Source: Treponemataceae bacterium | GTDB lineage: Bacteria; Spirochaetota; Spirochaetia; Treponematales; Rectinemataceae | Assembly (NCBI GenBank): GCA_963667725.2 | Contig: CAXXHO010000005.1 | Coordinates: 608,001-672,000, forward strand | DNA length: 64,000 bases | Reading direction: 5' to 3' | Part shown: positions 1 through 64,000 of the stretch, in pieces | Layout: every line of letters starts with the position of its first letter | How positions within the stretch are numbered: the stretch's first letter is position 1 | Program-made: the position numbers and the translations under genes | Notes under the pieces: generated by a model | Database searches by the model: none | Told to the model about the DNA's origin: nothing | The model's input: the letters and a program-made list of their open reading frames with translations, nothing else

Positions 1-999
1 GACGATGCCCGCGTAAAGCGACGCGTCGCGGTTTTCCTGGACACGGTTTTCCTGGGCGCGGAAAAGGCCCGTCCAGACTTCGTATTCCTTGCCGCCGAGG
101 AAAATCGCCGTCTTGACCGGCTTGTTGTAGGCGGAGCGGTTGAAGAAGACGACCTTGCCGATCTCCTCGGGGGCGAAGCCATAGTGTTCCTGCGGATGCA
201 TGAGGACGCACCATGTGCCCGTGGAGTTCACGATGAACTCGGTCCCGAAACCCTTGACGAGATAGGGCAGGAGGGAGGCGTTCGAATCGTGGATGCCCAT
301 GGTGACGATGGTCGATTCGGAGAGCCCCGTCTTCCGCGCTACTTCTGGAAGGACAGTGCCCAGCACTTCCCAGGAATTCCTGAGAGGGGAAGGAAGTTTC
401 CCCTCCAGTCCGAGTTTCTCCGCGACGGAAGAATAGCCGCCTTTGTTCCAGTCGTAGAGGTAGGTGTGGCAGCCAATGTACGTTCCTTCGACGCCAGCCT
501 TTCCCGTGAGCCTCATGCCCCAGTATTGGGGGTAAGGCAGAGCGAGCTCGGTCTTTTCGTACGCTTGGGGGTAGAGCTCCCTGGCGAGGAAAAGTCCCTT
601 CGCCGGATTGATGAGGGCGGAGAGGTTAGGCGTTCCCGTGGCTGCCTGCAGCGCTTCGGGATCGCCGGCCATGGCGTAGAAACGGCGCTGGAAGGCTTCG
701 CCAGGCTCGTGCGTGTAGAAGAGGCAGGGCAGGGCGGGCTCGCCTTGGGCGTCGACACAGACGAAGGTGGCGCCATGCGTGCAGACGGCGATCGCCGCGA
801 TATCGAAGGTGCGCGAAAAAGCTTTCAGGACGGAAAAAAACCACGATTCCATGCCTTCGAGATCGTGGGATTCGATGCCGCCTGCGATGAGAGGTTCGAA
901 GCATTTCTTTTCTATGGCCAGGAGCTCGAGGCGAAGACTGTATATCGCCACTTTCTTGTTCGTCATCCCGATATCGATGACGGCTAACGCTTTTTCCAT
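1..999 (-). CDS. FGGY-family carbohydrate kinase, partial (runs off the left edge)
   Basis: Not in the ORF track because it has no stop in the window. Manual translation from ATG at 999 gives MEKALAVIDIGMTNKKVAIY...IAVCTHGATFVCVD, with the DIGxTxxK phosphate-1 motif. GGAGG lies upstream. Confidence 0.8.
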   Translation of the reverse strand, partial: MEKALAVIDIGMTNKKVAIYSLRLELLAIEKKCFEPLIAGGIESHDLEGMESWFFSVLKAFSRTFDIAAIAVCTHGATFVCVDAQGEPALPCLFYTHEPGEAFQRRFYAMAGDPEALQAATGTPNLSALINPAKGLFLARELYPQAYEKTELALPYPQYWGMRLTGKAGVEGTYIGCHTYLYDWNKGGYSSVAEKLGLEGKLPSPLRNSWEVLGTVLPEVARKTGLSESTIVTMGIHDSNASLLPYLVKGFGTEFIVNSTGTWCVLMHPQEHYGFAPEEIGKVVFFNRSAYNKPVKTAIFLGGKEYEVWTGLFRAQENRVQENRDASLYAGIV

Positions 1000-1028
1000 G
1001 ATGCCTCCGTTGCCGCGCCGGCCGCGCT

Positions 1029-2246
1029 TCAGTTGAGCATTACCTGGCCGCCGGTCACGGGCAATGCCTGGCCGGTTTCGTATTCCTGCTCCACGAGATA
1101 GTAAATGGCGCGCATAACGTCGGCGCCGGTGGTTCCGCGACCCATCGGAACCTTCGCTTCGTAGTAGGCTTTGACGTCGGCTATAGTTTTCGCGCCCGGA
1201 ACCTTGCCCGATTGGAGGTACTGGACGAAGAGACCCTTGACCGGATCGGACCAGAGGGGACCATCGAAGAAATTGCCCGGACAGATGGCGTTCACCTTGA
1301 TGCCGTACTGGACGAATTCGAGGGCGAAGCTCTGGATGAGTCCGATGGAACCGAATTTGGAGCCCGCGTAGGCGCCGTTCTTGTTGGAGCCCTGGAGACC
1401 CGATTTAGAGTTGATCTGGACAATGTCCGTCATCCAGCGGGGAGCAGCGCGCCACTGGCGGCGCAGGAGGCGGCCTCCGTGCTTAGCCATGAAGAAGAAG
1501 CCCGTGTAGTTGACGTCCGTGACGAAGCGGAAACTTTTTTCGTCCTGATCCAAGACGGAAGAGGCTTTTAGGACGCCGGCGTTCGAGACGATGAGGTCGA
1601 GGCCGCCGGTAGCGGCGGCTATCGTGTCGAACATGGCGGCGACCGAAGCTTCGTCGGTGACGTTGACGCCTACAGCCGAGGTCCTGGCTGAGCCGGCCGC
1701 GGCGTTCAGCTCATCCGAAAGGCTGGCGGCGCCCGGAAGATTGAGGTCGGCGATGAAGACATAGGCGCCGGAAGCCGCGAGGCCGCGGACGATTTCGGCG
1801 CCGAAGCCTTGGGCCCCGCCCGTGACGAGGGCGACCTTGCCCGCGACGACGGCGGCGCGGCCGAGGGCGGAATTGGCGGCGGCATCCGGCGCGGCGGCTT
1901 GGGAGGTCGCGCGGCCCGACGAAGCGGCGCCCGCGACCCCGGCGAGAGTAGTCGCTTCGAAAGAAAAAGCGTCATCGCCCAACTTTACCTCGACGATGGC
2001 CGGCAAGGATAGGCTCCGGCCGGCCGTCGCCTGGCCGAACGCGCGGGCGAGTTCGGCGGCGGCTTTCGCCTCGTCGAGAGCGCCGTCGGCGCCGAGGCAG
2101 GCCGGCGAGAGGTTCAGGACGATGGGCGATACGCCGCTTTTCTCTCTCGTCGATCGGGCGGGCGCGATGACGAGAGGAAGTCCCGTCGCGTCGAGAAAAA
2201 GACCCCTGACGAGGGGCGCGATAATAACGTTATTCGATGCGGTCAT
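1029..2246 (-). CDS. SDR oxidoreductase, sorbitol-6-phosphate dehydrogenase (SrlD)-like, with an N-terminal extension of about 130 aa
   Basis: TGGAQGFG Rossmann motif, NAG, NSKSG, YAGSK catalytic motif and CPGNFFDGPLW. Confidence 0.8.
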   Translation of the reverse strand: MTASNNVIIAPLVRGLFLDATGLPLVIAPARSTREKSGVSPIVLNLSPACLGADGALDEAKAAAELARAFGQATAGRSLSLPAIVEVKLGDDAFSFEATTLAGVAGAASSGRATSQAAAPDAAANSALGRAAVVAGKVALVTGGAQGFGAEIVRGLAASGAYVFIADLNLPGAASLSDELNAAAGSARTSAVGVNVTDEASVAAMFDTIAAATGGLDLIVSNAGVLKASSVLDQDEKSFRFVTDVNYTGFFFMAKHGGRLLRRQWRAAPRWMTDIVQINSKSGLQGSNKNGAYAGSKFGSIGLIQSFALEFVQYGIKVNAICPGNFFDGPLWSDPVKGLFVQYLQSGKVPGAKTIADVKAYYEAKVPMGRGTTGADVMRAIYYLVEQEYETGQALPVTGGQVMLN

Positions 2247-3616
2247 GGTTCATACCTGCCTTTGAGGAAGGATTCGGCCACCGAGACGGCGGGGATGCCG
2301 GAGCGGCCTATGTCCCGGCCGGCCTTGGCGTAGAGGGCGATTCTTTCATCGAGGCCGGAAGCCGCGTAGGGATTGCCGGCGGCGAAGAGGCCCAACGAAG
2401 GATCGACGGCGGCGAGGGCTTCATGGGCTACCATGGCCCAGGTCGAGAAGTTGAGATGGGCGAATTCGGGCAGCCGCAGCTCGGGGCAGTTGAATGACTG
2501 CCGGGGCTGGTTGATGTCCACGCCCGATATTTCCATGAAACCAAACTCGCGGCAAAGGCTCCTGACGCGGGCCAGCTGCGCGGAACTGTTGCGCGGCGGC
2601 ATGTAGGTTATGGCCAGAAAACCGATCTTCTTGAGCTCGGCGAATAGTTCGGGCAGGAAATCGTCCTCGAATTTTTCGGCCTTCTTGTCGCCCGTCGGAG
2701 ACTCGCCGACGTCGCCCAGGTAGGCGTAGGCGGGGATGGCTCCAATGGACTTCGCGAATTCGACGGCCGTTTTGGCGTCGACGCATTCGTCCGTGGGCTG
2801 GATGAAGAAGCTGGGGAGATACTCGGCCTTGAGGATGCCGAGAAGATCGTACATGAGATAGGGGTTCGCCGCGTCTGATAGAGCGGCGCGAACCTTCGGT
2901 TTCAGAGCGAGGCCGAGTTTTGTCTCAAGGCCGGCGACGAGGCCTTCGCCGCGGTCAAATCCAGCGATGAGCGCTTCAGCCATGGCGGCAAGGAGATGGC
3001 GCTCGGTGACGGTCCCGCCTTCGGCGAACTTGGAGCGTCCCAGCACGTCGCGATCGAAATCGAAGGGATTGAGGCCGGCCGATACGAGAATGGCGTTGGC
3101 GCGCTCGGCCATCGCGGCCGTGCGGGCAAGGCGCCTTTTCCGTATGGGTTCGAGGAACTCGGCGACGCGGTGAGCGGCCTGGGCGGGCACGCCCTGGACA
3201 GTCATGTAGACGATGCCGGCGGAATCGGGGTTGTTTATCTTACGGCCCGCGAAGAAATCGGGAGCCCCTCCCCGGCCGCGTTCGGATTCGGCGTGCATGA
3301 AGACGCGAATCTCGAAGCCCGTCACCGAACCCATGCCGAGAATGGCGCAGGCTTCCCGCATTTCCGCGGCGCCCGCGAGGGAGTCGTGATCCACGGAGCC
3401 CGCCACGGAAAGCCCTGATTTCCAGGCGCCGAGAGCGGCGGCCGCGGGCGTGTAGGGACTGAAGCTGTAGATAGTGTGTATGTGATTATTCGACTCTTCG
3501 GCGACGACGTTGCGCGGCGCGGCGGCGGCAGCCGCCGCGGAAGCCGCGAATGCCCTCAGCGCCTTAAGGCGCCGTCCGGGGCTGGCTCCGGAATCGTTGA
3601 TGTCGCCGTTCATCAA
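2243..3616 (-). CDS. PHP-domain (polymerase/histidinol-phosphatase-like) metal-dependent protein
   Basis: HIHTIYS, DHD, GFE and SGVD motifs. Overlaps both neighbours by 4 nt. Confidence 0.75.
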
Positions 3617-6069
3617 ACGCCGAGGCGCGCCCTGCGCGCGAGTTCGCCATTCGTCTGCACCGTCGTGACCACATGATCCTTCAGAGGAAGGATCCGCTCG
3701 TGGATAGTGTCAAGGATCCATTCCTTCTGCGGGAAGAAAAGCGCTTCCTGCTCGGCCGCGGGCGTGATCCAGTTCCTCGAACCGACGACCGCGACGGGGG
3801 CGTCGAGGTAATCGAAGGCGAGGGTCTGCACGTTGGACGCCACCGTGTGGAGGAAGGAGCCTCTCTCGACGGCGTCGGAAGCGAGGATAAGCCTTCCTGT
3901 CTTCTTCACCGATTCGACGATGACGCTGTAGTTCAAGGGAGCGACGAAGCGAAGGTCGATGACCTCGGCGGAGAGCCCGTATTTTTCCTCGAGCGTCTTC
4001 GCGACCTCCATGGCGCGGTATAAAGTGGCGCCCAACGTCACGATCGTGATGTCCTTGCCCTGCTTTCTGACCGCCGGCTCGCCCTCGGGGATTTCATAAT
4101 AGCCTTCCGGCACGCCGTTGGGCTCGAACTGCTCGCCGATATCATAGAGAAGCTGGCTTTCAAAGAAAATGACGGGATCAGTGCCGCGCAACGCGAGATT
4201 CATCATGCCCTTGGCGTCGTAGGGTGTCGAGGGGAAGTAAGCCTTGAGCCCGGGGATGTGGGCCACGAGGGCGGCCCAGTCCTGGCTGTGCTGGGCGCCG
4301 TACTTGTTGCCGACGGAGACGCGCACGGTGAGGGGCATCTTGAGAATGCCCGCCGACATAGACTGCCACTTGGCGACCTGGTTGAAGATTTCGTCGCCGG
4401 CGCGGCCGAGGAAGTCGCAGTACATGAGCTCAACGATGGCGCGCCCGCCCGAAAGCGCGTAACCCACGCCGGCGCCTACGATGGCGCCCTCGGAAATGGA
4501 GGAATTGAAGAGCCTGTTGTAGGGAAGCGCCTCGGTGAGGCCGCGGTAGACGGCGAAGGCGCCGCCCCAATCGCGGTTTTCCTCGCCCCAGGCCGCGAGG
4601 GTGGGATCGATGGCGAAGCGATGCGCGATGGCTTCGAAGAGAGCGTCGCGATACTGGTACATCTTGTTCTTGGAGACAGGCTTGCCCTCGGCGTCGGTGG
4701 CCTTGCGGATTTTTCCAGCGATGGATTTCACGCGGGCATTCTCCGAGAGGGGCTGGAGGAACTCGGGCTCCCTTGAGTCGAACTTCTCGACCTTCTGGTT
4801 CGAGAACATCACGGATTCGATGAAGGCGCCGTCCACGCGCGGGCACTCGGCCTCGTTCGTGGAAAGCTTCAGGACGGCTGTCAATTTTTCATCGACGGCG
4901 GCGCGCAACGTCTCGACGTCGGATTTCGACATCACCTTGTTCTTGACGAGGTAGGCGGAGAAGTCCTCGATGGAGTCGTTCTTCTGCCAGAGCTCGACTT
5001 CGTCCTTCGTCCTGTAGCTGGAGGCGTCGGAGGGCGAGTGGCCGGAAATCCGGTAGGTTATGGTGTCAAGGAGGACGGGGCCGCGTCCTTCGAGAAGAAT
5101 CTTTTTTTTGCGGGCGACGGCGTCGGCCACCGCGAGCGGATCGTAGCCGTCGACGCGCTCGGAGTGCATGGCGTCGGCGTTGACGCCCGCGCCAACCCTC
5201 GCGAGGACGCCGTAGCCCATGGTTTCGCCCAGGGTCTGACCGCCCATGCCGTAGAAGTTGTTGAAGAAATTGAAGAGGATGGGAGGAGCACCGCCGGCCG
5301 ATTCGGGCCAGAGGGTCTTGTACTGGTCCATGGAGGCGAGGGTCATGGCTTCCCATACGGGACCGCAGCCCATGGAAGCGTCGCCGATGTTCGAGACGAC
5401 GATGCCCGGTTTCTTGTTGATGCGCTTGTAGAGCGCGGAACCCGTCGCGATGTCGGCCGATCCGCCGACGATCGCGTTGTTCGGCATCGATCCGAAAGGC
5501 GCGAAGAAAGCGTGCATCGAGCCGCCCAGACCTCTCGTGAAGCCCGACTTGCGCGCGAAGATCTCGGCCATCGTGCCGAAGAGGATGAAGTTTTCGGCGA
5601 GGGAGGCGAGGTTGCCATAGGAAATGCGTTCGGCGAATCGGAGGGTCTCGCCGTCCAGGAATCCCTTCATGATGGATTCGAGGGATTTGGGATCGAGCTT
5701 GCGCGCCGCCGAAAAACATTTGGCGAGGATTTCGCCGTGGCTGCGGTGCGACCCGAAGATGAAGTCGTCCGGGTCGAGGGCGGCGGCCTGACCTACGGAG
5801 GCGGCTTCCTGTCCCATTGAAAGATGGGCGGGACCTTTATGGTTGTACTCGACGCCGTTCCAGGCTCCGGTCGTCTTGATCGAATTGAGCATGGACTCGA
5901 ACTCCCTGATCGCGATCATGTCGTGGAGCATGGCGACGAGCCCGTCCTTTCCATAGGTCGCGATTTCGGTGGAAAAATTGCGCTTGTACTGGTTCATAGG
6001 AATCGAAGGGATTTTGAGGACTCCGCTTTTCCGCAGGTCCGCGGGATCTACTGTCATGGATTTAGGCAT
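3613..6069 (-). CDS. TPP-dependent 2-oxoacid/acetoin dehydrogenase E1, fused alpha and beta subunits
   Basis: HRSHG, GGSMH, GDAS...NN TPP motif, YRISGHS loop, and beta-domain ISEGAIVG and GAQHSQ. Confidence 0.9.
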
Positions 6070-6080
6070 GGTTTGTCTCC

Positions 6081-7472
6081 TTATTTCATGGCCCAGGCGG
6101 CTTCGCGGATCGCTTCGGAAACCGTGGGATGGGGGAATACGAGCTGACGCAGGTCGCCAGCGGTCAATTCATTTTCTATGACGGCCGAGGCTCCCCAGAT
6201 CGTCTCTGAGGCGTAGGCGCCGACGATATGGACACCGAGGATCTTCCCCGTCCGGGCGTCGGCGACGAGCTTGGCTGTGCCGGGGGCGGCAAAGCCGTTC
6301 TCGGCGACGAAGCGCCCCGAGACGCGCAGGGGGACGGAGGATGTGACGACCGCAAGACCACGGCGCTCGGCTTCCTGCTGGGTGAGGCCGATGCCGGCCG
6401 CTTCGGGCATCGAATAGACGGCCCAGGGAACGGCGTCCCAGCGCATCGTCTCGCCTGAGCGCGCGGCTTCCTCGCCGCGGAGGATGTTAGCGCTGGCGAT
6501 TTCGGCCATGCGGTAGGCCGTGTGCGCGAGGAGGCTTCGGCCGGTGACATCGCCGACGGCCCATACCTTCGGCAGGTTGGTGCGCATCCTGTCGTCCACG
6601 ACGACGCCCTTGGGCGAGACGTCGAGACCGGCTTCCTTGGCTCCCCAGCCTTCGACGCTAGGCTTTCGGCCGACGGCCATGAGGACGAGATCGGCCTCCA
6701 CAACGGCTTCAGCCGAGGCTGAAGCCGAGGCTTCGCTTCCGTCTTTCTTTCTATAGAAGACCGTCGCGCCTTCGATTTTTTCGACCTTGCAGCCGAGGTT
6801 GAAGGCGACGCTCTTCATGCCGCGGCGGAGGATGGGCGCCGCTTCCCTGTCCATGAAGGGTACGATCTCGTCGAGCATTTCGACGACCTCGACCTTCGAG
6901 CCAAGGGCTGAGAAGAGGCTGGCGAACTCGACGCCGATGACACCGCCACCGATGACGCAGAGACGCGCGGGCACTTCGGGGACAGAGAGAAGGCCGGTGG
7001 AATCCACGACGAGGGGGTTGCCCCGGCACCCGGGGATGGGCGGCATGACGGGAACAGAGCCCGTCGCGAGGATAATATGTTCAGTTTCGTATATTTTTTC
7101 GCCGATCTGGACCCTGCCCGAACCGACGAGGCGAGCTTCCGCCTTCACGACCTCGACGCCAAGCTTCTTCTCGGTGAGGCCGATGGCGCCTACGAGCTTC
7201 GTGACAACCTCGGTCTTCCATGCCTGCATGGCCTTCCAGTCGTAGCGAACGCTTTCGGCCGAGACGCCGAATTTGGCGCCCTCGAGAGCGTGGACGTAGA
7301 GTTTGGCCGAATTAAGGAGGGTCTTCGTGGGGATGCAGCCGACGTTGAGGCAGGTGCCCCCGAGGACGTCTTTCTCCGCAAGGAGGACTTTTTTCCCTTC
7401 GTGCGCCAGGCGTTCAGCGGCGAGGTAGCCGCCGGGTCCGCCGCCGATGACGATGATGTCGAAATCTTTCAT
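6081..7472 (-). CDS. lpdA: dihydrolipoyl dehydrogenase (E3)
   Basis: [17 protein letters not shown] redox disulfide, GGGVIG and HPTVSE. Confidence 0.93.
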
Positions 7473-7488
7473 TTGTTCCTACCCTTGC

Positions 7489-8970
7489 TCACATGAGAGC
7501 GGCGAGCATGACGATGTCGATGTTCGCGATATAGTCGGCGAGATCCTTCAGGTAGCGCGCGGCGTCGGCGCCGTCCACGATCCTGTGGTCCACGGTGAGG
7601 GAGAACCCGATGCGCATTTCGACGCCCGGTTTGCCATCGGGGCCGATGGTCGCGCGCGGCGCGATGTTGTCCACTCCTAGGATGCCGGTTTCGGGCTCGT
7701 TCAGTATGGGGGTGAAGCTCTCGATGCCGAAGGCGCCGAGGTTCGTCACCGTGAAGGTGGAGCCCGAAAGCAGGTCGGGGTTGGGCGAACCGTCGACGCA
7801 GGACTTGGCGAGGAGCTTCGACTGTTCGGAGAACTGGCGCAGGGAAAGCGAGCGAGCGTCCCTGATGACGGGGACCATGAGGCCGCGCGGCGTGTCCACG
7901 GCGAGGCCGAGGTGGACCAGCTCGTAGCTGCGCACGACACCGTCCACGACGTGGGCATTGAGTTTCGGATACTTGGCCAGGACGCGCGTGGCGGCGAAGG
8001 CCACCATGTCGCCGATGGTTATGCCCGAGAGGCCGAGCGCGGGATCGGAACTCTTGAGGCGGCCGCGCATGGAGAGAAGTTTGTCCGCGGGCGCGCTCGC
8101 GTTGAAGGTGAGCTGGGCGCTGGCCTGGAGGGAATGCATCATGCGGTCCGCGATGATCTTGCGGATGCTCTTGATGGGCGTGTCGGCGTAAGGGCCGGGG
8201 AAGGCAGCTTCGGCGGACGGCGCTTGGGGCGCGGTTTGCGCTTGGGGCGCGGCCGCCTGTGCCACCTGCGCTGTCTGGGAAACGGCGATGTCGGCGAGGG
8301 TCGCCCTGCCACCCAGTCCGGAGCCGGTCTTGGCGGCTTCATAGAGGCCGCGGAGAACGGAGATATCCCGCGTCGCCTCGGTCCGGGCGGCGGCCGTGAG
8401 GCCGGGCCCGGCGGCCACCACTGCTTCCACATCGCGTTCGATGACGCGTCCGCCGGGCCCGCTGCCGGCGCCAATCGCTTCGAGGACGACTCCCGCCGCA
8501 CGCGCCGCGGCCTTGGCGCGCGGGCTGGCTGCCGCGTGGCCCCCCACCGTAACGGGTTGGGCCGCCGTAGCCGCCGTCGGAGCAGCCATCGGAGCCGCAT
8601 TCGCTCCCGGCGCGGCCTTCCCAGCCGCCGTCGGAGCCTCGGCCTTCCCTGCCGCCGCCTCCGGAGCAGTCGCTGTCGGAGCCGCCGCCGGCGCGGCGCC
8701 GGCCACTCCCGCTATACCTTCGAACGATTCGCCGGCGGCGCCTATCACGGCGATGGGCTCGAGAACGGGCACGTCGTCGCCTTCGTTCCGGAGCCGCCGC
8801 AGCAGCAGGCCCTCCACGCCGGAGGGGACATCCATCGTGGCCTTGTCGGTCTCTATCTCGCAGAGGATGGTGTCGGCCTTGACAGCCTGTCCTTCCGTAA
8901 CATTCCACTTGACGATGATGCATGATTCCACGGTATTGCCGAGCTTCGGCATTACCACCACATGAGCCAT
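7489..8970 (-). CDS. dihydrolipoamide acyltransferase (E2)
   Basis: Lipoyl domain ETDKA, Ala/Pro linker, E3-binding segment ASPRA...GSGPGGR and catalytic DHRIVDG. Confidence 0.92.
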   Translation of the reverse strand: MAHVVVMPKLGNTVESCIIVKWNVTEGQAVKADTILCEIETDKATMDVPSGVEGLLLRRLRNEGDDVPVLEPIAVIGAAGESFEGIAGVAGAAPAAAPTATAPEAAAGKAEAPTAAGKAAPGANAAPMAAPTAATAAQPVTVGGHAAASPRAKAAARAAGVVLEAIGAGSGPGGRVIERDVEAVVAAGPGLTAAARTEATRDISVLRGLYEAAKTGSGLGGRATLADIAVSQTAQVAQAAAPQAQTAPQAPSAEAAFPGPYADTPIKSIRKIIADRMMHSLQASAQLTFNASAPADKLLSMRGRLKSSDPALGLSGITIGDMVAFAATRVLAKYPKLNAHVVDGVVRSYELVHLGLAVDTPRGLMVPVIRDARSLSLRQFSEQSKLLAKSCVDGSPNPDLLSGSTFTVTNLGAFGIESFTPILNEPETGILGVDNIAPRATIGPDGKPGVEMRIGFSLTVDHRIVDGADAARYLKDLADYIANIDIVMLAALM

Positions 8971-8979
8971 AGTGCCTCC

Positions 8980-9735
8980 CTAGACTACGCGCAGGTCGAG
9001 CGCGTTCTCTTTCATCGCCGCGAGGGCGTCTTTGTCTATATTCGAATCAGTGATGATGCCGTCCACCTCCGAGAGGGAGAGAACGTTCACGAACCCCGAT
9101 TTTCCGTACTTGGACGAATCGGCCACCAGCCAGGTCTCTTGGGCCCTGTTCCTCATCGCCTTGACGATCACCGAACCCTCCACGAGCTGGGTCGTCATCC
9201 CCCGGTCGACGCTGAAACCGTCGGTGCCGACGAAGGCGAGCCGCACGTTGAACTCATTGATGGCCTTGAGCGCCACAGGCCCCACGAGGGACTCGGTCTC
9301 CTTCATGAAGACGCCGCCGGTGAGGATGATATTGAGCGAAGGGTTGAGCCGGGCGTAGGAGAAGACGAGGGTGGAGTTGGTGACGATCTGGACGCCCCGC
9401 CTTCCGGTCAGGTAACGCACGATGAGGGCTGTCGTCGTGCCCGCCTCTATCATGATCCTGTCGTCGTCGTGTACGAACTCCGCGGCGGCGCGGGCAATCC
9501 TGTTCTTCTCCTCCACGTTGAGGCGCTGACGGTCGATGATGTCTTTATAGAAAGCCGGATAGGCGCCGCCGCGGGTTCTGTTGACGAAGCCTTTTTCTTC
9601 CAGGTTCTTGAGGTCGGAACGGATGGTGACGGCGGAGACATTGAGTTCGCGGGCGAGGTCGGCCACCGAAAGGGAACCCTCCTCAGCCATCTTGTCGAGT
9701 ATGAACGATTCGCGCTCGTTCAGATCGAAATTCAT
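8980..9735 (-). CDS. DeoR/GlpR-family transcriptional regulator
   Basis: N-terminal HTH VSAVTIRSDL...RTRGGA. Sensor domain with AGTT, TNS and ADSSK. Confidence 0.93.
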   Translation of the reverse strand: MNFDLNERESFILDKMAEEGSLSVADLARELNVSAVTIRSDLKNLEEKGFVNRTRGGAYPAFYKDIIDRQRLNVEEKNRIARAAAEFVHDDDRIMIEAGTTTALIVRYLTGRRGVQIVTNSTLVFSYARLNPSLNIILTGGVFMKETESLVGPVALKAINEFNVRLAFVGTDGFSVDRGMTTQLVEGSVIVKAMRNRAQETWLVADSSKYGKSGFVNVLSLSEVDGIITDSNIDKDALAAMKENALDLRVV

Positions 9736-9753
9736 CGGCGCCTCCGCAACGCT

Positions 9754-9832
9754 TATTTCGAAACCCTTGCTATTTAGTTTCGAAATACTTTCGTTTCTCT
9801 TATAGTATAGGGCGCGATAAATGAAAGATCAA
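9754..9832 (-). promoter_or_regulatory. sigma70-type promoter of the DeoR operon with a candidate DeoR operator
   Basis: On the minus strand, TTGATC (9832-9827), a 17-bp spacer and TATACT (9809-9804). Downstream is an 11-bp inverted repeat, TATTTCGAAAC (9754-9764) / GTTTCGAAATA (9777-9787). Confidence 0.6.
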
Positions 9833-9865
9833 GAGCCATTCCCTTCGGCGAGACTCGTTTTTCGG

Positions 9866-10732
9866 CTAGACGCTCTTCCGCTTCGCGAAGGCGGAAGGAC
9901 TCGTCCCCGTCACCTTCCTGAAGGCCGCGACAAAGCGCGACATGGCGCCGAAACCGCACATGGCGCTCACCTGGCCCGGCTTCCAGCCTTCGCCCAGGAG
10001 GCGCTGAGCCTCGGCCACACGCTTGTAGAGGATGTAATTATGGAGGGTGCTGCCCGTTTCCTTCTTGAAGATCCGGCAGAGGTGGTACACGCTTATGCCG
10101 CATTTCTGGCCGATCGTTTCCAGCGAAAGATCCCCGGCGAGGTTGTCGTCGACATAGTCCAGAACCGAGGCGAGAGGTCCGCGCAGACCGGGGCCTCCTT
10201 CGCCTTCTTCGCCTCCATCGTCGGCGCCGAACACCCTATTGGTGAACATCAGGATTTCCAGGAAGGCGACGACCTTCCGCAGCTTGGCCTCGGGAGCGTC
10301 GCTCGCGCAGGCCTGACCCATTTTGTCGAAGAGCTTCATGATATCCATGGACTGCTGTGCCGACAGCCTGCGGATATTTCCCTTCCCCTTGGGACGATCG
10401 ACGAAGCAGGAAAGGAGATCGCAGCCGAAAACCTCGAAGGATCGCGCCAGATCCGGCCTGAAGAGCAGTTTCGCTCTTTCGAAGCGCTTGTTGGATCGGA
10501 TATGGAGCTTATGGACTTCCCGATTGTTGAAGATGATCAGGCTACCGGGCTCTGCCCCATGCATCTCGTTCTCGATAAACCAGGACACCTCGCCGGCCGC
10601 CACGAAAAACACCTCGAACTCTTCGTGGAGAAGGGGCAGATCGTTGAAAAGAGGCTTGTGTTCGCTGGGGAAATCGTTCTTCAGGGAAAAAAGGATTGAG
10701 TCATCGATGTTTTCACTATCGAAAGAGGACAA
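9866..10732 (-). CDS. AraC-family transcriptional regulator (cupin plus HTH)
   Basis: LHEEFE cupin segment and C-terminal HLCRIFKKETG...CGF...FRKVTGTSP. Confidence 0.9.
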   Translation of the reverse strand: MSSFDSENIDDSILFSLKNDFPSEHKPLFNDLPLLHEEFEVFFVAAGEVSWFIENEMHGAEPGSLIIFNNREVHKLHIRSNKRFERAKLLFRPDLARSFEVFGCDLLSCFVDRPKGKGNIRRLSAQQSMDIMKLFDKMGQACASDAPEAKLRKVVAFLEILMFTNRVFGADDGGEEGEGGPGLRGPLASVLDYVDDNLAGDLSLETIGQKCGISVYHLCRIFKKETGSTLHNYILYKRVAEAQRLLGEGWKPGQVSAMCGFGAMSRFVAAFRKVTGTSPSAFAKRKSV

Positions 10733-10966
10733 GCTTACCTCTCATTCGCGCGCTTTATGACGCCGGGTTTCATAATAACAGATTAGCCGGGGTTTTGGCC
10801 ACAAAAAGGTGAAATTAATAAAAGCAATTATTGATACATTAAAAGAGCAATATTCGATATTTTTCTATTGTAGTCCCCCAAATAGACGGTTAAAATTCCA
10901 CGACTGCCTTTTGAGCCATGCGCCTCGCCTTTCGGCGGCGCTAAAAGAACCTTATTGGAGAAGCGA

Positions 10967-13177
10967 ATGTCGAAAAGAATCGGGATCGCGGTATTATGCG
11001 TGCTCCTCATGTTATCGAGTTGCACCACCGTAAAGCAGGAAGGATTGTTCAACCCCGGGACCTATACGGGATCGGCGGAAGGGAAGAACGGGCCGGTGAC
11101 GGTCGAGGTAAAGGTCGACAAAGACTCGATCCTCAATATCGCCGTGACGGAGCATCATGAAACGGCTGGGCTCTCGGACAACGCCCTGAAGTTCGTGCCC
11201 CAGGAAATCGTAAAGGAACAAAGCCTCGACGTGGACACGGTCTCCGGAGCCACCATCGTCAGCCAGGCCATCATCGACGCGTCCGCCGAGGCGCTGGCCA
11301 AGGCGGGAGCCACGCCCGAGAAACTCAAGGCGGTCGCGAAGGCCGCGGAAGCCCAGGCCGCCGCGCCGGCTCATCTCATGAAACCGGGCGTCTATTACGG
11401 CGAAGCCTACGGCAAGTGGCCTAAGGACAGCAACGAGGGCGGCCGTTTCCTTTCACCCAAGGTAATCAAGCCGATCAAGGTCGAAGTGACCGTGGACGAA
11501 AAGAAGATCCTGAACGTCGCCGTTCTCTCCTGCGACGATACGCCAGGCTTCAAGGAATCGGCCATCAACCAGGTGCCCAAGGCCATCGTCGATTACCAGA
11601 GCATCGGCGTGGACGCCGTCTCGGGTTCCACCCTCACCAGCATGGGCATCATCGCGGCGACCACCCAGGCCCTCGAACAGGCGGGCGCCGATCTCCTGGC
11701 CTTCAACGCGAAGCAGCCGAAGGTCAACGCCTCCGTCGAGTACACGACCGACGTCGTTGTCGTCGGCGCTGGCGCCTCCGGCTCCGCCGCGGCCCTCGCC
11801 GCCGTCGAAAAGGGCTCCAAAGTCATCGTCATCGAGAAGACCGGCCAGGTAGGCGGAATGGGCGGCCTCTCCACCGGCTTCATCGGCGTGGGAAGCGAGC
11901 AGGCCAAAAAGGCGGGGAGCACCAAGACCGTCCAGGATGTCTTCAAGGAGATGATGGACTACACGAGCTGGACCGCCAACTCCTCCCTCGTGAAGGCCAT
12001 CCTGGCAAAATCGGGCGACACCGCCGACTGGCTCCAGGCCCACGGCTACAAGATGACCCTGCAGAAGGGTTCCTACACCCACGACACCGGCAAGGGCAAC
12101 GCCAAGATCCAGACGCTCTACGACAAATACATCATCCCCGGCGGCGGCCAGCTTCTCCTCCAGACGAGGGCCGAGGAACTCATCATGGACGGCAACAAGG
12201 TCGTCGGCGTCAAGGCGGTGAAGAGCGATGGTACGAAAGTGACCGTCCGCGCCGCGTCGGTCGTCATCGCCACGGGCGGTTTCGGCGGCAACAAGGAAAT
12301 GCTGAAGAAATATACCCACAGCGACAATTACTACCTGAGCGGGAATTCCTCGAACGAGGGCGACGGCATCAACATGGCCCTGGGCGCGGGAGCCGGCTTG
12401 AGCCCCGAAATCCAACCCCATCTCACCGAATTCGCGGCCAGCACGACCCTGGACTTCAACAGCTATTTCATGAAGTACATGAATTACGGCGGCCTCCTCC
12501 AGGTCAACATGGAAGGCAAGCGTTTCATGGACGAGGGCATCTGCGCGAGCCAGCCTCTCGCCAAGGGCGCCTCGGCCATCCGCACCGCGGGCTCATTCTT
12601 CGTCATTTTCGATCAGGCCACCCTGGACACCCTCGAAACCAAGGGTTACCCGGGCATCGTCGGAGCGGAAAAGACCGCCGAACTCATGAAGAGCATTGGC
12701 TGGCGATCGCGCGCCATAGTCCCCTTCACGACGATCAAGATGGAAATGCAGCAGGCCCTCGACGCTGGCGTCGCGTTCAAGGCCGACAGCTTCCAGGAGC
12801 TGGAGAAGGCGGCGGGATTCGCCCAGGGCGAGTTCACCTCGACAATGAGCCGCTATCTCGCGGCCGTGGATCAGAAGAAGGACGAGGAGTTCTACAAGGA
12901 CCCGGTCTGGCTCACGCCCATAGCGAAAGGTCCTTACTACGCGCTACGCATGGAGCCGGCGATTTTCGGAACCATCGGCGGAATCCGAATCAACGAGCGC
13001 ATCGAGGCGCTCAACGAGCAGAACAAGGTTATTCCTGGCCTCTATGTCGCCGGCCAGGACGGCGGCGGAATGTACGGTTATCCCTACTACGAGATCGTGG
13101 GCGTCACCCAGGGCTACGCTTACAACTCAGGCAGGATCGCCGGCGAGAACGCCTCGAGCTTCGCGGGAACCCGCTGA
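10967..13177 (+). CDS. lipoprotein FAD-dependent oxidoreductase (flavocytochrome c/fumarate reductase superfamily) with two FMN-binding domains
   Basis: Lipobox LSSC, flavinylation motifs DTVSGAT and DAVSGST, GAGASG FAD motif, ATGGF and GLYVAG. The ATG at 10967 follows GGAG. Confidence 0.85.
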   Translation: MSKRIGIAVLCVLLMLSSCTTVKQEGLFNPGTYTGSAEGKNGPVTVEVKVDKDSILNIAVTEHHETAGLSDNALKFVPQEIVKEQSLDVDTVSGATIVSQAIIDASAEALAKAGATPEKLKAVAKAAEAQAAAPAHLMKPGVYYGEAYGKWPKDSNEGGRFLSPKVIKPIKVEVTVDEKKILNVAVLSCDDTPGFKESAINQVPKAIVDYQSIGVDAVSGSTLTSMGIIAATTQALEQAGADLLAFNAKQPKVNASVEYTTDVVVVGAGASGSAAALAAVEKGSKVIVIEKTGQVGGMGGLSTGFIGVGSEQAKKAGSTKTVQDVFKEMMDYTSWTANSSLVKAILAKSGDTADWLQAHGYKMTLQKGSYTHDTGKGNAKIQTLYDKYIIPGGGQLLLQTRAEELIMDGNKVVGVKAVKSDGTKVTVRAASVVIATGGFGGNKEMLKKYTHSDNYYLSGNSSNEGDGINMALGAGAGLSPEIQPHLTEFAASTTLDFNSYFMKYMNYGGLLQVNMEGKRFMDEGICASQPLAKGASAIRTAGSFFVIFDQATLDTLETKGYPGIVGAEKTAELMKSIGWRSRAIVPFTTIKMEMQQALDAGVAFKADSFQELEKAAGFAQGEFTSTMSRYLAAVDQKKDEEFYKDPVWLTPIAKGPYYALRMEPAIFGTIGGIRINERIEALNEQNKVIPGLYVAGQDGGGMYGYPYYEIVGVTQGYAYNSGRIAGENASSFAGTR

Positions 13178-13206
13178 GAACTTCGCTCCGCTTGCATTAA
13201 ACTTAG

Positions 13207-13243
13207 AAAAAGGGACTGTCCGGGAATGGGCAGTCCCTTTTTT
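13207..13243 (+). terminator. intrinsic terminator, possibly bidirectional
   Basis: AAAAAGGGACTGTCC-GGGAAT-GGGCAGTCCCTTTTTT. Confidence 0.8.
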
Positions 13244-13328
13244 CATTCAGATCGATACCGGAAAGCGGTATATTTGTTTCTGACGATGACGTCCCATTTT
13301 TGTTCTGGGAATTCCGGAGGTACATAGA

Positions 13329-14036
13329 ATGAAGAAATCAATAATGGTCGCTCTCCTCGCATTGGCCGTTTTCGCCGTCGGGGCTCAGACCGCGCCCCAA
13401 ACGCTGCCCCAGACGCCGACCGTCAGGGTCACCGGCGAAGCCATCGCGAGCGTGGAGGCGGACATGGCCCTCCTGAATCTCGCCATCGTCCAGCAGGCCA
13501 AGACATCCCTCGCGGCGCGGGAGGCGGTGATGACCTCGGCCGACAAGGTCATAAGCGCGCTCCTGGCCCTCGGCATCGAGAAAAAGATGATACGGACAAG
13601 CAACTTCCGCATTTCACCCGTCTACGACGAACGCCCCACCAAGCAGAACCTCATCATCGGGTATAAGGGCGAGACGGGCGTGACGGTGACGCTGGAAGAC
13701 ACGGAACTCGTGGCGCAGGCCGTGGAGACGGCGGTAAGCGCCGGGGCCAACGAGATACGCGGCCTGGATTACCGCAAGAAGAACGAAGATGTCCTTCGCG
13801 TCGAAACGCTGAAAAAAGCCGTCGCCAATGCCGCGCTGAAGGCTCAGGCCATGGCTGAGACGCTCGGGAGAAAGCTGGGCAAGGCCATCAGCGTCGAAGA
13901 GCAGGGTTATTCCATGCGCGCGCCCGACTCGAGGCTCTATCTCGCCAAGTCGATGGGCGCGGGCGACCAGGAAGCTTTTTCCCCGGGCAGCATCGAGGTG
14001 AACGCCTCGGTGGTCGTCGTCTTCGAGATGGAGTGA
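13329..14036 (+). CDS. SIMPL/DUF541-domain exported protein
   Basis: Signal peptide, then V.VTGEA...DMA.L, IRTSNFRISP.Y and A..KA.AMA..LG.KLG. GGAGG RBS. Confidence 0.85.
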   Translation: MKKSIMVALLALAVFAVGAQTAPQTLPQTPTVRVTGEAIASVEADMALLNLAIVQQAKTSLAAREAVMTSADKVISALLALGIEKKMIRTSNFRISPVYDERPTKQNLIIGYKGETGVTVTLEDTELVAQAVETAVSAGANEIRGLDYRKKNEDVLRVETLKKAVANAALKAQAMAETLGRKLGKAISVEEQGYSMRAPDSRLYLAKSMGAGDQEAFSPGSIEVNASVVVVFEME

Positions 14037-14093
14037 GGCCGAGCCGCGCGAAATGCGTCGCACAAAAACGGGAAATAATGGTATAGTAGGGTA

Positions 14094-14390
14094 ATGCCCA
14101 GAAATCCTGAACTGATGCGTCACAATATCGCGGAGATGGCCCGCGCCCTCGAAGGCGCCGACGCGGCCCTCATCGAAGAATTCCTCTATTCGCTCCTCAC
14201 CCCGGCCGAAGCCGACGAAATGGCCAAGCGTTGGGCCCTCGTCAAGGAACTGTCGACCGGTATGCCCCAGCGCAAGATAGCCGAAGAGCTTGGCCTTTCC
14301 CTCTGCAAGATCACACGCGGCTCGCGCGAACTCAAGAAACAGGGCTCCGCCTTCAAGGCGCTGCTCGAGCGGCTGGATACCAAGAAATAG
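14094..14390 (+). CDS. TrpR/YerC-like repressor
   Basis: LLTPAE..EMAKRW, QRKIAEELGLSLCKITRGSRELK. Confidence 0.85.
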   Translation: MPRNPELMRHNIAEMARALEGADAALIEEFLYSLLTPAEADEMAKRWALVKELSTGMPQRKIAEELGLSLCKITRGSRELKKQGSAFKALLERLDTKK

Positions 14391-14461
14391 CCTTAGGGAT
14401 CTACGCATAGGCTTGCCCTGCAATCTTTTCAGATATATCGCTCTGAAAGGCAGGTACTAAT

Positions 14462-17146
14462 TTGGATTCAATGTGGTTTTCCAAATCAATTGAAAACGCT
14501 ATCCGAGAGCTTGATGTTGATGCGTCACGCGGACTCTCCGACAAAGAAGCTGAAATCAGGCTGGAAAGATATGGCAAAAACCTGCTCACCGCAAAAAAGG
14601 CCAAGAGCTTTTTTAGGCTTTTTCTGGAACAACTTCAGGACTGGCTGATCTACATCCTTCTGGCTGCTGTTGTAGTCACCCTTTTTTTGGGTGAATATTT
14701 AGATGCGACTATTATAATCATTGTGGTCATCGTCAATGCCATGCTCGGCGTAATTCAGGAAGTCAACGCCGGCAAGGCCATCGAGGCTCTCCGGAAAATA
14801 TCAAAACCAAAAGCATTAGTGCGCAGAAATGGTGAAGTCACTGAGATTTATTCCAGTAAAATTGTACCAGGCGATATTCTGATTCTTGATGCCGGGAGGT
14901 TTATCGCGGCAGATATCCGTTTGATCGAATCGGCCAATCTTCAAGTGGAAGAATCCGCGCTGACCGGGGAATCCGTCCCTTCCGAAAAAGACGCTTCACA
15001 GCTCTGCAATGATTCAAAAACCTCACTGGGCGATCGTTCAAACATGGCTTTTATGTCAACGCACGTAACCAGGGGCAGAGGCGTCGGGCTCGTGGTCGCG
15101 ACCGGAATGGATACCGAAATCGGGAAAATCGCCAACCTGATCAATGCTGAAGCAAGTTCGAAAACTCCCCTTGAAATCCGGCTGGACAAACTGGGTAAGA
15201 CACTGGGTTTGTTCGCTGTTGGCATCTGCGTCCTGATTTTCGTGATTTCCATGCTCCAGGGCCGGAATACGACCGCTATGTTCCTGATGTCAGTTTCGCT
15301 GGCGGTGGCCGCCATTCCTGAAGGTCTTGCGGCAATTGTGGCAGTTGTCCTCTCGATTGGCGTAACCAGTATGTCGAAAAGAAATGCGATCATTAAAAAA
15401 TTGCCCGCGGTCGAAACACTCGGATCGGTCAATATCATTTGCTCAGATAAAACGGGCACTCTGACACAAAATAAAATGACTGTCACGAGCTATTTTACCT
15501 TGGCGGGCCAGGCAGCCATTGAGCACGATCAAAAAAACGCAGCCACGGAAGACGTGCTGCTGCTCGCCAAAGCCATGATTCTCTGCTCCGATGCGACCTA
15601 TGAAGATGGGCATGGATCGGGCGACCCGACCGAGATCGCCCTGCTGGTATTGGGGGATCGGCTTGGGCTGAACAGAAAAACCCTGCTGTCTGAAAACAAG
15701 CGAATCGACGAGTTTTCTTTCGATTCTGACCGCAAATTGATGTCCACACTGAACGAAGAAAATGGGAAACTCACTGTTTACACCAAAGGAGCTGTCGGGA
15801 ATCTGCTCAAAGTTTCGACCAAGATTCTTGAAAATGGGAAAGTCATTCCGATTACCGAAGCTCATAAAGCATTGATTCGCCAGGCAATGGATGCCATGAC
15901 CATCCAGGCGCTCCGAACATTGGGGGTAGCATATAGACCAGTACGTTCGGTCATCGGTCCAGCCGAAATGGAGAAAGACCTTATCTTTATCGGATTTGTC
16001 GGCATGATCGACCCCCCACGGACTGAGGTGAAAGCCGCTATCGAAACCGCGAAACGCGCCGGAATCACGACCATCATGATCACCGGAGATCATAAAAACA
16101 CCGCGTTCGCCATCGCCAAGGAACTTGGAATAGCCGATAACATCGGGCAGGCCATTACCGGAAGCGAGATGGACGAATTTTCATCCGAAGAACTGGCCCG
16201 AAGAATTACCGAATACAGAATTTTTGCCCGGGTTTCCCCCGAACATAAAGTGAATATCATCCATGCGTTGAAGTCACAGGAGAACATTGTCTCCATGACC
16301 GGTGATGGCGTCAATGATGCCCCTTCATTGACGACTGCCGATATCGGTGTGGCCATGGGCATTACCGGCACCGATGTGGCCAAAGGGGCGGCAGACATGA
16401 TTCTGGCCGATGACAACTTCGCCACTATCGTATCAGCCATCGAGCAAGGCCGGAATATTTACGGCAATATCAAAAAATCGGTTACCTTTTTGATCACCTG
16501 TAATCTCAGCGAAGTATTGACCGTGTTCGTCTCTCTCCTTCTGGGTTGGGAAGCGCCGTTGATAGCCACCCAATTGCTGTTGATCAATCTGATCACTGAC
16601 TCTTTCCCGGCGGTAGCCTTGGGTATGGATCCCGGAAGCCCGGATGTAATGAAAGAAAAACCCCGCGGCGCCAATGAGAGTTTCTTTTCCGGCGGCGCGG
16701 CGCTGCATATGATACTTGGCGGAGTATTGATTGCGGCATTGACTGTCCTGGGGTACTGGCTTGGATATTATGAACACGGCTATAGTCCATTTGACCATTC
16801 GGTTCCCGTTTCTACCATCGAATATGCCAGAACAATGGCTTTTTTAGTCTTGGTCATGTGCCAGTTATTCTACGCTTCAGCGGTCAGGAATAGCTCAAAA
16901 TCAATTTTCAAGATAGGCCTTTTTTCGAATATATACCTTACCGGCGCGGTTTTACTGGGTATATTTCTTCAATTAATAGTGATTATAATCCCGGTCCTGC
17001 AGCGTTCTTTCCATTTGCGGATGCTCGATCTGAGAGCTTGGCTCATCGCAATTGCTCTAGGTTTGGTTCCTCTCCTATTCAATGAGGTTTTCAAACTATG
17101 CATCATGGCGGGCAAAAGAAAGAAGCGAAAAACATTGGCGGAATGA
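14462..17146 (+). CDS. P-type cation-transporting ATPase (P2A, Ca2+-type)
   Basis: TGES, PEGL, DKTGT phosphorylation site, KGA, TGD and GDGVNDAP. The start is either TTG 14462 or ATG 14471. Confidence 0.93.
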   Translation: MDSMWFSKSIENAIRELDVDASRGLSDKEAEIRLERYGKNLLTAKKAKSFFRLFLEQLQDWLIYILLAAVVVTLFLGEYLDATIIIIVVIVNAMLGVIQEVNAGKAIEALRKISKPKALVRRNGEVTEIYSSKIVPGDILILDAGRFIAADIRLIESANLQVEESALTGESVPSEKDASQLCNDSKTSLGDRSNMAFMSTHVTRGRGVGLVVATGMDTEIGKIANLINAEASSKTPLEIRLDKLGKTLGLFAVGICVLIFVISMLQGRNTTAMFLMSVSLAVAAIPEGLAAIVAVVLSIGVTSMSKRNAIIKKLPAVETLGSVNIICSDKTGTLTQNKMTVTSYFTLAGQAAIEHDQKNAATEDVLLLAKAMILCSDATYEDGHGSGDPTEIALLVLGDRLGLNRKTLLSENKRIDEFSFDSDRKLMSTLNEENGKLTVYTKGAVGNLLKVSTKILENGKVIPITEAHKALIRQAMDAMTIQALRTLGVAYRPVRSVIGPAEMEKDLIFIGFVGMIDPPRTEVKAAIETAKRAGITTIMITGDHKNTAFAIAKELGIADNIGQAITGSEMDEFSSEELARRITEYRIFARVSPEHKVNIIHALKSQENIVSMTGDGVNDAPSLTTADIGVAMGITGTDVAKGAADMILADDNFATIVSAIEQGRNIYGNIKKSVTFLITCNLSEVLTVFVSLLLGWEAPLIATQLLLINLITDSFPAVALGMDPGSPDVMKEKPRGANESFFSGGAALHMILGGVLIAALTVLGYWLGYYEHGYSPFDHSVPVSTIEYARTMAFLVLVMCQLFYASAVRNSSKSIFKIGLFSNIYLTGAVLLGIFLQLIVIIIPVLQRSFHLRMLDLRAWLIAIALGLVPLLFNEVFKLCIMAGKRKKRKTLAE

Positions 17147-17164
17147 ATGCTTCCTTATTTCTTC

Positions 17165-17216
17165 CGCCTCGTTCACGGCCAGAAGAGGAGTACCGAATAT
17201 GGCCGTAAACGAGGCG
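17165..17216. terminator. 17-bp inverted repeat between convergent genes
   Basis: CGCCTCGTTCACGGCCA, an 18-nt loop, then TGGCCGTAAACGAGGCG (one mismatch). No U-tract. Confidence 0.5.
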
Positions 17217-17222
17217 ATAGGT

Positions 17223-18518
17223 TTAGACCGACGCGAGCCCAAGCTGCAGGTCATCGATGATGTCCCCGACATTCTCGATGCCGATGGACAGGCGCACCAG
17301 GTCGGGCGTCACGCCCGAGTCGATTTGCTGCTCGTCGGTGAGCTGCGAGTGGGTCGTGCTTCCCGGGTGGATCGCAAGGCTCTTGGCGTCGCCGACGTTC
17401 GCCAGGTGCGAAAAGAGCTTGAGCGATTCGATGAACTTCTGGCCCGCCGGCCTTCCTCCCTTTACGCCAAACACGACCATGCCGCCCGCTCCCTTCGGCA
17501 GGAGTTTTTGGGCGAGCGCGTAGGAGGCGTCGCCCTCGAGGCCGGGATAGCGCACCCAGGCGACCTTGGGGTGGTTCTTGAGGAATTTCGCGACGGCGAG
17601 GGCGTTCTCGACGTGCCTCGGCATGCGGACATGGAGGGTTTCGATGCCCTGGAGGAAGATCCAGGCGTTGTCCGGCGAAAGGCAGGCGCCGAGGTTGCGC
17701 AGGGGCACCGTCCTGAAGCGCAGCGCGAAGGCGATCTTCCTGAGTTCCGGAGGAAGGTCGATGGCCCAGCGGAGACCGTGGTAGTTCTTGTCGGGGCTGT
17801 TGAAGAGGGTGAACTTGGGGTCGGACCAGTCGAAGGTACCAGCGTCCGTCGCTATGCCGCCTATCGCCGTGCCGTGTCCGCCCAGCCATTTGGTGAGGGA
17901 GTTGATGACGATGTCGGCGCCGTGTTCGATGGTCTTCAATAGATAGGGCGTGGTGAAGGTGGCGTCCACGACCAGGGGCAGATGATGCTTTTTCGCGATC
18001 GCCGATATGGCGTCGATGTCCGCGAGGTCGAGCACGGGATTGCCTATCGTCTCGATATAGAGAAGCCGGGTTTTTCCGTTGATAGCCGCCTCGAAGGAGG
18101 CGGGTTCGAGGACATTCGCGAACCTTGTGACGATCCCCAGGTCGGGGAGGATGGCGTCGAACATGGTGTAGGTGCCGCCGTAGAGATTGGTGGCAGACAC
18201 TATTTCGTCGCCCGCTTTCGCGATGGTAACGACCGTGTTGAAGATAGCCGCGGTGCCCGAGGCGACCGCCACCGAAGCGGCGCCGCCCTCAAGCTGACTC
18301 ACCCTCGCCTCGAGGACATCGTTGGTAGGATTGCCCATTCGTGAATAGATGTTTCCCGACTCCTTGAGTCCAAAGAGGTTGGCCGCGTGTTCGGCGCTCT
18401 TGAAGACGAAGGAAGAAGTCCGGTAGACGGGAACGCCACGAGAGAGGGTTGTCGGGTCGGGGCTATGTCCGGCTTGGACGGCTATCGTTTCGAAAGAAGG
18501 TTTTCTGTTTTCGGCCAT
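17223..18518 (-). CDS. metY: O-acetylhomoserine aminocarboxypropyltransferase (sulfhydrylase)
   Basis: IYSRMGNPT, SGTAA, ETIGNP, SLTKW (PLP lysine) and LANVGDAKSL. The true start is likely MAENRK at 18518. Confidence 0.9.
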   Translation of the reverse strand: MAENRKPSFETIAVQAGHSPDPTTLSRGVPVYRTSSFVFKSAEHAANLFGLKESGNIYSRMGNPTNDVLEARVSQLEGGAASVAVASGTAAIFNTVVTIAKAGDEIVSATNLYGGTYTMFDAILPDLGIVTRFANVLEPASFEAAINGKTRLLYIETIGNPVLDLADIDAISAIAKKHHLPLVVDATFTTPYLLKTIEHGADIVINSLTKWLGGHGTAIGGIATDAGTFDWSDPKFTLFNSPDKNYHGLRWAIDLPPELRKIAFALRFRTVPLRNLGACLSPDNAWIFLQGIETLHVRMPRHVENALAVAKFLKNHPKVAWVRYPGLEGDASYALAQKLLPKGAGGMVVFGVKGGRPAGQKFIESLKLFSHLANVGDAKSLAIHPGSTTHSQLTDEQQIDSGVTPDLVRLSIGIENVGDIIDDLQLGLASV

Positions 18519-18685
18519 GGAAGTTTCCTTGCGCGCCGCGAGGGCGCGGGAGAGATCGCGGCGGCCCTTTGGGCCGCCGCCTGGAATATGCCCCGTCCGC
18601 TTCCGGCGTCGCGACGCGCGCCATGAGCCGGTCGGGGCCCTGTCATGCTGCATATCATGCCCAGCCTGCCGTCTCTCTCGCTCAA
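18482..18685 (-). CDS. putative leader peptide upstream of metY, paralog of the metA leader
   Basis: The TTG start overlaps the metA stop and follows GGAGG. It reads [34 protein letters not shown]..., with 25 of 34 residues identical to 19677..19781. Confidence 0.6.
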
Positions 18686-19620
18686 TGCCTTCCTCCTCGA
18701 GGGAGATTTATCGCCGCGAGATCGTAGGGGGTTTCCTGGTACACGCAGTAGTTGAGCCAGTTGGCGTAGAGAAGGTGGGCGTGGGAGCGCCAGGTAACGA
18801 GAGGCTCGCGCTTCGGGTCGCCGTCAGGGAAATAGTTGACGGGCACCTTTATGGACAGTCCCTTCGCCACGTCGCGGTCATATTCGGCCTTGAGGGTCAG
18901 CCTGTCGTACTCGGGGTGGCCAGTGACGAAGACGCGGCGCCCGTCGCGCGAGGCCGCGAGGTAGACGCCCGCTTCCTCGGAAGTGGCGAGGAGCTTGAGG
19001 TCGGGAACGACAGCGATTTCATCGGCGTCGACCTCGGTGTACCGGGAGTGCGGGGCGTAGAATTCCTCGTCGAAGCCTCTGAGAAGGGGCTCCCTGGCAT
19101 CGAGGGTCCTGTGCCGATAGAGACCGAACATTTTTTCAGGAAGGGGCCGCTTGTCGATGCCGTAGTGGTGGTGCAGCCCCGCCTGGGCTCCCCAGCAGAT
19201 GTGGAGGGTGGACCAGACGTTGGTCGTGGACCAGTCCATGAGGCGGACGAGTTCGGGCCAGTAGTCCACTTCCTCGAAGGGAATGGTCTCGACCGGGGCG
19301 CCGGTGATCACGAGGCCGTCGAAACGTTCCTCAAGGATTTCGTCCAGGGGTTCGTAGAAGGCGTCCAGGTGCTCGATGGGGGTATTGGCCGACTCGTGAG
19401 TCGCCATGCGGATGAAGCGTATGTCAGTCTGGAGCGGCGAATTGCCCAAAAGGCGCAGTATTTGGGTTTCGGTGACTATCTTGGTGGGCATGAGATTGAG
19501 GACGGCGATCCTGAGCTCGCGGATATCCTGGTGGAAGGCGCGCTCCTTCGTCATCACGAAAATGTTTTCTTCTTCGAGTTGTCGCGCGGCGGGAAGATCG
19601 TCTGGAATTCTTACGGGCAT
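18682..19620 (-). CDS. metA: homoserine O-acyltransferase, MetA family, acetyl-specific type
   Basis: [14 protein letters not shown] (Glu at the specificity position indicates an acetyltransferase), ICWGAQA and GHPEY. The start is MPVRIP at 19620 after GGAGG. Confidence 0.93.
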
Positions 19621-19676
19621 AGGGCCTCCGGTCGCGCCTCCGTGGCGCGAAACGCCGCGGCCTCCCTTGGGGCCGC

Positions 19677-19781
19677 CTAGAAACCGCCCCGTCCGTACCT
19701 TGCGTCGCGACGCGCGCAAGAAGCAGGCCGGGGCTTTTTCATTTCACATATCATACCCACGCGACCGTCTCTTTCGCTCAT
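19677..19781 (-). CDS. putative 34-aa leader peptide upstream of metA
   Basis: [39 protein letters not shown] lies 10 nt upstream, and the ORF sits downstream of a TTGACA-17-CATAGT promoter. Confidence 0.65.
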
Positions 19782-19857
19782 GGACGCTATTCCTCCAATG
19801 GAATGGCCAAGGGGCCGCGATGATCCGCGCTATCCCCAGCCGCTTCAAGATTGTGTT

Positions 19858-19886
19858 ACTATGCATAACCACAAATGAACTGTCAA
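19858..19886 (-). promoter_or_regulatory. sigma70-type promoter for leader-metA-leader-metY
   Basis: Minus-strand TTGACA-gttcatttgtggttatg (17 bp)-CATAGT, overlapped by the imperfect dyad TTGTGTTACTATGCATAACCACAA. Confidence 0.6.
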
Positions 19887-19911
19887 TACGCGATTCCCGC
19901 GTCGGACGGAT

Positions 19912-19956
19912 GCCTGGTCCCGCTTCATCGAGTCCCGCTTCGCCTGGTCGCGCTTC
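19912..19956 (+). repeat. imperfect 15-bp tandem repeat, 3 copies
   Basis: GCCTGGTCCCGCTTC / ATCGAGTCCCGCTTC / GCCTGGTCGCGCTTC, directly upstream of the metF -35. Confidence 0.7.
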
Positions 19957-19958
19957 GC

Positions 19959-19987
19959 TTGACCCCTCGACGTTCGCGTGCTAGGAT
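19959..19987 (+). promoter_or_regulatory. sigma70-type promoter of metF-metH
   Basis: TTGACC, a 17-bp spacer and TAGGAT, ending 12 nt before the ATG at 20000. Confidence 0.6.
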
Positions 19988-19999
19988 CGGCGAAATCTT

Positions 20000-21040
20000 A
20001 TGAGTGTAAATTCCTATGCCACCGCGAAAAAGCGGAACATTTCCTCCCGTTCGAGCATTCTCGATGCGCTCGCGTTAGGTCGATGCGTATCCATCGAGGT
20101 GGTCCCGCCGCCCCGCGGAGGCGATCTGGAATCGATCATGGCGGCCGTGGAGACCATCGCGCCGCACGATCCCTCCTTCATTTCGGTGACAGACCACCCG
20201 GGCGGGAAGGCCTGGGCCGATTCGACGGATGGGCCGCGGCGGGTAGCCTTGCGGACGAAGCCGGGCACCTTGGGAACTGCCGTGGCGCTGCGGGACGCCT
20301 TCGGTCTGACGACCGTGCCCCACATCGTCGGGGGGATGGCCGACAGGCTCGACGTCGAGGACCTTCTCATAGACCTCCACTACGCCAACTTCCGCGATCT
20401 TTTCGTCGTGATGGGCGACGATCGCTTCACTCCGGCAGGCCAGGCTTCCATACGGAATTCCCCCGCGGGCGGAGGCTCAGGCGAAGAGGGCTACGCCCAC
20501 GCCTCGGACCTCGTGGCGCACATTTCCAGGCTGAACTCGGGCGAATACACGCCGCCGGCAGAGGGCAAGCCCACTGCTTTCACCATGGGCGTCGCCGCCT
20601 ATCCCCAGAAACATTTCGCCGCCCCGAACCTCGAGGCCGATATCGAGCACCTGGCGGAAAAGATAACCGCGGGCGCTAGTTTCGCCATCACGCAGATGGT
20701 CTTCGAGGCAAAGCCTTACATCGAGCTCGTGCGGCGCCTCCGCGAAAGGGGCATCGACGCGCCCGTCCTGCCCGGCATAAAGCCGCTTTTCAAGGCTTCG
20801 AGCCTGGACATGATCCCGCGCACCTTCTTCGTCGACCTCCCGCGGGGATTGGTGAGCGCACTCAGGGAGGCCAGAAGTCCCGAGGAGGAAAAGGCCGCGG
20901 GCATAGCCTGGACGGTAAGACTCTGCCGGGAACTTCTCGACGCCGGGGCTCCCGGCCTGCACTTTTTCACGATGGGGCGCGGCGCCGGAACGCGGTGGAT
21001 ACTCGACGCCCTTTTCGGGCCGAAAGGCGGCGCGTCGTGA
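20000..21040 (+). CDS. metF: methylenetetrahydrofolate reductase
   Basis: SIEVVPP, FISVT, PH, GD, GVAAYP, AITQMVF and GLHFFT. Confidence 0.88.
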   Translation: MSVNSYATAKKRNISSRSSILDALALGRCVSIEVVPPPRGGDLESIMAAVETIAPHDPSFISVTDHPGGKAWADSTDGPRRVALRTKPGTLGTAVALRDAFGLTTVPHIVGGMADRLDVEDLLIDLHYANFRDLFVVMGDDRFTPAGQASIRNSPAGGGSGEEGYAHASDLVAHISRLNSGEYTPPAEGKPTAFTMGVAAYPQKHFAAPNLEADIEHLAEKITAGASFAITQMVFEAKPYIELVRRLRERGIDAPVLPGIKPLFKASSLDMIPRTFFVDLPRGLVSALREARSPEEEKAAGIAWTVRLCRELLDAGAPGLHFFTMGRGAGTRWILDALFGPKGGAS

Positions 21041-24000
21041 GCGGCGCCGTAGCCGGCGGCGCCGTAGCCGGCGGCGCCGCTCACGACGCGCGCCTCAGGT
21101 CGATGTTCGGCGACAGGTTAACCCTGGCCGACGGTTCGACGGGCACTGCCCTCGAGTCCCTCGCGCCCGAAGTCGCCGCGGGAGGGCGCCTGGCCCTCGT
21201 TCCCCTGGAGCGCCCCGAGATTCTGGAAGCGCTGCACAAGGCATATTTCGACGCGGGTTCGGACCTTGTCGAGACGGCCACTTTCTCGGCCAGCGCGCGC
21301 GACCTCAAGCCTTACGCCGAGGGTTGGGCTGGCGGCGCTGAAGGCTGGCATAGCGGCGCGGAGGCGCTTTCATACGCCGTGAATATGGCGGCTGCCGGCC
21401 TCGCGGCGAAGGCCGCGCGAAACGCGGGTACGGGGTGGCGACGCCGCCTCGTGGCGGGGTCTATGGGACCGGGCGACGCGCCGCCTTCCCTGGGCTCATC
21501 CACCTACGCCGAGCTTCTCGCCTCCTATCTCCCCCAGGCACGCGGCCTCGCGGACGGAGGCGCCGATCTGGCCATCATCGAGACTTGCCAGGACCCGCTC
21601 CAGATCAAGGCGGCCATCGCGGCGCTCCGAAACCCAAAAGGCGGACACGGGCTTCCCTTCATCGTCTCCGCCACCGTGGACGGGCGGGGAAGGATGCTGG
21701 CCGGGACCGACATCGCCGCCTTCGTCGCCATCGTCTCGCCCTTCGCGCCGCTCGCCCTAGGCCTCAACTGCTCGGGCGGTCCCGACGAACTCGAAAGTCC
21801 CCTCGAGGAGCTCACGGCCCTCTCCCCCTTCCCTGTCTGCTTCATGCCCAACGCCGGCCTGCCCTGCTCGGTGAACGGCTGCACCTCCTACCCCTTCGGT
21901 CCCGAAATTTTCGCGCAAAAAGTCGAGGTCCTTGCCAGGCGCTTCGGGCTTGCCATCGTCGGCGGCTGCTGCGGCACAAGCCCGGCCCATATAGCGGCAC
22001 TCCACGCTCGCCTCGGCGACAGGCCGCGGGCTTCGGCGAGACCGGCTCCAATACCGGCGCTCTCCTCGCTCTACAGGGCGCGGGGCATCGGTCCCGGTCT
22101 CTTCAAGATCGGCGAAAGGGCCAATTCCGCCGGCTCGGCGGCTTTCGCCGCCCTTCTGGACGCCGAGAACTTCGAGGGCATGGCGGACAAGGCCCTGGCG
22201 CAGGAGGCGAGCGGCGCCGCGGCCATCGATCTCCATCTCTCCCGTCCGGGAAGGGACGAGGCAGCCGACCTGGAGCGTCTCGTCTCGCTCATCGCCCCGA
22301 GGGCACAGTCAGCGCTTTGTCTCGATTCAGGCGATCCCGAGGTTCTGGCGCGAGCCTTGCCTTTCGTCGGCGGCCGCCCCTTGCTCAACTCGACGAGCCT
22401 CGAGGACCCCGAGCGGGCCCGGCGCGTCTTCGCCCTGGCCGCGGAGTTCGGCGGCGCCGTCGTCTGTCTGGCCATGGACAGCGCCGGGCCCGCGCGCTCC
22501 GTCGCCGAAAAGACGCGCATTTGCCGCTCCCTCTACGACATTGCCACGACGGAGTTCGGCCTTCAGTCGCAGGCCCTGCTCTTCGACCCGCTCACCTTCA
22601 CGATCGCGGCCGGAGGCGACGCGGCGACCACCATCGAGGCGATCGGCGCGATAAAGGAGGCCTGTCCGGGATCGCTCACTGTCCTCGGGGTGGGCAACGT
22701 GTCCTACGGGCTGCCCAAGGCCGCGCGCTCGGCGGTGACTTCCCTTTTCGTGGAAGCGGCCGTCCGCGCCGGCCTCGACGCGGCCATCTTGGACACAGGC
22801 GGCATCCCGGCGCCCGAATCCATCGACCCCGAACTGCGCGCCGCCGCCCTTCGCGCCCTCGGTTTCGAGGACTCCAGCGTCGCGGGTTCAACACCCGGCG
22901 TAAACGCGGCATCCAGCGCAAGCGCGTCGGGAGACAGGTTGGACGATCTCCTGGCCTGGGCCGCGAACAGGAGAAAGGACGCAAACGGGAGCGCCCAAAG
23001 ACCTCCGGCCGCCGGCGCGTCGGGATCGACTGCGCCGACGGAGCTGCCCGCGTCGGCGGCGCCCGAGCTTGCGCAGGATCCCGCAATCGCGCTCGCCGCC
23101 GCCCTGTCGCGGGGCGACGCGACGCGTGCGGAAATGGAGGGAAAGCGGCTAGCCGAATCGGAAGGCGCGGCTCGCCTCGCGTCCGCCGTGACGGCTTCCA
23201 TGGCCGAATCGGGCAGGCTCTGGAACGAAGGCCTTCTCTCCCTTCCTCTCGTCCTCCGCTCGGCTGAAGCGGCGCGCCGCGCGCTTTCCGCCATAGCCGC
23301 GGCATCGGCCTCGACCAGCAAGGGCACGGTCGTCATGGCGACCGTCAAGGGCGATCTCCACGACATCGGCAAGAACATAGTTTCGGCCATCCTAGGCTGC
23401 TCGGGCTGGCGCGTCATCGACCTGGGCACGAACGTGCCGGCTTCGGCCATCGTGGAAGCGGTCTTCGGCAATGGCGCCGTGGCCGTCGGCCTTTCGGGCC
23501 TGCTCACCCGCTCCCTCTCGGAAATGAAGGCCAGCTGCGAGGCGCTCCAGAGCGCCGGCTCCCTGAGCCTCGTCCTCTGCGGAGGCGCTGCCGTCGATCC
23601 CTCCTTCGTGTCCCGCGAAGTCGAACCCAAGCATCCCGGCCTTGTGCTCGCATGTGCCGACGCCTTCGCCGCGGCGAAAGCCCTGGATGAATTCGTGGAC
23701 TCGAAAAAAGCGACCAAAACCGCACCGAGCTCAAGAGCCGAGAAAACCGACGACGAGCGGAAAAATCCCGTCTCAAGCCCGCGCGAAAGCGCCCCCATCG
23801 CGCCCAAGACCAGCCCTGCGTTCGAGCTACCCTTCCAAGGCGCCTCGGGCGCGATCCCTATCCCCTTCGACGAAATTCTCTCCCGCCTGGAACGCAAGGT
23901 GCTCTTCTTTTCCCGTTGGGGCTACCGCCGCGAAGAGTACGCCGAGGCAGAACGCGAGCTTGAACGCCTTCTCCCCGCGGCCGGGAATCTCGCGGAACCG

Positions 24001-24528
24001 AAAGCCATCTACGGTTATTTTTATTGCCGACACGATGGCGAAACCAGTCTCGCCGTCCAGACCACCAGCCAGGATACACCCTGGGTGCTGCCCTTTCCCG
24101 CCGAGCGCGGCGGACAGGGCAGGTCCCTGGCTTCCTATTTCTCGCCCGAGAAAGACGCGATCGCCTTCTTCGCCGCGACAGCCGGACCTGGAATAGCCCG
24201 CGCGGCCCGCACGCTGAAAGAGGAAGGAAGGTTAGAGGAGTATTGGCGTCTTCACGGCCTCGGTTCGGCCATCGCGGAGGCGGCCGCGCAGTGGGTCCAC
24301 GACAGGATAGCGGCTGAAATAGCCGCGGCTGGCGCGCCTACGAAGGGAAAGCGCTATTCTTTCGGTTTTCCCGCCTGTCCCGGTACCGAGTACCAGGACG
24401 CCCTCCTTGATATTCTCGACGCCTCTCGCATCGGCCTTCGCGCCACCGAGGGCCATCAACTCGATCCCGAGCACTCGGTCACGGCCTTTGTCATAGCCCG
24501 CCCCGACGCGGTCTATTTCGACGCTTGA
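21037..24528 (+). CDS. metH: cobalamin-dependent methionine synthase
   Basis: Homocysteine domain (DGSTGT, GLNCS, GGCCG), pterin domain (IGERAN, DP, GNVSYGLP), B12 motif GDLHDIGKN and activation domain RYSFGFPACP. The GTG start overlaps the metF stop. Confidence 0.9.
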   Translation: MSGAVAGGAVAGGAAHDARLRSMFGDRLTLADGSTGTALESLAPEVAAGGRLALVPLERPEILEALHKAYFDAGSDLVETATFSASARDLKPYAEGWAGGAEGWHSGAEALSYAVNMAAAGLAAKAARNAGTGWRRRLVAGSMGPGDAPPSLGSSTYAELLASYLPQARGLADGGADLAIIETCQDPLQIKAAIAALRNPKGGHGLPFIVSATVDGRGRMLAGTDIAAFVAIVSPFAPLALGLNCSGGPDELESPLEELTALSPFPVCFMPNAGLPCSVNGCTSYPFGPEIFAQKVEVLARRFGLAIVGGCCGTSPAHIAALHARLGDRPRASARPAPIPALSSLYRARGIGPGLFKIGERANSAGSAAFAALLDAENFEGMADKALAQEASGAAAIDLHLSRPGRDEAADLERLVSLIAPRAQSALCLDSGDPEVLARALPFVGGRPLLNSTSLEDPERARRVFALAAEFGGAVVCLAMDSAGPARSVAEKTRICRSLYDIATTEFGLQSQALLFDPLTFTIAAGGDAATTIEAIGAIKEACPGSLTVLGVGNVSYGLPKAARSAVTSLFVEAAVRAGLDAAILDTGGIPAPESIDPELRAAALRALGFEDSSVAGSTPGVNAASSASASGDRLDDLLAWAANRRKDANGSAQRPPAAGASGSTAPTELPASAAPELAQDPAIALAAALSRGDATRAEMEGKRLAESEGAARLASAVTASMAESGRLWNEGLLSLPLVLRSAEAARRALSAIAAASASTSKGTVVMATVKGDLHDIGKNIVSAILGCSGWRVIDLGTNVPASAIVEAVFGNGAVAVGLSGLLTRSLSEMKASCEALQSAGSLSLVLCGGAAVDPSFVSREVEPKHPGLVLACADAFAAAKALDEFVDSKKATKTAPSSRAEKTDDERKNPVSSPRESAPIAPKTSPAFELPFQGASGAIPIPFDEILSRLERKVLFFSRWGYRREEYAEAERELERLLPAAGNLAEPKAIYGYFYCRHDGETSLAVQTTSQDTPWVLPFPAERGGQGRSLASYFSPEKDAIAFFAATAGPGIARAARTLKEEGRLEEYWRLHGLGSAIAEAAAQWVHDRIAAEIAAAGAPTKGKRYSFGFPACPGTEYQDALLDILDASRIGLRATEGHQLDPEHSVTAFVIARPDAVYFDA
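21041..21079 (+). repeat. 15-bp tandem repeat (about 2.6 copies) at the start of metH
   Basis: GCGGCGCCGTAGCCG twice, then GCGGCGCCG. In frame, encoding GAVAG repeats. Confidence 0.75.
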
Positions 24529-24603
24529 TCGCGAGATAAAAAAGGAAGGTTTAGCGAGGAATTGCCGCAGTAAGCGGCGCCAGTCCAAAGCAGTTAACAG
24601 TAG

Positions 24604-24909
24604 TCAGCAGCAGGAACTCGTCGAATCGCAGCATGAACCGCCGCCGCAGTCGGGCGCCGTTCCGCGCAGCTTCCCGATGATGATGGCTCCCGCGCAGCCG
24701 ACACCGGCCTTCACCACCAGGGCACCCACCGGGCAATTGCGCGCGCAGGCTCCGCACTCCATGCAGGTCTCGCGCGACGCGATCAGGGCTTTCCCCAATT
24801 CGATCCGGAATACCGTGTGCGGGCACACATCCACGCAAGCTCCGCAGCCGATGCAGGTTTCGCCGTCCAGGCTGAGCGTTTCGCCGTTTTTCATATAGGT
24901 CAGGGTCAT
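24604..24909 (-). CDS. hgcB: mercury methylation ferredoxin HgcB
   Basis: CIGCGACVDVCP and CMECGACARNCP 2x[4Fe-4S] motifs, GVGCA and a C-terminal CC...CC. AGGAG RBS, 8 nt downstream of hgcA. Confidence 0.92.
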   Translation of the reverse strand: MTLTYMKNGETLSLDGETCIGCGACVDVCPHTVFRIELGKALIASRETCMECGACARNCPVGALVVKAGVGCAGAIIIGKLRGTAPDCGGGSCCDSTSSCC

Positions 24910-24917
24910 TTTTTCTC

Positions 24918-25997
24918 CTACAAACCGAAGAGCCGCGAGGCGCCGGCCGCCACAAGCCCCAGGGCGAGCGACGAGACCATAGGCCAGAAACTCCTGTCCA
25001 CTTCCAGGAGGGCTCCCGGCTGGCAGGTGTAGGTCGAAGCTCCCGTGAAGTTCATGGCGAGAAAAGCGACGACCGGCGTCGCGACAAGGATTCCCCCAAC
25101 CGCGGCCAGAACTGGTATATGGAAGATAAAGGCGCATGACAGGGCCCAGGCCGCCCCCAGCGCGGCGCCCTTTACCACGAAAGCCCTCGATGGAAGCCAG
25201 GGAAGCAGTGCAGGGAAAATCATCGTTCCCATCGGAATGCTGCCGAGAAGGAGGATAGCGGCGGGGATCGCCCGCGCCAGCCAGCCCCGCGCGGGAAGGG
25301 CGAAAACGGCGGCCAGCGCCAAGGCCGCGGGAATTATCGGCCAGGAATGGGCAATTTCCACGGGAGCGACGGCCATGCGATCCCGGAAATTGAAGGTGAC
25401 CTTGCTCATGGCGGCGCTCTTGACGCGGCCAGCGGCCAGCCATGCCTGTATGTCAGCGGCGCGCACCGGGCCCCATTCGACGCGGAAGCCGGATTTCTTC
25501 AGCACTTCGGGAGCCGAGACGCCCGGCGCCCCGAGCTGTGGCAGTATGAGGCCGCGATGCGAGACGAGATCGGCCAACTTCACTTTTGCGATCCGCGACA
25601 CAAGCTCCGCCGTCCCGAAGGATCCTTTGCCGGCCGCGCACCAGAGATTGATGCCCTTGGTGTCGAGGACGAGAATCCAGCCGTCCAGCCCCGCGAGATT
25701 CGAGCGAAGCGCGTCGAAACTCAGTTTATAGTTGGCGCTGACGAACACAGGCGAATCTTTGGTCGGATTGCCCACGGCGTAGATGCCCGGCAGAACGCTG
25801 TAGCGCATCCGGCCGACGCCCCATCGCGCCTTGAGCCCGCCCAGCCTGTCGCCTTTGTCCAGGCTCGTCGCCGCGACCGGTATCGTCCTGTCGCCATACA
25901 CCATAAAGCGCTTCACCCAAGACTTCTTGAGCCCTTCCAGGACGACGAATCCCGCCTGGGCCTCGGCCTTCGCGTCGCGTTTCAGAAGCAGGCTCAT
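24918..25997 (-). CDS. hgcA: mercury methylation corrinoid protein HgcA
   Basis: PV.VSANYKLSFD, cap helix GINLWCAAGKGSF, LPQLGAPG, WGPVRA, C-terminal TM helices and MNFTGASTYT. Followed by hgcB. Confidence 0.92.
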   Translation of the reverse strand: MSLLLKRDAKAEAQAGFVVLEGLKKSWVKRFMVYGDRTIPVAATSLDKGDRLGGLKARWGVGRMRYSVLPGIYAVGNPTKDSPVFVSANYKLSFDALRSNLAGLDGWILVLDTKGINLWCAAGKGSFGTAELVSRIAKVKLADLVSHRGLILPQLGAPGVSAPEVLKKSGFRVEWGPVRAADIQAWLAAGRVKSAAMSKVTFNFRDRMAVAPVEIAHSWPIIPAALALAAVFALPARGWLARAIPAAILLLGSIPMGTMIFPALLPWLPSRAFVVKGAALGAAWALSCAFIFHIPVLAAVGGILVATPVVAFLAMNFTGASTYTCQPGALLEVDRSFWPMVSSLALGLVAAGASRLFGL

Positions 25998-26497
25998 CGT
26001 TCGGTCGCCCCGGATTCCCGGCAGCAGCCACCCGATCCGTTCAAAGCGCCCGATCCCTCCAAGAGCCGCCAGGCTCGCATGGTCTTGGCGAACAAAGGGA
26101 GCGCGGCCATAAGCATATTTTTTTCGCCCGCAGGAAGCGACGCGAGGAGTCCATCATAATAGCGGTCGCAGAGATTATTGATAGAATCGGCCTTCTCCCG
26201 CCCTAAAACGGTGAGGCGGACAAGCTGGCGCCTGCGGTTGTCGGGATCTTCCCTTCTCTCCAGAATTCCCGCCCTGACAAGACCGTCAACCGTGCGGGAA
26301 AGCGTTGAGGAATCGAGCTCGAGGACGGCGGCCAGGGCCCCGACGCTGGCCTCCCCCGCCTCTTCCACCGCGAGCAGCAGGTGGCACTGCGCCGGCGTCA
26401 CGCCGCAGCATTCGGTCTGGGCGACGAGGGCAAGCTCCACCTGGCGCTCAAGCGCCCTGAGTCCTTTGCGAAAACTGCGGATTGAAGAATCGGCCAT
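25994..26497 (-). CDS. MarR-family regulator with several cysteines
   Basis: wHTH LELDSSTLSRTVDGLV...DPDNRR...LT..G. Cys motifs ECC, QCH, LC and GCC. Overlaps hgcA by 4 nt. Confidence 0.88.
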   Translation of the reverse strand: MADSSIRSFRKGLRALERQVELALVAQTECCGVTPAQCHLLLAVEEAGEASVGALAAVLELDSSTLSRTVDGLVRAGILERREDPDNRRRQLVRLTVLGREKADSINNLCDRYYDGLLASLPAGEKNMLMAALPLFAKTMRAWRLLEGSGALNGSGGCCRESGATER

Positions 26498-26532
26498 ATA
26501 TGCTCCGTCGCCTTTATCAAGGCGGCGCGATA

Positions 26533-26562
26533 ACTATGAATGTATATTACATCAATTGTCAA
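26533..26562 (-). promoter_or_regulatory. promoter of marR-hgcA-hgcB with a candidate MarR operator
   Basis: Minus-strand TTGACA-18-CATAGT. The spacer contains the dyad ATGTA-N3-TACAT (26540-26552). Confidence 0.55.
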
Positions 26563-26628
26563 TACCATATATTTTGTACTGCACACATCAAGACAATTCC
26601 GTCTGCGCCATGCCCGCGCTATCGAAGC

Positions 26629-26659
26629 TTGACAGCGTAATACCACATTGTGGTATATT
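26629..26659 (+). promoter_or_regulatory. cysK promoter with the operator dyad TACCAC-N3-GTGGTA
   Basis: TTGACA (26629), ATACCAC-ATT-GTGGTAT (26640-26656) and extended -10 TGgTATATT. Confidence 0.6.
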
Positions 26660-26666
26660 ATTGATA

Positions 26667-26759
26667 ATGAAGGTAAACACCGACCACTATATACCGGAGG
26701 TAGCGGAGGGGCGTCAGTCCCTCCATGCGTGTCTCCTATCCCGCGCCCTCCCCGCCTGA
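26667..26759 (+). CDS. putative leaderless 30-aa uORF upstream of cysK
   Basis: The ATG is 7 nt after the -10. It reads [30 protein letters not shown]. Confidence 0.35.
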
Positions 26760-26892
26760 AATGACGGCGCCGTCGAGGCGCGACCCCAGATCATCAGAAG
26801 CTCATTTTCATAATCGCCCGGACTACATCATCCGAACTACATCATCCGAACACGACACCGCGCATAAAAAGCAGGCGCGAAAGGAACATGAA

Positions 26893-27855
26893 ATGTCATA
26901 CGCGAAAAGCATAACCGACCTCATAGGAAACACGCCCCTCGTCCAAATAAAGGCACCCGACGCAGCGCCAAGGGCAAAGCCCTTGGCGATCGTCCTCGCC
27001 AAGCTCGAGTCCTTCAATCCCTTCTCGAGCATCAAAGACCGCATAGGCCTGGCCATGATCGAGGACGCCGAACACCGCGGCGCGCTCAAGAAGGGAAACA
27101 TCATCGTCGAACCCACCTCGGGCAACACCGGCGTGGCCCTCGCCGCCGTGGCGGCGGCCAAGGGCTACCGCATCATCCTCACGATGCCCGACACCATGAG
27201 CGTCGAGCGGCGCAAGCTTCTCGCGGCCTACGGGGCCGAGCTCGTCCTCACCGAGGGAGCCAAGGGCATGAAGGGCGCCATAGCGAAGGCGAAGGAAATC
27301 GCCGAATCCACCCCGGGCAGCTTCATACCCAGCCAATTCGACAACCCGGCCAACCCGAAGATACACCGCGAAACGACGGCCGAGGAGATCTGGCGCGACA
27401 CCGAGGGGAAGGTGGACATCGTGGTGGCTGGCGTGGGCACGGGCGGGACGATCACCGGCGTCGCCTCGGCGCTCAAGCCGCGAAAACCGGGGTTCGAGGC
27501 CATCGCCGTGGAGCCGGCCGCCTCACCCGTCCTCTCGGGCGGCCAACCCGGCCCCCACAAAATTCAGGGCATAGGCGCAGGCTTTATCCCCGGAGTCTAC
27601 GACCCGAAGCTCATCGACGAAATCATACAGGTGAAACACGAGGACGCCGGCTTGGTCGCGCGCGACCTGGCTAGGCATGAGGGAATCTTCGCGGGAATTT
27701 CGTCCGGAGCGGCGCTCTGGGCAGCCCTGCGGGTAGCGGCGCGCCCGGAAAACGCGGGCAAGGTCATCGTCGTCATCTTCCCCGATACGGGCGAGCGCTA
27801 CCTCTCCACCTGGCTCTTCGAGGAACCGGCGCCCGCAGACGTGAACGTAAAATAA
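26893..27855 (+). CDS. cysK: cysteine synthase A
   Basis: IGNTPLV, SIKDR (PLP lysine), [22 protein letters not shown] and DTGERYLST. Confidence 0.95.
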
Positions 27856-27871
27856 CAATCGACCTATAAAG

Positions 27872-27901
27872 AAAGGAAAGCATGGCTTCATGCTTTCCTT
27901 T
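27872..27901. terminator. bidirectional intrinsic terminator
   Basis: AAAGGAAAGCATG-GCTT-CATGCTTTCCTTT between the convergent cysK and island genes. Confidence 0.75.
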
Positions 27902-28038
27902 GTGTTTTCCACCACATTGACAAATAATAAATACAAGCTCGCTGTAGCTAAAGTCTGTGGTTTATAACATCAAAACAAACCATTGCGGAGCCTTGAATAA
28001 TCTCATTTGACATGCGCTTTAGCTGACAATAAGCACTG

Positions 28039-29415
28039 CTATAAGCTACATTTACTCAACAAAGAAAGCGCTTGCCCAAAGCTTCCATCCCGCTCCAGAC
28101 CTTTTTTGTAGAGGGCAATCCAGGCATCGACAACGGACGCCGTCAAAACCCCATCCGTTAATGAGCGGAATTTTAATATTAGCGCTTCTTTGGTAGCGGG
28201 AGATTCAGGCCCCCACGGGAGACCGCCTTCAAGCGACTCAACCCCGCCATCAACAAAGCAGACGTCCACGCCTACTCCGAACTTTTGAGGAAATGCCATA
28301 TCCTTCTCGGCATCACTAACAATCCTGATTTTTCGCGACGCGTCCCTCACCTCGTCCGATATCCTAAAAGGAAGCTCAAACTCATTTCGCCCAAGTCTCC
28401 CCGCTACAAGCAAGGCTCCCAATGTATAAGGGATGCTATATTGGGTTTTTACTTTTCGATCAAAAGGGTCGCGGGAATCGTACAGTTTCAAAAACGCCGG
28501 ACCGCGAACCACTACCTCGCTTACGGCCTGGCATGGGTGCCGCGCGAGAACGGCTTCCAGCAGGGAAGCGGGAGCGTGCAACCACCGACAACAAGGATAA
28601 GGCTTAAAGTAACTCTCCATCAGCAGGAAACGTTGTCCCAGATCAGCCAACGCGGTCTCTTTACGCTCCGCGGAAAGCGCTTCACCCCCAAAAATTACCC
28701 CCAACCCGTTTTCTGCCTCAAAGGTATCGGTATCTCCGCATAAGCCCATAGCAGCGAAGTCCATCATCCGAATTCCCAGGAAGTCAGGCCATCCTGAATA
28801 AAAATCCTTCACGGTCGCGCCGCTGACCGCGGTACTGTACGGGCCTACCGGCGCGAGACAAGCGTTTGCCAACCCTCCGGCGATAACCGATGCCGGCAAG
28901 CCCAAGACTTTCCCGACGCCTGCGGCCGCGGCAAACGCGCCCATTGCGCAGGGGAAATGTATTTTCTTCTCCAGCATTCGCGCTGCATATAAACGACTTA
29001 TCCTGGTCCCAACCTCATATGCGCATACTATTCCAAGAACAAGCTGCTTGCCATCGCCATTGCCACGCTCAACCATGGAGAATATCGCTGGGATCGATGC
29101 GCTTCCCCAATGCCCCCCAAGAGACACGCCATCATCAAATTCTAAATGGTAGCCCAGGCACCCATGGGCCATCGCGGCTTCGGCATAGCCAGCTTTTTTG
29201 CCGGTTCCCCAAAGCGTTACATCCCCAGCCGCGTTAAAACGGCTCATTCTATCCAGCAACTCGGGATTTCCATCAACGTTCAACGCACCATAATAACATC
29301 CAACAAGATCGAAGAACGCGTCATTCGCTTTGGATACTACCTGCGGCGGCAACCGCGAAAAGGTAATAGCTGCGGTGAACTCCCCGAGTCGTTCCAGTAA
29401 GGTTAAATCAGACAT
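28039..29415 (-). CDS. MmgE/PrpD-family protein
   Basis: HLEFDDG..GH, AYEVG.R, KPYPCCRWLH and QYSIPY. The start is likely MSDLT at 29415. Confidence 0.88.
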   Translation of the reverse strand: MSDLTLLERLGEFTAAITFSRLPPQVVSKANDAFFDLVGCYYGALNVDGNPELLDRMSRFNAAGDVTLWGTGKKAGYAEAAMAHGCLGYHLEFDDGVSLGGHWGSASIPAIFSMVERGNGDGKQLVLGIVCAYEVGTRISRLYAARMLEKKIHFPCAMGAFAAAAGVGKVLGLPASVIAGGLANACLAPVGPYSTAVSGATVKDFYSGWPDFLGIRMMDFAAMGLCGDTDTFEAENGLGVIFGGEALSAERKETALADLGQRFLLMESYFKPYPCCRWLHAPASLLEAVLARHPCQAVSEVVVRGPAFLKLYDSRDPFDRKVKTQYSIPYTLGALLVAGRLGRNEFELPFRISDEVRDASRKIRIVSDAEKDMAFPQKFGVGVDVCFVDGGVESLEGGLPWGPESPATKEALILKFRSLTDGVLTASVVDAWIALYKKGLERDGSFGQALSLLSKCSL

Positions 29416-30724
29416 GCTTCTCAGCTTCTCCGTCGAGCATTTCAAACCGAGCGCCCACCTTGTTCATTATTTCATAGAAGCCAGGGAATGAGACACTACA
29501 GCATTCCGCATCGTTCACGATCACCGACCCATCCGTAATTGCCATCCCGCATACCGCCATCGCCATGGCAATCCGATGATCGTCATAGCTTTCCACGACG
29601 CCGCCGTGTAGCGGAAGTCCTCCGTGAATCTCGAGAAAGTCAGGCCCCTCTAAAAGCTCGGCGCCCAGTTTCTCTAACTCGCGCTTCATCAATGTGATTC
29701 TATCCGATTCCTTCAGACGACATACCCCAATATCGGTAAAGCGCGATACACCCTGAGCAAATGCGGCAACCACCGAAAGAACCGGAAGCGCGTCGGGAAA
29801 ATCCGAACAGGTCGCGGTTATTCCATGGAGAGCCGTTCCCCCTTTCACGGTGAGGCACTCGTTAACTTTATCCACGACGATATCAGCTCCCATTCTGCGC
29901 AATACATCCACGATCGCCTCATCACCCTGGCTTCCAGAACAATCGATATGGTCAATGCGGAGCGTCGATCCCGTCAATATAGCGGCAGCCAACGGAAACG
30001 CTATCCCTTCCCAATCGGAAGGAATAGCTCGCTCAAAACGTCTAAACTTTTTGGGGCCCTCGATTTCCAGCCATGATAGATTTTCTTTATCGTAGGCAAC
30101 ATCGATACCAACCGACCGCAGCCAATCTATGGTCATCTTCACAAATGGAATTTCTTTAGGCCTGGTAAGCTCGATGCGAGTCTTACCCGAAGTCAACGCT
30201 CCAGCCATGAGCAGGCCGCTGACATGCTGGGAGAGTTCTCCTTCCATGACTACCGTTCCACAGTGCACAGGCCCCTTCAGGATTACAGGCGGAGCGTTCA
30301 CGGTATCACGCGTAGTAAAGGCTTGGGCGCCTAATTGCCGCAACGCTGCCAGCTGATCGTTTATTGGACGGGTACATATGGACTTGTCTCCCGTAATCAC
30401 TGCCCATCCACGAATTGTTGAGACAATCCCGGTAAGGAAATGGAGCAAGGTGCCAGAATTCCCCACATCCAGCACGCACGATGGCTGCTTGAGGTTGCCG
30501 GCGATGCCGGTAACAAACCACCCCTCATCGGTAAAGCGTACTTTCGCGCCCAAATCTTGGATTACCCGCATGCATGACAAACAGTCGGCGCTTGGCAGAG
30601 GATTGATAATTTTCGATTCACCTTCAGCTAAAGCCGCGAACAGCCCCGCGCGAATGGTATGGCTCTTAGATCCAGGAACAGAAAGGCTTCCGGATATTTG
30701 TGTGGCAGTTGTCTTTATTTTCAT
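29408..30724 (-). CDS. aroA: 3-phosphoshikimate 1-carboxyvinyltransferase (EPSP synthase)-family protein
   Basis: PGSKS, GNSGT, RP, RLKESDRI, DHRIAM and SFPGF. Confidence 0.8.
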   Translation of the reverse strand: MKIKTTATQISGSLSVPGSKSHTIRAGLFAALAEGESKIINPLPSADCLSCMRVIQDLGAKVRFTDEGWFVTGIAGNLKQPSCVLDVGNSGTLLHFLTGIVSTIRGWAVITGDKSICTRPINDQLAALRQLGAQAFTTRDTVNAPPVILKGPVHCGTVVMEGELSQHVSGLLMAGALTSGKTRIELTRPKEIPFVKMTIDWLRSVGIDVAYDKENLSWLEIEGPKKFRRFERAIPSDWEGIAFPLAAAILTGSTLRIDHIDCSGSQGDEAIVDVLRRMGADIVVDKVNECLTVKGGTALHGITATCSDFPDALPVLSVVAAFAQGVSRFTDIGVCRLKESDRITLMKRELEKLGAELLEGPDFLEIHGGLPLHGGVVESYDDHRIAMAMAVCGMAITDGSVIVNDAECCSVSFPGFYEIMNKVGARFEMLDGEAEKHV

Positions 30725-32226
30725 GCGTGTCCTCTCGTCAGGCGTTTCATCGCGCCATGCAGCGCCTTATTTATAATTGGGATATTTCCTGCAAGCGAGA
30801 ATAACGTTAGCAAAATTAAAATGATGGTAATCGGGTGAATGAAGGTGTTAGCGAATGGATTCTCGCTGCCAATAGCCAGCGACATCGCCCTACGGAAGTT
30901 ATTATCCATAAGCGTCCCCAGCACCATTCCCAACACCATCGCGGCTGGCGAGTATCCATGGTCTTTCATATAATATCCGATCACGCCAAATACAATCATC
31001 ACAAATACTTCATACATACTATTCGTATTTGCATAGGCGCCAACAATGCACAACACCATTATGATTGGAAACAGCACTTTTTTCGAGATCTTTACTACCC
31101 TGGCTAGAAGCGGCGCGGTCGTGTAGCCAAGCAATAGCAGGAATACGCACCCCAGCAATCCGCCAGCAACGATAACATTGAATAATTCCGGAGTCTGCGT
31201 GAACAGCAGCGGCCCCGGCACCAAACCGTGGATATAGAATACGGATAATATGATCATGGTCACCGAATCGCCAGGGATCCCCAACGCGAGCATAGGGATC
31301 AAGGCGCCGCCAATTACCGCGTTATTCGCGGTCTCGCTAGCGATGACCCCTTCGATCGCTCCTTCACCAAAAGGCACGGAAGGATGCTTTACCGTCCGCT
31401 TAGCGTTATCGTAAGAGAGCAAGGCGGCAATAGGAGCCCCAGCCCCAGGCAGGATACCCACGAAGATGCCGATTATCGAAGCGCGAATAGCAAGCTTCCA
31501 TTGTCGCAATATCGGCTTTAGCTCAAATCCTTTTTTGCTGATTTTTAGGATTTCCGCCTTCAAGCCTATCTCGTTGATTTGTCCTAATACTTCGGAGAAA
31601 CCAAATAGGCCAATCAAAGCAGGAATGACGGGAATACCCGATACCAGCGACTGTATCCCAAACGTGAATCGCGGGAGGCCCATAATCGGATCGATACCCA
31701 CCGTACTCAACAAAACACCGAGTATGGCACAGATTAATCCTTTCAAAAAGTTCTTGGAGGCTATCGATCCTACTGTCGTCAATCCAAAAACTGAAAGAAG
31801 GAAATAATCCATCGGCGAAAACCGCAGAGCGATCATGGACATCGGCCTTGCGATCAGGATAAGCGCCACGATTCCAGCGACACTACCGAAGGTGGATGCT
31901 ATAACGGCTGCCATTATAGCGGTCTTTGCCTTTCCTTGTTTTGCCAAGGGATACCCGTCCAGCGTTGTCGCCACGGCGGACGGAGCTCCTGGGATGTTCA
32001 TCAAAATGGCGGTCACTGCGCCGGCGTAACAGGCGAGCACATACACTCCCATGATCAATGCCAGAGCGTCGGTTGTCGCCCAGGTATATGAGATAGAGAC
32101 TACCAAAGCCACACCCGTGATCGCCGAAAGCCCCGGCAATGCTCCGACAAGCAATCCAAGCACAGAACCAATGCCAACATAAAGGATGAACCGAACATCC
32201 ATGACAGAAAGTATCTGCAGCACCAT
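30721..32226 (-). CDS. tctA: tripartite tricarboxylate transporter, large permease
   Basis: GALPGL, NIPGAP, TTLDGYP, ETANNA and LALGIPGD. Confidence 0.92.
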   Translation of the reverse strand: MVLQILSVMDVRFILYVGIGSVLGLLVGALPGLSAITGVALVVSISYTWATTDALALIMGVYVLACYAGAVTAILMNIPGAPSAVATTLDGYPLAKQGKAKTAIMAAVIASTFGSVAGIVALILIARPMSMIALRFSPMDYFLLSVFGLTTVGSIASKNFLKGLICAILGVLLSTVGIDPIMGLPRFTFGIQSLVSGIPVIPALIGLFGFSEVLGQINEIGLKAEILKISKKGFELKPILRQWKLAIRASIIGIFVGILPGAGAPIAALLSYDNAKRTVKHPSVPFGEGAIEGVIASETANNAVIGGALIPMLALGIPGDSVTMIILSVFYIHGLVPGPLLFTQTPELFNVIVAGGLLGCVFLLLLGYTTAPLLARVVKISKKVLFPIIMVLCIVGAYANTNSMYEVFVMIVFGVIGYYMKDHGYSPAAMVLGMVLGTLMDNNFRRAMSLAIGSENPFANTFIHPITIILILLTLFSLAGNIPIINKALHGAMKRLTRGHA

Positions 32227-32250
32227 GTTCCCCTATAATTTTAGCTGTTT

Positions 32251-32712
32251 TCAGGCTAGATATACCTGTAATCCTATATTGAACACCACGTAAATTGTCA
32301 GGCTGGTGAGAATCGGCACGAGCACTAACATCCACCATCTGCGTTCGTTTAATAGAAGCATCACTACAAACACATACGCAGCGGTCGATATAATAAATCC
32401 GGAGAACATCATCAGAACGCCATATCCTATCGTAAGCAAGACCATCACGATCGTCTTTGTATTCTTACGTGCGCGGGCAGGCATGGGGGATGAAGAACTA
32501 GCGTTTTCAATGGTTTTTGGCGTAAGCTTCCGAATCTCTTGAAAAAACATAATAGCGGATAATAGAATAAGTAGGCATCCCATAATAAAAGGAAACAATC
32601 CCGGCGAGAGCGACCAATTGCCATAGCTGCCCATAGACAATGACATAATGGCTACAACAACACCAACAACAACCAGACAAGTGCTCTCAATGACGGCTTG
32701 AAATCTTCTCAT
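32251..32712 (-). CDS. tctB: tripartite tricarboxylate transporter, small subunit
   Basis: Four TM helices, SPGLFP and GFIIST. Lies between tctC and tctA. The start is uncertain. Confidence 0.8.
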   Translation of the reverse strand: MRRFQAVIESTCLVVVGVVVAIMSLSMGSYGNWSLSPGLFPFIMGCLLILLSAIMFFQEIRKLTPKTIENASSSSPMPARARKNTKTIVMVLLTIGYGVLMMFSGFIISTAAYVFVVMLLLNERRWWMLVLVPILTSLTIYVVFNIGLQVYLA

Positions 32713-32728
32713 CACAACCCCACAACAC

Positions 32729-32754
32729 GCGGTACAGGGATTCCCCTGTACCGC
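32729..32754. other. intercistronic stem-loop after tctC
   Basis: Perfect 11-bp stem GCGGTACAGGG-ATTC-CCCTGTACCGC. Confidence 0.65.
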
Positions 32755-32772
32755 TATAGCGATTTTACGCAT

Positions 32773-33780
32773 TTATTTTCGAGGAATGCCAAATTTTTCC
32801 GGGCTGTCCTTAGTGACGCCAGCATCATGCAAAAGCCAGCATACACGCGATGACCAATCTTTCCAGTATTCATTGACCGCGTCGCCAGTGATTTCATGAA
32901 GCGTGTTATACGCTCTTGCGGCAAGGAACTCAGTCCAGACAGGGTCTTGGATCGCTTTTTTTGAGGCTTCTATCAGGATGTCTTTCACATGCTGAGGCGT
33001 GCCGGCGGGAACTAGCACGCAATTTGGAAAGCCTAAAGGTAAATATTTTTTTGAGTCCGAAACCACTTCGGTGAACGCTGGAACATCAGGAAGCCGCTTC
33101 GCTCGTTTATCGGTGAACACCGCGAGGGCTCGGAGATCGCCCGAATCAAGATAACCGAAAGTCGTGGTCAAATTGGCGAAGGTAAAGTCCACTTGTCCGC
33201 CCATTACCGCGGTCATGCCAGCCGAACCGCCGCCGAATGGCGTCATCGATGTCTCAAACCCCATTTTCTTAAGTAACAAACCCTGAATATGCCCCGACGC
33301 ACCCGGACCGGAATATGCCATCTTAATTTTTCCGGGGTTGGCCTTGATCGCGGAAATCAAGTCGCCGAGCGTTTTGTAAGGAGAATTGCCCTTAACCACG
33401 ATCGCTTTCGTATCTTCCACCATCATTATGATGCCATCAAAAGCGGAGAACGACACATTGCCGATTCCCATCACTTCGAAAGTCCCCGGCGTCTCGGCGG
33501 AGAACAACACAGTATATCCATCTGCCGGCCTTTGGGCAGCGTACAATGTCCCGATGGAACCCGAAGCTCCCGGCTTATTTAGCACCACAATGGGCACTGA
33601 TAGATAGTTTTTTAATGCTTGGACATAGGTACGAGCAACGATATCCGTTCCATCGCCTGGATTCCATGGCACGATCAAATTGATCGCCTTTGTCGGGTAG
33701 TTTATGGTACCCTTGGTCTGGGCTGACACAGCGGCGAACGCGCAAAGCAACGTCAAACACACCAACAAACCCTTTTTCAA
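32773..33780 (-). CDS. tctC: tripartite tricarboxylate transporter, substrate-binding protein
   Basis: YPTKAINLIVPW.PG.GTD, NKPGASG, PADGYT and PF.GG. TTG start after AAGGAGG. Confidence 0.9.
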   Translation of the reverse strand: MKKGLLVCLTLLCAFAAVSAQTKGTINYPTKAINLIVPWNPGDGTDIVARTYVQALKNYLSVPIVVLNKPGASGSIGTLYAAQRPADGYTVLFSAETPGTFEVMGIGNVSFSAFDGIIMMVEDTKAIVVKGNSPYKTLGDLISAIKANPGKIKMAYSGPGASGHIQGLLLKKMGFETSMTPFGGGSAGMTAVMGGQVDFTFANLTTTFGYLDSGDLRALAVFTDKRAKRLPDVPAFTEVVSDSKKYLPLGFPNCVLVPAGTPQHVKDILIEASKKAIQDPVWTEFLAARAYNTLHEITGDAVNEYWKDWSSRVCWLLHDAGVTKDSPEKFGIPRK

Positions 33781-33834
33781 AATGAATTCCTCCTTGCTCA
33801 TGCGAATCAGCGCATGAGAAAACTCACCTATATG

Positions 33835-34020
33835 AGTTTAGGGGGATTATGCTTTCCTGTCAAGCAAAATATTTCATTTAATTAGCATTATGCATTTACA
33901 TATGAAATATATTGCAATAATAAATATTAATATTTAATTATTATATATTATATATATATTTATATAAGTTCATGCTGCAGAATATCATGCTATTGACAAG
34001 GCTGTAATCCATTCTATACT
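33835..34020. promoter_or_regulatory. divergent promoters in a very AT-rich spacer
   Basis: Minus-strand TTGACA-17-TAAACT (33863-33835) and plus-strand TTGACA-16-TATACT (33993-34020). Confidence 0.6.
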
Positions 34021-34125
34021 CTTGGTTTGAACTAGTTTATTAACAATATTTGATCATTAATGCATACTTTACTGAAATTATTTTCAGTAAAGTATGTCCA
34101 AATGGAAAAGGATGCATCATATAAT

Positions 34126-35379
34126 ATGAAACGATCTGAAGTCATCAGAAACACCATGTTTGCGTTCCTCGTGATCTCCTACTTCTTTTCCTACTTTTTC
34201 CGTGTATCCACCTCAGTGGTGTTGCCAATCCTGCAACAGGAATGGGGTTTTAGCGCGGCCTTGGCTGGGTTTATCTCTAGCATGTACTTCTATACCTATG
34301 CCATGATGCAACCTCTATGCGGGATGCTGAATGACAAGATCGGTCCCACCTTAGTGGTGGGCGTCGGCATTATCATAACAAGCATAGGATCCATAATTTT
34401 CGGTTTGGGAAATTTTCCTGCAGCGCTTGTTGTCGGCCGACTTCTGATGGGCATCGGATTATCCCCCATGTTGAGCGGATTATTAGTATATCAAAGCACG
34501 AACTTTTCCACTGCGCGTTATACATCGCTATCCGGACTTTCCATGATGGTAGGAAACATGGGGGCGGTGTTTTCGGTAGCTCCTTTATCGCTCGCCATAC
34601 ATCATTGGGGACGCCTGACGGTGTTCTCTAGCTTAAGCCTCGCCACATTAGCCATAGCGGCGGTCCTGCTTGCTTATAGTCTCTCAAGAGCGCGCGCTCC
34701 CCATAACGGCGCTTCATTCAGATCGCTCCTCGCGTCGCAATTCCGCATGGCTTTCTCTACCGTCAAAGCCTCGCGCGAAATCAAGCTGATCACCATGATA
34801 TGGATGGTATCTTTCGGCGCACTCATGTCCTTCCAAGGGCTATGGGCGGTCTCTTGGTTTTCAGCCGCCTACCCTCGGGACGCCGGGCTTGCCAGCCTCA
34901 GCGCAACGATGATCGGCATTGGCGTAATGGCGGGGAATATTATTGGTGGCGCGCTAGGGAAAGTGCCTTCGAAACGACACAGGATTGTTAGCGCGTGTGT
35001 CTATCTTACCGCAACGATGTGGGTATTGGTCATCCTCTGTTTCTGGCGACAAGCCCCCCTCGCGTTGACAGTGGCTGCGGCGACATTCCTAGGCATCACC
35101 AATGGTGTCTCCTTTGTGCAATTCACCGCTGCGATCAATGATCTGGCTCCGGTAGGACAAGGCGGTTCCGTGTTCGGGATCACTAATTTCTTCACCTTCA
35201 CCTGCGTGATCCTTTTCCAGTGGGGGACTGGATCACTCATCGGATGGTTTGGCCATCAAATGGGTTCAGCAGAAGCCTATCTTTCAACATTCCTGATCGT
35301 GACGCTCAGTATGGTTATTCCCTGTGTTGCGGCGGCCATACTCGCACCGTTTTCCCGTGTAGCCATGCCTAAGGCCTAA
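34126..35379 (+). CDS. MFS transporter
   Basis: About 12 TM helices, GMLNDKIGP motif A and GRLLMG. The start could lie further upstream, up to 34060. Confidence 0.88.
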   Translation: MKRSEVIRNTMFAFLVISYFFSYFFRVSTSVVLPILQQEWGFSAALAGFISSMYFYTYAMMQPLCGMLNDKIGPTLVVGVGIIITSIGSIIFGLGNFPAALVVGRLLMGIGLSPMLSGLLVYQSTNFSTARYTSLSGLSMMVGNMGAVFSVAPLSLAIHHWGRLTVFSSLSLATLAIAAVLLAYSLSRARAPHNGASFRSLLASQFRMAFSTVKASREIKLITMIWMVSFGALMSFQGLWAVSWFSAAYPRDAGLASLSATMIGIGVMAGNIIGGALGKVPSKRHRIVSACVYLTATMWVLVILCFWRQAPLALTVAAATFLGITNGVSFVQFTAAINDLAPVGQGGSVFGITNFFTFTCVILFQWGTGSLIGWFGHQMGSAEAYLSTFLIVTLSMVIPCVAAAILAPFSRVAMPKA

Positions 35380-35439
35380 ATCCTTGCACACACTGCATCA
35401 TGTCTAACCACGAAGACTGGTTATTGGGTACATATCTCT

Positions 35440-36516
35440 CTATTTACGTATTGAAGTGCTACCGCGTGGCACAATCGTCACATCAAACACAATGTCCTGA
35501 ACATTTTCATGTTTAATCATGCGGTTGAGGATATCAACCGAGCTTTCGCCCATCCTCCTGGACGGCTGTTCAACACTGGTGAGTTGCGGGTCGGTGAATC
35601 GCGCTAGTTCGCTATTGTCCCAGCTCATCACCGAGATATCGCGCGGTACGCTGAAGCCGTGCGTTTTATAGGTGTCAAGAACCCCTGATGCCATAGTGTC
35701 GGACGTGGCGATGATCCCATCAATAGCAGGCGCTTTGCCAATAAGCTCAGCGGCTGCCATCTTTCCGCCTTCAAAACTCCATGGGGCAATAGCCACAAGC
35801 AATGGATCGTATGGTATTTTAAATTCAGCGAGCGCCTTAAGGTATCCTCTAAAACGGTCAAGGCTGGCGAATCCACCCAAGGTCGCGGGATCCTTAACAA
35901 GCTCGACAATGTCCATGCCTCCAAAAGGGAACTCCCACACCCCAATAATAAACCCGATATTTTTCCTTCCCAAGCTAAGCATATAGCGAGTAGCTACATA
36001 TCCCCCAGTGATGTTGTCGGTATAGACATGAGGTTTGCCAGGAAGAACGTTGCGCCTTGCCACGACTACCGTCGGTATATCCTTGAACAGGTCTAGCTCA
36101 GGAGGATTCGCTCCCTCCCAAGAGGCAACAGGTACATAGAGCAACCCTTCCAAGTGGAGATGGGACATCTGGCCAAGCAACTGACGCTCATCGGTACGGC
36201 TTCGGCTTGCCGAAGCCACCACGATCATATAACCATGCGACCTAGCCACTTCCATGGCTCCCGCTGCGATAGTGGCAAAGTAGTTATGCTCAATATCGGG
36301 AACAATCAATCCTATTGTCCTTGTATCGATATCCTTCGTTTGCCGTAGGTGAGCGGTGCTGTACCCAGCCCAGTCTTTCTTTCTAAGAACCTTCTCGATA
36401 CTTTTAGCTGATTCCTGCCTTATAAGCGTACCGCTGAGGTATCGAGAAACCGTCGCAACAGATACATTCGCTTCTTGAGCGATATCCTTTAGTCGTACCT
36501 GACCTTTTCGGCTCAT
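35440..36516 (-). CDS. LacI-family transcriptional regulator
   Basis: LKDIAQEANVSVATVSR, IGLIVPD, VP.DISV and PQLTSV.Q. Confidence 0.92.
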   Translation of the reverse strand: MSRKGQVRLKDIAQEANVSVATVSRYLSGTLIRQESAKSIEKVLRKKDWAGYSTAHLRQTKDIDTRTIGLIVPDIEHNYFATIAAGAMEVARSHGYMIVVASASRSRTDERQLLGQMSHLHLEGLLYVPVASWEGANPPELDLFKDIPTVVVARRNVLPGKPHVYTDNITGGYVATRYMLSLGRKNIGFIIGVWEFPFGGMDIVELVKDPATLGGFASLDRFRGYLKALAEFKIPYDPLLVAIAPWSFEGGKMAAAELIGKAPAIDGIIATSDTMASGVLDTYKTHGFSVPRDISVMSWDNSELARFTDPQLTSVEQPSRRMGESSVDILNRMIKHENVQDIVFDVTIVPRGSTSIRK

Positions 36517-36862
36517 GCAAACTCCATATCATGCATTCATTGGGGATCAAAGGACTTGTCTCGGTCAGCTCATGAAAGCACGCAGCTGAATGAAACTATT
36601 TTCAATCAACTGAATATTATTTCAATAATATAATAAACACAAGAACTTAATGCATAACTTCCGCGTATAACATGGGGATAATGGTGTCATCTGGATTTCG
36701 TGAAAAATTAAAAAATCTATCCTCTGGCAGAATCAAGGCAGCGAGGTCGCAAGCGAGAGTTGTCAAATCCTTGTCTACAGGGACAGCAACGAAGGTTCGT
36801 TCGGCCACCTCGATCGGCCTAAAGCCATTTCAATGAGTTAACCGACGGCCGATACGGTGTCT

Positions 36863-37426
36863 CTAGATGGACCAAACATCGCTGGCTGACCGCACGATTC
36901 CATCCGTGGCAGCCGCGCTTTCCGCCAACGCGTTAATCCGCGAGAAGACCTCGCAGGTATAGCAGTACCGCTCGCCGATCCCGGAAGCTTTCGCGGAGGC
37001 GCAGAGACCGCCCGTGAAAAACCAGCAGAAGTGGCCTTCGCCCGTCACGTAGGCGATACATTCCTTGCGCGACTCATCGGAACAGGACTTCATCGACCAG
37101 CAGGGGTTTTCGTGGGCAAAAGACTTTTCGTTCAGTTTGAAAAGGAGGAAGTAGAGCATTCTCTCGACGTTCGAAGGAACCTTGCGCCAGCCCTGCTCAT
37201 AGCTTTCCACCGCCTTGGGCGATATGCCGAGAAGGCGCGCCAGCTCGCGCTGACTTTTTCCGAGAAGCGCCCTTGCCCTGGTGAATCCCGCCTTGTCCAT
37301 GGGACGGAGCTCGGGAAGCGCGCCAGCAGTCGGGATAGCGCCCCTTTCGGGACTCGCTTCAGGGTTTTTCTCAGAGCCAGTTTTAAAACCTATGTTAATA
37401 CCCACGTTGTCGCCAGCCTTTCCCAT
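36863..37426 (-). CDS. XRE-type HTH regulator with a Cys-rich 'two-CW' C-terminal domain
   Basis: HTH SQRELARLLGISPKAVESYEQGWR, then CW..K.C......C.AY......CW...G..C...........C..C. The start is likely ATG 37426. Confidence 0.8.
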   Translation of the reverse strand: MGKAGDNVGINIGFKTGSEKNPEASPERGAIPTAGALPELRPMDKAGFTRARALLGKSQRELARLLGISPKAVESYEQGWRKVPSNVERMLYFLLFKLNEKSFAHENPCWSMKSCSDESRKECIAYVTGEGHFCWFFTGGLCASAKASGIGERYCYTCEVFSRINALAESAAATDGIVRSASDVWSI

Positions 37427-37440
37427 GATCGCAGCCCCCC

Positions 37441-37485
37441 ATAGCGCTACCACTGCGTGGTATTACCACTGCGTGGTAGTGCTAT
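37441..37485. promoter_or_regulatory. tandem operator dyads, TACCAC-TGC-GTGGTA twice
   Basis: ATAGCGC TACCACTGCGTGGTA T TACCACTGCGTGGTA GTGCTAT, between a possible promoter and the regulator start codon. Confidence 0.65.
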
Positions 37486-37541
37486 TCTCACACCGATTGG
37501 AGGGCTTGATCAAGAGCGCGGCGACAAGGACGAAGGCCCGC

Positions 37542-38345
37542 TCAGAAAGCCGGGACCACCCCGCCGCCATAGGTCTTGAGAATGAAATCCTTCACTTTCT
37601 GCGAGGTGAGCGCCTTCGCAAGCGCCACGATGCGCGGATCCTTCGTCTCGCCCTTCCTCACCACGAGAATGTTGGCGTAAGGGGAGTCCCCGCCCTCGAG
37701 GAGAAGCGAATCCTTCACCGGGTTGAAGCCAGCCTGCAGCGCGTAGTTACCGTTGATGATGGCTCCCGCCACGTCCAGGAGCGTGCGCGGAAGCTGCGGC
37801 GCCTCGATCTCCTTAAACTGGAACTTCTTGGGATTCTCGGCGATGTCCCTCGTCGTCGCCTCAAGACCGGCATTGGCCCTGAGCTTGATCAGTCCCTTGG
37901 ACTGGAGGAATATCAGCGCCCGCCCCTCGTTGGTCGGATCATTGGGAATCGCTATCATCGCGCCAGCGGGAAAGTCGGAAACCTTCTTGTATTTCTTGGA
38001 ATAAAGCCCGAGCGGCTCGACATGGACGGCCACGGCGCTTTCAAGGTCGAGTTTGCGCGCCGACGCGAAGGCCTCGAGGTAGGGAAGGTGCTGGAAAAAG
38101 TTGGCGTCCAGCTGCTTCTCCGCCAGGGCGATGTTCGGCGTGACATAGTCGGAGAATTCGACGATATCGAGCTTGATGCCCTGGACGGCGAGATCGGCCT
38201 TGATCACGTTGAGAATCTCGGCATGGGGAACGGCGGTCGCTCCGACCTTGAGACTGGTCTGGGCGGCGCCTTGGGCCGCGCCCTGCGCGATCGCCGTGAG
38301 GGCGATGACGCCGGCAATGAGTATCCTGAAAAATCCGCGGTTCAT
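37542..38345 (-). CDS. metQ: MetQ/NlpA-family methionine ABC transporter substrate-binding protein
   Basis: VGAT.VPHAEIL, FSDYV.PN, DANFFQH.PYL, PNDPTNEGRAL and SPYANI. Confidence 0.93.
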   Translation of the reverse strand: MNRGFFRILIAGVIALTAIAQGAAQGAAQTSLKVGATAVPHAEILNVIKADLAVQGIKLDIVEFSDYVTPNIALAEKQLDANFFQHLPYLEAFASARKLDLESAVAVHVEPLGLYSKKYKKVSDFPAGAMIAIPNDPTNEGRALIFLQSKGLIKLRANAGLEATTRDIAENPKKFQFKEIEAPQLPRTLLDVAGAIINGNYALQAGFNPVKDSLLLEGGDSPYANILVVRKGETKDPRIVALAKALTSQKVKDFILKTYGGGVVPAF

Positions 38346-38430
38346 GTGAACCTCCTGGGGTGAGTTATCGATGCCTCAAGGCATCGCGTGGAGACTGGGG
38401 TGAGGATATGATCTTTCTGGAGAAGCTGGT

Positions 38431-38526
38431 TTAGATGAGGGAGATAGCGCGCGCCTTGCGCCCGGCGGATTGCGGCCCGAGATGGCCGCTCCGCATGAAA
38501 CATACGAACAGTCTATGCGCTTTCAT
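38431..38526 (-). CDS. putative 31-aa leader peptide upstream of metQ
   Basis: MKAHRLFVCFMRSGHLGPQSAGRKARAISLI*, just downstream of TTGACA-18-CATTCT. Confidence 0.4.
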   Translation of the reverse strand: MKAHRLFVCFMRSGHLGPQSAGRKARAISLI

Positions 38527-38593
38527 GGTTTCTCTTGGCGGCTAGAATGCCGTATCGGCCATGTTTCTGTCAATCAGTATTTCGCGTTAAAAG

Positions 38594-38630
38594 AAAGGCT
38601 GTCCGGGAAGCGATTCCGGGACAGCCTTTT
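38594..38630 (-). terminator. intrinsic terminator after the flavoprotein gene
   Basis: AAAGGCTGTCCGGGAA-GCGA-TTCCGGGACAGCCTTT. Confidence 0.7.
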
Positions 38631-38704
38631 ACAGACGGTGAAGACTAAGCTGGAAAAAATCCCGGCCGGCTAAACCAAAAATCTATCGAAGAATCATTCC
38701 AAGA

Positions 38705-40666
38705 TCATTTCTGGGCGGCAGCGCTCGCGCCCGCTATCCTTCCGAAGACCATGATGTCGGCGATGGCGTTGCCGCCCAGGCGGTTGCCCGCATGGATGCC
38801 ACCGGTCACTTCGCCGGCGGCGAAGAGTCCGGGAATGGCCTTTCCGGCCGCGTTGAGAACGCGCGCCTGCGTGTCGATAGCCAGACCGCCCATCGTGTGG
38901 TGGACCGAGGGCGAGCGCGGCGTGGCGTAGAAGGGCCCCTGCGTGAGCTTGGGACCGAAGTTGCGCTTGCCGAAATCGGGATCGGCTCCCTTTTCGATGT
39001 AGCTATTGTACTTCTCGATCTCGAAGCTGAGGGCGCCGGGGACCATGCCAAGCTGCGTCTCGAGACCGGCGAGGGTGTCGGCCTTGTAGACGTCATGGTT
39101 CTTGATCAGGGTATCGATGTCGTCGCCCCAGCCATTCTTGCCGCCCGGCTGAGGATTGCCCGCCGTGACCTGGTCGCAGATGATGTAGAAGAGGCCTTTG
39201 TCCTGCTTGAGCGCCCCGGCGGCGAGAACGTCGCGCTCGGCGTACTCGTTCACGAAGCGTTTGCCCTGGCTGTTGACGAAAACCTGGCTCTCGGCGCTGC
39301 CCCAGAGGCCGCCCGCGAGGGAGCCCGAAACAGGATGAGAGGAGGGCATGAGCTGGATGAAACCCATACCAACGAGGCTGGCGCCGGCCTTCTCGCCCAT
39401 GACGATGCCGTCGCCGGTGGTGGTCGGGGCGTTGGTGGTGGGCATGGTGAGAGGCATCGCGGGCCAGTAGGTGTTGTACTTGGCGCGCATCTCGGGATTG
39501 GCGCCGAAGCCGCCGGTGGCCATGACGACGCCTTTGGAAGCCTTGAGCGTGACCTTCGTGCCGTCGACCTTGGTCGCCTTCACGCCCACGACAACGCCCT
39601 TGGCCATGATGAGCTCATCGGCCTTGGTTTCGAGAAGGATCTCGACGCCCAGCTTTTTCGCGTTGTCGGCGAGGGTGCCGATGAAGCCGGTGCCCACGGG
39701 TTTCGCGCTGCCGTGGGTTCGGGGCCAGAGGGCGCCGAGAACGGTGCTGATCTCTTTTTTGAAGGGGAGCCCGAGAGACTCGAGCCACTGCATGGCCTTG
39801 GGGGAGTTCGTCGTCAGCGTCCGCACGAGCTCCAGGTCGCCGTGTATGGCGTTGCCCTTGAGATCGACGCGCTTGCCGCCGAAATAGGTCTGCATCATGT
39901 GGAGCTCAACAGAGTCGAAGAGCTTGTCGGAACCCGAAGCGACATAGGTACGGATCTGGTCCTTGAGGATCCTGAGGGTAGGACCATACTCGCCCACCGA
40001 AGCTTCGTCGATGTCGAGGAAGGACTTGAGGTCGCCGAGAAGGGGCGCCGTCATCTTGACCGCGTCCTGCCGCGAAGGATCCACGGCGTTGTAGGCGCCG
40101 CCTGCCCTGATCGTGTTTCCGCCCAGGGCGGGGGCTTTTTCGATAAGGATGACCTTGGCGCCCTTCTCCGCCGCTGATACGGCGGCCGCGAGGCCGGCGC
40201 CGCCGCCGCCGATGATCACCACCTCCGTCGACTTCTCGACGGCGGCGCCGGCGGCCTTCTTCACCTCGGCCTGCTTGCCCATAAGCGCTTCCACCGAACC
40301 GCCAGCCTGCTTCACGCAGTCGGCCACGGCTTCGAGTATGGCATCGCTCGTGAGCGTGACGCCCGACACGACGTCGATGGCGAGAGACTGGCTCTTGACG
40401 ATGGCCTCGGGCACCCGCGCGATGGCCGTATCGCTGATTCCCGGCGTCTCGCCATGCTTCACGATCTCGACCTTCTTGATCGCGTCGGCCGAGAAGGTAA
40501 CCTTTACCGCCACGGGGCCGTTCTTGCCGTTCGCCTCAGCCGTGTAGGTCCCCGCCTTGAAAGCGGCCGCCTTGGCCGTTTCGGGCTTGGTCGCGCAGGC
40601 GACGATGGACAGGACCGCCAACACGCAGACGAGGGCGAGGGCGGCGCTTTTCATGAATTTCTTCAT
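38705..40666 (-). CDS. lipoprotein flavocytochrome c-type reductase (fumarate/urocanate reductase family) with one FMN-binding domain
   Basis: Lipobox IVAC, DVVSGVT, GGGGAG, RFVNE...RD, HHTMGG and NRLGGNA. Confidence 0.88.
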   Translation of the reverse strand: MKKFMKSAALALVCVLAVLSIVACATKPETAKAAAFKAGTYTAEANGKNGPVAVKVTFSADAIKKVEIVKHGETPGISDTAIARVPEAIVKSQSLAIDVVSGVTLTSDAILEAVADCVKQAGGSVEALMGKQAEVKKAAGAAVEKSTEVVIIGGGGAGLAAAVSAAEKGAKVILIEKAPALGGNTIRAGGAYNAVDPSRQDAVKMTAPLLGDLKSFLDIDEASVGEYGPTLRILKDQIRTYVASGSDKLFDSVELHMMQTYFGGKRVDLKGNAIHGDLELVRTLTTNSPKAMQWLESLGLPFKKEISTVLGALWPRTHGSAKPVGTGFIGTLADNAKKLGVEILLETKADELIMAKGVVVGVKATKVDGTKVTLKASKGVVMATGGFGANPEMRAKYNTYWPAMPLTMPTTNAPTTTGDGIVMGEKAGASLVGMGFIQLMPSSHPVSGSLAGGLWGSAESQVFVNSQGKRFVNEYAERDVLAAGALKQDKGLFYIICDQVTAGNPQPGGKNGWGDDIDTLIKNHDVYKADTLAGLETQLGMVPGALSFEIEKYNSYIEKGADPDFGKRNFGPKLTQGPFYATPRSPSVHHTMGGLAIDTQARVLNAAGKAIPGLFAAGEVTGGIHAGNRLGGNAIADIMVFGRIAGASAAAQK

Positions 40667-40771
40667 ACCAACTCCTTGTACATGGGATCCGGCAACGAGA
40701 CGAGCCTTCCCGGACGCGTTGCCGCGCCTAAAGGCCGGTCTCTTCGATGCTCGGACCCGTACAAGTGTCGG

Positions 40772-40802
40772 ATGGTAAAGTGTGGGGTAACCACGCGGTC
40801 AA
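40772..40802 (-). promoter_or_regulatory. MerR-type promoter (19-bp spacer with a dyad)
   Basis: Minus-strand TTGACC-gcgtggttaccccacactt (19 bp)-TACCAT, with the dyad GCGTGG-N5-CCACAC. Confidence 0.7.
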
Positions 40803-40813
40803 GCGATAAAATA

Positions 40814-41638
40814 TTATTTTATCGAAAAACCCAAAGAAATATAGTAGAGCCTTCCCTTCTCGGTTTCGCAGAAGGTGGCGAGAAGACCGGTAAGATCGCT
40901 CGCGATCTCGACGCCCAGCGATTCCGCTGTCTCGAAGATGCCGTTGAGGTCGCTCTTCCTGAGCGAGAAAGGATCGTAGGTGGCCACGAGGGTGCAGAGG
41001 TTTTTTGATTTCGCGAAAAAAGAAACAGGGGGACTGAGGTCGAAATCGAAAGCCTTCGCCCATTCCTCGCGCACGCCGACGCCGATGGACACGGGAAGCC
41101 TGTCCACGGCGGGGTCGACAAGGCTCTCGCGGGGGACGTTGAGGGCGACGCAGGTGTATTGGGGATGAGTCATCCACTGATCCAGGATGCGGAGGGCGGC
41201 GCGGCTTCGCTGTCCGCCTTCGCCAAAAAGAATGAGGCGATAAAGATTGAAGACTTCCTCCGCCCCGCGCAGCTCCACCCGGCCCATGCGCGAGGGGATG
41301 GCGGTGAGCATCTCCCTTTGCTGGCGCACCCGGGCGAGTTTGAGCCGGAGCGACTCCAGCTCGGCCTCGAGAGCGGTCTCGTGCGCGGCGTAGAGTTCGG
41401 CCTGTTCCTCGATGCCGGCGTTGGCCTTGTCTATGATGGCCGGTATGGGCAGCTCGAGTCCGCGGCAAATCCTCGTCAGGAGCATGTCCACGGCGTTGGC
41501 CGCCGAATATTTGCGGTAATTGTTCGGCGCCACCCCTTCGGGAGCGATGATGCCGCGACTCACGTAGTGCCTCAGGGTTTCGCCGGTGACGCCGGTCAGT
41601 CTGCAGAACTCCCTGGCGCCAAAGCTGGTCGTGTCCAT
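40814..41638 (-). CDS. MerR-family transcriptional regulator
   Basis: EFCRLTGVTGETLRHY...GII.P.....NYRKY, a coiled coil and a C-terminal effector domain. Confidence 0.85.
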   Translation of the reverse strand: MDTTSFGAREFCRLTGVTGETLRHYVSRGIIAPEGVAPNNYRKYSAANAVDMLLTRICRGLELPIPAIIDKANAGIEEQAELYAAHETALEAELESLRLKLARVRQQREMLTAIPSRMGRVELRGAEEVFNLYRLILFGEGGQRSRAALRILDQWMTHPQYTCVALNVPRESLVDPAVDRLPVSIGVGVREEWAKAFDFDLSPPVSFFAKSKNLCTLVATYDPFSLRKSDLNGIFETAESLGVEIASDLTGLLATFCETEKGRLYYISLGFSIK

Positions 41639-41807
41639 TCCGTCCGGTTTTCCTTTCCTCGAAAAGACTAAAGGTCGCGCCGAGTATAACCTTTCGCCCG
41701 GAAAAGCTTCAATCAGGCCGTTGGGCGGGAGGGCCGGCGCCGCGGCCTTCAGAGCCAGCCCCCCCCGCCCGCTTGCGCCAAAAGCGCATCGCCGTTATGC
41801 TTTTCCC

Positions 41808-42386
41808 ATGGAAATCCCGCTAAGCCTGAAAAAGACAGCCGACGGCCGCCTGGTCTACGGCATTCCCCTTTGGTACCGCGTAATGACGGGCATCATGATC
41901 GCCCTCATCCTCGGCGGCATGCTCACCACGGAAGGTTCGCCCGGCTTTATCGCCTGGTTCATCCTCGTCCTCCTCGTCCTCGGAGCGCTTTACGAGGAAG
42001 TCTGGATCGTCGACCCGAAGGCGAAGACCGTCCGACACCTGGGCGGTATTTGGCCGATAGCTCGCGCCCTAGTCGTGAACTTCAACGATGTCGAAGAGTT
42101 CGCCCTGGGAGCCTTTGCCCGCGGCACCGTCCCCGGATCGACCGAGGAATCGGCCGACAAGGAAAGAGCCTTCGCCATGATGAACGGCAAAGACACGAAC
42201 GATGCCGGCAAGAGCGCCTTCCTTAAGCTGGGGGCGCGCAAACCCTACATCAACCTCCTCTTGAGGACGAAATCAGGCGAAACCTACCTCGTGGACACCC
42301 TGCCAGCCCGACGGGGAGGCAGGCTCAAGAAAGCGGGCGAAGCGCTCGCTGAAGCCTGCGAAAGCCATTTTTCCGATAAGAACTGA
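41808..42386 (+). CDS. hypothetical membrane protein (2 TM)
   Basis: Host-like codon usage and two hydrophobic helices. The ATG is 6 nt after TTGCGC-17-TATGCT. Confidence 0.7.
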   Translation: MEIPLSLKKTADGRLVYGIPLWYRVMTGIMIALILGGMLTTEGSPGFIAWFILVLLVLGALYEEVWIVDPKAKTVRHLGGIWPIARALVVNFNDVEEFALGAFARGTVPGSTEESADKERAFAMMNGKDTNDAGKSAFLKLGARKPYINLLLRTKSGETYLVDTLPARRGGRLKKAGEALAEACESHFSDKN

Positions 42387-42452
42387 GCCGCGCCGGGCGC
42401 CATAAGCTGAGCCGCGCCAGGCGCTTTCGTTAAAAACAACATCCATTGAAAA

Positions 42453-42492
42453 GGGGCTGCCCGCGGATCGATCCGATCCGCGGGCAGCCCCC
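42453..42492. terminator. strong hairpin between convergent genes
   Basis: GGGGCTGCCCGCGGATCG-ATC-CGATCCGCGGGCAGCCCC, with a U-tract on the minus strand. Confidence 0.75.
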
Positions 42493-42525
42493 TCGCATTA
42501 TAGCATTTGCGCCTCAGCGCCGCGT

Positions 42526-43530
42526 TCACTCCGGCTTGTGGTAGAGGAAGCAGGCCACCTGGTGGCCGCTTTCGGTTTCCTTCAGCTCGGGCCTGTATTT
42601 CTTGCAGATATCCATGCGCTTCCAGCAGCGGTCGTAGAAATAGCAGCCGGGACGCTGCTTGTCCGGCGAGGGCACGTCGCCCGTGAGGATGATGCGCTGG
42701 CGCTTGGCCTCAACCTTGGGGTCGGGGATGGGCGCGGCCGAAAGCAGGGCCTGGGTATAGGGATGCATGGGGTTCTTATACAGATCCTTCGAACCCGAAA
42801 TCTCCACGATCAGGCCCAGGTACATGACGGCCACCCTGTCGGAAATATACTGGATGACGGCGAGGTCGTGGGCGATGAAGAGATAGGTGAGTCCGAATTC
42901 CTTCTGCAGATCCTTGAAGAGATTGAGGATCTGGGACTGGATGGAGACGTCGAGGGCCGAGACCGGCTCGTCGCAGAGCATGAGCTCGGGCTTGAGGGCG
43001 AGGGCGCGGGCGATCCCGATCCTCTGGCGCTGACCGCCCGAAAACTCGTGCGGGTAGCGGTTCTTGAAGAAACGCGAAAGCCCCACGCGCTCCATGAGAT
43101 TGTCCACCCTGTCGTTGCGCTCTTCGGTGCTCATGTCGAGCAGGCCGCGCTGCTGGAATATCTTCATGGGCTCGGAGATGATCTCGCCCGCCGTCATGCG
43201 GGGATTGAGCGAGGCATAGGGATCCTGGAAAACCATCTGCATGTTCTTGCGCGCCGAAAGAAGATCGTGCGCCGAGGTCTTCATCAGATCCTTGCCCTTG
43301 AGGAAAACCTCGCCGGCCGTGGGCTTGTAAAGCTGGGCTATGGCGCGGACGGTCGTGGACTTTCCGCAGCCCGATTCGCCCACGAGACCGAGGGTTTCGC
43401 CCCGCTTTATCTGGAAACTGATGCCGTCCACCGCGTAGATATAGCCCTTTTCCTTGGAAAAGAGGGACCTCCCCAGGGAAAAGTGCATCTTAAGGTTGCG
43501 TACGTCCAGCAATACTTCGTTTTCGCTCAT
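42526..43530 (-). CDS. oppF: oligopeptide ABC transporter ATPase
   Basis: [29 protein letters not shown] and a C-terminal Cys motif. Confidence 0.92.
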
Positions 43531-44513
43531 TTCTTTTCCTCCGCGTAGAGCCAGCACGACACGGCGCGGCCATTTTCCGAATGCACGACGGTGGGATATT
43601 TCTTCTTGCAGATATCCATCGCCTTTTCGCAGCGCGGATAGAAAGGACAGCAGTCCGGAAGGTCTATGACGTTAGGCGGCTGACCCTGGATGGAGAACAG
43701 ACGCTCGGAATTCTCCCTGTCCAGCCGGGGCACCGAGTGAATGAGGCCCTGGGTATAGGGATGCTTGGGCTCCCCGAAAATATCCTCGGTCTGTCCGCGC
43801 TCCACTACCCTGCCCGCGTACATGACGCAGATGGTGTTGCACATGCCGGCCACGACGCCCAAGGAGTGAGTGATCAGGATGACGGCCGTTCCCAGCTTCT
43901 TGGTGAGATCCTTCATCAGCTCGAGAATCTGCGCCTGGATCGTGACGTCGAGGGCGCTCGTCGGCTCGTCCGCGATGAGAATTTCGGGATTGCAGGAAAG
44001 CCCCATGGCGATCATGACGCGCTGGCGCATGCCGCCGGAGAACTGGTGCGGATACTGGTCGATGCGCTTCTCGGGCGCGGGAATCCCGGCCAGCTTGAGC
44101 ATCTCGATGGCCTTTGCCTTGGCCGCCTTCTTGTCCAGCCCCTGATGGAGGACGATAGTCTCTATCATCTGGGTGGAAACCTTGAGGAAGGGATTGAGCG
44201 AGGTCATCGGATCCTGGAAAATCATCGAAATCTTGTTTCCGCGGATCTGGCGGATCTCGTTCGCGGACATTTTGAGAATATCCTTTTCGTGGAAAAGCAC
44301 CTGGCCTCCGGCGATCTTTCCGGGCGGGTTCGGGATGAGGTTGATTATGGAGAGATTGGTGACGCTCTTGCCGGAACCGGACTCCCCCACGATGCCGAGC
44401 GTCTCGCCCTTGTGCAGGTCGAAACTCACGCCATCGACGGCTTTCACGATCCCCTCGTCAACGTGGAAATATGTCTTCAGGTCCTTGACCTGCAGAATGA
44501 CTTCTTCTGTCAT
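43527..44513 (-). CDS. oppD: oligopeptide ABC transporter ATPase
   Basis: GESGSGKS, FSGGMRQR and DEPTSALD. Confidence 0.92.
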   Translation of the reverse strand: MTEEVILQVKDLKTYFHVDEGIVKAVDGVSFDLHKGETLGIVGESGSGKSVTNLSIINLIPNPPGKIAGGQVLFHEKDILKMSANEIRQIRGNKISMIFQDPMTSLNPFLKVSTQMIETIVLHQGLDKKAAKAKAIEMLKLAGIPAPEKRIDQYPHQFSGGMRQRVMIAMGLSCNPEILIADEPTSALDVTIQAQILELMKDLTKKLGTAVILITHSLGVVAGMCNTICVMYAGRVVERGQTEDIFGEPKHPYTQGLIHSVPRLDRENSERLFSIQGQPPNVIDLPDCCPFYPRCEKAMDICKKKYPTVVHSENGRAVSCWLYAEEKK

Positions 44514-44529
44514 GCTTGCGGCTCCTTGC

Positions 44530-45774
44530 TCAGGTTCGGTTTTTGCTCTGCGGATCCAGCGCGTCGCGCAGACCGTCTCCCAGGAAGTTCATAGAGAACA
44601 GGAAGATAGTCATGGCAATCGCCGGGCCCAGGAGCTGCCAGGTCGAATACTCCATCGCTTTGACACCCTCGGAAACCAGGGTTCCCCAGGACGCGTCGGG
44701 CGCCGAAACGCCGAGGCCAAGGAAGGAGAGGAAAGATTCGTTCATGATGAAGCTGGGCATCAGCAGGGTGGAAAATACCACGATGACGCCCAGGGTGTTC
44801 GGAAGCAGGTGACGGAAGATGATCCTCGGCACGCTCGCGCCCATGGATCTGGCCGCCTCGACGAACTCAGAGTTTTTCAGGCTGATGATCTGGCCGCGCA
44901 CGACGCGCGCTATCGTAAGCCAGGACACCAGGGCTATGGCTATAAAGAGGATGACGAAACTCCCCCTCGCCTTCTCGCCTATCATCGCCATGATGATGAT
45001 GACCATGAGCATATAGGGCAGGCCGTACATTATATCGACGAAGCGCATCATGAGATTGTCGAGCCAGCCGCCGATGTAGCCTGAAACCGCGCCGAAGATG
45101 ATGCCCACCAGAGCGGCGGTAATGGTGCCCACGATGCCGATGGCGAGGGAAATCCTTCCGCCGTAGATGATGCGGGAGAACATGTCGCGTCCGAGATCGT
45201 CGGTGCCGAGAACGTACACCTTTTTGGCCGAGGGATTGGTCTCCATCTCCGCCTTGACCCGCTCGAGTTCCGTCTTCTGGAATTCAAGCTCACGGGCAAG
45301 AGGATCGGCCGAAGCCGTGGTGTCGGTGCCGGTGCCGCCGAAGTTGAGCGAAAAACTCTGGTTCGGATCGACTTCGCCCTCGGTGGGAACCACCTCCGCG
45401 GTCGGGCCGAAGTTGAAGCCCGATGAGGGATTATAGCCCGTCTCCGCCTCGAGCGCCTGGTGCGACTTGATCGTTTCCTCGAGGTCGATGATCCTCTTCT
45501 CCAGTTTCGCCACGACGAGGGCGCCTGCTGGCTTGAACGAAGGCGCCAGGGAAGCGTTGGAGAGGATCTGCTCTTTGTAGTCGTGGATGACGCCCATCGA
45601 CGAGAGAAGGGGGGCGGCAAGGGTTATGATAATATAGAAGGAGACGATATAGAGGCTGACGAGGGCCATCCTGTTTTTGCGCAGCCTCTTCCAGGCATCT
45701 GCCCAGAGGGAGACCGGCTTCATCACCTGATTGAACTCGTTGACCGCCTGCGTTTCTTTCTTGTTGTCACTCAT
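44530..45774 (-). CDS. oppC: oligopeptide ABC permease with a large extracytoplasmic insertion
   Basis: W.RLRKNRMA, LGTDDLGRD and EFVEAARSMGAS. Confidence 0.9.
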   Translation of the reverse strand: MSDNKKETQAVNEFNQVMKPVSLWADAWKRLRKNRMALVSLYIVSFYIIITLAAPLLSSMGVIHDYKEQILSNASLAPSFKPAGALVVAKLEKRIIDLEETIKSHQALEAETGYNPSSGFNFGPTAEVVPTEGEVDPNQSFSLNFGGTGTDTTASADPLARELEFQKTELERVKAEMETNPSAKKVYVLGTDDLGRDMFSRIIYGGRISLAIGIVGTITAALVGIIFGAVSGYIGGWLDNLMMRFVDIMYGLPYMLMVIIIMAMIGEKARGSFVILFIAIALVSWLTIARVVRGQIISLKNSEFVEAARSMGASVPRIIFRHLLPNTLGVIVVFSTLLMPSFIMNESFLSFLGLGVSAPDASWGTLVSEGVKAMEYSTWQLLGPAIAMTIFLFSMNFLGDGLRDALDPQSKNRT

Positions 45775-45783
45775 TCCTGACTC

Positions 45784-46710
45784 CTACTTGTAAGAAATGC
45801 GCGGATCGAGGAATCCGTAGATGATGTCCACGATAAGGTTGGCCATGATGAGGACGATCGAATAGACGACGACCTCTCCCATGATCAAGGTGTAATCGCG
45901 GTTGATGGCGGACTGGACGAAGGGCCTTCCGATGCCGGGCACGAGGAAGACCGATTCGACCACGACGGAACCTACGACGATGCCAGAAAAAGCCGGGCCG
46001 AGGTAGGTGACGACGGGAAGAAGGGCGCCTTTCAGCACGTGCTTCCACACGACAACCGATTCCTTAAGCCCCTTGGCGCGCGCCGTCCTGATGTAGTCGG
46101 AACGGAGCACCTCGAGAATGCTCGCGCGGGAAAGCCTGGCGATATAGGCGAAGTAGGGGAAGGACAGGGTAAGCGCCGGCAGGATGATCGCCTTCCATCC
46201 GTGAACCGACACCCATTGCCCCATAGGCAAGATCTTCCACCTCATGCCGACGAAGAGCTGCAGAACAGGACCCATGACGAAGAGCGGCACCGAAATGCCC
46301 ACCACGGCGATCGACACCGCGACATAATCGGGCCACTTGTTCTGCCTGAGCGCCGATATGATGCCGACGGCCACGCCCGAGAAGACGGACATGACGAGGG
46401 CGGTGACGCCGAGGGCCATAGACACGGGCAAGCCCTGGTCGATCATCTCGTTGACCGTGATATCCCTGTATCGGAAAGAAGGACCCAGATCCCAGCGGAG
46501 AATATCGCCCAAGTAGCGCAGATATTGTCTGCCGAGAGACTCGTCCATATGGTAACGCTTCAGGAGATTCTGGAGGATTATCTCCGGAACATCCTTTTCC
46601 CGCGAAAACGGGCCGCCGGGAGCAAGCCTGATCATGAAGAAGCTCAAGGTTATGATGATGAGCAGCGTGGGAATCAGGCTCAACACTCTCCGAATGAAAT
46701 AACGTGCCAT
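45784..46710 (-). CDS. oppB: oligopeptide ABC permease
   Basis: RLAPGGPF, DLGPS and DYIRTARAKGL. Confidence 0.92.
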   Translation of the reverse strand: MARYFIRRVLSLIPTLLIIITLSFFMIRLAPGGPFSREKDVPEIILQNLLKRYHMDESLGRQYLRYLGDILRWDLGPSFRYRDITVNEMIDQGLPVSMALGVTALVMSVFSGVAVGIISALRQNKWPDYVAVSIAVVGISVPLFVMGPVLQLFVGMRWKILPMGQWVSVHGWKAIILPALTLSFPYFAYIARLSRASILEVLRSDYIRTARAKGLKESVVVWKHVLKGALLPVVTYLGPAFSGIVVGSVVVESVFLVPGIGRPFVQSAINRDYTLIMGEVVVYSIVLIMANLIVDIIYGFLDPRISYK

Positions 46711-46893
46711 CCGGGATCACTCCTTTTTTTATCTGCCAAGCGCGCAACTACCCCGTAAAAAAAACAAACGTGACAGATTCGCGTGACAAGGATTATAGGA
46801 TGAGCTGAGAACTTTGGTAGTCTCAAGGGAATCAATTATAGCCCGAAACCCTGAAACGTGCTAGGGCCATATTTCACGGGAAAGGCGGCGGAC

Positions 46894-46922
46894 AAAAAAA
46901 GGCCGGGGAAAACCCCGGCCTT
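46894..46922 (-). terminator. terminator or attenuating hairpin after oppA
   Basis: Minus strand AAGGCCGGGG-TTTT-CCCCGGCCTTTTTTT. Confidence 0.75.
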
Positions 46923-46944
46923 GGACGCATGATTCAGTCCGCGC

Positions 46945-48492
46945 TTATTTCTTGGGGCGGATGAATTTCCAGGGGTGCTGGTTCATCGGGTTCGGATACC
47001 AGCCGTCCCACTTGGAGAGGTCGACCATGTTCTGGGTGACATAGAAATAGAAGGGAAGAATGGCCATGTCCTCATCGATGAGAACCTTTTCGGCGTCGCC
47101 GAGGGCTTTCATTCGCTCGGCACCGGAGGTGACGCGGGCTTTGTTGATGAGTTCGTCGTATCGCTTGTTGGAATACAGACCATCGTTCTGGGTTCCGCCG
47201 GTGACCCACATATCGCTGAAGGTCGAGGGATCCAGATAGTCGGCGATCCAGCCGGCACGGGCCATGTCGAAGTTGTGGGACTGGGACCTGGTGTCGAGGT
47301 AGGTACCCCACTCCTGGTTCACGAGGTTGACATCGATGCCGAGATTGGTCTTCCACTGGGCCTGGACGAATTCGGCGATCTTTTTATGGCTGGCGCTGGT
47401 GTTGTAGAGAATGGAGAAGGAGGGAAAACCCTTGCCGCCCGGATAGCCGGCGTCGGCGAGAAGCTTGCGCGCGGCTTCGGGATCGAAGGCGAATCCCTTG
47501 GCGGGGGTGTAGCCGGTCGAGGGCGGGACGAAGGAGTCGGCCGGAATCTGGCCGCCCTTGGTGACCTGCTCGACGAGGGCTTTCTTGTCGAAGGCCATCG
47601 CGAGAGCCTTGCGGACGCGAACGTCGTCGAGGGGCTTGCGGGTTACGTTGATGATGTAATAGTAGGTGCCATACTCGGGGGCCACATGGAAGTTCTTGTC
47701 GAGCTTGATCTGATCCATGAGTTCGAGAGGAACGGTGTCGATCCAGTCAGCCGCGCCGCTCTTGTAGAGGTTGTAGCCGACGTTGACATCGTCATTGGCG
47801 AGGAAGGTGACTTGCTTGAGACCGACGTTCTTGGCATCCCAGTATTTGTTGTTCTTTACGACAACGACTCTTTCCTGGGGCTTCTGTTCCTTGAGAACGA
47901 AGGGACCGTTGGATACCCAGTTCTGCGGCTTGACCCACTCATTGCCGAATTTCTCGATGGCGTGCATCGGGACGATCGCGAACGCATAGTGCACGACCAT
48001 GTCGGGGAAGAAGGGGGTGGGGCCGACGAGTTTGACTTCAAAGGTGGATTTGTCCACGGCGCGGATCTTCACTGCCTCGGGACCGGCCTTGCCGGAGAGG
48101 TAGTCCATGCCGCCCTCGATGTACGCGGCCGGAAGGTCGGCGTACTGGAAAGCGTTCTTGGGATCCATCTTGCGCAGCCAGGACTTGACTACGGTGTCGG
48201 CGGTGATTTCGACGCCATCGGACCAGGTCGCCTTGCGAAGCTTGAAAGTGATGGTCTTGTAATCCTTGCTGAAGCTCCAGCTCTCGGCAAGGCCGGGAAG
48301 GGCGCGATTCGTTTTCGGATCTCCGATGGTAAGTCCCTCGAAGAGGGCCATATAGATTCTGTGCTCGGGCACGCCTTCAACGGCATGGGGATCCAGAGAC
48401 ACAGGCTCGGTTCCGTTAACGATGGTGAAGCTCTGCGCACCAAGCGCCACTACTGAAAGAAGCGCGAAAAGGACAAATAGACCCCTTTTCAT
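46945..48492 (-). CDS. oppA: oligopeptide ABC substrate-binding protein
   Basis: EPVSLDP, LFEGL, PGLAESW, WSDG, SNGPF and RAGWIADY.DP. Confidence 0.92.
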   Translation of the reverse strand: MKRGLFVLFALLSVVALGAQSFTIVNGTEPVSLDPHAVEGVPEHRIYMALFEGLTIGDPKTNRALPGLAESWSFSKDYKTITFKLRKATWSDGVEITADTVVKSWLRKMDPKNAFQYADLPAAYIEGGMDYLSGKAGPEAVKIRAVDKSTFEVKLVGPTPFFPDMVVHYAFAIVPMHAIEKFGNEWVKPQNWVSNGPFVLKEQKPQERVVVVKNNKYWDAKNVGLKQVTFLANDDVNVGYNLYKSGAADWIDTVPLELMDQIKLDKNFHVAPEYGTYYYIINVTRKPLDDVRVRKALAMAFDKKALVEQVTKGGQIPADSFVPPSTGYTPAKGFAFDPEAARKLLADAGYPGGKGFPSFSILYNTSASHKKIAEFVQAQWKTNLGIDVNLVNQEWGTYLDTRSQSHNFDMARAGWIADYLDPSTFSDMWVTGGTQNDGLYSNKRYDELINKARVTSGAERMKALGDAEKVLIDEDMAILPFYFYVTQNMVDLSKWDGWYPNPMNQHPWKFIRPKK

Positions 48493-48575
48493 TCGTACCT
48501 CCTGTTAAAATTGTACTTGTTAAACTATATACTTGCCACAACAGGAATGCAACAATAATTTTCATGGAGCGATTC

Positions 48576-49736
48576 ATGTTCACCTTTAATTCACCGACCA
48601 GACTCGTTTTCGGAAACGGCGTCGCCAGAACGGCGGCCAAGGAAATCGCCGCGATGGGTTCACGCAAGGTTCTCATCGTCACGGGTCCCGGCAGAACGGC
48701 TTCCTCGGAGGCCGTGGCGAGCCTGAAACTGAGCCTGGAAGAAGGCGGAATTGTCTATTTCCATTACGCGGGAGCGGGGTCAGACCCCACGACCTCCATG
48801 GTGGATGAGGGCGCGGCACGCTATAAAGCCGAAGGCTGCGACGCCATCATCGGGCTAGGCGGCGGCAGCCCCCTCGACTGCGCGAAAGGCATAGGAGCGT
48901 CGATCGGCGAAGGCAGACCCATAAGGGATTTCGTCGGCACGGGGCTCGCTTTCGGCGCTCCCGTCCCACCCCTCCTGGCGATTCCCACGACGGCGGGCAC
49001 GGGCTCGGAAGTGACGAACGCGGCCGTCTTCACCTATAGGGAGGGCGATAGAAAAGTGAAGAAGGGAACGGCGGGACAGTCCCTTTTCCCCCGCGTCGCC
49101 CTCGTCGACCCCCTCCTGCACGTCACCATGCCGCCCGAGCTCACCGCGGCAACGGGCATGGACGCCCTTACGCACGCGGTGGAAGCCTACGTGAGCAGAT
49201 CGCACACGCCGATAGCCGACCTTTTTTGCCTGGAAGCGATACGGCTCATCGGGGAGAACCTCAAAAGAGCGCACAAACATGGCGACGATCTGGACGCGAG
49301 GGCGGGCATGGCCCTCGCCTCGACGATGGCCGGCGCGGCACTGTCCCAGGCCGGCCTGGGCATGGTGCACGGCTTCGCGCACGCGGCCGGCGCACTGGCA
49401 GGCCTGCCCCACGGGCTGGCCAACGCGATCATACTCCCCTACGTCATGCAGGCATGCATTCCCGACGCCAGCATAAGGCTTTCCAACATCGGCAAGGCGC
49501 TGACGGGAAGGCACTCGGCCACAGCGATCGACGCCGTGGGAGCCATGGCGGAACTGGGCTCCGAAATAGGCATTCCGCCCAACCTTTTCAGCGCGGGGGT
49601 TTCGGAAGATCTCCTTCAGGCCATCTTCGACGACGCGAAAACCTACAAGCGAAGGCCGCAGAGCCCGCGCGCCTTCACCGACGAGGAACTGAAAATCCTC
49701 CTCCGAAAGGCCTGGTCGGAGAATATGGCGGAATAA
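48576..49736 (+). CDS. iron-containing alcohol dehydrogenase
   Basis: GGGSPLD, PTTAGTGSE, DALTHAVE and H...H...HG metal ligands. Confidence 0.9.
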   Translation: MFTFNSPTRLVFGNGVARTAAKEIAAMGSRKVLIVTGPGRTASSEAVASLKLSLEEGGIVYFHYAGAGSDPTTSMVDEGAARYKAEGCDAIIGLGGGSPLDCAKGIGASIGEGRPIRDFVGTGLAFGAPVPPLLAIPTTAGTGSEVTNAAVFTYREGDRKVKKGTAGQSLFPRVALVDPLLHVTMPPELTAATGMDALTHAVEAYVSRSHTPIADLFCLEAIRLIGENLKRAHKHGDDLDARAGMALASTMAGAALSQAGLGMVHGFAHAAGALAGLPHGLANAIILPYVMQACIPDASIRLSNIGKALTGRHSATAIDAVGAMAELGSEIGIPPNLFSAGVSEDLLQAIFDDAKTYKRRPQSPRAFTDEELKILLRKAWSENMAE

Positions 49737-49739
49737 CTA

Positions 49740-52700
49740 TTAGGCCTCGTCGGGGGCCAGGGCGGACTGCGAAAGACGCGATCCGACGGGAGTCTTCTCG
49801 ACAACGATGCAGGCGGGGATGCGCGAGCGCAAGGCACCCACATGGGACACGATGCCGATCACCCTCGAGCCGCGGATCTTGTCCAGCACCGAAATAGCCC
49901 GGTCGAGCGTCTCGTCGTCGAGGGAGCCGAACCCCTCGTCGATGAAGACAGCGTCGAGGGATACGCCGCCGTTCTGGTCGCGGATGGCGTCCGCGAGACC
50001 GAGGGCGAGACTGATGGAGGTGAGGAATTTCTCGCCGCCCGAGAGGGTGGTGGTGGGGCGGTCCAGGCCTGTCCAGGAATCGAGGACACGAAGGCCGAGG
50101 CCGATCTTGCCGCGGCCCGAACCGACGCCCGGGCCTTCCTCGGGTTTGAGATAATACCTGCCGTCCGACATCCGCGAAAGATGGACCGAAGCGCGCCTCG
50201 TCACCTCGCGGAAATACATGGCCAGAACGAAATTCTTGAAGGTGAGGCGCTTGCCCGGGATTTCGCCGCGCAGGAGTTCCGAAAGGCGATAGAGGCTACG
50301 GCTGCCCGCTTCGAGGGTATCCCGCTGCAGCAGGAGGGCGGAGCGGCGCGCGAGCGTTTCCTCGAGGCGGCCGATGGAGAGGCGGCAGGTATTGGAACGC
50401 TCGCGCGCCGCGTCCAGCGCCGCTTGCGCCTCGCGAAGGGCAGCCTCCAGAGAAGCCATGTCGGGCAGCTCCCGTCCGGGAAGGGGAAGATCGGCCTCGA
50501 GGGATGTTGCCAGGGCTCGCGCGGCGGCCAGGGACTCCCTGTAAGTGGAAACTGCCCGCTCCTCGGCGGCGAGGACTCCCTGAGGGAGCAAGCGGGCTTG
50601 TACGAGCGCGATGACCTGACCGAGGCCGCCGCAGCCTTCGCCCAAAACCGCTTCCAGCGCCGAGGCTCCCCGAGAGGGGAGCGCCAGGGCCGCGGCCTTC
50701 TCATCCTCCTGAAGGAAACCCTCCTGCGACAGCGACTCGGCGAGCCGGGAGAACTCGGCCCAAAGCGAAGCGATCGAAGCGTCCCTTTCGCGCTCTATCG
50801 TCGCCGATCGCGCCTTCGTCGTGGCGAGGTTTTCTTCCCAAGCCGAACATTCGGCCTCAAGCCGCGTTTTTTCATTTTCGAGCGCCTCGAGAGCCTTCAG
50901 CGCCGCGGCATGCCGGGGCGTTGGATCTTCCCGCCCCGATTCCCGCTCAGCCTCCAGAAGCAGCGCCTTCTTGGCCGCGAGATCAGCCCTGGCCTTTTCT
51001 GCCTGAACGCGAAGCGCCTCGAGAACTTCCGCCCTTTGGGCGAGAATTTTCTCCGAGCCCGCGGCCTCGCGGCGGCGCGCCTCAAAGCGGGAAGCGAGCA
51101 GTCTGCCTTCCGAGAGCGCCGCGGCATTCTCTCGCGAAAAGCGCGCGAGATACATGCCGAAGGAAGCCGTGGCCTTTTCGTCGAGGCGAGCGGCCCAGGA
51201 AGAGATTCCGCCGTCCCCACGGCTGATTTCTTCGGGTATAATCCCCGCTTCAGACAGCGCCGCGCCGACGGCTTCGACGCTCTCTCCCATCTCGGCGCCC
51301 AGGGCGTCGAGCGCGGCGCCTATTTCGCCTAACCTCTCGCCGGCGTGCGCGAGGCTGGCCGCGAGACCGGCCGAGTCGGCGGAAAGCCGCGCCCCGCGCG
51401 CCCTCGCCGACTCGATATCGGAGAAGGAAGGAGAGCCGCTTTCAACGCTAAGCGCCGCTGGCGAAGGATGATCCCGGGAACCGCAGACGGGGCAAGGCTC
51501 CCCGGGTAGCAGGCTCCCCGCCAGATGAAAGGCCTCGGAATGCGCGGCGGCAGCTTCCAAGGCTGCTAAGTCCGCCGCAACCTTTTCACCGGCGGCGACT
51601 GTTTCGCGATGCGCGATTTCATATTCGCGTTTCGATTTATTCGCTTTGGCGTAATCGACAAATAACGTTGAGCGACGCTTATTCAGCTCCGCGACGACGG
51701 CTATACCCGATGAAAGCGACTGGCGACGCTCCAGCTCGGCGCGCAGAAGAGCTTCCTCGTCAGGCTTCGGCTTCAACGCTTCGATTTCGCGCTTAACCGC
51801 GTCCACTCCGGCAACTTCGCTCGCATAACGTCCATCCAGTTCAAGGGAAAGCTTCTCGGCTCCGGCGCAAACCTCGAGAGCCTCGGCGCGGCGTTTCCAG
51901 ACTTCCATGGCCTTCCCCAGGCCGAAGACTTCCTGCCGCTTCGCCTGAATGAGGGAAGCGCATTCCCCTATCCTCGCGCGCCTGGCGTCGAGCTCGGGAC
52001 GGGCGGCCGCGAGAACGCGCAGCTCCTCCGAAAGAAGGGCGACGCGGCCCGACAGGTCGAGCGCCGCGGCCTTGGCCTTGGAAAAAGCCAGGGCAAAAGG
52101 AGCCGCCGAGGCCGCGGCCTTGGCAAGGCCCAGCCGCGCCGCCCGGGAATCCTCAGCCGCGCCCCTATCCTCCAGCGCCGCAAGAGCCTTGGCCGCATCC
52201 TGGGCCTTGGCCACCCGCGCCGCCCTTTCCTTTTCCCTTTCCAGCGCCCGCTCGCGGGCGGCCGCTTCCCCCATAGCCCCGGCTTCCAGCCCCAGGACCG
52301 TCTCTAGTTCCTCCCTCAGGGCGGCAAGCCTCGCGTCGGGATCCTCCCCAAGCTCAGCCTCCAGACGCGAAATCTCCGCGTCCAGCACCGAAAGCTCCAG
52401 CCGAGCGCCCTGCGTCCTCGCCTTCGCTATCTCCGTGATCCTCTCATGGAGCCCGACGGGAAAAAGCTTTTCGAGCACCTGACTTCTCTCGGTAGACTCC
52501 ATCTCCAGAAACTTCTGGAAATCGCCCTGGGGAAGGAGGATTATCTTGGAAAACTCGTCGGCGCTAAGCCCGATGAGCTTGGAAATCTTCTCGTTCGCGT
52601 CCCTCACCCCGTCGGCCAGCACGCGCCAGCCGCCTGGGTAAGCGGCGTCGGCCGCGAAGAAAGCCGCGGCGGGCGGCACCTCCGTCAGGCCGCCGCCGCG

Positions 52701-53003
52701 CTTGGGCCTCGTAAAAGGCGCCACGCGCAGAACCCTGTAGCCCGTCCCGGAAAGCGAAAACTCGAACTCCACCGTCGGCTTGTCGCCAAGCTTCGCGAAA
52801 TCCGACACAAGCTCGGCCTCGAAACCCTTCCGGGCGCCCGGCGCCTGGCCGAACAGCGCGTAAGTGATGGCGTCGAAAAGCGTGGACTTGCCCGAGCCTG
52901 TCTTTCCGCAGATGAGGAAGAATTCTCCCAATCGGGTAAAATCGATCTCGGCCCTATCGCGATAGGGCCCGATGTTTTCCAGGGCGAGCCTAATTGGACG
53001 CAT
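49740..53003 (-). CDS. sbcC: SbcC/Rad50-like SMC ATPase
   Basis: GKTGSGKS, LPQGDF, coiled coils, CPVC zinc hook, LSGGE and FIDEGFGSLD. Confidence 0.93.
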   Translation of the reverse strand: MRPIRLALENIGPYRDRAEIDFTRLGEFFLICGKTGSGKSTLFDAITYALFGQAPGARKGFEAELVSDFAKLGDKPTVEFEFSLSGTGYRVLRVAPFTRPKRGGGLTEVPPAAAFFAADAAYPGGWRVLADGVRDANEKISKLIGLSADEFSKIILLPQGDFQKFLEMESTERSQVLEKLFPVGLHERITEIAKARTQGARLELSVLDAEISRLEAELGEDPDARLAALREELETVLGLEAGAMGEAAARERALEREKERAARVAKAQDAAKALAALEDRGAAEDSRAARLGLAKAAASAAPFALAFSKAKAAALDLSGRVALLSEELRVLAAARPELDARRARIGECASLIQAKRQEVFGLGKAMEVWKRRAEALEVCAGAEKLSLELDGRYASEVAGVDAVKREIEALKPKPDEEALLRAELERRQSLSSGIAVVAELNKRRSTLFVDYAKANKSKREYEIAHRETVAAGEKVAADLAALEAAAAHSEAFHLAGSLLPGEPCPVCGSRDHPSPAALSVESGSPSFSDIESARARGARLSADSAGLAASLAHAGERLGEIGAALDALGAEMGESVEAVGAALSEAGIIPEEISRGDGGISSWAARLDEKATASFGMYLARFSRENAAALSEGRLLASRFEARRREAAGSEKILAQRAEVLEALRVQAEKARADLAAKKALLLEAERESGREDPTPRHAAALKALEALENEKTRLEAECSAWEENLATTKARSATIERERDASIASLWAEFSRLAESLSQEGFLQEDEKAAALALPSRGASALEAVLGEGCGGLGQVIALVQARLLPQGVLAAEERAVSTYRESLAAARALATSLEADLPLPGRELPDMASLEAALREAQAALDAARERSNTCRLSIGRLEETLARRSALLLQRDTLEAGSRSLYRLSELLRGEIPGKRLTFKNFVLAMYFREVTRRASVHLSRMSDGRYYLKPEEGPGVGSGRGKIGLGLRVLDSWTGLDRPTTTLSGGEKFLTSISLALGLADAIRDQNGGVSLDAVFIDEGFGSLDDETLDRAISVLDKIRGSRVIGIVSHVGALRSRIPACIVVEKTPVGSRLSQSALAPDEA

Positions 53004-54213
53004 CGGAAGCCTCCCTGGCCATGGCCTCGAAGAGGGCGACCATTCCCTCGGGAGGCGGCTCCCCCGTCATCTCGGCGTGAAAGGCGAGGAAATCATCCTT
53101 CGCGGTTTCCAGACGATCGGGAGCGCCGCGGCCGCCTCGCGCGCGCCGCAGCGCGTCCAGAGCTGCATCGCCATCCCCAGCGTCGCCCCAGCGCAGCTCG
53201 AAAGCCCGCTGCGGCGCGCCCAGGAGCCGCGGATACAGCGCCTTCAGCCTCTCCCCCGCGTTCAGCACCGGCTCCTCGTCGCAGAGATACACCTCGATAT
53301 AGTCGTCCCGATCCGCCTCGGGCAGGGGATTCGCTACAAGCTCGTCGAAAAAGCCCGAAAGACGGCGTACCTGCCGCTTGGGCGTGAGGGGCATCGACTC
53401 GATGCGCGGCGCCTTGCCCGCCAGGACCTCCACCGAAAGAAAACCCTTTACCTTCCCTGCCTCCCCCACCGAATAGGCGAGGGGCGCTCCGCAATACCAG
53501 ACATGAGGCGCCGGGCTCTGCTCGGAATGGAGATGGCCCAGGGCGACATAGTCGAAGCCCTCGAAGAGACCGCAGTCGACCTGCTCCGCCGCGCCCAAAA
53601 AGGCCAGCTCGCTGTCGCCCGCGAGAGCGCCCGAGGCGAAACAGTGCGCCACGAGGACATTCGCCGCGCCAGGCTCCAATTTTGAACGGATCGAGGCCAT
53701 CGCCAGCCTCATCAGCTCCTGCTGGGAGCGAATCGAAACGGGCGCTTCCCCGTCACCTGTGCCGCCCCCGTCGCCGATAGCGGCCAACTCTCCCCAATTC
53801 GCGCTCATCTGGGTCAGGAAGGGCAGGGCCCAGACGGCGACGCGTCCCGCGCCTTCCCCGACGACGAAGGCCGGCGAGCCTTCCATCCGCGTGGCGATGC
53901 AAAGCCCCGAATCGGCCAGGAGGGAGGCGCCGAAGGAAAGCCTCCCCGCCGAATCATGATTCCCCGACAGCACCACGATGCGCAGACCGGGCGCCGCCCT
54001 GCGGGCGGCGCCCAGAAAAGCGTCGAAAAGATGTATGGCCTCGACGGGTGGGATCGCCCTGTCGTAGATATCGCCCGCTATGAGGAGGGCGTCGGGCTTC
54101 AGCTCCCCGATCTTCGCGACCACCTGATCGAGAATATACGCCTGATCGTCGAGGAGATCGTAGCCGTGGAGCGTCTTGCCGAGGTGGAGATCGGAGAAGT
54201 GAAAAAATCTCAT
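52990..54213 (-). CDS. sbcD: SbcD/Mre11-like nuclease
   Basis: SDLHLG, AGDIYD, GNHD and LGHLH. Confidence 0.93.
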   Translation of the reverse strand: MRFFHFSDLHLGKTLHGYDLLDDQAYILDQVVAKIGELKPDALLIAGDIYDRAIPPVEAIHLFDAFLGAARRAAPGLRIVVLSGNHDSAGRLSFGASLLADSGLCIATRMEGSPAFVVGEGAGRVAVWALPFLTQMSANWGELAAIGDGGGTGDGEAPVSIRSQQELMRLAMASIRSKLEPGAANVLVAHCFASGALAGDSELAFLGAAEQVDCGLFEGFDYVALGHLHSEQSPAPHVWYCGAPLAYSVGEAGKVKGFLSVEVLAGKAPRIESMPLTPKRQVRRLSGFFDELVANPLPEADRDDYIEVYLCDEEPVLNAGERLKALYPRLLGAPQRAFELRWGDAGDGDAALDALRRARGGRGAPDRLETAKDDFLAFHAEMTGEPPPEGMVALFEAMAREASDASN

Positions 54214-54288
54214 GGGACTAGAATGCGGCGATGAAGCGCCGCAGGTCAAGGGAAATCCGCCGCCGGGGCCGCCGGCCCCGCCCCGCCG

Positions 54289-55131
54289 CTATTCGAACAG
54301 CTCCCCCAGCCACTCTACGCAGAGATACATCCAGGACGAAACATGAGGGTCGGGCTCCTTGCCCTCGACGCTCGTCTCCTCGGTGGCGAGCGAAAGCCCG
54401 TGGACCCCCTCGGGATAAACATGGTATTCGAAGGGAACGCCCGCGCGCCTCAGGGCGCCGGCGAAGAGAAGACTGTTTTCGAGCGGCACGGCCTCGTCAG
54501 CGTAGGTATGCCAGAGAAAGGTGGGCGGCGTCTTTTCGTTCACGTGCAGCTCCAGCGACACCTCCTCGAGCGCCTGAGGATCGGCCTTAGGCCCGAGGAG
54601 ATTCTCGAAGGAACCCCTGTGCGCGAAAGGACCGGAGCTGACGACAGGATAGCCCAGGATGAGGGCGTCGGGACGGTTCAGCCCCGGCTCGATCCCCTTC
54701 AGCGCCGCCGTGCCGCCGGGAGCGTTAAGCGACAGAGGATTGTCCCAGTAGACCCCCAGGCTCGCCGCGAGATGGGCGCCGGCCGAAAAACCGCAGAGGG
54801 CGATACGCCCGGGATGGATCATGTAAGCGTCCGCGCGCTTCCGGAGCATGCAGAGCGCCTTCGAAACGTCGAGAAGGGCGAGCGGGTAGCGCCTGGGCGC
54901 GACGCTGTAATGCAGGACGAAGGCGTGATAGCCGGCCGCGTTGAACTGCAGGGCCACCGGCTCGGATTCCCTCGGGGAGAGGAAACCGTATCCCCCGCCC
55001 GGACAGATCAGGACGGCCGCCCGTTTTTTGTTGCCGTCCAGGACATAGGTATCGATGACGGGAGCGAAACCATCGCCCATGTCGCCGCCGTATTCGCCCC
55101 TGCCCCATACATCGATCGTCTCGTGAATCAT
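54289..55131 (-). CDS. alpha/beta hydrolase (acetylesterase/lipase-like)
   Basis: PGGGY, GFSAG, D and HG catalytic elements. AAGGAG RBS before MIHET. Confidence 0.88.
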   Translation of the reverse strand: MIHETIDVWGRGEYGGDMGDGFAPVIDTYVLDGNKKRAAVLICPGGGYGFLSPRESEPVALQFNAAGYHAFVLHYSVAPRRYPLALLDVSKALCMLRKRADAYMIHPGRIALCGFSAGAHLAASLGVYWDNPLSLNAPGGTAALKGIEPGLNRPDALILGYPVVSSGPFAHRGSFENLLGPKADPQALEEVSLELHVNEKTPPTFLWHTYADEAVPLENSLLFAGALRRAGVPFEYHVYPEGVHGLSLATEETSVEGKEPDPHVSSWMYLCVEWLGELFE

Positions 55132-55208
55132 CGCCAGACTCCTTGCGTCTTTCATCATACATCAAAACGACGATGGTGCCAGCCCGATATTCATTGTACA
55201 ATTCCGCC

Positions 55209-55961
55209 ATGCTGCGCCTGCTGATCATCGACGACGAAGCCGCCATCAGGGCGGGAATCTCGGCCTACTTTCCCTGGGCGAGCCTCGGCATAGAGGTCGC
55301 GGCCACCTGCCAGGACGGCCTCGAAGCCCTCGCCGCGATGGAAACGACGAAATTCGACCTCGTCCTCTGCGACATCAGGATGCCCCGAATGGACGGCATC
55401 GCCTTCGCCGAAAAAGTGCGGGAACGCGGATACCCCTGCGACATCGTCTTCATAAGCGCCTACAAGGACTTCGCCTACGCCAAGAAAGCCATAGAACTAG
55501 GCGCCAGGGAATACATCGTCAAGCCGGCGGGCTACGAGGAACTCAACGAAGTCTTTTCGAAAATAGTGAAAGAACGCGCCGCCACCGCCCATCCCGACAG
55601 CCCCGCCCAGCCGGCCAGCCTGGCCGAGCGTACCCTGCGGATCTTCCGGCAGGACCTCGCCGACATCTGCCTCTCCTCTATCGCCGTAAAACTGAACATG
55701 AGCCCGAACTACCTGAGCGCGAAACTGCACCAGGAAACGGGCAGGACCTTCTCCGAACTCCTCCTGGACGCGCGGATGAAGGAGGCCGAACGCCTCCTCG
55801 CCGACCCCGCCAACCGCGTCGGCGCCATAAGCGCCCTCGTCGGCTACGCCAACCCTAAAAGCTTCATCCGCGCCTTCAGGCTCTACTTCGGCTGCTCGCC
55901 CACGGCCTACCGCTACGCGGCCAGGCAGCCCTCCAATAACCGGCATTCCTCCGATGAATAG
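55209..55961 (+). CDS. YesN-like response regulator (REC plus AraC HTH)
   Basis: IIDDE, DIRMP.MDG, KP and a C-terminal AraC HTH. Confidence 0.9.
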   Translation: MLRLLIIDDEAAIRAGISAYFPWASLGIEVAATCQDGLEALAAMETTKFDLVLCDIRMPRMDGIAFAEKVRERGYPCDIVFISAYKDFAYAKKAIELGAREYIVKPAGYEELNEVFSKIVKERAATAHPDSPAQPASLAERTLRIFRQDLADICLSSIAVKLNMSPNYLSAKLHQETGRTFSELLLDARMKEAERLLADPANRVGAISALVGYANPKSFIRAFRLYFGCSPTAYRYAARQPSNNRHSSDE

Positions 55962-57765
55962 AAAAGCGCCAGCCTGGGATTCACCCGCCCTGTCCTTCCT
56001 GAAGAAACTCCTCCTCTCCCTCCTGCCCGTCGTCCTGCCACTCCTCATGCTCGGCTTCGCGGCCATCTACTTCGCCAACAGCTTCATCAGCAGGGAAACA
56101 GCCACAGCCACGAGCCGCCAGCTGGACAACCTGAAGGACATGGTCGACGTCACCATGTTCGAACTGGACGCCCTCAACCTCACCTTCAGCGTCAATGCCA
56201 AGATAATCTCCACCGTCGACGACCTCCTGAGCGGCAAATCCCTCGGCGTCGAGGAAGTCACCTTCGCCAAGACCCTCAACGACCTATTGAGCGCCCAGAG
56301 CAACGCCCGCCCCTACGTGGACTCAATCTACTTCTACCTCGACCGCTACCCCGAGCGCCTCCTCTCCGTGACCGACGGCATCATGCATATGGATACCTTC
56401 ATGGACACTGACTGGGTTAAAACCTACGAATCCTTCCCCGAAAACCAGCTCCTGTGGACAGAGACCAGGGAAGTCCGCCACTTCAGCTTCGAAACGACGC
56501 CCCTGCCCCTCTTCACCGTCTACCGCCGCCTCTACCCCGCCAGCCACGGGCGAACCGGCGTCATCGTGATGAACATCGAGAAGAGCCACTTCGACGAACT
56601 CATGTCCCGGGCCTCCCAGTTCGAAGGCCAGGAAGTCTACCTCCTCGACCAGAACGGCCGCCTCATCCTCTCGGCAGGCGACAGGCGGGAACTCAGCGCC
56701 CTCAGCAAGAAAATCCTCGGCGAAAACAGGGAGACCCTGGCCAAACAGGCCTACGAAGGCTCGTCCTACTATACCTATTCCTCGGCCACCTCCCGCTACG
56801 GCTGGCGCGTCGTTTCCATAATCCCCGCCTCGAGCCTGGAAGGCTTTTCCGTCACCCTGAAAAAACTCATCCTTTGGATGCTGGCCATCGCCCTCCTCAT
56901 AGGCGCGGCCATGACCCTCTCTATAGCCCGAAGGAACGCGCGTAGGGTGGAAGCCGTCACCGAACTCTTCAAAAAAGCCGAGCGGGGCGAGGAACTCCCC
57001 GAAAACCCGCCCCTCCTCCACGACGAATACGACTACATGGTGGAAACCCTCATCCACAGCTTCCTTACCCAGCGCTACGCCGGCCTGCAGCTCTCCGAAC
57101 GCCAGGCCCAGGCCAAGGTTCTCGAGCTCAAGGCCCTGCGCGCCCAGATGAACCCCCACTTTCTCTTCAACACCCTGGGATCCCTCTACTGGATGGTCTT
57201 CGGCACCGAAGGCAGGCCCTCGCCTGCCTCCTCCATGATCCAGGACCTCTCCGTCCTCCTTAAATACTCCCTCGAGGAAAGCGAGGAAGTCAGCCTGGCC
57301 GACGAAATAGCCGCGGCCAAACGCTATCTGTCCATCCAGCGCTTCCGCTACAGCGAAAAATTCCAGGCGCAGTGGGAAATCGAGGAGGAAGCCCTCGGCC
57401 GCAAGGTCGTCAAGTTTTTCCTACAGCCCCTCCTCGAGAACGCCATCTACCATGGAATACGAAACAAGGAAGGACAGGGCCTGATCCGCATTAGGGCCAC
57501 CGTGGACAGGAAGGGAGGCCTCCTCCTCGTCCGGGTGGAAGACTCTGGCGAGGGCATGGACGAGGCGCGCCTTTCAGAAGTCCGCGCCATGCTGAAGGCG
57601 GAAACTCAGTCGGGCGACCACATCGGCCTCCACAACACGAACCGGCACATAGGGCTCATCTTCGGAAGCCAGTACGGCATCGACATAGAAAGCGCCAACG
57701 GCCGAGGCACGTCGGTCAACGTCACTTTTCCCCTGATACCAGCGGCGCCGCCCATCGTTGATTGA
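55954..57765 (+). CDS. YesM-like sensor histidine kinase
   Basis: Two TM helices, AQMNPHFLFNTL, LQPLLENAIYHG, DSGEG and HIGL.N. Confidence 0.92.
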   Translation: MNRKAPAWDSPALSFLKKLLLSLLPVVLPLLMLGFAAIYFANSFISRETATATSRQLDNLKDMVDVTMFELDALNLTFSVNAKIISTVDDLLSGKSLGVEEVTFAKTLNDLLSAQSNARPYVDSIYFYLDRYPERLLSVTDGIMHMDTFMDTDWVKTYESFPENQLLWTETREVRHFSFETTPLPLFTVYRRLYPASHGRTGVIVMNIEKSHFDELMSRASQFEGQEVYLLDQNGRLILSAGDRRELSALSKKILGENRETLAKQAYEGSSYYTYSSATSRYGWRVVSIIPASSLEGFSVTLKKLILWMLAIALLIGAAMTLSIARRNARRVEAVTELFKKAERGEELPENPPLLHDEYDYMVETLIHSFLTQRYAGLQLSERQAQAKVLELKALRAQMNPHFLFNTLGSLYWMVFGTEGRPSPASSMIQDLSVLLKYSLEESEEVSLADEIAAAKRYLSIQRFRYSEKFQAQWEIEEEALGRKVVKFFLQPLLENAIYHGIRNKEGQGLIRIRATVDRKGGLLLVRVEDSGEGMDEARLSEVRAMLKAETQSGDHIGLHNTNRHIGLIFGSQYGIDIESANGRGTSVNVTFPLIPAAPPIVD

Positions 57766-57910
57766 GCACCCTTTTCGTTGTTCGCGCTACCTTTCGCGGA
57801 AATTCGTGGTTTGGGCACCCCAATTCATAGCAGATAATCCCTATCGCGTATGAAAATACGGCTCTACCATCGAAGGGAACTTCCCTATCCGGGGAGCACA
57901 AGGAGGATCC

Positions 57911-59191
57911 ATGTTCAATAAAAGTTCGACCGGCAGATCCACGTTCGCCAAGATCGTGGCGATCGCGATGCTTTGTTTCGCCGTCGGCGGGGCTTTCGCC
58001 CAGAAGCAGACAACCATCCGCATGGCGTGGTGGGGCGGCGAAACCCGACACAAGGCCACCGTCGCCGCGGCCGAAGCCTTCATGAAGAAGTACCCCAACA
58101 TCACGGTCAAGACCGAATACCAGGGTTGGGAAGGCTACTACGACAAGCTCATCACCCAGCTCGCCGCGGGCACAGGCCCGGACATCTTCCAGTTCGCCAT
58201 AGCCTGGTTCGGCGACTTCCAGAAAAACCCCGAAATGTTCGCCGATATCAAGAAAGTCCCCGGCCTCGACATCGGCGGCTGGACACAGACCTCCTTCGAC
58301 TACTCCACCCTCGTCGGGAAGACCATAGGTCTCCCCCTCGGCGCCAACGGCCGCATCCTCGTCTACAACAAGACCCTGGCCGACAAGCTCGGCATAAAAA
58401 TCGACGGCTACCTGACCTGGGAAACCTTCGCCAAGACCATCAAGGAAGCCAGAGCCAAGGATCCCAGCGTCATAGGCTACTCCGGCACCATGGACCAGTA
58501 CGGCTACCCCCTCATCTCCTGGCTCGTGCAGAAGACGGGCAAGCCCTACATCTCAGCCGGCGCCGAATTCGGCTTCACCGAGAAAGACTTCGCCGAAGGT
58601 CTCGAAATGTTCAAAGGATGGTTCGCCGACGGCACCTTCCAGACCCTCGAGAAAACCGTTCTCCTGAAAGCCTCCTGGTCAGACCCCGACTGGCTCAACG
58701 GCAAGGTCCTCTTCAGCGAGACCCCCGTCACCCAGATCACCCAACACCTCAAATACAAATATGAGGTCGGCTTCACCCGCTATCCCGTCATCGCGGGCGC
58801 CAAGCTCACGGGCGTCGAGATCGGCCCGAACCTGATGTTCTGCGTCAACGCCAAAACGAAGGACATGGACGCCGTCGTCAAGCTCGCCAACTTCCTCAAC
58901 ACCGACCCCGAAGGCGCCAAGCTCATGGCCCTGGAGCGCGGCGTGCCGACGAACAAGCAGGCATACGACGTCCTCGTCAAGAACGGCATGATCGACAACG
59001 TCACGAAGATAGCCATGAAACTCATCGACGACACCGACACGGGCAAATTCTCCTACTTCGACCCCGTGGAAGTGCGCGACCTCCTCCACACCGCCCTCCA
59101 GCAGGTCGGCCTGAAAGGAAACGTGAGCGCCGACGCCGCGGCCAAGGAATTCTACACCAAGGCTTCCAAGGTCCTGAAGAACTTCAAATAA
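57911..59191 (+). CDS. carbohydrate ABC transporter substrate-binding protein
   Basis: Signal peptide, IRMAWWG, F.KKYPNI.V and PDIFQ. Confidence 0.9.
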   Translation: MFNKSSTGRSTFAKIVAIAMLCFAVGGAFAQKQTTIRMAWWGGETRHKATVAAAEAFMKKYPNITVKTEYQGWEGYYDKLITQLAAGTGPDIFQFAIAWFGDFQKNPEMFADIKKVPGLDIGGWTQTSFDYSTLVGKTIGLPLGANGRILVYNKTLADKLGIKIDGYLTWETFAKTIKEARAKDPSVIGYSGTMDQYGYPLISWLVQKTGKPYISAGAEFGFTEKDFAEGLEMFKGWFADGTFQTLEKTVLLKASWSDPDWLNGKVLFSETPVTQITQHLKYKYEVGFTRYPVIAGAKLTGVEIGPNLMFCVNAKTKDMDAVVKLANFLNTDPEGAKLMALERGVPTNKQAYDVLVKNGMIDNVTKIAMKLIDDTDTGKFSYFDPVEVRDLLHTALQQVGLKGNVSADAAAKEFYTKASKVLKNFK

Positions 59192-59276
59192 GCGACAGCG
59201 CTTTTCTTAGATGGCGCGAAGGCGGCCGCCCGACTGATCCACCAGAATCGGGGCGGCCGCCTTCGCCGGAGGATTC

Positions 59277-60164
59277 ATGAGTTCCCTGACCAAGCACAAC
59301 CGGGTGGCCTATCTCTATATCGCGCCCTGGCTCATAGGTTTTTTCTGCCTCACCCTCGTCCCCTTCGTCTCTACCTTCGTCTTTTCCTTCACGGACTACT
59401 CCGTGCTGAGGCCGCCCACGTTCGTTGGCCTCGCCAACTACGTCAAAATGTTCACCGAAGACGACCTCTTCCCCAAATCCCTCTGGGTCACCACGAAGTA
59501 CGTCTTCATCTCCGTGCCACTCAAGCTCGCCTTCGCCCTTCTCGTCGCCATCATCCTGAACAAGAATATCAAGGGAATCGGCCTCTACCGAACCATTTAC
59601 TATATGCCGTCCATATTCGGCGGCAGCGTCGCCCTCTCCATCCTCTGGCGCATGCTCTTCCAGGGCGACGGCTTCATCAACCGCCTCCTCGCCACGGTGG
59701 GAATCATGGGCCCCGACTGGCTGGGCGACCAGCGCTTTTCCCTCATCACGATAAGCCTCCTCCAGGTCTGGCAGTTCGGCTCCTCGATGGTCCTCTTCCT
59801 CGCGGCCCTCAAGCAGGTGCCCGAATACCTCTACGAGGCGGCCCGAATCGACGGGGCCGGCAAGCTGCGCATATTCCGCAGCATCACCCTGCCTCTCATA
59901 ACGCCCATCGTCTTCTTCAATCTCGTGATGCAGACGGTCAACGCCTTCCAGAGCTTCACGACGGCCTTCGTCATCACCTCGGGCGGGCCTCTCCACTCGA
60001 CCTACCTCTACGCCATCCTCCTCTACGACAACGCCTTCAAGTACTTCAAGATGGGCTACGCCTCGGCGCTGTCCTGGGTGCTCTTCATGATCCTCATGGT
60101 GGTCACCGGCTTCCTCTTTAAGTCCTCGTCGAGCTGGATGCACTACATGGATACGGAGAACTGA
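59277..60164 (+). CDS. carbohydrate ABC permease
   Basis: Six TM helices, LYEAARIDGA EAA loop and MGYASA. Confidence 0.92.
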   Translation: MSSLTKHNRVAYLYIAPWLIGFFCLTLVPFVSTFVFSFTDYSVLRPPTFVGLANYVKMFTEDDLFPKSLWVTTKYVFISVPLKLAFALLVAIILNKNIKGIGLYRTIYYMPSIFGGSVALSILWRMLFQGDGFINRLLATVGIMGPDWLGDQRFSLITISLLQVWQFGSSMVLFLAALKQVPEYLYEAARIDGAGKLRIFRSITLPLITPIVFFNLVMQTVNAFQSFTTAFVITSGGPLHSTYLYAILLYDNAFKYFKMGYASALSWVLFMILMVVTGFLFKSSSSWMHYMDTEN

Positions 60165-60166
60165 GC

Positions 60167-60997
60167 GTGAAAAGAAAAAACAACCTGCTGACCTATATCG
60201 GCCTCAGCCTCTTCGCCTTCGTCATGATCTACCCCCTCATCTGGCTCGTGTTCTCGGCCTTCAAGGACACCCAGGAAATCCTGACGAGCGACAGGCTCTG
60301 GCCTTCCAGCTTCAGGCTCGACGGCTTCATCGAAGGATGGAAGGGCGAGGGCAGGCCGAAGTTCTCGGTCTTCATCTGGAACTCCATAACCCTGACCCTG
60401 CCGACCGTCATCCTCACCATCATCTCGGGCGTCCTCGTGGCCTACGGCTTCTCGCGCTTCAGCTTCAAGCTGCGCAAGCCCCTTTTCGCGATTATGATCG
60501 GCACCATCCTTCTGCCCAACACCGTCCTCCTCATCCCCCGCTACCTCATTTTCCGCAACATGGGCATGTTGGATTCCTACCTGCCTTTCTGGCTGACGGC
60601 CGCGGCGGGCGTCCCCTTCTTCATCTTCATGTTCGTGCAGTTTTTCCACGGCATTCCGCGCTCCCTGGACGAATCGGCCTATCTCGACGGCTGCGGTTCC
60701 TTCAGGATCCTCTGGTCCATCCTCATCCCGCTGCTGAAACCGGCCATCTTCTCGGCCGCCATTTTCCAGTTCATCTGGACCTGGGATGACTTCTTCCAGT
60801 CCCTCATCTATATTTCAAGCGTGGACAAGTACCCCGTGACCCTCGGCCTCAGGCTCTCGATCGACGCGATGGGCATTCCGCCCTGGAACCAGATCGCCGC
60901 CATGTCAGTGGTGGCCATCCTGCCCTCCGTCCTCATTTTCTTCGCGGCGCAGAAGTACTTCGTGGAGGGCATCGCCACCTCGGGCCTGAAAAATTGA
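60167..60997 (+). CDS. carbohydrate ABC permease
   Basis: LDESAYLDG EAA loop and QKYFVEGI. Confidence 0.92.
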   Translation: MKRKNNLLTYIGLSLFAFVMIYPLIWLVFSAFKDTQEILTSDRLWPSSFRLDGFIEGWKGEGRPKFSVFIWNSITLTLPTVILTIISGVLVAYGFSRFSFKLRKPLFAIMIGTILLPNTVLLIPRYLIFRNMGMLDSYLPFWLTAAAGVPFFIFMFVQFFHGIPRSLDESAYLDGCGSFRILWSILIPLLKPAIFSAAIFQFIWTWDDFFQSLIYISSVDKYPVTLGLRLSIDAMGIPPWNQIAAMSVVAILPSVLIFFAAQKYFVEGIATSGLKN

Positions 60998-62007
60998 AAA
61001 ACGCCGAAGCCGCCCTGGCGGGCTATGTCGCCGGCACCCTGGAAATCCTCGCGCCCTCTTCCTCCGCCATCCTTTTATCCAGAGCCGGCGAAAGGCTCGT
61101 GGAGCGCTACGATAGGGGACAGCGGCCCCAGTCGGCGGCGCCCGTCGACGCCGATTCGCTCTGGCCCTTCTGGTCCATATCGAAATCCTTCGCCGCGGCC
61201 CTCGTGGCGCGCCTCGCTATGCGGGGCGCCCTCGGCCTCGACATGGCGCTCTCGCGCGCCCTGCCAGAGTTCGCGGAGCGCGGGCCTGGGCCTTTCGACC
61301 GGAGGAAGGTGACCCTGCGCCATCTCATGAGCCACACATCAGGCTGCGCCGTTTCGGGCAGGATCGAGGACGGCGTGACCCTGGGGCCGACGCCCGACCT
61401 CTCCGCTATCCTCATCGCGACCGAGCCCGGCTCGGTTTTTGAGTATTCGTCGCTCGGCATGCACGTCATGGAGCGCTTCCTCGAAGCCCTAACGGGCTCC
61501 GACTACGGGGAGCTCCTTCGCAAGGAAGTGCTCGAGCCTTTCGGCTTGGGCAGCGTACGCTTTCTGCATGAAGGAGATCTTCGCGAGGGCAAGGGAGCCG
61601 CGGCGCTGCCCTGCCTCGACGGACAGATTGTGGCCTCCCAGCCGCGGCAGCGCTGCGGCCTGGGCCTCTACGGCACGGCCCGCGACCTTCTCGCCTTCGG
61701 GGAAGCCTGGCTCAGCCTCCGTGACGCCTCAGGCAAGCCTTGGTGCGACGCCGCCCTCAGAGACGAAATCTGGAGCCGGCACTCCACCCGAACCTCAGAC
61801 GAAAGCGACTACGGCCTCCTCTGGTGGCTCTTCGACGACCTGGGCGGACGCGTGGCCTCAGGCGCCTCATACAGCCTCTGCGCCCTCCTCCCGCGCGAAA
61901 ACATCGTCGCTGTGGTGGCCCGGAACCACTTCGGCCCTGGCCTAAAGCCCTTCGACTACCGAAGCGACAAGCGGCGCATCCTCGAACTCGCGCGCGCCTT
62001 CCGGTAA
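60994..62007 (+). CDS. serine hydrolase, beta-lactamase/esterase family
   Basis: SISK (SxxK), LMSHTSG and FEYSS. The TTG start overlaps the permease stop. Confidence 0.85.
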   Translation: MKNAEAALAGYVAGTLEILAPSSSAILLSRAGERLVERYDRGQRPQSAAPVDADSLWPFWSISKSFAAALVARLAMRGALGLDMALSRALPEFAERGPGPFDRRKVTLRHLMSHTSGCAVSGRIEDGVTLGPTPDLSAILIATEPGSVFEYSSLGMHVMERFLEALTGSDYGELLRKEVLEPFGLGSVRFLHEGDLREGKGAAALPCLDGQIVASQPRQRCGLGLYGTARDLLAFGEAWLSLRDASGKPWCDAALRDEIWSRHSTRTSDESDYGLLWWLFDDLGGRVASGASYSLCALLPRENIVAVVARNHFGPGLKPFDYRSDKRRILELARAFR

Positions 62008-62115
62008 GCGCCGCTCCAATGAGCCAGTAAGCCGCTTCCAGACGCGGTTTCGCTAGGCGGTCACCCTGCCTGTATAGTACATTCAAGATATAATCGCTCA
62101 AACAATTCGAGGAGG

Positions 62116-63093
62116 ATGAATATGTTCTACAGAAGGCTTGGCTCGGCCGGCATAAAGGTATCGCTGCTTTCGCTCGGCTCATGGATAACCTACGGCACAC
62201 AGGTGGACATCGACGCGGCGGCCGACATGCTCAAGCTGGCATACGACAACGGCATCAACTTCTTCGACAACGCGGAAGTCTACGCGAAAGGTCAGTCGGA
62301 GACCATCATGGGCGCCGCCTTCCGCAAGCTGGGCCTGCGCCGCGGCTCCTACCTCGTCTCCACCAAACTGTATTGGGGCCTCAACGAAGGACCGAACGAG
62401 AAGAACACCCTCAACCGCAAATACCTTCTCGAGGCGATGGACGGCTCCCTCGATCGCCTCGGCATGGACCATGTCGACTTCGTCTACTGCCACAGGCCGG
62501 ACTCCGAAACCCCCATGGAAGAAACAGTCCGCGCGATGAGCGACATCGTTTCGGCAGGCAAGGCCTTCTACTGGGGCACGAGCGAATGGTCGGCGGAGCA
62601 GATACGCGAAGCCTGGCAGATCGCCGACAGGCGCAACCTCCACAAGCCGCAGATGGAACAGCCCAGCTATAACATGATCACCCGCACCAAGGTGGAAAAG
62701 GAATTCGCCCGCCTCTACGAGGGCATAGGCCTCGGCCTCACCACCTTCAGCCCCCTCGCGGCGGGCTTTCTCACCGGCAAATACAAGAACGGCATCCCGG
62801 AGGGTTCGCGTTTCTCCCTACCCGGCTACGACTGGCTGAGCGGCCGCTACATGAACGACAAATTCATCGCCTGCGTGGCCAAGCTCGAACCCATAGCCGC
62901 CGAACTCGGCTGCTCCATGAGCCAGATGGGCATAGCCTGGGTCGCCCGCAACCCCAACGTCTCCTCGGTGATCACCGGCGCCTCGAAGCGCGAGCAGCTC
63001 ATCGAAAACCTGGGCGCCCTCGAAGTCCTGCCCAAGCTCACGCCCGCCATCCTCTCGAGGATCGACGAGGCCATGAAACCGATACTGCAGTAA
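62116..63093 (+). CDS. aldo/keto reductase (Kv-beta-like subgroup)
   Basis: LGSW.T, FDNAEVY, STK.YWG, YWGTSEW and FSPLAAG. Confidence 0.92.
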
Positions 63094-63146
63094 ATCGCCC
63101 AACGCGCGGCAGCGGCGTCGCCGCCTTGGCCGCCGCCGCTTCGGTC

Positions 63147-63791
63147 TCAATCCCCCGGCAGCTTGACGAAGACCTCGCGCGGTTCCGTCCCGAGGGCGGC
63201 GACGCAGAAGGAACGGCCAATGCCAGCGAGGCCTTCGCGTATTCCGGCGCGGACCGTCGCGTCGGAAAGCGTAGCGCGAGCCCGAAGCGCGAGATCGGCC
63301 GACAGTTCGTCCTTCATCCTGGCGGCCTCTTCCTTAAGCTTGAAAACGGTGTTTGTGACGAGGTTGGCGCCCTTGGCGCTTATTTCAATGGTGTCGGTGC
63401 GCACGGCGGGCGGCAGACAGCCAGGCTCGGGCGCTGAAATAGACAGGGCTCGCGTTTTCTGGTTCCAGGCAATCGTCCACAGCGAAGGATCAGAGGCGTC
63501 GACGAAATAGAAGACGTCGGCCCAGGCCGACAGCTCGACGCTCGCCTTTACGCGAACGATAGCCAGCACCTTGGCGGCGAACTCCTTCGATGCCACATAA
63601 CGTTGTCTCGAAGAAAGGACGACGAGCTTCTGCCCGGGCTCGAGATTCTCGACATAAAGCGCCCAACGTTCCAAAACAGTGGGCTTCGCGTCGAGCGCGG
63701 CTTTCCACGCGAAAAAGGAACCCGCGAGGACAGCGGCCGCCCCGAGCGCCAGAAACACGAGGAGGACGGGGAATCTCCCATATCGCCTCAT
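63147..63791 (-). CDS. membrane-anchored hypothetical protein, DUF4230-like
   Basis: An N-terminal TM helix, then a beta-rich segment and a helical C-terminus. The family assignment is tentative. Confidence 0.55.
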   Translation of the reverse strand: MRRYGRFPVLLVFLALGAAAVLAGSFFAWKAALDAKPTVLERWALYVENLEPGQKLVVLSSRQRYVASKEFAAKVLAIVRVKASVELSAWADVFYFVDASDPSLWTIAWNQKTRALSISAPEPGCLPPAVRTDTIEISAKGANLVTNTVFKLKEEAARMKDELSADLALRARATLSDATVRAGIREGLAGIGRSFCVAALGTEPREVFVKLPGD

Positions 63792-63808
63792 TCAACCACT
63801 CCGAAACA

Positions 63809-64000
63809 TCAGAATCCGCTGTCTTTCTCCCAGCCGGCGATCACCGCGCCCGCTTCCTGCCTCAGCACCGGCAGCGACGAGAGATCCCCCGTGGCGGCCA
63901 TGTCGTCCAACGCCTTGTGCGCTATCATCGCGAGGGATTCCTGAGCCTGGTTCCGCCCCTTCACGAAAGCGGGATCTCCTGATCGCAAAAAGTTGCGCGA
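63809..64000 (-). CDS. C-terminal part of an unknown protein (runs off the right edge)
   Basis: Open frame ...SRNFLRSGDPAFVKG...GWEKDSGF*, ending just before the RBS of the next gene. Confidence 0.5.
   Translation of the reverse strand, partial: SRNFLRSGDPAFVKGRNQAQESLAMIAHKALDDMAATGDLSSLPVLRQEAGAVIAGWEKDSGF

What the first reader, a model, noticed from the sequence alone, without database searches (positions are those of the whole stretch)
18482..19781. Two paralogous leader peptides, conserved at codon level, precede metA and metY: a candidate undescribed Met/Cys/SAM-sensing attenuation system
Seen in sequence: the regions upstream of metA (19677-19781) and metY (18685 downward) are homologous without indels. 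They encode [34 protein letters not shown] and [34 protein letters not shown](Q...). 25 of 34 residues are identical, and 8 of those use different synonymous codons (GAA/GAG, GGT/GGC twice, CGC/AGG, TGT/TGC, CGG/CGA, CCT/CCG, GCA/GCC). That pattern suggests selection on the peptide rather than only on DNA or RNA. Both copies have a GGAGG RBS and keep an M-I(ATA)-C-x-M core. Established: amino-acid attenuators use leader ORFs with cognate codons, and metabolite-sensing arrest peptides exist (TnaC; SAM-induced arrest in plant CGS1). Bacterial met genes are usually controlled by SAM riboswitches, T-boxes or MetJ/MetR, and I recognise none of these here. Inference: ribosome stalling on the leader controls methionine synthesis genes.
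Basis: partly seen in the sequence, partly recalled or inferred. Interest (0 to 1): 0.88.

Follow-up and report, generated by a model that had tools for sequence, protein, structure and literature searches.

The report
Methionine-codon leader switch in spirochaetes
A tiny upstream gene rich in methionine codons, ending at the foot of a conserved RNA hairpin, probably lets the ribosome itself switch on methionine-synthesis genes in a group of spirochaetes when methionine runs short, a textbook kind of control for which I found no published methionine example.

Summary
The two leaders are real. They belong to a family of 45 leaders, from 28 related genomes and 10 metagenome loci, that precede metY (26), metA (16) or an amino-acid ABC binding protein (2); one lies at a contig end. 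Translation is well supported: a start codon sits 13 codons before a fixed Met in 37 of 42 distinct leaders, that frame stays open in 41 of 42, and extra Met codons appear only in that frame. Peptide-level selection is confined to codons 2-9 (pN/pS 0.29). Codons 10-32 show none (about 0.9); codons 17-32 encode a covarying 49-nt RNA hairpin, and the Cys swaps with Trp. With Met14 in the A site the hairpin starts at +12, the mRNA entry channel. There is no U-tailed terminator. Folding models make the downstream ribosome-binding site most open when a ribosome stalls before the hairpin. Best reading: a Met-tRNA-sensing translational attenuator, not an arrest peptide or riboswitch. No expression or translation data exist, so the mechanism is inferred. 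This scan's earlier unchecked notes report Met-codon leaders before metY in other genomes, mostly with terminators; none resembles this sequence.

The parts
19858..19886 (-). sigma-70-type promoter of leader A-metA-leader B-metY
   Evidence: TTGACA-17-CATAGT, 10 of 12 matches; similar boxes in relatives; consensus match only
19792..19796 (-). Shine-Dalgarno of leader A
   Evidence: GGAGG; SD-like 4-mer before 35 of 37 codon-1 starts
19677..19781 (-). leader ORF A, 34 aa; Met10 at 19752-19754, Met14 at 19740-19742
19747..19749 (-). invariant out-of-frame AUG, 7 nt before Met14 (unexplained)
   Evidence: 42 of 42 distinct leaders, partly by construction of the searches
19686..19734 (-). 49-nt hairpin H1 of leader A, GCCCCG...CGGGGC
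   Evidence: -28.4 kcal/mol; 14 of 20 pairs with two-sided changes
19657..19676 (-). GC-rich hairpin H2 directly after the stop codon, no U tract
   Evidence: not called as terminator
19623..19650 (-). hairpin H3 and metA ribosome-binding site GGAGGCC
   Evidence: GGAG+GCC in 20 of 34 leader-controlled sites vs 31 of 1035 genome-wide
18682..19620 (-). metA, homoserine O-acetyltransferase
   Evidence: NF047918 over cut-off
18692..18696 (-). Shine-Dalgarno of leader B, inside the metA 3' end
18482..18685 (-). leader ORF B, TTG start overlapping the metA stop, 67 aa, reads across the metY start out of frame; Met10 at 18656-18658, Met14 at 18644-18646
18590..18638 (-). 49-nt hairpin H1 of leader B
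   Evidence: -31.5 kcal/mol
18558..18580 (-). hairpin H2 of leader B, no U tract
   Evidence: -22.8 kcal/mol
18526..18548 (-). hairpin H3 and metY ribosome-binding site
17223..18518 (-). metY, O-acetylhomoserine sulfhydrylase
   Evidence: TIGR01326 over cut-off

Best explanation
A ribosome-mediated translational attenuator that senses charged elongator Met-tRNA. A ribosome starts at the leader and meets Met codons, typically at positions 10 and 14. When methionine is short it waits with Met14 (or an earlier Met) in the A site. Hairpin H1 then sits unopened at the mRNA entry channel, H1 and H2 keep their G-rich strands paired, the 5' leader is masked, and the metA or metY ribosome-binding site is at its most open: ON. 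When methionine is plentiful, ribosomes run through, melt H1 and the 5' arm of H2, and the freed G-rich strands pair with the C-rich SD/start region (or, in leader B, ribosomes cross the metY start out of frame): OFF, perhaps reinforced by Rho polarity. Shown by sequence comparison: conserved start, frame, Met codons, H1 structure, spacing, absence of a U tract. Inferred: actual translation, stalling, the direction of the switch and the translational output.
For: Start codon (ATG 30, TTG 4, GTG 3) exactly 13 codons before the fixed Met in 37 of 42 distinct leaders; stop in codons 2-29 in 1 of 42 in this frame vs 36 and 25 in the others. Excluding positions 10 and 14, 31 of 360 in-frame codons are ATG vs 3 and 0 in other frames; local coding background 2.5%. 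41 of 42 have two or more Met in codons 2-16 (in the 5 leaders with a shifted start one of these may be the initiator), and 5 of the 7 lacking Met10 have an internal Met at 5-7. Codons 2-9 pN/pS 0.29 vs 1.3 and 1.6 in other frames. G327, not used to build the model, fits: start 13 codons up, Met7, Met8, Met14. H1 covariation: 76 two-sided cells vs 42.5 shuffled, slid controls 28-64. H1 starts at +12 with Met14 in the A site; the channel holds 11 nt (PMC7282821, passages; PMC8861025, passages). Opening energy of the downstream RBS rises by a median 2.4 kcal/mol when strand 1 is covered (over 0.5 in 30 of 38) and 2.3 when cover reaches the stop region (33 of 38); RBS-shuffled controls give 1.05 and 1.54. 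GGAG+GCC enrichment. Leader stops lie 47-96 nt before the gene or beyond its start, never coupled to it (34 and 4 of 38). Downstream genes are metY, metA or a family-3 ABC binding protein in 44 of 45.
Against: No ribosome profiling, toeprint or reporter data. The folding effect is modest and uneven: freed strand 2 pairs with the RBS at over 0.5 probability in only 8-11 of 38, 8 of 38 show under 0.5 kcal/mol change for strand-1 cover, and the shuffled controls also rise. The sign depends on the assumed footprint: at +15 a ribosome stalled on Met14 would itself open strand 1. Equilibrium folding ignores kinetics, and the sequences are kin. The model does not explain the invariant out-of-frame AUG, the conserved N-terminal peptide, or the near-fixed 49-nt length. 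Leader initiation itself needs fMet-tRNA; the naked leader is predicted more closed than the stalled one in 23 of 38, so severe starvation could silence the switch unless initiator tRNA stays charged (recalled from Elf 2003 and Dittmar 2005; not readable here). G034 has one internal Met. A degenerate leader before metY in L043 scores only E 1.7 and has Cys rather than Met in the stop-aligned frame.
Confidence: 0.58

Rival explanations
1. Same Met-codon sensor, but the output is transcriptional: H2 acts as a U-less terminator or pause site, or full leader translation exposes a Rho loading site.
For: Rho is present (TIGR00767, 722 bits). H2 is stable (-8 to -28 kcal/mol) and often followed by pyrimidines. 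Classical attenuators work on transcription.
Against: At most 4 U in the 8 nt after H2 in 41 of 42 leaders. H2 stays formed in 31-34 of 38 in every footprint state and strand 2 invades the spacer or H2 in only 5-6 of 38, so no general antiterminator. The region after the stop is short and structured.
Confidence: 0.15
2. Nascent-peptide arrest induced by excess Met, Cys or SAM (TnaC or CGS1 type): the ribosome arrests just inside H1, covers strand 1 and lets strand 2 close the RBS.
For: Codons 2-9 are under peptide-level selection; the start-to-Met14 distance is fixed in 37 of 42; covering strand 1 does close the RBS in the model.
Against: No amino-acid selection in codons 10-32; Cys/Trp switching; Arg18 replaced with stem-compensating changes; unrelated N-termini and leaders that appear to start at codon 9 or 10; in-frame Met turnover is not explained.
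Confidence: 0.13
3. A new riboswitch (SAM or similar) or RNA-binding-protein site; the ORF is incidental.
For: Nucleotide-level invariants (out-of-frame AUG, apical triloop, CCC at codon 17), near-fixed hairpin length and covariation.
Against: ATG/GTG/TTG interchange at one position behind an SD, single-frame openness, in-frame Met turnover and N-terminal synonymous bias need translation. No riboswitch family matches.
Confidence: 0.1
4. Non-regulatory or relic duplicate of a 5' UTR.
For: The two copies alone show no significant synonymous bias (p 0.06).
Against: 45 leaders in two families, tied to met genes through gene rearrangements, with covariation.
Confidence: 0.04

Closest known systems
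Polycysteine short-ORF translational attenuators of mycobacteria (Ms5788A; 10.1101/834739, passages read)
   Same: End-product codons in a short ORF; stalling proposed to keep the downstream SD free; no intrinsic terminator.
   Different: Met not Cys; SD-led not leaderless; scattered codons; the sensor codons lie before a separate hairpin instead of pairing with the SD themselves.
Classical leader-peptide transcription attenuators (His, Trp, Thr, Leu leaders; listed in PMC3766115, passages read)
   Same: Short translated leader with cognate codons overlapping alternative RNA structures before biosynthesis genes.
   Different: No U-tailed terminator, no general antiterminator; the stalled ribosome is modelled as preserving the first hairpin, not breaking it; that paper's leader list has no Met entry.
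dnaX and HIV frameshift stem-loops (PMC7282821, PMC8861025, passages read)
   Same: Hairpin at +12 from the P-site codon, where such stems slow tRNA binding and translocation.
   Different: No slippery site. H1 has about 20 pairs, and an HIV stem extended by 6 pairs lost A-site docking, so only the entry-channel geometry carries over.
Rfam ybhL leader RF00520 (PMC1273637, passages read)
   Same: Shares GCAUG, 5 nt, GCCCCG ... ACGGGGC; weak cross-hits (E 3.5; E 0.07-0.3).
   Different: Precedes a membrane-protein gene in Rhizobiales; the 5 strong ybhL loci show no SD-led upstream ORF, no Met run, no H2, and hairpin length varies with frame changes.
Arrest peptides TnaC and plant CGS1 (recalled)
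   Same: Conserved N-terminal residues in part of the family.
   Different: No amino-acid constraint around the presumed stall site.

Membership tests
Leader-peptide attenuators (broad class) | Short ORF with SD and start codon upstream of a biosynthesis gene | tested here: met
   37 of 42 starts at codon 1; SD-like in 35 of 37
Leader-peptide attenuators (broad class) | Enrichment of end-product codons in frame | tested here: met
   31 of 360 vs 3 and 0, positions 10 and 14 excluded
Leader-peptide attenuators (broad class) | Translation and amino-acid-dependent stalling shown | not testable with these tools
   no ribosome data
Classical transcription attenuator (trpL/hisL type) | Intrinsic terminator with U tract | tested here: not met
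   at most 4 U of 8 in 41 of 42; no terminator call at H2
Classical transcription attenuator (trpL/hisL type) | Antiterminator that excludes the terminator on stalling | tested here: not met
   H2 intact in 31-34 of 38 in all states
Translational attenuator (mycobacterial polycysteine type) | Leader element pairs with the downstream SD/start and is released or prevented by stalling | tested here: inconclusive
   median +2.4 vs +1.05 kcal/mol control; direct strand-2 pairing in 8-11 of 38
Translational attenuator (mycobacterial polycysteine type) | Leaderless ORF with Cys tract | tested here: not met
   SD-led; Cys12 replaceable by Trp
Metabolite-sensing arrest peptide | Amino-acid conservation at the arrest site | tested here: not met
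   pN/pS 0.95 and 0.86 for codons 10-16 and 17-32
SAM riboswitches and T-box (Rfam) | Covariance-model match | tested here: not met
   0 hits at gathering score in the window; 6 chance-level hits at E up to 10, none a riboswitch
ybhL leader RF00520 | Score over 50 bits and ybhL gene context | tested here: not met
   19.1 bits; different genes and anatomy

The most novel reading that the evidence does not exclude
A hybrid sensor in which a conserved nascent N-terminal peptide, tandem in- and out-of-frame AUGs and a length-fixed hairpin parked at the mRNA entry channel act together to make one Met codon hypersensitive to elongator Met-tRNA, and in which the stalled ribosome turns genes on by protecting, not melting, the first hairpin. 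This would be a new attenuator architecture and would show how a cell senses methionine with a leader whose own initiation needs methionine.
Probability: 0.25. Interest if true: 0.85.

Novelty: new variant of a known kind. Interest (0 to 1): 0.63.

Why it matters
Methionine control in bacteria is described through riboswitches, T-boxes and transcription factors; I found no leader-peptide attenuator for methionine in the papers searched. Because every leader needs methionine to start, such a sensor must separate initiator from elongator tRNA charging. A compact 170-nt element with 45 natural variants makes that directly testable in a reporter or purified translation system, and it defines an RNA family missing from Rfam 15.

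Tried and rejected
Rfam: nothing at gathering score; ybhL hit followed up and rejected; the alignment files of the ybhL paper could not be read. Wider searches: model R2 found nothing in 150 other genomes of the class, nothing in families f2-f5 of the order (0 of 78), and no significant hit in 76 metA loci with mostly other phyla in their titles (L044-L119); stricter filters apply, so 'not found in those searched'. Weak model hits in G055, G083 and the second G003 hit lie in coding sequence and were dropped. The metagenome pattern gave 68 loci: 16 had the 37-nt gap, of which 13 are leaders and 3 chance; the 52 with other gaps did not look like met leaders by their first downstream ORF. Three of those 13 loci (L141, L186, L187) repeat other copies and were left out. 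From 45 leaders, 1 truncated and 2 duplicates were dropped for codon counts (42). For folding, 4 lacked a full leader or a called gene start, and 1 with a mis-called start and 2 near-duplicates were dropped (38). The second helix was mis-specified and is ignored. No common pairing partner for the out-of-frame AUG; its frame gives AUG-stop in 15 of 42. Sequencing runs: no RNA holder listed; only contigs could be laid, uninformative. The leader peptide matches no NCBIfam or Pfam family; it was not searched against the large protein set, being under the minimum length. A scan of 102 metA/metY upstream regions in other taxa found 1 weak Met-rich short ORF, so it neither confirms nor tests the earlier notes. 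Two papers were not held. My early label metQ for the third G049 target was wrong: it is a family-3 binding protein.

Full report
Observation. They align without gaps over 35 codons with 25 of 34 identical residues, 8 through synonymous codons. Leader B starts with TTG overlapping the metA stop, lacks the stop at codon 35 and runs 67 codons across the metY start out of frame. A sigma-70-type promoter lies at 19886-19858; metF- and metH-like genes are divergent. The closest named MetA matches are titled Treponemataceae, Spirochaetae and Spirochaetia. No Rfam family reaches its gathering score in the window. The genome has no SAM-I match, and its single T-box-like match precedes a gene whose N-terminus I read as ThrS (label from recall).

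A family, not a pair. BLAST and two covariance models found homologues in the window's family (20 of 69 genomes at E up to 0.05, one of them a coding false positive) and in one other family of the order (10 of 37), with none in four further families (0 of 78) or in 150 other genomes of the class. A metagenome pattern scan added 11 leaders. The working set is 45 leaders from 28 genomes and 10 metagenome loci. They precede metY (26), metA (16) or a family-3 amino-acid ABC binding protein (2); one is at a contig end. The leader stays with these genes when gene order changes.

It is translated, by comparative criteria. Among 42 distinct leaders, 37 have ATG, TTG or GTG exactly 13 codons before a fixed Met, 35 of those 37 with an SD-like motif; the frame has a stop in codons 2-29 in 1 of 42, against 36 and 25 in the other frames. 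Met14 and the out-of-frame AUG were part of my search models, so their 42 of 42 is partly circular. Leaving out positions 10 and 14, 31 of 360 in-frame codons are ATG, against 3 and 0 in the other frames and 2.5% in local genes. Met10 is present in 35 of 42; 5 of the 7 without it carry an internal Met at 5-7, one appears to start at codon 9, and one has Met14 alone. The held-out G327 leader fits the pattern.

But most of the peptide is not under amino-acid selection. Over 17 disjoint pairs chosen by nucleotide identity, pN/pS is 0.29 for codons 2-9 (1.29 and 1.63 in other frames), 0.95 for codons 10-16 and 0.86 for codons 17-32. The window pair alone gives 0.51, p 0.06. Codon 11 always ends in A while coding seven residues, and codon 12 is Cys (34) or Trp (8), switching 3-5 times on a tree built from the sequence downstream of codon 16. 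What is conserved there is an AUG in another frame. Codons 17-32 encode a hairpin of 49 nt (39 of 42, counting three that the script mis-measured and the alignment shows at 49; the others are 50, 48 and 44): 14 of 20 pairs show two-sided changes, including the outer stem, above shuffled and slid controls. Stop positions vary and four leaders read through.

Mechanism. The hairpin begins 5 nt after Met14, that is at +12 from the P-site codon when Met14 is in the A site. Two papers (passages read) place the channel end at 11 nt and show stems at this spot slow the ribosome; they also show that a longer stem loses A-site docking, which argues against docking for H1. A second GC-rich hairpin follows the stop but has no U tract (at most 4 U of 8 in 41 of 42) and stays formed in 31-34 of 38 leaders in every modelled state, so classical termination/antitermination is not supported. 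Constraint folding of 38 leaders gives the lowest RBS opening energy with a ribosome stalled before H1. It rises by a median 2.4 kcal/mol when strand 1 is covered (30 of 38 over 0.5, 2 lower) and 2.3 when cover reaches the stop region (33 of 38, 2 lower); RBS-shuffled controls rise 1.05 and 1.54, and the real value beats its control in 31 and 27 of 38. The bases after the SD are GCC in 20 of 34 leader-controlled genes and 31 of 1035 genome-wide sites, complementary to the freed G-rich strands. No leader stop is coupled to the gene start. These fit stall = ON, run-through = OFF. Against it: direct strand-2/RBS pairing exceeds 0.5 in only 8-11 of 38, the sign flips if the footprint reaches +15, the sequences are related, and equilibrium folding ignores kinetics. 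Rho is present, so a transcriptional or polar output remains open.

Comparison. It works most like the mycobacterial polycysteine translational attenuators and, in its sensor, like His/Trp/Thr/Leu leaders, but fails the defining terminator test of the latter and the leaderless Cys-tract test of the former. The Rfam ybhL leader shares the AUG-5nt-stem outline at chance-level scores; five strong ybhL loci lack the SD-led ORF, Met run and second hairpin and vary in frame, so I reject membership. Five searches of the held library found no published Met leader-peptide attenuator (listings only); subscription papers, including comparative surveys of attenuation that I recall, are not covered. This scan's earlier notes list eight Met- or Met/Cys-codon leaders before metY in other genomes, mostly with intrinsic terminators; none resembles this sequence and I did not verify them.

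Verdict. A real, lineage-restricted, undescribed cis-regulatory leader. Translation and Met-codon sensing, whatever the output, are likely (about 0.73); the specific hairpin-protection, RBS-occlusion mechanism is my best guess (0.58). The out-of-frame AUG, the conserved N-terminus and the near-fixed hairpin length remain unexplained. New variant of a known kind; interest 0.63.

Noticed in passing
window 26641-26655: Perfect palindrome TACCAC-N3-GTGGTA in the promoter of a cysK-like PALP gene (26896-27855). The same box (CCACA-N-TGTGG, up to 1 mismatch) lies upstream of 17 of 45 leaders in relatives, but not at this window's metA promoter: a candidate sulfur-amino-acid operator, a second layer of control.
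   Followed up: partly
window 36863-37300 (minus strand): Small XRE-type HTH protein with a Cys-rich C-terminal domain, with two TACCAC-N3-GTGGTA boxes upstream of its own gene; homologues sit next to metY in 7 fetched loci. Candidate repressor for that box.
   Followed up: partly
window 37542-38345 (minus strand): MetQ/NlpA-family lipoprotein gene directly upstream of that regulator.
   Followed up: no
L043 2297-2383 (minus strand): Degenerate leader before metY with a much shorter hairpin and Cys-Gly-Cys instead of Cys-x-Met in the stop-aligned frame; possibly a Cys-switched version.
   Followed up: partly
L257-L261, ybhL leader matches: The orphan Rfam ybhL motif carries a conserved AUG near its 5' end, 5 nt before its stem, opening Met-Leu-Glu in all five strong loci, with differing downstream frames; a near-leaderless upstream ORF is possible.
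   Followed up: partly
L255 (G000:C3:1421384-1421652, minus strand): T-box-like RNA, 64.8 bits, below the cut-off, before a ThrS-like gene in this genome.
   Followed up: no
window 19959-20000: The divergent metF promoter match ends 13 nt before the ATG with no SD: nearly leaderless metF-metH transcript.
   Followed up: no
window 14094-14390: Small TrpR-like protein (TIGR01321, below cut-off) near the met cluster.
   Followed up: no
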